The notes: generated by a model from the sequence alone, not told the origin. A DNA stretch of 64,000 nt from Zootoca vivipara (GCF_963506605.1 NC_083294.1:31186001-31250000); one strand, 5' to 3'; positions 1 to 64,000 are shown, numbered from the stretch's first letter. Made by a program: numbers and translations.

Positions 1-640
1 GTCAAATCTCCCATTTATTGGTACCTCCACAGGCACAGCTATTACAGCCAGTCATCACCCCAAATGACTCAAATCAAACCACACACAAAGATATCCAGTC
101 TTTTTGAAAACCACAGGGATAGAGAACCTGTGCTTCTCTAGATGCCACTGGACTTCAGCTCCCATCAGCCCAAGCCAGCATGGCCAGTGGTCAAGGATAA
201 TGGGAACTATAGTCTGTCAACATCTGGAGGGCAACAGGTTTCCCATCCTGGAAATAGCAGGACATGGTTGTTGGTTTTTTTTAGCATTTACTTGTGCTCT
301 TGTGGAGAAGAATAATGGAAAATGGTCCAAAGCCCAGTGACAGAATATTTGCTTTCATGGCAGAAGACCCCCTTGGCAACTCCCAAGTAGAGCTAACAGA
401 GACACCTGTCTCAAATTACCTTATCTGGAGCCACTGCCTGTCATTGTAGACAATTCTGAGGTATAAATGGACCAATGATGGTTTTTCTTCCCCTAGCACT
501 ATGGAGAATCTCAAGAGACAGCTCTCCATTCTGCCGTCAAGTTACTGGGAATCACAAGTGGGAAGAGTGCTGTTGTACTGAAATCCTGCTTTTAGGGCTT
601 CCCGGAGACATCCTGTTGGTCAGGATGCTGGACTAGATGA

Positions 641-5515
<4,875 letters not shown>

Positions 5516-5683
5516 ACTGCCATCATCCAATCGCTCTTTTACTACTGCTTATTTTTGTATGTTTGCTCCAGAATTTGTAGATGGACAATTAATGGATGAA
5601 TCCACATCATGACAAAAGTAACTGGATCTTTCAGACAATACCAGATTATTTTCGTCTGCCTCACGTGTAATAACTGGCTTGTA

Positions 5684-5910
5684 CAGTAGTACCTCGGGTT
5701 ACAGACGTTTCAGGTTACAAACGCTTCAGGTTACAGACTCCGCTAACCCAGAAATAGTACCTCTGGTTAAGAACTTTGCTTCAGGATGAGAACAGAAATT
5801 GTGCTCTGGCGGCGCGGCGGCAGCAGGAGGCCCCATTAGCTAAAGTGGTACCTCAGGTTAAGAACGGACCTCCAGAAGGAATTAAGTTCTTAACCAGAGG
5901 TACCACGGTG
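5684..5910. mobile_element. Tigger-like MITE in the BTK 3'UTR region
   Basis: CAGTAGTACCTC...GAGGTACCAC; inverted paralog at 26370-26592. Confidence 0.75.
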
Positions 5911-6268
5911 TATGAATTCACTGAAGTGCTAAAGAAGATCTAACTTATGACAGCAAGTGCTGGTTGGGTACTATTTTCCTCTTCAGCAGAGTAAATCCCT
6001 TTCAGTGCAGTATCATGGCTTTCTACCTGTAACTTGAAATGGCATTATGGGATTAAAAAAGGATGATGTAATTGTTTGGAAACTTGTTTTGCTATGATGA
6101 AATAACAATTACAAGAAATAATATGAAAATGAAATATATAAAAGGGAAATATACCTGATTGTTTTATCATCCTTTCTTGGATACTTTTACCACCACATCT
6201 TGCTGCCCTTTCCAATCACCCAGTCTTCTGCCATGTGCTTTCAATGGCCCAAGATGCAAATTTATTTA

Positions 6269-6449
6269 CCGTATATTCCAGCATATAATACAACTGGGCA
6301 CATAAGACGACCCCCAACTTTCCCAGTTAAAATATAGAGTTTGGGATATACTCGTATAAGAAATACGACCTGGCGTATAAGACGACCCCCGACTTTTGAG
6401 AAGATTTTCCTGGGTTAAAAAGTAGTCTTATACGCAGGAATATACAGTA
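6269..6449. mobile_element. Mariner/pogo-type MITE
   Basis: TA|CCGTATATTCC...GGAATATACAG|TA inverted ends. Confidence 0.65.
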
Positions 6450-7104
6450 TTTAGGTCAACATTTTGTTTAAAAGGTTGAATTTACAGTTACACTCATGCA
6501 CTCCACACATTCCCCATCCCATAAATTAGATTTGGTATGCTGATAAATATTCCACCGTGGCCCTTCTGCTGCAAAAGGAAGGGGAAAATCTCAACAAGGG
6601 GATGTGGATAGACTGAGGCTCCACTCCATGATAATAAAGGAACTGGGTTTTTAGCTTCTGCTAAATCAGAATTTGGTATCAAAGTGGGGGAAAGCCGAGT
6701 AGTTTACAACAACCCTGCAACATATCTGAGAGTGATTACAGTACAGAGAAGGGCGGCTGGGGAAGAAGGCTTGGAGACAGTAGCTCAAAACATCAATGTA
6801 ATGTAGCTCACTTCTCCCCGCATTGCATGGAGCAGAGATGAGGTTGAGAGAGAGAGGCTTACAACATGCATGCATTAGTATCTCCCACATTGCAGGATGC
6901 CAGGTGTGTGTTGAGGGTCAGAGCCAGAATTAATGGGGGCCTGAGGGCCATTATCTCTGCATTGCAGTGAAGTGGGGCAGAGGGTGTTTTGTGACATCTC
7001 TGCTGCAAACAGCTGCAGACAAGTCATCTTTGGTTATGAATTCACTCCATTTGCAGAGATCTCCAATAATGCTCTTTAGGACATTAATAAATATATATAT
7101 ATAT

Positions 7105-7296
7105 AATTGCCCAGTAGCACCTTAGAGACCAACTAAGTTTGTTCTGGGTATAAGCTTCCGTGTGCATGCACACTTCTTCAGATACTTCAGGTGTGCATGC
7201 ACACGGAAGCTTATTCTCAGAACTTAATTGGTGCTACTGGACAATTTTTAAAATTTATTTCGACTGCGTCAGACCAACACGGCTACCTACCTGAAT
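7105..7296. mobile_element. Penelope-like element terminal repeat in inverted arrangement
   Basis: GTAGCACCTTAGAGACCAACTAAG..GTGTGCATGCACAC followed by its inverted partial copy; homologous to 34184-34400. Confidence 0.65.
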
Positions 7297-7759
7297 TTAG
7301 GACATTAGTGAGGGGAGGTGCGTGGACCTCCAGATGTTCTTATTATTAATTAATTAATTATTAATTAATTAATACAATTATTAATACTAATTGTAACAAC
7401 CCTATACGCATTTTCCGGGGAGCTGCATCATGTCGCTTCCTTCTGAGTAGGCGCGCGTGAAGCCGAGCTGCGGAACCCACTGGCTTCTTGCCCGATGGCA
7501 ACTCTACCCTCCCCACCCACGCCGTAGCTCTATGGCCTAGCGCGCGCGCACAGCTCCGCCCACCGCCGGAAAGAGGAAGCGCTCTCGGATGAAGCCTTAC
7601 GCGCGCGGTGCACTCTGGAAGCGAAAGCTTATCGCGCACGCGCGGAGGGGACGGCCGGGGGCGGGGAATAGCAGCACGTGAAGGTCGCCGGCCAGAGCGC
7701 CGTCCTCCCTCCATTCCTTCCTTCGATCGGTCGCTGTCGGCTCACAGGTCGGGCCCGGC

Positions 7760-11616
<3,857 letters not shown>

Positions 11617-14014
11617 TTTGGATGCTGCAATGCCTCAGTTTCCTTCTTTAATGAGAAACCAACCAACTGAATGAAGGAGAGGAGGAGGTGGAGAACAAGG
11701 AGAACAAGCAGAAGAAAGGATCAAAAGTTGTGAAGGACATTGGCCTCCACATTCGAGACAGACTTCTGGGTTTCCTGGCCAACGTGAGCAGTTCTGGTTT
11801 TAAATTCCCATCTTGTGAACATTTAGCAGTCAGACAAGTGAAGCCTTGCTGATTCGCATGGGCTTGTGCTGCCCAGGTTTTTTAAATTTTGCTGTTGGAT
11901 AACAAGAGCTTCACACAGCAGAACTGTAGCATCAAACAACTTGCTTTCCCAGTGGTGTGGCCAGGGAAGCACACTTATCAATATTCAATAATTTCCTCCA
12001 TTTTGAAATGAAGGAAGCTGGGAGGTTTCAGACAAGAATGTTGATCCTGGGAAAAGCAAAGGTGCCTTGATATAAATTTCTCACCTGCAGCTTGAACATG
12101 TGGCTGAGTTGACCCTTTTGTAAACCGCAACTAGTGTTGCGGTTGAACAGAGGGAGGCTGACTTTGCTTGCTGTCATGTGCCATTTAAGGTGCATATTCA
12201 AGGCCTCCTTAACATAGCTAGGAAGAAGTAACCCCAGAGGACATGGGAACTGAATACCACTCATCTGGTCATGTAAATGTTTCACTTACCAAGTACAAAA
12301 GTCAATTTTAACTTTCTCCATTCCTTTCCTGCTGATCAGTGGAATAAACATCAATTAGATTCATTTTAAACTGCCTGTTGAGTCGGTGGTGATTCCTTCT
12401 GCTTTGATTGCTAGGGATTTAGAAATAGGAATGCTGTTGCTAGCAGTTATGGTGTTGGAATATGAGAATGCTGTGCTGTTAAAAGATAGTTTGAAATTCT
12501 CTTCTCACTGTCTGTTAGAGAAGCAGTCTCTGAGTTAAGCATACTAAGAGATACATCAATTGCTGGAAAGTCTACACAAATTATTAGTTCTCACCTCAGA
12601 CAGTTTTTATAACTAGCTATCCACTCGTATGTATATTACAAATGTTTGTTCCGCCTCACAAAACCCCCCATGTTTGGATAGCTTCCATTCTGTCTGGTCT
12701 AAATAGATCTTTACTTGCCACAAGTGACCATCTCAATAGTTGCATAGATACTGGCTAAGCCATTAATCAATTAATGCATAGGAGAGTATTGACCACACTG
12801 ACTGGCAGCAGGGTTTCAAACGGTGTCTCCCAGCCTTACCTGGAGATGCTGGGGATTGAGCTTGAGGCCTTCTGTGGGCAGCACAGAGGCTGTTCCCGTG
12901 AGCTACAGTCCCTTTACGTTGCATATGTATGCTGGCAAGAGAGGAGGGACAGCCCACTTAGTTTCTATGTTAAGCTCAGAGAGAGTACTCTATGCCTCCT
13001 CACTCAGCTTAATGACTATAATGTGCCTTGAATTCCTTGTTGCTTAAGGTTACCGGGCTGCAGCTTAAATATGAGGATGCTGTAAATGCATCAGGAAACA
13101 GGTGGCCTGTCTTTAGAAGATAGCTTAATATGGAAAGTCAAAGGCAGCCTACTTACAAAGTTTGCTGGTTTTAAAGTTCCTTATGAGCGCAACACCATGA
13201 TAGATGAAGCCAAACTCAGCGACATGTCCATGAGTGTTTCAGATCAGGAGGATAACACTACACATACCAGACCTGTTTTTTTAGCCTACCACGTATTGCA
13301 GAACTTGCGCAAATGCAGAAGCTCTTGAGTCTTCCAAACACTGGTGTTGCTGTCCTGCCCAGAAATGAGTGAGAAATCAAATCTTCAGTTTCTGCATTGG
13401 GTGAAGTTTTACTTACAAAGGTTTGGCGGATGCCTGAGCTGCAAGCAATATTGCAGGGGTGGGAAACCTGTGACTCTCCAGGTATTGATAGACTACAACT
13501 TCTACAATTGTTATTGATCACTGGGCAATGCTGGCTAGGGCTGATAAGAGCTGGAGTCCTCAGATGTCCTATACTGTATCTGCTTCACCTGCTTTATGTA
13601 TGGTGTGTGGATGTGCAGCAGATGCTGGTTCTTGGCTGTATTCCCCCCCCCATTACTGTTCTAATGTATTTGAACTGGTCTGATTTCTTGTTCAGTCCAC
13701 ATCTTGTTTATCCCAATAATATTCCTTTAAGGTGGATTGCTTAACTCATATTTGGAAGGGAGAACCAAGGTCAAGAAGGCAACTTGTCTAAGGTCACTGA
13801 CAGAGTTGTTCCTTCCCTATTTACAGAGTCATAAGGATCAGTAGAAGGAAATTAATTAATTCCTTAGTGTTTTTCAAAGAACTACCAGTATAGTTTTTCA
13901 TAGGACTTAAACCTTCATTTACAAGGGTTACAGTATGTTTGTTCTTCAAAAAACTGAGGAAACCTTCAGATCAATTCCTGGTTCTTCACCATTGTATTTG
14001 ACAATGGAGGAGTC

Positions 14015-14015
<1 letters not shown>

Positions 14016-14059
<44 letters not shown>

Positions 14060-14080
14060 CATCATCATCATCATTATTAT
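14016..14080. repeat. (ATT)n/(ATC)n microsatellite
   Basis: Seen directly. Confidence 0.95.
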
Positions 14081-16550
14081 TTCCGTTTTTAGCCTGCCTG
14101 CCTTCTTCCATTGAACTGAAGACTGCATGCATGGGGTTCCCAGATAGGAATCCATCCAGGCACTGGTCAGACCCAGACCTGCTTAGCTTTTGCAATGCGG
14201 TAGCCTCACGTGCTTCAGACCATGTCCTGTGACCCATACAATAGTAGTTTACTTAAAGGTCACCACCAGAGTCCCTGTGAATTCTCAACCCCAAACTCTT
14301 AAAATTGTGCAGTATTGTAGGTACATAGAAATTATTAGCCCAGGCAACATTCTGAGTGAAAGGGGGGAATTCTGCAACCTTTGCCAGGGTGATTGGAAGG
14401 ACTTACAGTGAAACTACAGGGCTTAACTAACTGTTAAGGACAAAGGACGGCATGCCATTATTTTAAAAAGAAAATGGAAAGTAGGCAATGCGTAAGAGCT
14501 GCTGCCCTCAGCTGTTAGAAACCAAGGGGATACCCAATGTTAAGACATGCTCAAAGTAAACCCACTGAAATAAACAGACTTAAATTACAGGTGGGGAACA
14601 TTTTGCATGGGGATTCCATTCCTGGCTCCCGTGCACATTGGTAGAGTACCTAAAGGACACCCCACCTCCATTCTGTCCTCTGGGTCCCAAAGGACCTGTG
14701 CGTCAGTGATTGCACTTAATTGGGTGCACCTAAAATGATCGCTGCTTGTACAGTACTTAAATCCACTGTTTTGATGGATTTATTTTGTGAGTATGACTAT
14801 GCTGGACATCACCTCAAGGCTTGTCGGCAGCCTGTTCGTGTGACTACCTTTATGGGTCCTGTGAGCCTCCTCACAGTGTGAAGGAATTAAAATATATCTG
14901 GGCCAAGTCTGTTGTGCAGCAGCAACATCTAAGCTTGTAGTGAGCCATCAGAAACGAGGTACTGGGTAGGAAAACTGATTTAAAAACAAATGGCTCCAAG
15001 TGATTCAGGTTTACAAGCATGGATGAAGGGCCAGAGTGTGATTTGGAAATTCATTCACAGTTTTTCGCCAAGAGAACTGCTTGCTTAAAAAGCCACTATG
15101 GGTGAAGGCTGGAAATGGCTAAAAGGTTGAATTGAACTGAATTGGTAACATTCAGCTAGCAAGAAGTCTAAATAAGTTTTGTTTTTTAAAAAAAAGCAAG
15201 TTTAGGGTTGTTGTTTTTTAAAAAATGTAATGAATTCTGCAACACTGTTAATGGCTGTACAAAGAAAAGTAACATTTATTTTAAATAAATTAACTTAACC
15301 TTAATACATCATCAACATTAAGTGATCATCAACACAGCCCCTGTGGCACTGGGCTTCCCTGACAACCAGTACCCTCTTGTTCTCCTCTTCCCCCACTGAA
15401 ATTAGAAATAAGCATTCTGTTGTAGCCAACAGAATATGTGCTTGTGTGTGTGTGTCTTACAACAGGTTCTCTGGTTTGCAAATATACCCAAGAGACATAG
15501 AAGGTTGGCAACCCCTGATAATAAAGAGAAGTTAATTTTTAAGTCACTTAAAATGCATTGTCCTTACATTCAGAAATTGGTGGAACACTGTTATTGTTAA
15601 GATCAGGCATATAAACAGAGTAGCAGCTGCATTCTCATAAGAGAGACTTGCATACTGAGTTAAAACAGTTATATTTTACAGAACTTCTGAGCATTCTGAT
15701 TCTCAAGTACACCAATGTAGAGCTCATTCAAGAGCTGAACTCATTGCTTATATCCTTGTTTTATCAGTGGGGCACTTTACATAATAGAGCCAAGCTTCTC
15801 CATACCCCAAGTGGTCTGCTGTCCATGCCAGCTTGTCCTTATGTTCTCATGTATCTTCCCTTAATCTGTGTTCTTTAAAATGACCCAGAGGAAGAAAACA
15901 CAGGGAGAAACCCTCTCTCTTGCACTCTTGTCTGTCCACATACTAGTCCTCTTGCTCATACACACATTTCTCTTACTTCTCCCATTCCCAGAGAGTTGAA
16001 TTACCTTCAGCAGTTTACAAGAGAAAGAGGAATTCTGCTGTGCATTCCTGCCTCTGACTAGAAGACTGAAGGGTTTTGCTGCTTCTTACTTTGCTTCTGC
16101 TTACTCTGCAACACCCCCTGAGCAATTCACATCCTCCTTACCAATGCCACATCACCCATTACTTTTGAAACTCGTTTTTTGTGTAGGGGCTGGCCCGAAA
16201 ACCCCTCAGGTGCACAGATTTTTGTCCCTGGTTTTCTTTCTTGTCCTCCACATCACTTCTGGGTGGATGCATGGAAGGGAATGCAGGAGACAGCAAGTTC
16301 AGCTCTAGGGCTGCCAATTGCTGAGCTCTAGTTTGACCTGATTTGGTCTCTAATTTGGTTCAAGTATGTTACCAGTGAAAGGACTCGCACATAAAAGCAT
16401 TTCAAATAGTTCAGTGTTGCTTATTAGAATCTGATTCAACTTTTCTAGTGGAAAACAGCAGCAGTCTTAAGAAGCTCTTTGGAACAGCTTAAAAATGGAT
16501 TGGGATATATCTTTTTTTAAGGCAACAGGCTATGTATAATGTGCTAGCTT

Positions 16551-17188
16551 TCATAAACTTTGGCCATATTGCTCCTCTGCTTTCTCTGTCCCCTCTTTGT
16601 GGGTATCCTCGGAGTCTAAAAGGGGCTGGTGAAGACAGGACTGATGCTTGCCCCCCTTTCTCCAAGAAGCTGCTCGCACATTTGTTTGGTTATCCTTCAG
16701 GAAAAGAGGCAGCAGGTCTGCAGTGAAGGGGATGTCTCTGAAAGCATGCAGTAGGAAGATGCCAAGGACAATGGTGAGGAAGCCACTGATGGTGCCAATG
16801 ATGTGCATCAGAACCAGATGCTGCCACTCCTTGAACAGAATGGCAGAGCAAGTCATAACTGCTGTGGTGAAGAGGACGTAATAGATGGGGGTGACTACAG
16901 ATGTGTTGAAGATATCCAACGCCTTGTTCAGGTAGTTGATCTGGACGCTGATGGAGATCACAAGGCAAATAAAAAGCAAATAGCTCAACGGTTCCTTCCA
17001 GACAGGCTTCCCAGCAAACAGTTCTTTCAGGGCAATACCCAAGCCTTTCGCAGATGAGACAGAGAGCGAACCAATGGCAGAGCAGATCAAAACATACACT
17101 AAGACGTTGCTATGTCCATAGCGAGGCCCAGCCACAAAGATGAGAAGAGCTGAACTCACCAGCATGCACACAGCAAACACTATAAACC
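16551..17188 (-). CDS. NIPA2-like last coding exon
   Basis: Multi-TM segment to the stop at 16551 (track ORF 16551..17222). Confidence 0.93.
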
Positions 17189-18678
17189 CTGTAGAGGAGA
17201 GAGGAAAAATTGTTAAGGACAATCTGAATCTTTTAGGTGTAGCTTACTTCTGCAGGATGTAGACAGTTTTGTTCAGATCAATCAGTGCACAAGCTACATT
17301 CAGTTAGTAGAATCTGGTGCTTTAGAATTCTTATCTCACTGGTATGGTTCAAAGCCAACTAAATATCATCAGTGGCCGAATAAAGAGAATAAAATAGATG
17401 CTATAAAAATTATGCGCTCACAGGTTACTGATTATCAACATGAGTTTTCATTCAATGAAATTAAGGAAAGCACTCAATTTCTGTCAAGTCCCCCTTCCCC
17501 AAAATGGTATTCTGTTGGTGTACAATAGGTAAATGAAGTTGGGCAGTTAATACCTGGATCCTTTAGTTTCTCCGCCATTGACTCCAGGCTGGAGACCTCT
17601 TCCTCCTGTGGGGCATGGATGACCATCACAGTGGAGCCTAAAATGCTAAGGATACAGCCGATCTTCCCATGGATGTTTAGGTGCTCGTTCAGGAAGTAGG
17701 AGGCTAAAACTGCACTATAAGAAGATACAACTGTGTTGAGGAAAGACCTGAGACTGGCATGTTGGTCTCCAGAAAAGGGCTTAGGGATTGGGAAACATCT
17801 GATCATGTGCTTACCTGACTAAAACACTTAGTGCTCCTAGAGGAGTGACCAGTGTTGCTGGGGCAAAAGCATATGCAGCAAAGTTGGCAACTTCTCCAAT
17901 TCCCACTGCAAGTGAAGCAGTTTGCCATTGGCAAAAAAATAATGTTAACAAAGAGCAAATTTCATCTCCTTTGAAACAGATTCACACCTGACTACACCCT
18001 CATGGTGGGTAAGAAAATCAGGTGACTAGCAGAAGTCTTCTAAATTCAACATTATCCCCTCCACCTCCTGTCAGTAATCTACAAATGACCAAGTTATTAG
18101 GCAGGCTAGTAATGATTTTAAATGATGATGATGTGCACCATCCATTTGTAGATGCCCCAGCCACTCTGGTTTAATTTGCAAGGCTGCTTTATGATAAAGC
18201 TCATTATACCAAGGAACTCATTGGGAGCTACTGGAGGTCATGTAAGAAGGCAAAGGGAATAATTAAAGTTGTTGAAATGTAGATGAAGATGGTAAAACCT
18301 TGCATGGAAGTACTTACTAGTTAGCAGCCCTGCCCACCACATCCATTCCTTCAGATATGCATGACCCCCTAGACCTGTGAAGAGAGAAACGAAACCAAAG
18401 GTGAAGTTTAAATGAAAACAGAAGCTGGCCTGGAAAACCTTTTCAAACTCTTAAGCAGCATGGAGAGCCTGGTTTCTGGGATTTTTCCCATCCACAACAG
18501 ATGGCATGGTAACTGTGAGCTCCTATTCAATATTATTACCTGCTCTGAGAGCACCTCTGCTACTTAGCTTGAGAAGTCCCTTCTTCTTTAGGATAAAACT
18601 TCCTCCAATGAACAGGCTAGAGCTGAGAGCCAGGCCCAGTCCGATGTAGAAGTCGTAACGTCCCATTGAGTCCTCCAT
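16551..18678 (-). CDS. Magnesium transporter NIPA2-like (361 aa), spliced: 18678-18540, 18374-18318, 17905-17815, 17714-17554, 17188-16551
   Basis: The protein reads [109 protein letters not shown]../[34 protein letters not shown]. Exon sizes 139/57/91/161 and their phases are as in NIPA2. The frame is intact. Confidence 0.95.
17554..17714 (-). CDS. NIPA2-like coding exon 4
   Basis: 161 bp, [31 protein letters not shown]. Confidence 0.92.
17815..17905 (-). CDS. NIPA2-like coding exon 3
   Basis: 91 bp, [25 protein letters not shown]. Confidence 0.92.
18318..18374 (-). CDS. NIPA2-like coding exon 2
   Basis: 57 bp, [15 protein letters not shown], ag/gtaagt. Confidence 0.92.
18540..18678 (-). 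CDS. NIPA2-like coding exon 1
   Basis: ATG at 18678; ends GCAG|gtaat. Confidence 0.9.
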
Positions 18679-19728
18679 TTTAATCACCTCAAGTTTTGAG
18701 AGAGAGAGAGAAAGATCAGGGTGTAAATGTCTGTTTCAGAAGAACAGCCATGTTGAATATGCAATAGCAGGAAGCCAAAAATACACTGATGCAACACTGG
18801 CAGGTAACACGTCCTATGAAAGGTTCACTAAATAAGCATTCTGTCATACAAGCAACTCATGTTCTACCGGTACCTACATGCTTCCAATGGACACAATGTC
18901 CTTTAAGTAGAAGTTATTTTTCTGTGAAGTGGCCCAATGTTCCTTAATAGGGTAAGCATAGTTAGCCTCCCTTTGCTACTTTTGACAGAAGGAAAAAGGG
19001 GATATTTTTCTCCTTTAGGCTTCAAATACTCTAGGGGTGCACTGGTATAATCATAACTTTATAAGTACTATTTATCTCTCTTGTACTACAGGTGATGTGG
19101 GAACTACTTGTTAATGATCTTCCATAAGTCTTTTGAATGGCAAGTGAATACCTGAAAAAGGGTCTATATTTATCCCCCTTCCAGGTAATGTTGTAATACT
19201 TAGGTGTCTGTGTTTGAGACCAAGACTCAGTTGACTTTTGGGCGTTTGTAAGCTAGCAGAATTTTGGGTGTTGGCTGTGTCTCTCCGGAGATCTGGAGTT
19301 GCGCCAAACACATATTAAAAAAATTCGGGTTGCACAATTAAAAGTTGCTTTGGCACCCACTTAAAACAAAAAAACCCAAGCCTGGAACTTTTGGGCTACA
19401 AATGCTCTGGAAACCAGATGGGGGGCGGGCGGCGGAGGAAATAACTGGACATTAAATAACCTCTCCACAAACCAATCAGGATGAATGTTCAATAAACAGA
19501 TTGCCTGGAGCATCAAACTTTATGGCGAGTGTTCAGCCCCTAAACTCAACCTGCGTATTTGCAATTAAACACAAATAATACAAAATGCCAGTCAGTAAGT
19601 CTCCATATACCAATATACTCTTAGCTGTTTTGTAGGCTGCCTTGAAAGCTCCGGAGTAGTTAGGCGGCAAATTTTACTTTAGATACACGCGCGCGCCAAC
19701 CACAAACCAAGGTAACAAAAAACATTAA

Positions 19729-20469
19729 GAGGAATTAAAGAACCTTTTAATGAGGGTGAAAGAGGAGAGCGCAAAATATGGTCTGAAGCTCAACATCAAA
19801 AAAACTAAGATCATGGCCACTGGTCCCATCACCTCCTGGCAAATAGAAGGGGAAGAAATGGAGGCAGTGAGAGATTTTACTTTCTTGGGCTCCTTGATTA
19901 CTGCAGATGGTGACAGCAGTCACGAAATTAAAAGACGCCTGCTTCTTGGGAGAAAAGCAATGACAAACCTAGACAGCATCTTAAAAAGCAGAGACATCAC
20001 CTTGCCGACAAAGGTCCGTATAGTTAAAGCTATGGTTTTCCCAGTAGTGATGTATGGAAGTGAGAGCTGGACCATAAAGAAGGCTGATCACCAAAGAATT
20101 GATGCTTTTGAATTATGGTGCTGGAAGAGACTCTTGAGAGTCCCATGGACTGCAAGAAGATCAAACCTATCCATTCTTAAGGAAATCAGCCGAGTGCTCA
20201 CTGGAAGGACAGATCCTGAAGCTGAGGCTCCAATACTTTGGCCACCTCATGAGAAGAGAAGACTCCCTGGAAAAGACCCTGATGTTGGGAAAGATGGAGG
20301 GCACAAGGAGAAGGGGACGACAGAGGACGAGATGGTTGGACAGTGTTCTCGAAGCTACGAACATGAGTCTGACCAAACTGCGGGAGGCAGTGCAAGACAG
20401 GAATGCCTGGCGTGCTCTGGTCCATGGGGTCACGAAGAGTCGGACACGACTAAACGACTAAACAACAAC
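19729..20469 (+). mobile_element. BovB LINE 3' fragment in the probable 5' intron of the NIPA2-like gene
   Basis: GLKLNIKKTKIMA..MVFPVVMYGSESWTIKKA; tail ACGACTAAACAACAAC; flanking direct repeat. Confidence 0.95.
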
Positions 20470-20689
20470 ACACGCGCGCGCCAACCACAAACCACCAAGG
20501 TAACATAAAACATTAAAGGAGCTTACTACTTTGGGCGGAAAAGCAGTCACGCCCCTGCTGTTTCCCCAGCCAAGTAACACCCGTCCCTAATTTTTTTTTG
20601 GGGGGGGGGAAATTACAGGTAAAGTAAGATTGTAAGGGACCAAGGCCACTCCGGATTTATTAATCTGGATTTTTGAAAGGAAGCTTTCC

Positions 20690-21140
20690 GCGGTTCCCCT
20701 GAGGGCGAGGGCCCCCCCTAAACCTTAGGTGAGCAGGGAGGTCGAGGCCTGTCTAAGGGCGGCGGGTGGGGTGGGGCGCGCCGGTACCTGTCTCTGCCGT
20801 CGCTCTCTTCCCTGTCAGCAGCAGCTGCCGGCCGGCCTCCCTCGCCGTCCCTTCCTCTCTCCGCCTCCTCCGCCCCGTGGCCGCCAGTTCCGCTTCCGGG
20901 GCTTCCGGGGCGGGGCAGGAGTGGTCGGCTTTGAGGTACAGGGCGGCGGGCAGCCGGTGAGTGACGGGGGAAGCGGGAGTGGACGAGGCGCGTTCCCCGT
21001 GTGTGTGTGGGGGGGGAGGGTAGGCCTCACCTGAGCACTGCTGTTCCCAAGCGCAGCTCACCGAGGCCTCCGCCGGCCCCAGATCCCTCTCTAGACCCTT
21101 CCTTTCCTTTCTCTGGATTTTTTTCTTTCTCCGCGCCATC
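20690..21140. promoter_or_regulatory. CpG island, probable bidirectional promoter of NIPA2-like (-) and TAF7 (+)
   Basis: CpG-rich, with tandem ETS/GABP cores (CTTCCGG at 20893 and 20902) and a GC box at 20907-20915. Candidate first-exon donors face outward: CCG|gtgagt at 20956/7 on +, and CAG|gtacc at 20788/7 on -. Confidence 0.7.
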
Positions 21141-22378
21141 TCACCCCCTATAAAGACCCCACCCCCAAGTTATAGGAGGGGGGAAAACATATTCAGGGCT
21201 CCCCATACCCTCGCAACACCTTCTTCGATGAAAATAGCGTCCCTCTATCCCATAATGATGATGATGATCACTAGGGACGTCGTAAGGAAAAGCGGGACAT
21301 TATGGGCTCAAATCGAGAAACCAGGATGGCTTCTTTGTAAATCCGGGGCTGTCCTTTGAAAATAGGGACACTTGGAGAGTCTGGGAGCTTGCACCCTTAA
21401 CAGCACGTTACTCTTCTCCAGTCCCACTGCTATCCCCTGTCTACTTCAACCCACCCCCCTTAACCCCAATGAGCACCTTCAAGAACATATGGAAAGAGAT
21501 ATCCCAGTACTAAAGCAGCCCCTTCAACCCAGACCCCCCATTTCTTTTCTTGCAGCTCAGAATTCTTCCTTCCCCCCACTTTGCAGTGGCCCTGAGCCCC
21601 AGGCAGCCTTCTGCCAAGGAGGTGTAGGAAAGAACCCCCTGCAAGAGTTGCTCTTTTTCTCCAAACCCACAGTTATTCACTGCTGCACCACCTCATTTTC
21701 GTCGATGTCCCCAAAACTAAATGGCACCCCCAAGAAAGCCTTGGAAAGAGATTCTCCAACCCTGCAACAGTTCTCCTTCCTTTCTATATCTTCCCCCCCA
21801 GCTCAGAACTCTTCCTTGGTCATCCACACCTGTTGCCTCCACATTTGAGAGCTGTTTTTTCCACCCAGCAGAATGTGGGGTGCATGGTTAAGCCATGGTA
21901 CTTCTAATTCATGTAGGGCATGACTATTCATGGATGCTAGCCATGATGGCAATGCTTGATATCTCCAAAACCAGAGGCGGTATTGCTTCTGAATGCCAAT
22001 TGCTGGAAACTGCAGGAGGGTAGATGTGCTCTCATGCTTGGGACCTGCTTGCAGGATTCACACAGGCACCTGCACCTGGTTGGCCACTGTGAGAACAGGA
22101 TGCTTGACTAAATGGCCACTGTCCTGACCCACCAGGCCCTTCTTTCATTCTTAAGGTCCCAAACAAGATTTCCTCTGCCTGCCTTCTGCCTTGAGACCCT
22201 AAGTTTTCTTACCCTTTTCTTCAAAGCTCCTTTACTACTGTGTTTCTCACAAAATAAGACACCGTCTTATATTTATTTATCCTCCAAAAAACACACCACG
22301 ACTTATTTTCAGGGGATGTCTTATTTTTTTTGTTAAGCTTTTTAATTTTTTACCGGTATTAAGCTTTCAGAGAGTTTT

Positions 22379-22473
22379 GCTGGGTCAGGGCTCGGCGCGG
22401 CGCGCGCTGCTGTCTTTGCCGGGTCCCGCTGGGTCAGGGCTCGGCGCGGCGCGCACTGCTGTCTTTGCCGGGT
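22379..22473. repeat. Tandem duplication of a ~49-bp GC-rich unit
   Basis: GCTGGGTCAGGGCTCGGCGCGGCGCGC.CTGCTGTCTTTGCCGGGT occurs twice. Confidence 0.85.
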
Positions 22474-24703
22474 GGTTAAATGATACATTTTAATACACTT
22501 AAACGGGGCAATTTCAAATCAGCTTTGATGTGGAAAGCTCCATGCTTTGCATGGAGAAGGTCCCCAGGCTAGCCTCTGGCATTTCCTGTATCAGCATGGG
22601 AAACTGCCACTTAAGACTAGCAGCTTTGGTCTAGATCAGGTATCTTCAGCCTTTTCAGGCCCAGGGTCCACCTTCAACCCAAATAGCATTTGGGGACCCA
22701 TTTCCTACTTTTTTACTATATATTTGCATGGTGGTAATGCTCCTTTTGTGACCCACCTTGGAAAACGGCACAATTCACTAGTGGATCCCAACCCACCAGT
22801 TGAAGACCAGTGATCTAGATGGACTGATCATCTGACTTTGTATATGACAGTATTAAACCAGATCCATGCACAAGGCAAGGCAAGCACCTGTAGTACTCAA
22901 TGATATCTATTTCCCCTCCCCAAATAATATGGTTTCCAGCTGTCCTGATTTAATTCATCTCTGATATAGGAGTCATCCATTGGATAGTCTCTTGCAAAGC
23001 ATTCTTTGCACAAAAAAACAGATATTGTATAATGGCTCAGAGATTGAACTACAAACCCGGTGCTTAATCAGCCTCAGCCCCTTCGCTCACCTGATGTGTA
23101 AGGAGAATGACTGACTTTGCAGAGTTCTCTCAGTAAGATACTGCATACTAGGTTCTTTGAATGTTCCAATTATTTGTCAAAATACTAATATTAAATATTA
23201 TTCAACATGCATGTCATTACTTCTTTGGTTGTGCCCTGTCTATGGTCCTTTAAAAATGCTTCTATTTTGGAGTCAATGTATGACTCCATACTAGTAACCA
23301 CCAAAAAAGCTGAGTATCATCTGATTTCTGAACTTTTTTGCCTCTGGCAACTGTGGCAAACATAGTGCCATCCAGATATTTTAAGATAACAACTCCCATC
23401 ACCCTTGCCCATTATCATGCTGTCTGGGAATTTGAAGTCCATAACACCTGGATGATACCACATTCAATTCTAATCCAACCTAGACAGATGTCAGTGGTCA
23501 GGGATGCTAGGAGTTGTAATCTTCAATACCAGGAAAGAACCATGTTGGGCTACCCTTGCTATAGGTAAACAAATTATTGCCTGCAGATAAGTTGATCCTC
23601 AGCTATAGAGAGAGAGAGAAGTTACGTGGGATGGGGAAGAGTTCAGGGGAAGAGTTCAAGGGAATTATTATTATTATTATAGATCTACAGACATTTTCCT
23701 TTTCTTAACTGTTTTTTTCTGCATTTATGTTTAGTTTTTTTGAATGGTACAAGTTTTTATAAACGTTTGTGTGAAGCAAGAAGAGGAGAGATGGCAACTA
23801 CAAGTAATGCATTTGTTTCTTTTATGATACTCTGGTGTTGGCTCTGTAGTTCTTTCTAGAAGAAGGATCTAAATGCAAATATTATTCCCGCCTTTCTGAA
23901 ATTATCCGAAAGAGAACTGCAAGCCTTTGGAGTGTGATTAGGGGAATGGAGGGGGTGGACCGGACCAAAAAAATTGATGAGCTACTGTGTTTTGAGATCT
24001 GTAGCCTTTTACACATGTCACATCAATTGCCAACTTTATATAAGGTTTTACTGTCACTAGTTTTACTTGCCACCCAGTCAGCACCCAATTGGCAAACCCC
24101 TCCCTTCACCATAAATGGCAGGATCTCTACTCCAATGGCTGCATTCTCTTCATGCTTCAAACAGTAATCTTATACTGTATGATTCCTGCATTTCTTTGAT
24201 CTTGTGTGTTGTCTGTGATCAAATCTGATTTTCTACACTGCTTATCACACCTTATTTGAAAGAGCTAAGAATGACTTTTCCAGAGGATTGGGTGGGGAAG
24301 AAGAGGGAGGCTTTTGCTAGCTTGATTCTGCTCTTTATCTCAAAGCTGTTGAGTTTTGCCCTGCCGTAGGACTGAAACTGCGGCTCAGAGTAAGTTGTGG
24401 AGAAACCAGACCGTAGTGGCTATGTGGGCAAACCCTTCTGCTTTCACCATCTTGCCTTTTATTTCTTAAGCTGCCAGTTGCATCTGTGGCTTTATTGTCC
24501 AGAATATGCTTTTCATGTGTGGTGCAAGTTCTCTAGTTCCCTCAAATAAGGTGCTTCTGAGCAGAATGCATTTGGGTGTACTGCTGCTTTGTGGCTATTA
24601 GCAACACAGCAGGTTGGATAACAAAGGTTGAGAGAAGCTACTGTTAGGCCAACAGGTAACCATGATTTCTCTTCTCTTGTTCCCTGAAACACAAGAACCA
24701 AAG

Positions 24704-24769
24704 ATGAGCAAGAACAAAGATGATGCTCCCCATGAATTGGAGAGCCAGTTTATACTGAGACTGCCTCCG
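24704..24769 (+). CDS. TAF7: TAF7 coding exon 1
   Basis: MSKNKDDAPHELESQFILRLPP|gtaaga. Confidence 0.93.
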
Positions 24770-27700
24770 GTAAGAGACCCTTTACAACAAATAGCTTCGA
24801 AGTGCTCTGTGTTTGCTTCCTGATTCTGTTGCTGGAGGCATGAATACGGGTTGGTACAGTGGTACCTCTACTTATGGATGTGATCCGTTCCAGGGTGCCG
24901 TTCGCACCCCAAAAAGTCTGTAAGTAAAGTGTTGCTTCTGTGCATGCGCGTAACATGATAAAGCGCTCCTGCGCATGCGCAAAGTGGCAAACCCAGAAGT
25001 AAACACTTCCAGGTTTGCCACATTCGTATCCTGAAAAAAAAACGCAACGTGAAGCGAATGCAGCTTGAGGTATGACTATTGTAAACTCTGCCTTTTCAGG
25101 AACATGCTTCTACTGTGCGGAGGGCAGTCCAGTCTGGAAGTGTCAACTTGAAGGACAGGCTCACCATTGAATTGCATGGTAAGAGGACCAGGTCAATGAG
25201 TTCTTATTTCTTGGGAGTTGTATCCAGTGCTAGTCCTGCTCAAAGTAGACCCACTGAAATGAATGGAAATGGCTAACTTAGGCCCATTAATTTCAGTGAG
25301 TCTAGTCTGAGTAAAACTTAATCGGCTAGAACACTTGGCTTTTGTTGTTACACATTGATTACTTTAAGCTATTCATCAGGTCCTGTAGTACGGAATGCAC
25401 AATCATTAGGAAGCTATTGGATGGGGCTACATGAAATTGCTAGGGAGGGAGAGGGATTGTTCTGCCACTGATGCCTCCACACTCTCTAAAAGCTGTGGAA
25501 AAGTTGAATTAAAGTGTTTTCTGTAAATGGGGGTAGTACAACTGGTCTTTTCTCCTGTCTATACACCAGGAAGTTACGGTAATACGGTATATCTAATCCA
25601 CGGTCCCACCTGTAATGTTGGTTTCCACATGCATGAATATCACTTGATTTGATTGGCTGTTCAGTAGATGACTTTTGTGTTTGAGGTTACATGAGGGTTA
25701 TTTTAATGATCCATTCACATTTGCAAGTTATCACTGAATGTTGCAGTAATCAAAGTTCTGCACAGTAAGCCAGTATTATTTTTTTGTTATAAAAGAAAAC
25801 ATGATTGAGATGTACAGGTGTCCTCCAACTTAATGTGTGATCGACTCATGTGTGACTGCATATATGCACAGCACTGGGAAATAATTCAATAATTCAAAGG
25901 AGGGGGTTGGAGAGTCCTCGTGGCTCACAAGGAGACCCTTTATGGAGCCTGAAGATGATGCCAGTGAGGGCAGAGGAAGCCCCGAAGAGTCCGGAAGCAC
26001 AGTGGGGCTTTGTTCTGGCTGCTCAGGCTCCTTGTCTAACAGCCGACATGTGGGGTAGCTCAGGAGCAGCAGCCTCTTTCCCATGCAGCCTCTAGCTGAC
26101 CTGACCCCAGAATGTCAATTCTAGTTGTGCATATTTTTGGAATGAGAGGGAGTTTAGAGGGTGCTCCACACTTCGTATAAATCATATAATTTCACTTATT
26201 TGTGCTGGGGCCTGGAAGCAACCCCCTGTATAAAATGATGCAGATACAGAGAAGTTTTTCTCACTCTCTCATAGAATTTGGCATCCAGTGGAGCCAAATG
26301 TTGAGAGTACAGACAAAAGGAACAACTTCTTCACATAATTTATAGTTAATAGTTTATAGTTACTGTGTACAGTGATACCTCTAGATACAAACTTAATTCG
26401 TTCCGGAGGTCCGTTCTTAACTAGAGGTGTGCTTTCGCTAATGGGACCTCTTGCTGCCACTGCACCACCGGCACACGATTTCTGTTCTCATCCTGGGGCA
26501 AAGTTCTCAACTAGAGGTACCTCTTCCAGGTTAGCGGAGTATGTAACTTGAAGCGTTTGTAACCTGAGGCGTTTGTAACTCAAGGTACCGGTGTAATTCG
26601 CTACCCCAAGATGTAGTGATGGCCAACAACTAAGATGACTTTAAAAGGGAATTGGACAAATTCATGGCTTCTGGTGGCTGCTAGTTCTGATGGCTACATT
26701 GCCTCCGATATCAGAAGCAGTATGCCTCTGAATACCAGTGGATGAAGAACACAAGCAGGAGATAATTTCACTCATGCCTCTGGGCAACCATTGAGGCAAA
26801 TAGGAAACTGGGCTAGATATGCCTTTGGTCTGATCCAGCAGGGTTCTTATGAAGTAGTCTACATGCATACATGTTAAACATGGCAGACAGAATCGTGTTC
26901 TGAATTCCTAATAAGATACCATGAATCTTCAAGTGCAACCCTACTTTCCTCTCTGCAGCAGATGGCCGCCATGGGATTGTGCGAGTAGATCGGGTCCCAT
27001 TAGCCGCCAGGCTGGTAGACTTGCCTTGTATCACAGAGAGTTTAAAAACCATCGATAAGAAGACTTTCTATAAGACAGCAGATATTTGCCAAGTAAGTAT
27101 TGTCTCATGGTCTGGATATCAGACTTTCCCGGTCCCCTCTGTGTCTTTGTACACAGTCTTAATTTTGCCCCCACTCTCATTTCCATGCTAGAAGCACTGG
27201 ATGTTCCACAGTGTAAAACATTTACACCCAATTTTGAGTGTGAGAAATTCCTTACAGGTGGCTGTTCCCCCAAAGCAGGAAAATTGAATGGTCTTAGAGA
27301 TGCTTGTGCCAAATACTGTTGGTGACAAAATGGTTGGTTGTCTCCTTTTCTCAGTGCTTTCATATCCAACCAGTGCTGGCTTCAGATTTTAGTCAGTCAT
27401 CAGGCACAATGATCTCGATTGGGCCCTTATCTCCATGAGTTCAAGAATTCAAATACCAAAATAATAGGAAGGTACAAATATTAAACAAAACAAAACCATA
27501 CTGAAACTTCAGGTTGCTACATCCATAGCCATAGAATAATGTGAAGAAATGTGTAATAATAAAGTTATTAGAGCCTTCAGGTACCCAACAGTGCGAATCC
27601 CTGACATCGACCTTGCATATAACAGTTGCCTCTCTTTGTGGGGATTCAGATGCTTGTGTGCACTGTGGATGGTGAACTATACCCTACTCAGGAAGAGCCA

Positions 27701-30700
27701 GCTCCGGCCACTACTGATGTTAAAACTCCTTCAAGTACCGATGTCAAAGCCAATAAGAAGAAAGACAAAGACAGAGAGAAGAAGTTCCTCTGGAATCATG
27801 GCAGTGAGTAGAATAACTATATTTCACTTCACCTTCCTTACTCGACTTTGTGCCCGCTTCCCACTCTACCACCAGAAAAGTCCCTTCCACTGATCGTCAA
27901 GGAGGAGTATTGTTTGCCAATACAATACGACCAAGATTCACCCTCACTCATCTCTTTGGTTTCTTCCAAATCCGGGAGCTGCCATTAACTGTTCTCGCCT
28001 TTGCTGCCTAGCTCACTGATCAGGGAGAGATCCAGTTCCCCTTAGTAAGTCACAATGCCTTTCGGCTCTCCCTTTTGCCCCAAGTAATTAATTTGCTGTG
28101 ATGTTCCAGTTACTCTCCCACTGAAGAATGTGAGGAAGAGGCGGTTCAGGAAGACAGCTAAGAAGAAGGTGAGTTGCATCTCCTTGTTTGGTGTTAGGTT
28201 TGAATCGTTGCTCACACATGCTGTGGCATAAAGCCAACCACAGTGCAAACTGAAGCAGGCTAAAAGTTACACCAAATCAGATGAACGTTCAACAGTCTGG
28301 CATGATTTCATCACTCCATTGACAAGAAAGACAACAACAGAGGGTCACCAGCACAGTTGTATCTCCGTCTAGAACTCTCAATGAATGCATATTTGACAGC
28401 TTGCCATAGTTAATTAAACCCATAAGAAGGACCTGAGCTCAATAGCCTGTTTTCATTTATGATTCCTAGCAACTGGTATTCAGAAGCAGATATGTCTCTG
28501 ATACTGGAGGTAATATATAGCCTTCATGAGTAGTAGCCATAGTTTCAAAAGATGCACTTTGCACCAAATATTCTTATAGGGAAAATCCCACTGTAGGTCA
28601 TTCTGGTTTCTTAAAAAACAAAGAGAAATCGCATGTCCTTGACTGACAAAATGTAATAATCCAGTCATTAGGAACAGACTGACCAGTCTTCTGTGGTCTG
28701 TTTTGTTGTTGCTGTTTTTCAAGTGGAATTCCCATTATTCACTGATTTATGTTTTTCAGTGTATAAAATAAGGGATATTTTAAGGCAGCTTCCCCCAACC
28801 CAGTGCCCTCCACGTGTTTTGAACTTGTACTCCCATCCTTACCAGCCCAGGTAACCAATGGTCAGGGATGATGGGAGTTGCAAGAGAGAGTGGGGGCGGG
28901 GGCGGCACTATGTTGGGGAAGGCTATGTGCTAATAATGTGTGCTACATGATCCTGAATATGCAGATCTAAAAACCGTAAGAAGTTCCTTGCTGGAACAGA
29001 CCAAGGTCTGACTTACCCAGCATTCTTTGTGAGAATCTGAGCAATCAGGAAGCACTAAGTGATTTGCCATGAATTGTCCTCCCTGGTCTGCTGGTAGACC
29101 ACAGTCTCCTTTCCACCCATCTCCATTTTAAGGCCTTTGAAGAAGAAGTTATGACTTGCTTGGAATAATTGCAGGAATCTTACAGGGTGGCTCAGGAATG
29201 CCTTTGAAAATGGCGGTGGAAAGGTTGCAGGTGTGTCTGTGGCATCTGGTAGGAATGACACTTTGGTCTGAGGCACAACCAACTTGTGGGTGCGTAATAT
29301 TGTTTTTCTTTCTTTCTTCCTCTCTGGCCCAGTACATTGAGTCTCCAGATGTGGAAAAGGAAGTGAAGCGCCTGCTGAGCACAGATGCTGAAGCTGTCGG
29401 AGTCCGTATCCTTTCTTTCTAGTTTTTTTTTTTATGTAGACCAGTTTGCCATCCTTGCCTGAATACACAAGTGCTGAACGTATGTTTGGGGGCAGAGGTA
29501 TCCCACAATCTTGACCCCAGCAAGCATTGAATGCTTGTCCTCGCATGCATTGTGTGTCTCCTCCCATCCTCCACACTCGTGTCTTTCTGCATGTTGCTCT
29601 GGTTAGGCCACCTGATGGTGGCTGTTGTTCTTTTTTGCATTTGTATGAGTGCAAGTAGAATTCTGTGTATGGCAAAGACCCAGAGTGGAGGGGTCTGCTT
29701 GCATCTGACTGAATGTGAGCAGACATATCCTGGTGGCATCTTTCTTGGGATTTATGGCACATACAGAGGCTAGTCCATTAGGGCACCTTGGGCACTGCCT
29801 CGCTAACTGCCCTCAGCCTGCCCTCAGCTGGCCACATCTGCTTGCCTTGCTATTTTCATCCAGTCTGAAAAGTGGAATTGGCTGTCAGCTTCCTCTTTCT
29901 CAGTCTCAGTATTGCCCTTGTAAAACTCAGCAAGGAGGAGGGTGGGAACAGAAGCAGAGTTATTGGCTCCACCTATCCTTGTCTCTGGCTTTACCTACTG
30001 TTCATCTCCCTACCTTCTGCCCCACTAGTTCCAGTAGGTGCCAGCCACCACTGCGTTGTACCATACCTGTTCAGGAAAGCAGTGTGTGCAAAAACCGAAC
30101 AGGTGTAGACATCAATGTGCTTCAGTGGAAAGCTGGAGAGTGTTTTCTAATCATCTAAAGAATATTGCTGTAGCATCAATTTACCAGCGCAGATTCCATT
30201 TTTCTAGGGGATGACTCCCTATTGAACTGGTTTTTCCTTGACTCTTCTGTACCTGTTCTGAGGCTGGGAGGTCATTGCCGAAGATGAAACAAAAGACCCT
30301 GACAACCATGGTTCACTCACAAGCCTGGATATTTCTTCTCCTGGGATGTCTGGACACAAACCAAGCCATGGTTCTGCAGGTATTGTCAAAATTCAGTAGC
30401 TCCCTAACTTAAAGGAAGAGTCGTAGATCATCTTGTATGCCAGAGTTTGAAGGTTCAGTCCCTGATATCTTATTAGGTATTTTGTGGTTTTATATCTTGG
30501 TTTTATTCTGTGAACCGCCCTGAGACCCCTGGTAAAGGTAAAGGACCCCTGACAGTTAAGTCCAGTCATGAACAACTCTGGGGTTGCGGCGCTCATCTCG
30601 CTTTACTGGCCAAGGAAGCCAACGTTTGTCCGCAGACAGTTTTTCCGGGTCATGTGGCTAGCATGACTAAGCTGCTTCTGGCGAAACCAGAGCAGTGCAT

Positions 30701-33107
30701 GGAAACACCGTTTACCTTCCCGCCGGAGCGATACCTATTTATCTACTTGAACTTTGACATGCTTTTAAACTGCTAGGTTGGTAGGAGCTGGGACTGAGAA
30801 ATGGGAGCTCACCCGTCGTGGGGATTCGAACCGCCGACCTTCCGATCGGCAAGCTCTAGGCTCAGTGGTTTAGACCACAGCACCACCCGCATTGGTATAT
30901 AAATTCAATAAATAAATAATAATAATAATCTCCAGTTAAAATGATCAGGAACCAAGTGATGAGAAAGACCCCCTTCTGCTTGAGTTCCTAGAGAGACACT
31001 GCCTTTCAAAGTGGACAGTCCTGAGCTAAATGAGCAAATAATCTGACCTAGTATAAGGTAGTTGCCTCTATTCATATTCCAACTTGTTGATGCTTACATT
31101 TCTAGATGCTTTCATGCAGATGGCTAAGTACAAAATATATTAACAGAAGCTTTTGGGTACAGTTTTCTGCCCCAGTGGGGTAGAGAGGAATTTCACCTGG
31201 CCTGGCAAGGAAGCTGGAGGTCTTTAAATTAAAACAGCGTCAAGGAGGCAATTTGTTACCATGCTAACCACAAGGTTAGCAGCACTTTTCTAGGATAATT
31301 TTCACTGTGTATATTGTAAACTATACTCTTCCCTTTTTCGTTGTTGCTTCAAAGCGATAGAACATGCTGAGCTCCGGGAGATGTTTAAGGATGTCAGCAG
31401 TACCAGCAGTGATGAGGAGGAGAGGGATGACCTGAACATCATGGACACAGAAGAAGACTTAGCGAGGAGACTGCAGGGCAAGCTGAATGAATCAGATGGG
31501 CGAGAGCAAGAAAATGAAGGGTCCAACCAGATAGGTATGATGCCTGAGACCCCCAGGGAGGGAGGCTGTGCAGTAGATGGGGTGGTCAACTTGAATGAGG
31601 AACTTATTCGGCTTGTGCCAGAATGTGCAGAGGAATGTTTGGCTTGTTTCTGGAAGTGCTTAGTTATCTGCTCTGTCTTCCAGCCATGGGAATCCAGAAG
31701 CAGATCGACAACCTGAAAGGCAAGTTGCAGGAGACCCAGGAGCGCAGAAAGCGCCAAGAAGATCTCATCATGAAAGTAGAGAACCTAGCCCTCAAGGTGA
31801 ATCCAGCACCACCACCCCTTGTCTAGAACCTAGAGAAAGTCTAATAGAAGCCTGCTCGGCTCAGCTGAGTTTGGCAGGTGTTTATAGCCAGTAGGCATCT
31901 CGTACAGCGGAGACAACAGTCCATATGGTGGTAGAGTACTGTATTTTTCCGTCTATAAGATGAGGTTTTTTACCCAATATTTTAGGTCTAAAAACGTGGG
32001 TCATCTTATCCATGGAATATAGCAGTTAAATATATAAATAAATAGGGAACTTGCTCTAGCAGTCGCTGCTCCTGGCAGTGGCGAGCTGTGGGGCCTCCGT
32101 ATTCTGTTTGCCTCCTCCCACTCTGCCCGCCCTACAGCTGGGAAGGAGGCTGTAGGCAGTCCGTTTTTGCCATTTCGCGTGGCTCCATTTGTGTGCGGGC
32201 GGCGCAATGTTACACAGGAGGAGCGCGGCGATTGAAGTAATATCCCCCCTCTGCACATTTAACATTGGCGAAACATCACGCCTTGCACTCCTCCTGTGTA
32301 ACCCGGACACAAATGGAGTCGCGCAAAGATGCCGCACACAAAAACCAAACAGATCACGCACTCAGCCTTCCTCTGCCTGTAGGGCGGGCAAAGTGGGAGG
32401 AGGCAAGCAGGTTGAGAATGCTCCATGGGAAAGGCACTTCCTCCCCAGTTGGCTGCGGTGACCGAAGATATCTCTCCCCTCCGCACCTATAGGGTGGGCA
32501 GAGTGGGAGGAGGCAAGCAGAATACTGTACGGAGGCTCCGCGGGAAAGATGAAAAGTGCTAAAAGTAATTGAAAAAAAAAGCTTCACTACTCTTTCCCCC
32601 CAAGAGCTCATCTCTGCCCTCCCCCCCAAGCTCAGTGATTGCTATATGTGTTGTGTTCTTTTGTTGGAGAATTACAGCAGCAATAGCCACATTTCCTGCC
32701 CATCTTATTTTCCAGACCCGCCTCCAAGCTGTGCTGGATGAATTCAAACAGCAGGAAGAGCGAGAGAAGCAGCAGGTAAGGTGGTCTGTAAGGCTGACAA
32801 ATGGGGAAAGGGCAGTACAGCTAAACCAGCTGCATCGTAAATCCACAAGCAATGCTAAAATCTTTTCCCCATGTGATAATGAACCATATTTTCCCAACTG
32901 TGAATTGAAAAGCTTTTTGTCATTTGAGAAAAATTAAGCTGTGCTCTCTGGTAAGATACAGTGTGAAATGCTTGCCAGTAGCTGAACTGTCAGGTTCTCT
33001 GGTTGGGACCATTTCAAGTAACAATAACATATTTTGTCTCTCTACATTCTGTTTCTCTTCAGCTGGCCTCCCTTCAAGAGCAGCTAGAAGCCCTTATGGA
33101 AAAGTGA
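24704..33107 (+). CDS. TAF7: TFIID subunit 7, intron-containing TAF7/TAF7L-locus gene (~359 aa), spliced: 24704-24769, 25100-25178, 26959-27092, 27650-27803, 28110-28168, 29333-29405, 30263-30379, 31355(or 31361)-31534, 31684-31796, 32716-32775, 33063-33107
   Basis: The protein reads MSKNKDDAPHELESQFILRLPP/EHASTVRRAVQSG..DGRHGIVRVDRVPL..KTIDKKTFYKTADICQ/..WNHG/ITLPLKNVRKRRFRKTAKKK/YIESPDVEKEVKRLL..R/WEVIAEDETK../MGIQKQIDNLKGKLQETQ..ENLALK/..LEALMEK*. The frame is continuous over 11 exons (1080 nt). The gene sits at the TAF7L syntenic position. AATAAA at 33666. Confidence 0.95.
24857..25078. mobile_element. Tigger-like MITE
   Basis: CAGTGGTACCTC...GAGGTATGACT ends. Confidence 0.7.
25100..25178 (+). 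CDS. TAF7: TAF7 coding exon 2
   Basis: EHASTVRRAVQSGSVNLKDRLTIELH, ag/gtaag. Confidence 0.93.
26370..26592. mobile_element. Tigger-like MITE
   Basis: CAGTGATACCTC...AAGGTACCGGTG; same family as 5684. Confidence 0.7.
26959..27092 (+). CDS. TAF7: TAF7 coding exon 3
   Basis: DGRHGIVRVDRVPL..TADICQ; NAGNAG acceptor. Confidence 0.92.
27650..27803 (+). CDS. TAF7: TAF7 coding exon 4
   Basis: MLVCTVDGELYP..KKFLWNHG. Confidence 0.92.
28110..28168 (+). CDS. TAF7: TAF7 coding exon 5
   Basis: ITLPLKNVRKRRFRKTAKKK. Confidence 0.93.
29333..29405 (+). CDS. TAF7: TAF7 coding exon 6
   Basis: YIESPDVEKEVKRLLSTDAEAVGV, followed by the U12 donor gtatccttt. Confidence 0.92.
29406..30262 (+). other. U12-type (minor spliceosome) GT-AG intron
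   Basis: 5' splice site GTATCCTTT; branch site TCCTTGAC at 30235-30242, 20 nt upstream of the 3' AG. Confidence 0.88.
30263..30379 (+). CDS. TAF7: TAF7 coding exon 7
   Basis: RWEVIAEDETK..LDISSPGMSGH. Confidence 0.92.
30531..30890 (-). mobile_element. Sauria SINE
   Basis: (ACCTTT)n tail and tRNA-like head GGTGGTGCTGTGGTCTAAACCAC..GGTTCGAATCCC; paralogous to the copy at 46949. Confidence 0.85.
31355..31534 (+). CDS. TAF7: TAF7 coding exon 8 (alternative in-frame acceptor at 31361)
   Basis: EHAELREMF..DTEEDL..KLNESD..ENEGSNQI. Confidence 0.88.
31684..31796 (+). CDS. TAF7: TAF7 coding exon 9
   Basis: MGIQKQIDNLKGKLQETQERRKRQEDLIMKVENLALK. Confidence 0.93.
32716..32775 (+). CDS. TAF7: TAF7 coding exon 10
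   Basis: TRLQAVLDEFKQQEEREKQQ|gtaag. Confidence 0.92.
33063..33107 (+). CDS. TAF7: TAF7 last coding exon
   Basis: LASLQEQLEALMEK*. Confidence 0.92.
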   Translation: MASLQEQLEALMEK

Positions 33108-34183
33108 GCCTGGCTTTGACATGCCAAGCAGTACATCTGTGATGCCAACCGAAAAGCTCCACAGCCTTCCTTCCTTTTGTTTTGGGGCCCTTTTTAATTC
33201 ACCAGTGTTAGGCGGATTTGGTTCCATGACTAGGAAGCAGATCACTCTCAGGTTTTGATGTTTTATTTTGATTTATTTTGATGTTTTATTTGCCCAAGTA
33301 ACTGGTGTTTTGCCAGACATGTGGACAGAAAATACCATCACTTGAGGGGAAGATACTGGTTCCCTTGAGCAAGCACACATGGTTGGTCTCCTGATGAAGA
33401 TAGAAAAGTTTTGATTACAGTCTTGGTCTTTAAAATTTACCATTACAATTTGCTAGAGGCCACCCAGTGTGGCTGGGGCAACCCAGCCATATGTGCTGCA
33501 TAGAAATAATATTGTTTAAGAGTAGGGTGAAATTATTTCTTTCCTGGAAGAGAGTTGTTAGGGCACAGTGCAGAAGCGACTTGTGAGAAGGAAAACAGCA
33601 CTGTTCCCATCCTTCATGTACTGGCATGTCTTGTCTGTAAGAGGTTTCCCTACAAAATAACAGCAAATAAAATTGTATGTGTGTTGATCTCATATTTTTT
33701 GTAATGTGGACAGTTTCCTCAAGATGGTTGGATACACACAAGCTAATCCCAGCTTTCTCCCTCCGAAGGAATAGCTTTTTAATTCTTATGGATAAACAAT
33801 TTCAACACATAATAGACAATAGACCCAGAAATGGGTGGGTATCCTCAGCATCAAGTATTCTGCCCATTCCTGCTCCTGCTCATGTTCTGTCCCTTCACAA
33901 CTTTGCACTGAATCATTCCATTTGTAGGGTGTAATGTTCTGCCTCTAGACCTCAGTTTGGGTTGTGTCTTTTAAAAACAAAATGAACCTGTGACTCTCCA
34001 GATGTTCAGCTCAGCTCCCCTCAGCCAGTATGGTCAGTGGTCAGAGATAATGGGAATTGTAGTCCAGCAACATCTGGAGGTCCACAGGTCATTCCACCTG
34101 TGTTGTATAGATGCCCTATAAAACAAATGAGAAAACTACTGCTAAACTTGAAAGCTATCTATCTCAATCTGTTAATTTTGTTA

Positions 34184-34400
34184 CAGGTAGGTAGCCGTGT
34201 TGGTCTGAGTCGAAACAAAATTAAAAAAAATCATTCAGTAGCACCTTAAAGACCAACTAAGTTTTTATTTTGGTATGAGCTTTCGTGTGCATGCACACTT
34301 CTTCAGATACACTGAAACAGAAGTAACCAGACCCTTATGTATATTCAGAGGGTGGTGGTGGGGGTGATGGGAATGGGTGATGGGCTGATAGGAGCGGTAA
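34184..34400 (-). mobile_element. Penelope-like element 3' fragment
   Basis: Same terminal sequence as 7105; carries a hammerhead motif. Confidence 0.65.
34273..34310 (-). ncRNA. Minimal type I hammerhead ribozyme motif (Penelope-associated)
   Basis: The minus strand reads GUAU-CUGAAGA-A-GUGUGC AU GCACAC-GAA-AGCU-C^AUAC. The core boxes are intact, stem I is GUAU/AUAC, and stem III is palindromic. Confidence 0.65.
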
Positions 34401-34517
34401 TTTTGTGTATTACCGTTTGGATCAACCTGACTTCTTCCCACTGGAAGTTGGGACTCTGGCTTTGAAGTAAATTAATGTCCTTGAGTTAGGATGTCCTCTG
34501 GGTGGTACGACTTAGAG

Positions 34518-34653
34518 CAGGCATCCCCAAACTGCGGCCCTCCAGATGTTTTGGCCTACAACTCCCACGATCCCTAGCTAACAGGACCAGTGGTCAGGGA
34601 TGATGGGAATTGTAGTCCAAAACATCTGGAGGGCCGCAGTTTGGGGGTGCCTG
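34518..34653. mobile_element. hAT MITE (136 bp)
   Basis: TIR CAGGCATCCCCAAACT and 8-bp TSD ACTTAGAG. Many decayed relatives occur, e.g. ~115-250, 13455, 28790, 33985, 55810, 61720, 62690. Confidence 0.88.
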
Positions 34654-35114
34654 ACTTAGAGGATCAACTGAACAACCTGTGTCATCCCTGCCACTTGCAG
34701 CATGATGAACATAATGTATGTTTTATGTACTTCTTTATGGGTTGTACTTGGATTGCATTGAAATCAGGTAAGTTGTGACTTCCAAGTTTCATTGATTTCA
34801 GTGGTAGCCAAGTGGGACTAACATGGAAACGACCCTGGGTATTGATGCAAAGTATGCATTAAATCATTAAATGGGCTGCAACTAAAAGGCATCTAACAAG
34901 TGTAAAAAGAAGGTTTTCCAAACGTACCAAAAACATTACTTACCTGGGGCACCATTTGATCTCTGGTTAACCCTTCGAGGGAGGTTTATGGCCCAGCATT
35001 CTTTTGTAGAGGAAGCATTTTTCTACGGAGGGGCGTTCACACCCTCTCAACTAGCCCTAGGAAATTGCTAGCATCTTCTAGAAGGATGCTGGGGGATTTC
35101 TCTGTTTACTAAAC

Positions 35115-35235
35115 TAGCCTAATCTAATTTCATACCTACTAAGAAGGCAAATCCTGGATTAACCTGGCCTGGCAAGGAGGGGATCAGGAAGGCAGCTTCA
35201 GCCTGCTGTTTCCCCAGCACATTGGATAAGGTGAC
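35115..35235. promoter_or_regulatory. Candidate CRX/OTX (K50 homeodomain) sites upstream of the AIPL1-like gene
   Basis: CTAATCT at 35119, GGATTAA (=TTAATCC) at 35156 and GGATAAG at 35224, all within ~310 bp of the ATG. Confidence 0.5.
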
Positions 35236-35429
35236 AAGGACCGGGACAATATCTCCGCCTTCAAAAGGGGTCTGCGGGCAGAGAAGAATTTCTGCTCAAT
35301 TCTCTAGAGTTGGTTGGACATTAGTACGATCAAAATAGATTGGGAGTAGAAGGTGAATTGAAGTGGGTCTGTTCCAGCAAGGCATTGTAAAACAAAAAGT
35401 TCTCCGGAAAAGCCGCTAGCAGCTCTGCC

Positions 35430-35525
35430 ATGGAGGAAACGTATCTGCTTAACGTGGAAGGAGTCAAGAAAAAGATTTTACATGGCGGCCACGGTCCGTT
35501 GCCAGATTTCAAAGATGGGAGCAAG
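35430..35525 (+). CDS. AIPL1-like exon 1
   Basis: Kozak gccATGG; [15 protein letters not shown]; AAG|gtaaat. Confidence 0.92.
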
Positions 35526-38500
35526 GTAAATGGCTGCAAGCATAGAAACCATTAGAAATGTGTAAATAGGATCATAGGAAGATGTCTTACACCATGCAAA
35601 CTCGTCTCATCTAGCTCATGGTTGTTGATATACTGAGTTGCAATGGCTCTCCCAAGGTTTTGGACAGGAGACTTTCAATCCCAGCTAGAGGTGCTGGGTA
35701 CTTAAATAGGGACCTTTTGCATGCAAGCATGCCCTCTGCCCCTGAGCTAGAGCTCTCCAGCAGTTATTGGCAATTATGTCTAAATTGAACCTCCATGTTT
35801 GGAGGCAGTATAGCCTGAATTTGAGTGGCTGGGATCGGCAGCATGGAAGAGCAATTGCTTTCATGTTCTGCTTATGGGCTTCCTGGATGCATGTTGCTGG
35901 CCACTGTTGGAAATGGGTGCTGGACTAGGTGGGCCTTTGATCTGATTCAGGTAATTGATTCTTGGGTAATTAGGTAAAAAGATGGGCAGCAGAAGGGTTG
36001 ACCTGGAACACACCTCTTGATTCCTCTGCCTTCTGTCTCTTCTGACTAGTGGCTTTAGCTGTTTTTCTGTTACAGAGGTAAAGCACATAGTAATAAGACA
36101 GTGAATCCTTTCAGTTGCATAATATGTCTAACACGTATAGAGCCTTGGAGGCTAAGCGCTGTGTCAGGTTCTAGCCCTATTCAGAGTAGTCCCATTGAAA
36201 TTAAATGGCCTATTCTTGGTAGGACTAGCAGCCCTACATATTTAAGTTTCTGTCCTACCTTTCAGTTATGTGCTTTCAGAATTATGACGCTCATTTGCTA
36301 TTAGTTAAAGGACAATAATTCCCACATCGGAAGAGGAAACTAAGCAGGCTCCCATTCAATGGAGGGAGGCAATAAATAATTGCCCCAGAACATTGTGGAA
36401 GGCAAAGCAAAGGTGGTTCTGAACTTCCAGGGGTTTAGATTTGAGCTGACTAGAGCCCTAACCATTACTGTATTAACTTTAGTTTGTCTTTGATCCAGAT
36501 CACATTCCACTTCCAAACGCTAAAAGACAACTTTGAGAGAACGGTTATAGATGACAGCCGGGGCCCTGGCATCCCCATGGAGATTATTGTGGGGAAGATG
36601 TTCAAAATTGAGGTGTGGGAGACCCTTCTAACTTCCATGCGGATCGGCGAGGTGGCAGAGTTCTGGTGTGATGCTATTGTGAGTGTGCAATTGTGTCAGG
36701 CATACCCTGAATGCATGAAATTGTCAAGTTCATGCCTACCCTAATTAGCAGAAAGTTATTTGCAATTGACTATCAAGCATCTGATACCCTTCAGATGCTG
36801 TTGAACTCCAACCCCCATATTCCCCAGCTAGCATGGCCAGTGACCGAGGAAAATGGGAGTTGTAGTCCAACATCTGGAGAACACCACAGTGGCTATCGTA
36901 AAATATGCTCACAACCTCCCATCATTTGACCCAGCTATCCAGATTCACTAAAATAGTTCCCCAGACTCCACCTTTTCAAAGTCTCTGGAACAGGCATCCC
37001 CAAACTTTGGCCCTCCAGATGTTTTGGGCTACAATTCCCATCTTCCCCGACCACTGGTCCTGTTAGCTAGGGATCGTGGGAGTTGTAGGCCAAAACATCT
37101 GGAGGGCCACAGTTTGGGGATGCCTGCTCTGGAACATAGGAAGCTCCCTTATACCGTGCCAAATTATTGGTTCATCTAACCCAATATGGTCTACATATCT
37201 CCAGGGAACAAAATGGTCTTCTCCATCACCAGCTACTTTATTATCTTAATTTGAAACCGAACCCTACCCTCAGCATGTAATGCAGGAACTCTACCACTGA
37301 GCTACATGCCTCATCAATCAATCTTCCTTTTATCAAGTGCCTCTTGCAATAGATTCTAGAGTAAAGCAGGGATGGAAAATTGCAAAGGGTTTTGGACTCG
37401 GGGGTGTGTGTGTGTGTGGATTCAAATACCTATTAACTTGCCTCTCGCCTTCAGGCCTTGGGCAAATTTCCGTTTCTTATTGTGAGTTGACTAAGGGCTA
37501 TTTCCAGGCCACCTGTTTACTGAACATCCATCCTGATTTGTTTCCAGGGAGATTAAATAGCCAACATTGTCTAATGAACATTTGTTCTGACTTGTTTGTG
37601 GGGAGGTTAGATGCTGCTGCATCAAAGCAAGTGTTATCCAGCACTTCCCTGTGCATCTTACCCTCACTTTCCTGAACCCAAAAAGTCTGTTCTTTTGGGG
37701 AGGAAGTGGCCTTGTTGTGCAAGACCTCTCTCCCCCACTCCCCAATCCATTATAGTTGCACAACCTGAATTTGCCAGTGACTTGATCCTGTCCCAAAATA
37801 GTGATAGTCTTGAAGTGTCCTAAGAGAATGCCAATGATCTAGCAGCCTAGCCTGACGCTTGGGAGTAGGATGGGCTATGCTGTGCCTTTTTATGCTAAGA
37901 TAATGCAGATCGTACACTAAGGAAAAAATACCACCTTCCCTCTTGGGCATCTGATTGTAGCACATCACATTCCCCATGCAAGGCCCTGTATGCTCTCTGC
38001 ACCAGTCTTATGGTTACCTCCTTCGCAATTTCAGCACACAGGAATGTACGCCTTAGTCTCCAAGGGCATGAGGAAAATTGCCGAGGGCAAGGACCCTCTG
38101 GAGGGCCAGAAGCATCGCTGTGGGATGGGCAACATGTTCGATTACCACACCACAGGCCACGCAGACCTGGATGAACTACAGCAGACGCCACAGCCCCTTA
38201 TTTTCATTATGGAGCTGTTCAAAGTGAGTGGGAGGATCAGAAGGAAACTACAGATCCGTTGTGTAACGCGCGGTTGCCACCATCTCCTCAACAGATGAGA
38301 TCAACTTCAAAGTCATAAATACTTTGTATTCCCCTGTCCTCCAAAGGGTGTCAATTGGTTTATCACACCCTCCCTCCATTTTATCCTCACAACCCCTGTG
38401 AAGTAGCCCGGGAGGCAGCAGCTGGCCAAGGACGTTCTGTGAACATCATGGCTGCATGGGGATTTGATGCTGTATTGTTTTAATATTAGATTGGGAGCCG

Positions 38501-38543
38501 CCCAGAGTGGCTGGGAGGCTCAGCCAGATGGGCGGGGTATAAC

Positions 38544-38596
<53 letters not shown>

Positions 38597-41500
38597 TTAT
38601 TATTTATACCCCGCCCATCTGGCCGGGTCTCCCCAGCCACTCTGGGCGGCTTCCAACAGAAAAATAAAACACAATAATCTATTAAACATTAAAAGCCTCC
38701 CTGAACAGGGCTGCCTTCAGATGTCTCCTAAAAGTCTGGTAGTTGTTTTCCTTTTTGACATCTGTTGGGAGGGCGTTCCACAGGGCAGGCGCCACCACCG
38801 AGAAGGCCCTCTGCCTAGTTCCCTGCAACTTGGCTTCTCGTAGTGAGGGAACTGCCAGAAGGCCCTCGGTGCTGGACCTCAGTGTCCAGGCAGAATGATG
38901 GGGGTGGAGATGCTCCTTCAGGTATACTGGACCGAGGCCATTTAGGGCTTTAAAGGTCAGCACCAACACTTTGAATTGTGCTCGGAAACGTACTGGGAGC
39001 CAATGTAGATATTTCCCAGCCCACTGCTCCCCAGGCCTAATCCAGCATTCTGGCAACTACATGCCACTGACACGGCAGTCCGTGCCAATGAGTACCAGTT
39101 TGTGTCCAGCTGTGTCAGATGCAAAAGCTTTTTGTGGATTCTACCACCGCAGTTGGAGGGAAGAAGCATCTCTGCCCGAATAACCCTCTTCCCCCACCCC
39201 AAGGTCCTTGCACTTTGAAAACTGGCTTTCAAAGTGTCAGAGAAAAGGGTTCAACTTACCTCATCCCTGATGTGCTGTTTTGCTATTGTCAGCCTGCCTA
39301 TGCACAGCATACAGTTTCAGAAACCCTTGTCCAGGTGCTTCCACCGTCTGCTGTGAAATGGGTGGCGACTTAGTAAGAGGACCTTCTCTGCTGCAGCTCC
39401 CTCAGAAATCTTTGTACTAGGAGGTCCACAGGCAGATATTAGAGCTGTGAACATGCACTGGGAGCTGAGCCAATGGGGGTGCCGTCTCAAAGCTGGGTAA
39501 GCAAGGCACCGGGCTTTTGGGGAGGAGGTGTGAAGCTCTGGCAGGATCCTAGAGTCCTCTCACCTCCTTTCCAAAGCCTAGCTAGCAGTTCCCCAGTTTT
39601 CAGCACCAAAAGCAGATAGGGGCAGAACGGGGGAAAGCACGTGCCCTGGTACGGAACCCCTGTGTAAGTGGGGGTTCCCCTGCAATAACTGTGGTTTCCT
39701 CTCCTATCTAGGTAGAGGATCCCTCTTCCTACAAGCGGGATACGTGGGCCATGAACAACGAGGAGAAGCTGCTGGCTGTGCCGAAGCTGCACACGGAGGG
39801 CAACCGACTGGTCCTTTCCAGGAAATTCAAGGAAGCGGCAGAGAAATACCAGGAAGCTGTCATCTGCTTGCGCAATATCCAGGCCAAGGTAAGAGTTGGG
39901 TGGAGATAAAATTAAAAAAGTAATTGATTTAAAATATGCTGGCTCTAAACAGGCTGCCTGTCTCCATATTTGACTGCCTATAGAGTAGGACTTTCTGTTG
40001 TTACAAGCTAAGGCAAGTGGGGTAGTTGGCCAGGACAGGGTCTTCTCAGTGATGTCCCCTTCAATTATTCAATGCTCTCTCCAGAGAGGTCTGCTTGGTG
40101 TGTTTTTTGTCATCTTCTTGGCACCAGGTAAAGACCATTGCAGCAGCAGCAGCAACAACAACAAAATATCCCAGGCCTTTTAAACAAAATTTTAGCTCTG
40201 TTGATTGTTTCACATGGCTTTCAAGATCTTGCCGCCATTCAAATATTTGGGTTTATTTAGATATTTTTTTATTTGCATTATTCTTCTCTAAAAACTGTTT
40301 TGCACTTCTTTCTCATATGAATTGTTCCTATGATTTTTTTATTTAAAAATCAAAAAGTGGTATAAATACGCATAATCAGAGCCATGAAGCAAGGGGAAGA
40401 GCCCGTCTGAGGCAGCGAAAGTGCAGGAGGCAGTGCTCTACTTGATCTACTACTTCCACCACTGCCGGAGAGAGGGAAGCTTTGTAGCACACAGCGCTGC
40501 TCACCTTCCCTGCCGCTGGATAGAGGAGCTGAGTGTTAACACTTTGAGGACCACCCCAGCTCCCACTGAATTTGGTGAGAGCTGGGGCACGAAGGCGGCA
40601 GAAGTTGTTGGTCTCCAACTCCCATCAGCCCATGTCAGAATAGCCCTGTGGTGCAAGATGGTGGTGGAATTTGTAGTGCAACATCCCCTGGAGGGCCAGA
40701 GGTTCTTCCATCCCTACAATATATAATGAAGGTTTATGAATGTCCGGTGTTGGACTATGTTCTTGGACCACTCATTCCCCATGAAGGACTTACCATGTCT
40801 GATGTCTTGCCACCCCTAAAGCTAAGCTGTATTTCACCTGGCCGGTGTCTAGATCACCTGGGGATCCAATTTTTAAGCTATTCTGAGCTCTCTGTGAGAA
40901 AGAGGTGGATGCAAATAAATCATTTTGTTAATTAGCTAGGTGCTCTCTTTTGCCATAAACGAGTTTGTTGGCTTCCATGTCTCTGGTATATTCTGCCGTG
41001 TCCCACCCTGAACACTGGCTTCAATGCAGGGAGTCTCTGTCTCTTAGTGGACTATTCCAAACCTTACCTGGAGATGGTGGTGATGGAACCTGGGACCCAC
41101 ATGCGAAACCTGCAAAGCAGGTGCCTTTACCACTAAGCTACAACTCTTCTCCAAACCCACCATCTTGTTCTTTGTTGGCTTTTTCTACAGGAGAAGCCAT
41201 GGGATGAAGACTGGATGAAGCTGGAGAATCTCATTACACCTCTTGTGCTGAACTACTGCCAGTGCCAGCTGGAGTTGGGGGAGTATTATGAGGTGCTGGA
41301 GCACACAACCGACCTCCTGCAGAAGAACAACGGTGAGTGGTACCTCCAGCTTGCTACTTGCAGAACCCTCCTCTATCCTTTTCTGCATGTGCCAGGACCC
41401 TACACTGCATGATCATAGAGATGTGCTCCAGCATTCCTCCCGTTGTCCCGTTGTCCTGAGACTACACATCTCACATCACATACAATTTTATTGGCCACCC

Positions 41501-44500
41501 ATGAAGACATCAATGACCAATGCAATTACTTGGGCGGTTTGTTAAGACTGGGTGACTCTGAGCTCACACGCTTTGTTCCTTTACGTTATTTATGCTTCCA
41601 AAAAGAGCAAAGCAAACATTTGATACCAGTTTAGACACATCCAGTTGACATGCAATCACTGACCCACAGGTCCTTTTGGACCTAGAAGAAGGCAGAAGGG
41701 CGTGGAATGAGGGCGGAGTGGGGTGCACTTATGCTCGCCCTGCCAGTGTGTGCAGGGGCCGGGAACAGAACCCCTGTGCAAAATAGTCACTGTCTGTATC
41801 AATAGCCTGCTTTTGCAGCCTTAAGGTCTAGATTTATCATTATTACTACTATTAGTATTAATTAAAGTTGGGATTTTGAGAACACAGTGTTCTACACTAC
41901 TTACCAAATTATTCATGCATCGTAATTGTGAAACCACAAGGTTCAGCACTGGTTCCAGGTTTTGGGGTGCTGTTGGGCAACATGCCTTTGGTGGGCATGT
42001 CTCCTCCCTCCAGGAGTCCATCTCTTCCTTCCCACGATCACAAGTGTCACATGATCAGCACAGCAACAAGGCTCCCTAGCAGGAGTGGGGGAGCTCAGGC
42101 CTGGGGGCCAAATACAGCCGGATTCTTTGAAACTGAATGTAAACTCAGCTGAAGTCCTCCTCCCAATGTGCAGGAGGAGGAAAGTGGGAGCATGTGAGCC
42201 CAGTGCTGGATTCCAACTCCAATCAGCATGTTTAATGGCCAGGGAAGATGGGAGTTGTGGCCAGCAGCATTTGCAGCATCACAAGTTCTTTAGCCCCGGT
42301 TCAGCATTATGTGTGATCCTACCCCATTGTGTCTCAGGGAATAACTGAGGAGGAAACGTCAACAGTTGACTTTGGTTTTATTCACCCATCGTCCTCTGGC
42401 AATTTTACACAAAGCTACTGGTACCTCTGAGAGAGAGATTTATCCTGTATACACACCATACATTTAAAGCACACACCCCTGCAAATAATTCTTGTTAAGG
42501 ATGTTGTTAATTTTAGCTCTGTGTTATAAGAATTTTAAAAGGTCTCAAATATAGAATATTGCATGCCGAGGTCCCCAGGACACCCCCCAATAACTCACAC
42601 AGCACACAGAAATTAAAATTAAGGTTTTTGGCATTTTGGTCACAACTTTATTTAAATACAAAAATGTGAGTGGTTGCTTAGGTATTGGTTCCATACATAC
42701 ACATACACACATCTATCTATCTCTAAGACAGAACTAACTGACTTCCCCGCTTCCTGAAGTCAGTGCAGGGAAAGCATTTTGGGGAGAGAATGGAGCTGGA
42801 AGGCTGGCCCTTCGCCTCTCCACCAAATGCCCCCAGGGGCTCTTGCGTGGCCCTAGCCTCTTGTCGGGGTACGGGCTAAAGCATGTCGAGCCCCTGGATT
42901 CCTTTAACGGAATTCACCCTTGCAGCAGCAGCATTGGAGGAGCCGGCACAACCAACAACCAATTCTGGCCCCTCCACCAACCAACAGCATTGGAGGGACT
43001 GGCACAACCAATCATGATCCCTCCACCAACCAATTTATGAATCAATGCCTAACCGCCAACCTTACAAGTTGTGACTATTTGCTATGCAGTAGGCGAAAAC
43101 CAAGTGGCACCAGCCAATCAGCCAACCCCATGACAGGCACAGCAAGGTCAAACGCAACAGCCTAATTAAAGAGGAGGGTGGGTGGGTGATCCGAAGCTCG
43201 CAGCAAAGAGAAAGCCCAGGCTGTGAGCAAGGAATATAAAACCAGTGGGCTGTCCCCAAATTGCAACATCCAAATCTACCCCACAACAATAATCCACCAG
43301 TTGTAGCCCTGGTCATCTAGTCAACCCCACCCAACAGAAAGGGAGCGTGTCCTGTTAGCCCCCACGGCAACATGGGCTCTCCATGAAGGATAACCTGCTT
43401 TCATAAATGCACACATATCTAAATATATGAACCATGTGTCTGAAATAGCAATCCTGAAGCCATTTTCACTCTCCCAATGACTTCAGATATTCCTCTGCAG
43501 TAAGGGAGGCAAAGGGAGAAAAAGCCCTTCCCATTGTCTTTTTGCTTGCAAATCCTATCTTAAGGGTGCATTTGTGTATGAATAGGGTGAGTCTGTGACT
43601 TGGACTCAGGAACTAAAGTATTAACCATCACAAAAGAATGGCCAGGCTGCCCAGGTAATACAATCAGTGACCATTATAAGGTATTCGGTCAGGCAGGATT
43701 TCTGCTGTAGACTGCCTCCTGGCTCCTTCTGTGATGTATTTATGGTGTTTAGGGGTGGTGGCCTTGGGCTACAGGGTGGGCAATTTTAAAAGTCTACATA
43801 AGGCCTTGCTCACTATTGTTCAGGGTTCTCCTCCCTCTTGCGCGTGGTGAGTTGCAACAGTTCCGTGAATAAAGATCAGGCTTACTAGCCGCTTTACTTC
43901 TCAATATACTCTGCTATTTTCTCCTACTGATAGGGCTCTATACGGGCTCCGGAATACCCCATACGGGAAAGGGAGCAGTTTTTCTTATAACATCTGTAAG
44001 GGGTGAGCAACAATTCCCAGTTTTCTTTGGTGGGAGGAACTGCGCTTTAAATGAATGTGGTGTACACAGTCATTGTGTGACCCGAGTGGGCTGACTTCAG
44101 TCTCATGTGGTCCACTCAGATGACAACATAAGAAACACCCTATCCTTACATGGTCCAGGAATGCAGAATACTGAGAGCGGTGGCTTTTAACATATAACTC
44201 TATAATTTATAAGATTTGTTTATGAGAGCTAGCAAACCAACTGACTTTGTTCTTTTGCTAGAAAATGTCAAGGCTTATTTCAAACGGGCTAAAGCCCACG
44301 CTGCTGTCTGGAATGAAAAGGAGGCCCGAACAGACTTTTTGAGGGTGGCCCACCTGGATCCATCGCTGACTGCTGCTGTGAGGAAAGAATTGAAGCTCTT
44401 GGGGGAGAGGATGAGGAAGAAGCACGTGGAAGACCGCAAGAAGTACAAAGATCTCTTCCAGCAGCCTCCTCCTAAAGGAGAAACTGAGGGGAGAGCAATG

Positions 44501-46006
44501 GAGGAGACAGAAAAGCTGTTGGATTCTAGCCTCGGCCCACAAACAGAGGAAAAGAATCAAGAAACCCTGAACCCTGAGAGAGGAAGAGAAGAAGGGAGAT
44601 GGATGGGTGCAAAGACTGAAGAAACAGAGCAAGGGAAGTTAGCAGAGAAAGAGGAAGGACTCCTAATGAAGACAGGCGAAATGGACAAAGAGGACATCAC
44701 CCCTCAGAAAGTGAGGGAAGAGGAAATGGAAAATAAAGATAAAGGAATGATGGAGAGTCATTCTGGAGATGACCTGACAGGGTGTGAAACATCTGGAAGC
44801 AAGAAACGGTTAGAATTTGGGCAGTGGAAGCTTGAAGAACAGAGGGGGAAAGTGGAAGAGATTAATTCTGGGGCTTGGGATCAAAACAGAAAAGTGGATT
44901 TTCCAGTGCTGGAAGAAAAGGATGCAGAAAGAAGAGCCGTCCCTGGGAGCCCTGGGAAGGAATTAGGGGGAGTTGCAGGAAACCATGTGAACAGCAGCGT
45001 AGGGGAAGGGTTCATTAAAAGACCTTGTGAGACTGGAGTGGGCACTGGAGCAGAGAACTTCACAAGAGAGACGGAAGGATATGAGGCAAGTTGTGGGAAA
45101 CAAGAAGCCCAAACTCTTAAATTGTCAAGGGTACAGGGTGATAAGGGCTTTGGAGCAGAGGATCCCAAGGATGGGATTATAGTGGAGAGCCCTCAGGAAA
45201 GTAGTGAAAAAGGTGACTTCCAAATCCTTCCGGAAGGATCAAAGACAGAAGCAAGTGTGGCAACAGAAGCGAGGGAAAAGGTCAGTTCTGACTGGGAAAA
45301 CTGTGGTGGGCCAAGAAAGGAGAATTCTACTGGAGTGGAGGAGGAACTTAAAGGAGAAACAAAATTGGGAGAGAAAAGAAGAGAAGATAATGATAATTTC
45401 ATTCCAGAAGAGGAGACATGTTGCTGTGAAGCAGGCCCAGAGCATTGTGAGGGAGAGGCCGACCCAGAAGACTTAAAAAAAGTAGCAACTGATTATGTGA
45501 AAATAACATTAGATGTTAGGGCCAAGGAAGTGATAAGCCTTGAATCAGAGCATGCCAGCGAAGAGGGGGGTGGCCACAGAGAGGTAGCTGGATGTAGAGA
45601 GGAAGGAACTGAATTTGGTGACAGATCTAGGCTGTGCAAAGATGCACAAGGAGATGAGGTAGACCAAGAATGGTTCAAGGCAGAAATAAGCTTCAAAGCT
45701 GATGATCTGGAGATGGGAACGAGAGGGGAGGATTCTGAAACAGAGCAAGCAGATCTGCAAGTTAGGGGGGAAGAGCCAGAAGTGAAAACAGGCAGGGAAG
45801 CAGAAATGATTGTGGGGCAAGAATCTCTATGGGGCCATGGTGAGGTGTCAAGAAAGGAGGATGGAGATACAGAAGATATTTCATTGGCCACCCACTGCAG
45901 AGGAGACAAAAGCGAAGTGCTGGAGTTGACTGGATCTGGAGCAATGGGTGAGCTGAACATTTCTACCCTGAGACAACGCAACCTGATGAAAGAGGAAACC
46001 CAGTGA
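35430..46006 (+). CDS. AIPL1-like FKBP-TPR co-chaperone with long acidic C-terminal tail (842 aa), spliced: 35430-35525, 36499-36678, 38035-38223, 39712-39888, 41191-41332, 44262-46006
   Basis: The protein reads [20 protein letters not shown]../[71 protein letters not shown]/..[37 protein letters not shown]/..[15 protein letters not shown]. Exon sizes 96/180/189/177/142 equal those of AIPL1, and all junctions are GT-AG. Confidence 0.93.
36499..36678 (+). CDS. AIPL1-like exon 2 (FKBP domain)
   Basis: 180 bp, [14 protein letters not shown]. Confidence 0.94.
36991..37126. mobile_element. hAT MITE (136 bp), inverted relative to the 34518 copy
   Basis: Same TIR; 8-bp TSD CTCTGGAA. Confidence 0.88.
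38035..38223 (+). CDS. AIPL1-like exon 3
   Basis: 189 bp, [17 protein letters not shown]. Confidence 0.94.
38544..38598. repeat. (AAT)n microsatellite
   Basis: Seen directly. Confidence 0.95.
38598..39020 (-). mobile_element. L2/CR1-group LINE 3' fragment
   Basis: ORF end [52 protein letters not shown] and (AAT)n tail; related tails at ~56895, ~61020, ~63510. Confidence 0.85.
39712..39888 (+). CDS. AIPL1-like exon 4 (TPR1)
   Basis: 177 bp, [32 protein letters not shown]. Confidence 0.94.
41191..41332 (+). CDS. AIPL1-like exon 5 (TPR2)
   Basis: 142 bp, [23 protein letters not shown]. Confidence 0.94.
42522..43992. mobile_element. LTR-like insertion (composite) with 4-bp TSD
   Basis: Termini TGTTATAAGAA...TTCTTATAACA, TSD TCTG on both sides; it splits a MITE (42448-42521 / 43993-44067). 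Confidence 0.8.
44262..46006 (+). CDS. AIPL1-like exon 6 (TPR3 plus Glu-rich extension)
   Basis: ctag|AAAATGTCAAGGCT; open frame of 1745 nt to TGA; AATAAA at ~46538 and ~46717. Confidence 0.85.
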
Positions 46007-46059
46007 GGAGGCAGGTATGAAAAATAGTGGGTTGTAGAATCAGTTGCTAAGGCCTATGG

Positions 46060-46242
46060 CAGAGCTTTCCAAACTGTGTGTCACGACATGTTAGTTTGTT
46101 GGCTGCAGTGTGCTCCCCCCAGGGCTGGAAAGGGGGTAGTTTAACCTCCAGTTTGCTAGTAAAACTGAATTACTGTGTCACAAAATGATGCGTTTCTGTA
46201 AAAAAAAGTGTGTCACCAACATAAAAAGTTTGGAAAGCTCTG
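46060..46242. mobile_element. hAT-like MITE just downstream of the AIPL-like stop
   Basis: TIR CAGAGCTTTCCAAACT...AGTTTGGAAAGCTCTG. Confidence 0.7.
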
Positions 46243-46948
46243 GTCTGTGATGATATTGGGGAGCAGAGTCAGAGTGAAAGTGTGCTAGCTAATAATCTTT
46301 GACGTGGCTAGCTCATCTTGTTGAGAACAGGCAACTCAGGGTCTGGTGCAGTAATCAAAGGCTCAAGGAGGGAGCTGCCATTGCATCTACACCTAGGAAA
46401 ACAAGCATGCTTGCCCCTTCTTGGGTCTGCTGGTATTCTTTTCAGTTTCCTTCCTTAATTGAAGAATTGTCTGCAAAAAAAGTACTATACAGGGTCATCT
46501 TGCCATCCTCATCCAGCTACTGCACATGTACGCAGAAAATAAACCTCCTCCTTGCAACCACAGGCAAAGTCTAAAATTTCAGATGGAAGCTAGAGATGGG
46601 TTATGATTTCCATTCCCCTGCCCCAAAGATTCTTTGCAGATTTATTTTTAAAATTGTATTGTGCTATAGCTGTACAGTGCCTAGAGAACTAATTAATGAG
46701 GCTTCCAATGAATAGAAATAAAGCTGAAGGTGTTTTGAGAAAGGGACTGGTGCTCATGGTGGTGTTGATTATTCTTGCTGTTGCCCTGGCAAACAGGTTT
46801 TGCATTTGGTCAGAGAAGATATGGTCAGAGGGTATTTAAAAATGCATGAAGACCTGACTGCAAGGTTAAGGAGCTGCAGGACACTGCTGCTCAGTGTCAT
46901 CTGCTTACCCTCATCCCGTAAGTATTGTACAGTATATGGCATCTCCTA

Positions 46949-47297
46949 AAAGGTAAAGGAATAAAGGAACCCCTGACTGTTAAGTCCAGTCGTGAACGAC
47001 TCTGGGGTTGCGACAGTCATCTCGCTTTACTGGCTGAGGGAGCCGGCGTTTGTCCACAAGACAGTTTTTCCGGGTCATGTGGCTAGCATGACTAAGCCAC
47101 TTCTGGTGAAACCAGAGCAGCGCACGGAAACACTGTTTACCTTCCTGTTGGACTTTGACGTGCTTTCGAACTGCTAGGTGGGCAGGAGCTGGGACCGAGC
47201 AACGGGAGCTCACTCTGTCACAGGGATTCGAACCGCCGACCTTCCAATCGGCAAGCCCTAGGCTCTATGGTTTAGACCACAGCGCCACCCATGTCCC
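46949..47297 (-). mobile_element. Sauria SINE, full length
   Basis: Same family; 13-bp TSD ATGGCATCTCCTA at 46936-46948 and 47301-47313. Confidence 0.88.
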
Positions 47298-50200
47298 TGA
47301 ATGGCATCTCCTAGATATAGCTTAAAAACTGCCATTTTAACTTTTCCATTGTACCTTCTAATGTAGCTAAGGCATTGAGGGAAATGTTGAAATGGTGACA
47401 AAACTTTTGGCGGTATTAATATGCAGTGCAGCAAGTGGAAGAAAACACAGGACAAATGGAAGTGTGGATATAGGTCCTAAATTTTTTTTTTGGGGGGGGG
47501 GGAAATCTTTTTAAAGCATTTTTTTTCAGGCCACATGCAAAAAGGAACATAAAAAAGAACCTTATGCTCTTCTCAAGAAAGGCAAAATTCCTCCAAAACA
47601 AAAAAATGAAGCAACACAGCACTTCAGATACAAATTTATTCTTTTCCCCCAAAGCAGAAATGGAAAAGACTTCAGTGAAGACAGCACATTGTAACCAGTC
47701 ATTATTAGTTCTGTTCCCTTTAGAAAAAACCCCTCATTGCTCATTGTGCCCCTTTCATTTGCTTCAACAGAGACAAACACCCACCCACACCCCAGTGACC
47801 AAGCTGCAGTCCTTCTGTGTGAAGAGCTAGGAAAGCGATGAGCAAAATTCCAGGGAGTAGGCAGCAGAGAGGAAATCTCTTGTTACAGTATTTGCAGTGG
47901 GAAGTTGCAACGCTAATGAACAGGGTTCTGGGTCCCCAATGTTATTCAGAAAGTGGGATGGGGTGGCGGGGAGAACTAATAATGAAAGTGTGAGATTGAA
48001 GGATCCACCACATGCTACAGAGCAATTGTCCTTTTCAGGAATAATTGCCTCTCACCATATTAGTTTCTGTCTCTTATTGGCACACTGGAAAATAAATTAC
48101 ATATACTTCAAAAGCAACACAAATATTCTGCCAAGTGCAATAGGTGATTGCAATTCCTCTAATGCTAGGGGCACAGTCACAAGACTTAAGGTTTTACTTT
48201 CTGATAAGTAAATTGGTTGGCCTAATGTGTAAATTAGCTTGGGTGATGGTTCATAAAATTTAAAAGCAATGCTGCAATACTATCAATACAAACAAAAGAA
48301 TCGAGAAACTACACATCTTAGCACTGTAGGAAGCGATCAGATTAAACAACTTAAGTTTCTTAATATGGCCTACTAACAGTATTGTCCGTATTCTGTCTTG
48401 GGACACTGCAGACGAGATGAAGGAAGAGCACCAAGGGGTAGATAAGACCAGTTGGATGAATGAGTGGGCTTCTCTGCCTTGTAAGAATTGGGTAGAAGAT
48501 GGGATTTGGATATGTGCTGCTCTCTCCACGCTTCTGACTGAAAAACTGCCCCACCACAAATTACCTGTTCTATACAAGAGTTAAAGGTTAAAAGTAGGGA
48601 AGGGAAAGAAAGTACAATGCACTCACATCTCGCGTGGGGATACATTCCAGGAATGGCACATATATGCAAAAATGCATATACACAAACCACCCCCTTGGAA
48701 CCGCCCCCACACAATTGTACGTTCCCCACCCCATGAGCTTGGTAAGCAAGTCTGAGAGCTTAAAAGCCCTTTCCGCATCAGGAAAACACTGTGCAAAAAG
48801 AACATTTAAGCTCTCTGCCTCCCATGCATTTAATTTGTTTGATTTCAACCAGGTGGCCTTCAACCATGTCACACATGTTAAACACACATAAGCTGTGAGT
48901 TACCTGTACTTATTTTACATAACAAGGCGATTCTACCTAATTCACACTTTCCAAAGCCACATGAGAACCGAAACACAGCTGTCCTTCAAAAGTTGCACTT
49001 CCTCAAATGCATTCCTCAAGCCATGTAATGTGTACAAAAAATGCACTATATCACGGTAAAATGTCCATTAATATGCATATATAAAAATTCAAGAAAATAA
49101 CATATCCCAAAATGCATTATATTAGGGCAAATTGCTTTGCAAAAATGTGTATATTACACAAAATGTACTCAAATATATTAGAGATCCTTTGGACATCATA
49201 TGCTGGTGAGTTTTCACAAGGAGTTATTTAAAAAAGAAATTATAAGCTGATGTGGGAAAATGAGAAACTGAAACAGATTTGTTGATGTCCTATTTGAAAA
49301 AGCCCCTATTCTTCCTTTGCATCTGACTACCCATGAGTGTGGATTTGCCATTTGTCAATATCCTGGTTTTGCGGGCTAACATGGATACCAAGCTCCTGAT
49401 CATATACAATATCAGCACTTAACTCACATACAATAGTTCCATAATGACAGGACTTTGGGACCAAAGTCCAGGGTTTCATTCAGCAGAAAGAAGCAGGAGG
49501 GCCCTCAAAAGCAGCAGGGCTGGATTTACCATATTTTAAAGTAAAACAATATACATTCCCCAAGCCCACCCTGTTCTCTTTGAATGCCAGGATCATTACG
49601 TCCAGACTTAAAATTGCTTAGCTTGCACTGCAGCTCATGTGCCACTTTAGGAAAAGGAAACATGCTTCTCACCTCAAGAAAGGAGCACTATGTGTTCCTT
49701 CAGAAACAAGAAAAGAGGAAACACAGGGCATAGATTTCCTCCCCTCGGCAGATCATGTAAGCCAAGGCAGGGATAGGGAATCTGTGGCTCTCCAAATGTT
49801 GGATTCCAGCTCTCATCAGTCTTAGCCAGCTTGGCCAGTGAGCAAGGGTGATGAGAGCAAAATAACTGATGGTGCACAGGTTCTCAATCTCCGTCCTAAG
49901 CTCCTTCTTGCTAGTTTGAGTAACTACATGACCCCTGGGGATCTCTACCTGAGGCCCAATTCCAAAGTGGAGTTTCAGTTTCTTTGAAAACTAAGATGGC
50001 ATGTGGTGTTTGTTTTATTTTAAAATACAATTCAGAAACAACGACAATGTTGGTTTCTGCCGGGCTTTTTAGCTGTTCAACCATCAAACCAGAGTATTTT
50101 CTAGGCAGGAAGAATTGGCATATGCCCACTAAGAACATTCTTGGCCCAGACTTAAAGGTCCACCATTACAGAATATTTAACAGAATGCTCTTTGTCATGC

Positions 50201-53080
50201 TTTAAATCATGCTCACACAGCATAACTGGCAGTGCCTACAATCCCAATGGCCTAAAAACCCCACTTCCTTCTACAGCTACTGTGTGACACAAATCAGCCC
50301 ACTTCAATTAGTGTTTTCCTCATCTTCTTGGGAGCCTACAAGATTCTCAACAGCCAACATGCTGTAGCAGTCCACTAACATAAACCCCACACAAATTTAT
50401 GACAACATGCTACAACAACCCTCACAACCTACAATGCTTTCAACACATGTGACATTCCTTACAATCCGTAAATGCTGGTAAATTACATTTTGACCCATGG
50501 CACCACCAGCCATGGACTTAGCAAAACCCATTCTATAACTTGCATTTTTAAGGGTTTGCGTTTAGCCATTTAGCAATACTGCTACTTGAAAGTTGAGGCA
50601 GACCTCAAACATATAATTATCTTTTTTTATTTTTTGAGGTAGCAGCTTTGACTGCGTATATACTCTGCAAGCAACACCCACAAAGAACCTGCCACAGACA
50701 TGATATACAACACTGAATGCAGCAAAAGGCAAAGGCTTCAATACACTTAAATCTAAACTAGATTCCACACACTGTCTTTGCTTACAATTTACTGCCCACT
50801 ATTAATCACCTTTTACCATGGACTAGCACCTTTAACCAACAAACATAGGTATTTGCTTTAGGGCATAGTTCCCTACATTAGAACACTTCCATTAGTTGTC
50901 ATGAGCTGCCTTTTCCCTTGTGAGTTTGTCACCTGCATCCCCAAAACACAGCCTATCATGGACACCAGCTTCAGGAGATCCTGCAATGCCAGTTGATTAT
51001 ACTGGATCCCCAGTGCCCAACTAGGGGCAAAGTCCTGAGTGAATAGGCCATGACTGTGATGTTTATCTGCCTCTCCTTAAAGAGGAGAGGTGAGAAATTT
51101 TCAAGTTTAAATGGGAAACTTATGGTGTACAACAACCTTGTGCCAAGACTGCTCTTGGAATGGCCTGGGTCTGTCAACACAGCACCCAAGTGGTTTCTGC
51201 AGCATCAGAAGATTTGGGCTACATGAATAGCATAGTATGCTTTGTGCTAATCCGGTGTGTTTGGGGTTAGAATGGGAACTGCACAAATCAAGGCCATAAT
51301 ACCACTGAGAGCTGACCTTAATGGCAGTGGTTTCCAATGCTTTTTATTTATTTATTTTGCCATGCCTCTCTGTTTCTTTTCATTTGTCTTGTAGCCTATG
51401 GGAGATGCAGAGAGTCTGGTGCCTTTGCTATCCCAGTCAGGGAAATAAGCCACATTCCATAACTTTCTCTCAGCTGGAGATATGGAGGCAGCAGTTCTAC
51501 CATAGCAATTGCTAACCAAGGGAAGAGCCTTGAGCTGCCTGATCAACAACAGCCCAGATTTAAAAATACACCCCTGTTTAAAATGATTATGGGATCATAC
51601 TAGCTTAAATCTAAGCAACCCAGCCTAACTAGAGGCCTAATTATTCAGACCCCAGTTCTTCTGAATGGTTGCAATCTACCTGAAAGGAAGTGGGGACACC
51701 TGTTTATTTTCCAACATAACTAGCTGTGCTGCTGAGCATAGTTCAAAAGAAGTCCTTCTTGGTCACTCAGAAGCGCAGACATGCTCTGCTTTCAAGTGCT
51801 CCTGCAACTGAATATTTTGTACTGCTTTTGACCTGTGTGACTTGGTTAGGAGCACCATGCATAGGAAGCTCAAGATAGCAGCTATCCATATGCTTCTTAA
51901 GTTTGCCGTTGCCACACACAAATTGATCCAAAGAGGGAGGGACTGGACCCCATAGCACAATGCGTAAATCAACTCTATAGATGGCAGCAGATTCTGACTC
52001 CCAACAACCTTTGTTTGCAGGAGGTCACTCAGATGGAGATTATTCCAACTCCAAAAGGAAGCAGGCAGGCCTAGGCTCTTTGGAAGAAGCTGCTGGGGCA
52101 GACAAAGAGAAGAGAGGGAGCTGCCTCCCATCACATAAAAAAAGCAGATTTTGGAACAGAGCAGAACTGCAAATCCAAAGTAAACACATAACAAGGAATT
52201 AGAATTTAATGCATGAGGAAGTCCATTACAGTGCTTAAATACAATATATATAATATGTATTTATATATTATGTATATATATATATATATGTAAATTAAAA
52301 CAATAAGGCTCTCTGTTATAAAGCTTCTCTCACATAAGGCTGCTGTTACTGCCATTGAAACAATAATATGTTTTAAAGCCTGCTCCTCTCCCTCATTTTA
52401 CCATGAGATTTAATCTGGGCCTTGTCTCCTCCTTCCACTGAGCTTGGAAGAAGATACGGAGGTACCCGGGCGCTTGCAAGTTCCTTTTGCAACATACCAA
52501 CTCTTTTCTTTTGTTTTTTCTATAAAGGTTTTGGATTTCTTCCCAGCTTAAAGGTTCTTCATGGTTTATCGGTCACTGTGAGACAATTCCAGTCCCCATA
52601 AAGCCACCATCCTGTGAAGGCCACAGATCATTCACTTGGCCAAAATCCACTATAGGTCATTTCCTGACTCACAACCAAAACTGGCCCAGAAAAAGTGACA
52701 GTCCACAACACAAACTGTAGAGGGCGGGGGGAAGCTATTCATGTCAGTTTGTAGTTTGCACAGAAAGGCACCACCATGTGCCCTTGTTTCCTTCCTTTCA
52801 GAGTTCCTTGAATCTAGACATGTGTCAGCATCTAGTTTTGACCTCATCTGGATTTGGGGTACGTAACCCTGGATTGCCCTTCCAAAGGAAACGCTCTGTA
52901 GATACACCAAAGGAGTGCTCTCCTGGAAGCCAAACCCTGCAAGGATGCTGGTGAGCTTCTGCTGAGGGTGTCCCCTTAAGGATCCGAGTGAAGTCTGTCA
53001 CACAGAGGGGAGGAGAGAGGAAGGGAGAGTAGCAGCTGCTGAGGAACTGGTTAGACAAAGCCTCTCACTTGCAGGAGGTG

Positions 53081-53100
53081 TTAGATAAGGGAAGTTGGAC
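53081..53100 (-). CDS. DRP2: Candidate DRP2 terminal coding mini-exon (GPTSLI*) opening the 3'UTR exon
   Basis: Strong acceptor tgttttgttttctctttcag|GTCCAACTTCCCTTATCTAA, in phase with the donor at 55983. Confidence 0.5.
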
Positions 53101-56100
53101 CTGAAAGAGAAAACAAAACAGGGTCGCATCCAGTGGAATGTGTGCCTGCTGGATTCATGTTATAAAGCTTGTCTCCAGATTGTGTCTTTGTTTTTTAAAA
53201 AAACAGGAGGGATTCACTGGCATACCAGAAATCTGGGTTTGTGCAATTCATGAATTAAATTCTGGCTTAACAAAACCGTTATCACACACACAAACACCCT
53301 CAATATTGGACTGCTTGCAGCTAGGGAAGAGATGGGGAAATGCACTAAAAAATATGGGACAACGATCAATTGGCAGGAAGATGTATAACCTCCATGCAAA
53401 CAAATCAAGATGAATGCACATTGTTGTATAACCTCCCCACAAACAGATCAGGATGAATGTTCAATAAACAGGTTGCCTGGAGAAGCCCAAGGATATTCAG
53501 AGTTATACCCAGAGGCAGTTTGGAGAGTGGAAGTGTTAAAGGCTTGTGTATATGTGTATCATGTACAGACAATTTGTATTTGATAATAGTGCTAGTAAGT
53601 TGTGTTGATCCCCCACCCTGTAATGTTTTGGGCCCTTCTTCATTTTTAGCACAGAAATTAGTATCTCAAGACAACAGGTGTAAAAACTTTTAACAAAATG
53701 CTACTTGGTAAGTATATAAGGCTTACGGACAAACATTAAAGGAAAAAGCAGGCATGCACACAATCCGATTATATTCACAATGGAGCTTAGTTAAATCACC
53801 CATCCCACCCACGATTTCCACCCATCCATATATATTACTGTGTCGCATAAAGATGACATTTGAGGCTGCAACCTTAGAGGCCATGAGGCTATATTGGCTC
53901 TCTTTCTCTGGTACTGGATCATCCCTCCCCACCATTTTTGAGAACTCTGGCCTGGCCCAAAGGATATCACAGCTCTGACCTTGGTAGGAGTCAGGGGTTT
54001 GTGTTGGAGCATTTGCGAGACATACCAGAGTGGGAAGAGGACTGGGAAATGTCTTGGTTCTAAATGATCCTGAGTTTTTCTTAGCGGCTGAAATTCCCCC
54101 AAACCAGGCAAATTTTTAGATCTCTTAAAGGGAGGGAAATAGTGGCATTCCTTTTTATTTTTTAACCCACAAAATGACAGGAGGAATGCAAGAGCCTTTC
54201 TTCACCCTCCCTGTCGGCAACACACTGTTAGTCCTTCTAGGACTGGTTCTGCACCAGAGCTCAGCTGATTGTGTCCCACATCCTGTTCAGTGGGCATTTT
54301 CTTTTGAGTTTAAGCCTGGGTGCATTGGAAGAAAAGAAACCATTCTTTCCTTTGAACTTGGGCCACCTGACACCTGGCAATGTCAGGCGATTGACAATTT
54401 GGCAACTCTGCCCGCCTGTCAAAGTGATGAGGAGCAGAGTTTCCACCCTGTTCATTACGTTTGCAGCAATTCTACAGGGTTTCAGAGGCTGGGGGAAAAG
54501 CCATACTGAGGAAATATTAAATCTTTACACTCAAACTATGGCTGCATACACACCATATATTTAAAGCACACCATATATATATTTACCCACCCTAAACAGA
54601 ATCCTGGGGACTGTAGTTTGATAAGGGTGCTGGAAATTGTAGCTCTGTGAAGGGTGAACTACAGTTCCCAGGGCGGTTTAGGGGAGAATGTCTTCGAATG
54701 TATAGTGTGTGTATGCAGCCAGTGTCTTGCAGCTATCCACACTTACTTTTCCTCTGCTCTTTCCAGGCCCGGTCCGTGATTTAAAGCTCCGTGGTGTTTT
54801 TTTGCTCCAGAGCTGTCTCTGTGAAAACTCTTTAAAGTTCAATCAGGGCAAATGTCAATCTGCGGGAAACCTAAATTTTCTCTGCTTCAGTTTTAAAGAG
54901 CCGGTTCTGGAAGGAGAAATCTCAGAGCAAAAAAAACCCCCACTTGGATGCAGAGCATTTAAGTGCGGACCTCTGCTTGGAAAGAATGCATGGGTTTTAT
55001 TAATTCTTAAAACAAGTTTGTCAATGACACAACACGTTGAGCCACGAAATCTTTATGTTCTCTTTCATTAGCGATTTCCCTGAGATATATTTCTCAGTAA
55101 TATAAGATATAAGAGGTGAAGAAAGCCTTAGGCCTATTATGCCACTGTGAGGGGGGGAAAGGGAGGCCAATGGTTATGCCCATCAAATAAAAACGGACAC
55201 ACTGGCAAAAGCAGTAAGGCTAGGTTATACAGGTTTGGTATGCCAGACATCAATGCCGTAAGCAGCCAGACCAGCAGCAACACAATAGCTAATACCAGCT
55301 GATGCCCACGGTCAGCTTTGAACAAGTCATCTAGGAGAACTTGAGAGACTTCTTCAGGAAGGCCAGGGGGTGTGGTCTTTGCCCTGTTAGGGAAAAAAGG
55401 GCCTGTGACTCCAGGGGCCTACAACCCTCATCAGCGGTTCTTTATGCATGGGAAGCAAATGGTCGGTGGGGAGGGGGAATCCCTGTGCTAGCTCCGGCCC
55501 CCATTTGCCATCCTGGTCAGCCTTCCATTTGTATAGGAAGACTGAAGTGGGAAGCCTCCTATACTCATGGAGACTCCCCATATATTTTAGAACCCCGATC
55601 TTTCATGTTTCTAAAACATGTGGGGAACTTCCACAAACTCAGGTAAAAAAGGCTGCGGTGAGGATGGCAAGCTTCAAGGGTTACAGTGCAACTGTGCAAC
55701 TTTTTGGACCTCTGCAGCACATTTTAGACCACTGCTCGTGCCTTGGGCTCTCCAGTAAGGCACACTGCTTTCAGTAGGGGCCGCCATTTTAATTTACCTC
55801 AGTAATCCAGAGATGGGGAATCTATGGCCCTCCAGATGTTGCTGGGCCTACCATTCCCATCATCCCTGGACATTGAGCCCCACTGGCTGGGGCTGATGGG
55901 AATCCGGGTCCATAAGCACCTGAAGGGACACAAAGTATCCCATCCCTGATGATGTAGGCACAGATGATTTAATGCACTGTACCTCCAGTGTTGGGAAAAG
56001 CATTCCGAAGCTTCTCCATGATATCCTCCAGACACAGACTGACGTCCTGAGTACTCACCTCCACCTCATCTAAGAGAAAGAAAAATGAGTCAAAGGGGGG

Positions 56101-59100
56101 GGGGGATATCATGTTCATTTTGTTGTATCTGGGATTTTCAATGAAGAGTCAGTTAAAAGTGGTCTATTAATCAATCAATCAATCAATCACCATCTTGCTG
56201 AAAGGTTGGGGATAACACTACAAGTCAGACTTGGGACTATTAGAGGACAAAGCCCTCTTTCCATTGAAAGTCACACACACACCATACATATGAAGCAGAT
56301 TTAAAGCACATGGCTTCTCTCAAAGAATCCCAGGAACTGTGGTTTATTAAGTGTCCTGGGAACTGTACATCTGTGAGGTATAAATTACAGCTCCCAGGAT
56401 TTCTTGGAGGAAGCCATGGTCTGGATGTGACTGAAGGCTACTAGACTAGGAAGCAGAGAGGCCAATGGCTCTGTAATGGTCCAGTTCAAACACATGTTTA
56501 TAATGCCAAGATGTGTTCTCAAACAGATGATAAAAGACCTACAACCCAAATTGGGTTCTCTTCCTGTTTCAAGGAGGGGGACATGACCAATGACCACCCT
56601 AGGGTTACTTGGGAGGAAAGGCAGGGTTATTTATTATTATCATTACAGTGGTACCTCTACTTACGAATAACTCTACTTACGAATGTTTCTACTTACGAAT
56701 GGAGCTCCGTCCGCCATCTTGGATGCGGTTTAGATAGGATTTTTTCTACTTACGAATTTTTAGATAGGAGTTTTTCTACTTACAATTTTTTTCTCCCAAT
56801 GCATTCCTATGGGATTCGGCTTACAATTTTTTTCTACTTACAAATGTGCGTTTGGAACGCATTAAATTCGTAAGTAGAGGTACCACTGTATTAATTTATT
56901 TATTTATAAATAATCTGGCTGGGTTCCCCCCCACCACTCTGGGCGGCTTCCAGCAAATACCAAAATACATTAAAATATCACAGATTAAAAACTTCCCTAA
57001 ACAGGGTATTAAAGAAAGAAAGGACTACAGTAGAATAAATAGAGCAGGAAGGCAGGAACTGTTCCTTAAGGTACAAATTCATGCACCGCATAGTTAAACT
57101 ATGGAACTCACTCCCACAGGAGCACCAACCTGGATCGCATTAAATGAGAACTAGACAAACTCAAGGAGGATAAGTCTGTCCATGGCTACTAGCTATGCTC
57201 TGCTTCTGAATACTGGTTGCTGGCATCTGCAGGAGGAGACTTGTGCCCAGGTCCTGCTTACAGGTTTCCTAGAAGCATTGGGCTTGACACTGTAAGAACA
57301 GGATTTTGGGCCAGCAGGCTCTTCTTATGCTCTTTTATTGCTTCAGCAGAAGTAGGAATGAGGACATTCAGGAAAGAAACCCAGCAGCCTGCAGGGAATC
57401 ACAGAGCCTCACCTGCAGTTTCCGTGTTTGGAGTGCCAGGGCCTTTTCCTCTGGTCTGACCCTCCTCTGATGGATGGGGAGAGGAAGCCAAGGATGAGGC
57501 TGTAGAGCCATCCCCTTTGGAATCTGCTCCAGGCTGGGAAGAGAAGGGAGATGTTAAAGATGCCCATTACCACCAACTTCTCACCTGGTGTTTCCCCATC
57601 TGTCCTGCACGGCACATGGCCACTGGCTCTGACATCCTCACAAATCCAACCGCAGCTTCAGGGTTGGGCTGCCCACTAAATCTGATGGGTCATGATCCAC
57701 AAAACCTGGCCTAGTTTCAGTTCATATCATTTCTTTTGAGTGTGTAATATTGGGAAGGGCCATAGCTCAGTAGCAGAGCACCTGCTTTGGAAGCAGAAGG
57801 TCCCAGGTTCTACCTGCAGTATCTCTAGGTAGGACTGGGAACATCTTCCATCTGAAACCCTGGAGAGCCACTGTCTGTTTGTGCAGACAATACTGAGCTA
57901 GATGGATCAATGGTTTAACTAAGTGTAAGGCAGATTCCTGTGCTCCTAATGATGTCAACTGAGGATGAATGCACCGTATGCAAAGAAGGCCAAAGAACTT
58001 TCTTTGTGAGATATAGCCCACAGCCAATACCTGCAGAAGCAGCTCTCTCAGACGCTGCAGCTGAGATTCTAATTGTTTGTTGTGGTCCTCCAAGATCTGC
58101 ATCCGCGTCTCCAGGCGGCTTTTGTGCTGTCGAAGGATCCGGGCCTCTGCCAGCAGCTCTTCGTTGTGTGGATCCTGTGCTGATTCTGGAGTTCCTTCTG
58201 CCGACTCCGCTGCCTCCTCGTGCTGCCATTTCAGACGCTTCAGCTCCCCCTGGAGAACCCTGCAAGGAGAAATACAAGCTCGGGATGCAGCAAGAGTATG
58301 CTGGCATCAGGAGCTTAAGATGCTCAAGAGCTAGAACAGTGGCTCTCAAACTTTCCAATCCCTGGACCTTTGAAAATTGCTGAAGTTCATGGAGGTTTTA
58401 ATTGGGGGTTGTTGTTTTTTGCCAGTATCATGAATGAAAGCAAATATCATTAGGAACATCTGTTCCTGTCACACCCAAGGGTCCCAGAAATATTTGCACA
58501 CATCTTACAAATCTGTAATAAAAGGAATGATTACAAGAACTCTGCTGGCCATGCCCACTTACCTGTTTTCATCCTCCAGGTGCGCCAAGATTCTCTCCAG
58601 TTCCCCTTTGTCGTCTGTGTTGGTGCCGTCCTGGGGCTGCTGACTACTGACTGGTTCTCTGTCTGTAATAGGGCTGGAGTGGCGCAAAAGGTACTGGTCC
58701 TCATCCCTGTTGTGGACAGAGCTGTGATGTGGTTAATGCAATGAAGCTAGAAGTCTTAGTAGGGGTGGTTTGTTGGACTACACTACACCATGCATCAGGC
58801 CTGCTGAACTAATCTAAACAACTGGCATGCTAAGCTTCTGCCTCTCCCCCTTCACAGGAAGTTCAATGCCTTACATTGAATCAGGCCTTGGTCCATCCAA
58901 GAAATGTAGGCCAGATTTGACACTGGAAGAGTCCACAAGCAATTGCAAGTGGGAGAAGCAAGACATATGATAGAAGTGAGGTTATGTGCTGTATTAATGC
59001 TCATTTTCCCCACCCAAGGGAAGTGGGGGGATGCCCACATGGAATCTTTCTCTGCCCAAATGAAGGAGAGGAAGATAAAGGGTCGGGGACACCTGCCAAG

Positions 59101-60973
59101 AGATCACAGCCTAAATGTGAAGCCTTATACACAGTCACACGGGAGTTAGTCCCATTGAACTCAATAAAACTTTTATTTCCACAGGTGGTTGCAGTGTGAA
59201 GTTGCCTAATTAAATATGACCTCTGGTTGGACCCTGGTATCCCCCAGCCCCTAGCTTTGCAACTGACACAAAGCACACAGATTTCAGTAGAATTCGCAAG
59301 GAGGACAGTAGCAACTTACAGGCTGTCATCCGGAGAAAGGCTGTCGTTGTAAAAGGAGGAATTCTGGCTTTCCATCTCTGCAAGCCTACAGGAAAACAGA
59401 AGAGGGGCAATGAACTGCAGGGAAGTAGCGAGGAAAGACAGAAGATTTTCCAGAAGACCCCAAAAGGTACCAGGTGGCCACAGCAGGAGAGAAATTGCAG
59501 CTCTCACGAGGGTAGGAAATTCTAGGTACGAAACAAGCTCCTCCAAATTAGCAGTTTAAATATTGCCTTGCCTCTTACATTCCACTCTAAAGCATAGATG
59601 CCTAGTGCTGGTTGCACTCCTCTAAATTCATCTCTGCAATAAGGAGGTCCAAGCTGGATGTTCCAAGCTTAGACCACATGGCTTACACAAGCCACATTTG
59701 TGTTTCTATACAAATACTGTAACATAGAAACATTTACCATTTTGGAATCTAAGGTGTCCCACCTGTCTTTTCTTGCTGCTGTATGGAAAAGCACATGAGT
59801 TTGATGTTTGAAGAGTTTGTAAGTAAAACATTTTTAACTTACCAAACGTCTGGTCTCTTTCTATGCTAAGGGAAGTGGGGATATTTTAAACATCTTCTAG
59901 CCTACATTTCCATGTTGCATGTTTTGCAGTTTTAAATCTGTGCTGGAGCTCTCTCTCCAAAGAGTACCTGCCCCAAACCTGGATCTAGGCATCTAGAGAA
60001 TTCTCCATTTATTAAAATACCCCTTCCCAAAGAAAAAAACCCACCACCCATCAGAAAACAGGATCACTGATAACCACCCCTGATACCACCATGAACAAAC
60101 ATAATCATGAATACACTATTAAAGGGACATCTGAAGAAGCCCACAGCTGGAAGCCATCAATATTCCAGGAATTTTAAGTTTCACCCTTAAATGGAACTCT
60201 TGTCTTCTTAGCAGTGCTATTGTAACCAGGTCCGTATAGAACTTGTCTAAGGCCCGGGGCAAGAGAATTGCTAGAATAAAGTTATAAACTCAAACAAAAG
60301 GAAGCCAGTCCCTTGCAGGGGCCCCTGGCCAGCTTAGCCTTCTGAGGCCCAGAGCAAGTATACCCAGCTGCCCCTCACCCTGCAAAGGCCTGATTGTAGT
60401 GGTTGGAGTGTTGGAGACAGTCACCTTCTGCCTTTGCTGCGGAGGGCTTTTCTGATGTACCAGGTTTTTCTCCACTCACTGAACCTGTCATACTGGCTGT
60501 GCCACCCCATACCACCCAACATCTTGGCCCGGCCTCTTTCTTAGGGGTGTCAAGTGGTACCTGCTGGCGAAGTGTTCTATCCGAGAGTGAGTATCTGCAT
60601 GAGGTAACATTGGAGAGGAGGCTGGCCTGAAAGGAACAAGCAGAAGTCACGAAGGTATAAAATTGTCAGCTGTTGCCTAGCAGGGGTCTAATGAAAGTGT
60701 CATCTGCACCGGTCGTCCATCAACTACCAAGGCAGGTAAAACAAGGTCCTTGCATTAATTTACAAAGCCCTGAACAACTTAGGTCCAGCGTACTTATGCT
60801 TGAAATCTTCTGTCCCAGCTCAGTCACTGATATCATCTTCAGTAGTGTCATTGGTCACCTCCTGAGTTTATGAGGCTCGTTTAACATTGACAGAAAACGG
60901 AGGCTTCAGTGTCAACAGCATAGTCCTGTGGAATGCTCTTCCAGCAGAGATAATAATAGTAGTAGTAGTAGTA

Positions 60974-61021
<48 letters not shown>

Positions 61022-61604
61022 TTTATACCCTGCCCATCTGGCTGGGTTTCTCCAGCAACTCTGAACAGCTTCCAGTACATATAAAAACACAATAAAACAT
61101 CAAACATCAACAAATTCCCGAGACAGGGCTGCCTTCAGATGTCTTCTAAAAGTTGTGTAGTGCTTTATCTCACTGGCAATTGATGGATTCAGTAGGTGTC
61201 GTCTATATTACCCTTTAAGCATCTCCTGAAAACTTTACAATGCTGTCAGGTTTATGCAGACTATTAAGAAAACATCTTTCTGTTATAGTAAGCTGATAAT
61301 CTGTGATATTACTCTTTTTACATGGTGGTGTGTATGTGTGTGTGTAACACTGTTGTAAGCAACTTAGATTTTTTTTTTTAAAAAAATGAAATTGTGGTAT
61401 ATAAGCATTTTTATAAACAAATGAACAACAAGTCTGTGGGGAGACCCCTTGACATTTGGGAAGGGGGTGTTATCTGCTGTAACGGGTGGGGAAGCAGTGG
61501 CCACCCGTATGCTGTTGAGCTCCTGCCAAATCTCCCACTAACTGATATCTCCACAAGCCCAGCTATTACACCAGAGTAATCACTGCCAATGACTCAAGAC
61601 TTTT

Positions 61605-61699
<95 letters not shown>

Positions 61700-63034
61700 G
61701 CACAAGGATATGGCCCCTTTGATGCTGTTGGATTCCAACTCCCATCAGCCCCGAGTCACTCTGACTAATGTCCAGGAAGGATGGGAGTATTATTCCCATA
61801 ACATCTGGAAGATCACAGGTTCCCCTCCCCATGGTTACTATGCAACTGTGACTTCTGAAAGCTGACAGCAAAGGATCACAGAAAGCTGCCTTATGCCAGG
61901 TCTGGGTATTCAGCTCAGTACCGTCTTCTCTGACTGACAGAGGTTTTCTAGGGTCTTGGGCCAAGTGGGGTCTTTTCCATCTTCTGCATGCAAAGCATTT
62001 GCTCTGCTCCTAACCTACAGTCTCTTCTCCAATCCGAGCACCAGTTGTGCATGAGCATTCCTAGAAGGAATGGAATGCTGGACTTAGTGGAGACATTGCT
62101 TCTCATCACTACTGAGCTGATGGCACCCTGATGTGGATTCTTTCACCTTCAGCTGTGATGGCAGATGAAGTTTGTACAAAGTTAGCTTTGGAATCTTATT
62201 ATCCTAGTAGTAGGAGTAGCTGGTACTAGAAGATGGAACTGGAACTTTTTACAAGCACCACACAATATCCATTCTGCAGTTGTAAGGAAACAATGGTGGA
62301 ACTCCTTGCCCATTGATACTAGGTAGGCCCCTTCATTGTATTATTTAAAGTGCCTACTAAAAACTTATTTGCTAAGGCAAGTCGAACCAGATATGGAAAG
62401 CTGACATACATTTCAATAGTTTTCTTTTTTTATATAATGTGAATTTTTAACGACTGATTTTATTCATTTTTGGAATTGTTTAAAGTCAACTTGTCTTTAA
62501 CCTCTGATTTCTATAGTGAACCTTAATGTATATTTTATGTAAATCATGTAAAGAGATTTCAACAATTACACATTTAATTACATAAACTTGCCACCTTCCA
62601 GTGACCCACACCAGGCCACCCATCCACCGTTGATGGGGAATTCTTTGCTTCCCAGAATTCTAGGTTTGGTCTAAGTTCTGTTGAGGCCAGAGATGGGGAA
62701 CATGTGGCCACCCAGATGTTGCTGGACTCTAGTTACCGAAATCCCTGAGCAATGGCCATGCAGATAGGATTTGGGAGTTCAACACCTGAGGATTGCATGT
62801 TCTCCATCTCCTGTTTCTTCTCACCCAGCAAGCATCATGAAGATGTCCACCGATCAAGGAAGAGGGTGGGGAATTTGTAGCTAGGACCAGGACTTACGTT
62901 TCAATGAAATCTGCCTCCAGGACAGACTGGACCGGCAGGTACCCTCTTTGGGGATGCTTGCTGAAATACTGCTTTGACCGGAACTTGTTTTTCAGGGTAG
63001 TGGCAAAGTCCCTCATGTTCTCACTAGAGGTGGT
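53081..63034 (-). CDS. DRP2: Dystrophin-related protein 2, 3' part, spliced: 63034-62898, 60626-60561, 59385-59320, 58706-58563, 58259-58031, 57533-57413, 56069-55983 (or read-through to stop at 55969), candidate last exon 53100-53081
   Basis: The translation is [107 protein letters not shown]/..[35 protein letters not shown]/../[18 protein letters not shown]. Junctions are GT-AG with consistent phases. Confidence 0.95.
55983..56069 (-). CDS. DRP2: DRP2 penultimate or last exon
   Basis: [22 protein letters not shown]; either donor GAG|gtacag or read-through GTVH* (stop at 55969). Confidence 0.88.
56646..56888. mobile_element. Tigger-like MITE
   Basis: Perfect TIR CAGTGGTACCTCTACTTACGAAT / ATTCGTAAGTAGAGGTACCACTG with TA TSD. 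Confidence 0.88.
57413..57533 (-). CDS. DRP2: DRP2 exon
   Basis: 121 bp, [26 protein letters not shown], ag/gtgag. Confidence 0.88.
57751..57950 (+). mobile_element. tRNA-derived SINE
   Basis: A box TAGCTCAGTAG and B box GGTTCTACC; relatives at ~1185-1370, 11250-11425, 12770-12915, 35575-35760, 37135-37310, 61880-62030. Confidence 0.65.
58031..58259 (-). CDS. DRP2: DRP2 exon (coiled coil)
   Basis: 229 bp, [23 protein letters not shown]. Confidence 0.94.
58563..58706 (-). CDS. DRP2: DRP2 exon
   Basis: 144 bp, [27 protein letters not shown]. Confidence 0.94.
59320..59385 (-). CDS. DRP2: DRP2 exon
   Basis: 66 bp, [22 protein letters not shown]. Confidence 0.94.
60561..60626 (-). CDS. DRP2: DRP2 exon
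   Basis: 66 bp, [22 protein letters not shown]. Confidence 0.94.
60950..61021. repeat. (AGT)n/(AAT)n microsatellite
   Basis: Seen directly. Confidence 0.95.
61608..61696. repeat. (CA)n(GA)n compound microsatellite
   Basis: Seen directly. Confidence 0.95.
62898..63034 (-). CDS. DRP2: DRP2 exon
   Basis: 137 bp, [25 protein letters not shown]. Confidence 0.95.
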
Positions 63035-63890
63035 CTGCCAGAGAAGAACAGAGGAGATTAAGGCTTCGTTCACACACCTGTTTACTGCACAATCACTATA
63101 GTGATTCATACACTATATATAGTAAACGTAAGATTAAAAAATAGATTAACCTGATAGAAAATATACAGAATACTACTGATCCTAACTTGAAAATCATTCT
63201 CATGCATTTGTTAAGAGTGTTTTTCAAAGTTATTTGGGTTGTATCCAGAATTCGTAATACTCAGATCTGGTCCCCTGAAATTAATTGACATTAATTTCTT
63301 AGGTCCCTTAATTGAAATGGGTCTACTCTGTGTATAATTTAATTGAAGAAACCCTTCCTTTGATTTTTCTTAAAAGCATAGTTGTGGATCCAGCATTGAA
63401 TTCAGTTTGAAAAAACAGGTGCCCAGTTCTCCAGAAACTCATTTCCTCTTTAATAAGACTCATTTGTTCTTTAGAAAAGATGTCAATGTGGACATTACTG
63501 TCTTAATAATAATAATTTATAATTTCTACCCCACCTATCTGGCTGGGTTTCCCCAGCCACTCTGGGTGGCTTTCATCAGAGCATTAAAAACAGAATAAAA
63601 CTTCAAACATTAAAAACTTCCCTAAATGTTACGACAAAAGCTCTTACCTATGAGTAAGAAAGAAAGCTTTATTCAAGACTTGCAACAGTACAGGTCAGGC
63701 AGGCTACAATTACTGTCAAATCCCACATATTTTAATCTCCATTATTCTATATATGGTGTTTTAGTTTTTTTTCTTCATATTTAGCATATTCTGGTCTAGC
63801 AGCTATTATATGACTAGTCAGTCCTCTATGCTCTTTCTGTATTTTTGTGTGCAGGCTGAATAAAAGAACATTGGGTCAAGTGTGGAATGA

Positions 63891-64000
63891 TTGTTGTTGT
63901 TGTTGTTGTTGAGTCGTTTAGTCGTGTCTGACTCTTCGTGACCCCATGGACCATAGCACGCCAGGCACTCCTGTCTTGCACTGCCTCCCGCAGTTTGGTC
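63891..64000 (-). mobile_element. BovB LINE 3' end (runs off the window)
   Basis: (TTG)n plus GTCGTTTAGTCGTG..GACCCCATGGACC, matching the copy at 8765. Confidence 0.9.

What the first reader, a model, noticed from the sequence alone, without database searches (positions are those of the whole stretch)
44262..46006. AIPL-family chaperone with an ~510-aa Glu-rich tail fused after the TPR domain
Seen: exon 6 encodes TPR3 and the terminal helix (..[14 protein letters not shown]), then the frame stays open for ~1.55 kb of purine-rich sequence. This adds a low-complexity E/G/K-rich region (roughly a fifth Glu by eye), giving 842 aa in total. Known: AIP and non-primate AIPL1 end at about 330 aa, and primate AIPL1 adds only a short Pro-rich tail. 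AIPL1 is the HSP90 co-chaperone for photoreceptor PDE6. Long acidic disordered tails recur in photoreceptor proteins (RPGR-ORF15, CNGB1/GARP, RP1L1), and GARP2 binds PDE6. Inference: this may be a reptile AIPL paralog with its own acidic disordered module, possibly a PDE6 tether or glutamylation substrate. I know of no description of it.
Basis: partly seen in the sequence, partly recalled or inferred. Interest (0 to 1): 0.75.

Follow-up and report, generated by a model that had tools for sequence, protein, structure and literature searches.

The report
Long acidic tail of AIPL-2 chaperone
This lizard gene is the known second copy (AIPL-2) of a vision-enzyme helper protein, and its 515-residue acidic tail is real, spliced into the message and shared in kind with birds, turtles, salamanders and coelacanth; the tail is predicted to be floppy and likely only tunes the helper, while ray-finned fish carry a second binding domain at the same spot.

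Summary
In detail: six exons encode 842 aa, a 327-aa FKBP-TPR core plus a 515-aa tail (18.4% Glu, net charge -57). One spliced RNA-type contig of a related organism runs from exon 1 through the whole tail. The gene is not a reptile novelty. It is AIPL-2, the known duplicate at the BTK-DRP2 locus (zebrafish aipl1b/gosh), and the only AIPL-type gene found in this genome. The tail is old. In a core-only search, 53 of 78 lobe-finned/tetrapod proteins have tails of 140 aa or more, 51 of them acidic, yet tails align only within squamates. Neutral drift would have filled the tail with stops and erased its charge, so frame and charge are selected, not sequence. Tests for an RPGR-type glutamylation module or a GARP-like tether failed. 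Best reading: a disordered polyanion that works like the primate AIPL1 PRD and tunes, rather than drives, PDE6 maturation. Unexpected extra: all 42 ray-finned orthologs in that search carry a second TPR domain behind a shorter acidic linker.

The parts
35430..35525 (+). AIPL-2 coding exon 1 (ATG; start of FKBP-like domain)
   Evidence: spliced contig X11 record 9
36499..36678 (+). exon 2, FKBP-like domain (PF23322)
38035..38223 (+). exon 3, FKBP insert region
39712..39888 (+). exon 4, first TPR motif
41191..41332 (+). exon 5, second TPR motif
   Evidence: exon 5-6 junction in X1 and X11
44262..44458 (+). exon 6, core part: third TPR motif and terminal helix H7, with K265, R270, W278
44459..46006 (+). 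exon 6, 515-codon acidic tail (predicted disordered) and stop codon
46007..46745 (+). likely 3' UTR with AATAAA at 46538 and 46717
   Evidence: contigs of four runs stop at 46618-46743, a weak hint only

Best explanation
The gene is AIPL-2, whose conserved FKBP-TPR core likely does the HSP90-dependent maturation of photoreceptor PDE6, and whose 515-aa tail is a translated, predicted-disordered polyanion that likely acts through its charge and length, not through a motif, as a non-essential tuner of that core. Shown here: gene structure, splicing, orthology, conservation of the core, presence of the tail across lobe-finned vertebrates, and selection on open frame and negative charge with little constraint on sequence. 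Taken from orthologs: cone and pineal expression and the need for PDE6C stability (zebrafish), prenyl pocket and HSP90/P-gamma binding to the TPR groove (mammalian AIPL1). Inferred: the tail works like the primate PRD. It would keep the co-chaperone and its immature client soluble and would weakly screen the basic TPR groove, shifting the HSP90 versus P-gamma exchange.
For: Core 86-93% identical among 11 squamates while tails are 29-55%; 21 of 27 pocket and TPR positions listed for human AIPL1 are identical and the 6 changes are hydrophobic swaps. Tree places the window protein in the AIPL-2 clade (94/96), apart from AIPL1 and AIP. Three exon searches find only this locus and AIP; two P-gamma-family loci are present. 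Tail pLDDT below 50 and no helix or strand after H7; FoldIndex -0.22. 19 of 22 named squamate rows have tails of 290-687 aa; the 16 analysed have net charge per residue -0.07 to -0.18. A neutral simulation to 41-50% identity gives about 16 stops, 0 of 1000 frames open for 290 codons, and charge near zero. Against X11, 18 of 23 listed tail changes are non-synonymous (pN/pS 0.91, 44459-45020 only), listed coding insertions total +6 and +3, and a +1 insertion lies just after the stop. Tails of 34 non-squamate proteins do not align to the lizard tail (z -1.8 to 4.2; squamates 9-68). The human PRD sits at the same place, is acidic and disordered, and was reported to add holdase activity and lower HSP90 affinity (review PMC12733016).
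Against: No experiment on any AIPL-2 tail was found. The PRD analogy is itself contested: PRD deletion did not change HSP90 binding or PDE6 activity in cells (PMC7567831). The tail is about ten times longer than the PRD and not Pro-rich (3.5% Pro). 25 of 78 lobe-finned/tetrapod models have tails under 140 aa; many look like truncated gene models, but the lungfish protein has only 53 aa and the echidna model is not acidic overall. The tissue of the RNA contigs is unknown. pN/pS rests on 23 changes from one contig.
Confidence: 0.45

Rival explanations
1. Tolerated appendage: the tail does nothing for the chaperone. It persists because early stops would lengthen the 3' UTR and destabilise the mRNA, or because only soluble acidic chains are tolerated behind helix H7.
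For: pN/pS near 0.9; length varies from about 150 to 690 aa and C-terminal ends differ; lungfish tail 53 aa; the human PRD was dispensable in cells.
Against: Frame and charge are kept where neutral drift would lose both; ray-finned fish keep a still more acidic linker at the same position (median 77 aa, charge -0.19 per residue).
Confidence: 0.25
2. Electrostatic P-gamma carrier: the polyanionic tail captures the basic segment of P-gamma and delivers it to the TPR groove and to maturing PDE6, like acidic disordered chaperones of basic proteins (recalled analogy).
For: Both P-gamma loci of this genome encode a Lys/Arg-rich segment; P-gamma binds the AIPL1 TPR and a PRD deletion may alter that binding; charge is the conserved property.
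Against: No binding data; charge density is modest (-0.11 per residue) and 14% of tail residues are basic; mammalian AIPL1 matures PDE6C without such a tail (PMC11725853, species of AIPL1 not seen in the passages).
Confidence: 0.17
3. One reading: a GARP-like PDE6 tether or an RPGR-ORF15-like glutamylation substrate.
For: Glu-rich, purine-rich terminal exon in a photoreceptor gene family. Some bird tails reach 28-32% Glu; Glu runs of 8-9 occur in 7 of 82 long tails.
Against: RPGR needs a conserved aromatic C-terminal helix in its basic domain for TTLL5 targeting (PMC13052805). Here no helix is predicted, the best 30-aa window in the last 100 aa has net charge 0, only 6 of 82 long tails reach +5, and C-termini are not conserved. 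Longest Glu run 3; EG/GE pairs 3.7%. No Pfam family or Atlas hit for the tail.
Confidence: 0.08
4. Artefact or recent read-through into a 3' UTR, or a decayed second TPR domain.
For: The tail has no folded domain; fish orthologs carry a second TPR at this position.
Against: Spliced contigs span the tail; tails align across lizards, snakes and geckos; no lobe-finned tail shows a TPR remnant (0 of 78); both fish TPR copies group together against lobe-finned TPRs and outgroups (100/99), so the duplication is likely later than the split.
Confidence: 0.03

Closest known systems
AIPL-2 / zebrafish Aipl1b (aipl2, gosh), cone PDE6C co-chaperone (PMC5381001; preprint 10.1101/2022.07.13.499904)
   Same: Same clade, same BTK-DRP2 neighbourhood, 327-aa core, 85% identical to chicken XP_001233085 and 65-70% to four ray-finned orthologs; an acidic segment directly after helix H7.
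   Different: Ray-finned orthologs have a short acidic linker, then a second TPR domain and a less charged tail; the lizard has one TPR domain and a 515-aa acidic chain. [quoted passage not shown] The zebrafish protein itself was not among my hits.
Primate AIPL1 with its proline-rich domain (PRD)
   Same: Acidic, disordered, fast-changing extension behind helix H7 of an AIPL core.
   Different: Different paralog; 56 aa against 515 aa; XXPP repeats against 3.5% Pro; likely an independent origin.
RPGR-ORF15
   Same: Purine-rich terminal exon coding a long Glu-rich chain in a photoreceptor gene.
   Different: No Glu-Gly repeats and no conserved basic or helical C-terminal module.
GARP1/GARP2 (CNGB1 locus; features recalled, not looked up)
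   Same: Acidic disordered chain in a PDE6-related protein.
   Different: No repeats or conserved motif; fused to a chaperone; no Pfam match.

Membership tests
AIP/AIPL co-chaperones | N-terminal FKBP-like domain with insert (PF23322) | tested here: met
   exon 2 over the Pfam cut-off; full domain in the python ortholog
AIP/AIPL co-chaperones | three-motif TPR domain with HSP90-clamp residues and helix H7 | tested here: met
   K265, R270, W278, C239, E245 identical; N186, N235; helices predicted
AIPL (not AIP) | groups with AIPL1, starts collinear with AIPL1, prenyl-pocket residues kept | tested here: met
   AIPL branch 100/99; bird ortholog scores 458 bits to AIPL1 against 414 to AIP; pocket residues
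AIPL-2 clade | clade with chicken XP_001233085 and fish/coelacanth proteins named AIPL2 | tested here: met
   94/96 support, just under the starred threshold; 32 rows
AIPL-2 clade | locus between BTK and DRP2 | tested here: met
   tyrosine-kinase and Tim10/DDP exons by Pfam; the names BTK, TIMM8A, TAF7-like and DRP2 were read by eye from translations, Pfam gave no hit on the TAF7-like and DRP2 stretches
AIPL-2 clade | cone and pineal expression; needed for PDE6C stability | not testable with these tools
   shown for zebrafish only; tissue of the runs unknown
Primate PRD | Pro-rich XXPP repeats | tested here: not met
   3.5% Pro, no repeats
Primate PRD | acidic, disordered, directly after H7 | tested here: met
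   (disorder predicted)
RPGR-ORF15-type TTLL5 substrate | repetitive Glu-Gly tract | tested here: not met
   longest Glu run 3, EG/GE 3.7%
RPGR-ORF15-type TTLL5 substrate | conserved C-terminal basic domain with aromatic helix | tested here: not met
RPGR-ORF15-type TTLL5 substrate | glutamylation in vivo | not testable with these tools
   needs antibody or mass spectrometry
GARP proteins | conserved short repeats (recalled) | tested here: not met
GARP proteins | binding to mature PDE6 in outer segments (recalled) | not testable with these tools
   needs biochemistry

The most novel reading that the evidence does not exclude
AIPL-2 is a cone-type PDE6 chaperone with its own overlooked C-terminal working module, built in two ways: a long polyanion in lobe-finned vertebrates, and an acidic linker plus a second TPR with a re-tuned clamp (N186, N235, K265, R270 kept; K269 to Q, W278 to C) in ray-finned fish. 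Either lets it hold P-gamma while HSP90 occupies the first TPR, a step that is mutually exclusive in mammalian AIPL1.
Probability: 0.2. Interest if true: 0.7.

Novelty: new variant of a known kind. Interest (0 to 1): 0.45.

Why it matters
In birds and reptiles this protein appears to be the only AIPL, so it would serve all their photoreceptor PDE6, yet it is annotated as 'AIPL1', 'uncharacterized', 'golgin-like' or 'myb-like'. The role of the human AIPL1 PRD is unresolved and one PRD deletion is linked to dominant cone-rod dystrophy. A likely independent, much larger acidic tail gives a natural series for testing what such tails do. The second TPR in fish matters for zebrafish gosh, a standard model of AIPL1 disease, whose protein likely differs in architecture from human AIPL1.

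Tried and rejected
No run on record as RNA was listed among the holders; the holders laid are contigs guessed to be RNA, and their spliced form is what counts. Raw RNA runs X19 and X20 (tissue unknown, about 6% read) had no reads on exon 5 or the exon 6 core and under 1x on one short tail stretch; no evidence either way. Pfam and the ESM Atlas gave nothing for the tail. Transposon origin: the tail DNA has one match in the genome. An EEVD-like self-decoy end: 1 of 82 long tails; CaaX: 0 of 82; SxIP: 0 of 16 squamate tails. Internal AATAAA/ATTAAA at 44732 and 45014 are crossed by contigs, which cannot show ends. Tail as a decayed TPR: rejected. The first set of tails was found with an acidic query and the 120 of 120 two-TPR count with a two-TPR query, so both are biased, 78 used a core-only query, though two-TPR proteins still gain score there. 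No shark, gar, bowfin, caecilian or zebrafish AIPL-2 was listed in the three searches (120 rows shown of 188, 456 and 654). The journal version of the phylogeny paper is not held. No complex prediction or fold search was run. Earlier scan notes were unrelated.

Full report
Observation. Exon 6 begins at 44262 and stays open to the stop at 46004-46006. Joining six GT..AG-bounded exons gives 842 aa: a 327-aa core ending KDLF at 44458 and a 515-aa tail with 18.4% Glu, 11.7% Gly, 8.0% Lys, 6.2% Asp and net charge -57. The other plus frames hold 29 and 41 stops and the chance of an open frame is about 1e-12 or less. The tail is single-copy and not repetitive.

Transcription. Of four contig runs laid, X11 has one 3343-nt contig that covers exons 1-4 and exon 6 to 46089; one search adds exon 5 and the exon 5-6 junction, which X1 also shows. 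Long contigs of X1, X5 and X9 also begin at the acceptor and cover most or all of the tail. In X11 the listed coding insertions total +6 and +3, and a +1 insertion lies 8 bases after the stop (22 further indel rows were not shown). The tissue is unknown.

Identity of the gene. The window holds tyrosine-kinase exons, a Tim10/DDP gene and a NIPA gene by Pfam, and TAF7-like and DRP2-like exons read by eye. A preprint (10.1101/2022.07.13.499904; passages; supplements not seen) defines an AIPL-2 clade between BTK and DRP2 that holds all its bird, reptile and platypus AIPL homologs. My tree of 32 cores puts the window protein among squamates inside a clade with chicken XP_001233085, coelacanth and fish AIPL2 (94/96), sister to AIPL1, with the only other paralog of this genome in AIP. 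Searches with exons 2, 3 and 6 each found only these two loci; such searches score few candidates, so loss of AIPL1 is likely, not proven. Zebrafish aipl1b is expressed in cones and pineal photoreceptors and is needed for Pde6c protein (PMC5381001; passages and parts 2-3 of 6). 21 of 27 pocket and TPR positions given for human AIPL1 in a review (PMC12733016; passages, section 2.4 and part of the references) are identical in the lizard.

Spread of the tail. One search listed 120 of 188 hits. Of 22 named squamate rows, 19 have tails of 290-687 aa; two Pseudonaja models have 58 aa and a partial gecko model 106 aa. Of 112 non-ray-finned rows, 82 have tails of 140 aa or more and 79 of these are acidic. 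Because that query was acidic, I repeated the count with a core-only coelacanth query (120 of 654 listed): 53 of 78 lobe-finned/tetrapod rows have long tails, 51 of them acidic, and 25 are short, including lungfish with 53 aa. For 50 chosen proteins, the lizard tail aligned with all 16 squamate tails (z 9-68) and with none of 34 others convincingly (z -1.8 to 4.2). Cores are 86-93% and tails 29-55% identical among 11 squamates; the alignment shows no conserved block in the tail. AlphaFold gives pLDDT below 50 and no secondary structure beyond helix H7.

Selection. In the first 562 tail bases, 18 of 23 differences to X11 change the residue (pN/pS 0.91). Neutral simulation to 41-50% identity gives about 16 stops, no frame open for 290 codons in 1000 runs, and charge near zero (substitutions only). 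Frame and acidity are therefore maintained while the sequence drifts.

Unexpected result. Ray-finned AIPL-2 proteins carry a second TPR domain in the extension: 42 of 42 in the core-only search against 0 of 78 lobe-finned/tetrapod rows, and 120 of 120 in a search biased towards them. One shorter fish model with a single TPR was also seen (P0128), from a genus whose longer model has two (P0317). The linker has a median of 77 aa and a charge of -0.19 per residue; the second TPR keeps N186, N235, K265 and R270 but mostly has Q for K269 and C for W278. A tree of 34 TPR domains separates both fish copies from lobe-finned TPRs, AIPL1 and AIP (100/99), so the duplication likely happened in the ray-finned stem and the lizard tail is not a decayed TPR. 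In cyprinids the second TPR begins near residue 402-406, so the zebrafish Q413 stop likely falls at its start. That mutant loses its mRNA and does not test the extension.

Mechanism. The core likely works as mammalian AIPL1 does: the FKBP pocket and TPR groove engage PDE6, HSP90 and P-gamma, the last two competing for the groove. The tail most likely acts as a charge- and length-defined disordered chain, like the primate PRD, which was reported to add holdase activity and lower HSP90 affinity (Li et al. 2013, seen only as cited) but was dispensable in cell assays (PMC7567831; passages). I give this 0.45, a tolerated appendage 0.25, an electrostatic P-gamma carrier 0.17, tether or glutamylation 0.08 and artefact 0.03. 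RPGR glutamylation needs a conserved C-terminal aromatic helix (PMC13052805; passages); nothing like it is present.

Novelty. The gene is known, and the long proteins stand in public annotations under unhelpful names. [quoted passage not shown] I did not see that figure, subscription papers or supplements, any of which may show more. PMC11725853 (passages) added nothing on the tail. Verdict: a real feature, a new variant of a known kind, interest 0.45.

Noticed in passing
ray-finned orthologs P0023, P0024, P0044, P0078, P0299-P0410, P0412: AIPL-2 of ray-finned fish has a duplicated TPR domain with an altered clamp behind an acidic linker; not described in the papers read.
   Followed up: yes
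P0089, P0109, P0418 (Pleurodeles, Lissotriton, Ambystoma): Salamanders keep AIPL-2 with acidic tails of about 150 aa (two of the three placed in the tree), although the preprint and the review say amphibians lost it.
   Followed up: partly
P0259 (Electrophorus, 441 aa): A fish AIPL1-clade protein with its own acidic Pro/Glu tail of about 110 aa, so acidic tails likely arose several times in AIPL proteins.
   Followed up: partly
P0060: A UniRef entry labelled giant panda groups with python AIPL-2 (100/99); likely mislabelled or a contaminant.
   Followed up: partly
G000 C1:83749862-83753051: The only other family member found in this genome is AIP; no AIPL1 was found in three exon searches.
   Followed up: yes
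P0040 (chicken XP_001233085): The 'chick AIPL1' used in the zebrafish paper's tree belongs to the AIPL-2 clade.
   Followed up: yes
window 16551-17243 (-): A NIPA-type magnesium transporter gene lies between the TIMM8A-like and TAF7-like genes.
   Followed up: no
window 8941-9933 (-) and 19729-20508 (+): Broken LINE-type reverse transcriptase fragments, recognised by eye.
   Followed up: no
G000 C10:39506096-39508667 and C2:98440268-98443646: Two PDE6-gamma-family loci are present.
   Followed up: partly
P0413 (sea turtle): This turtle tail is built of tandem acidic repeats, unlike the non-repetitive lizard tail.
   Followed up: no
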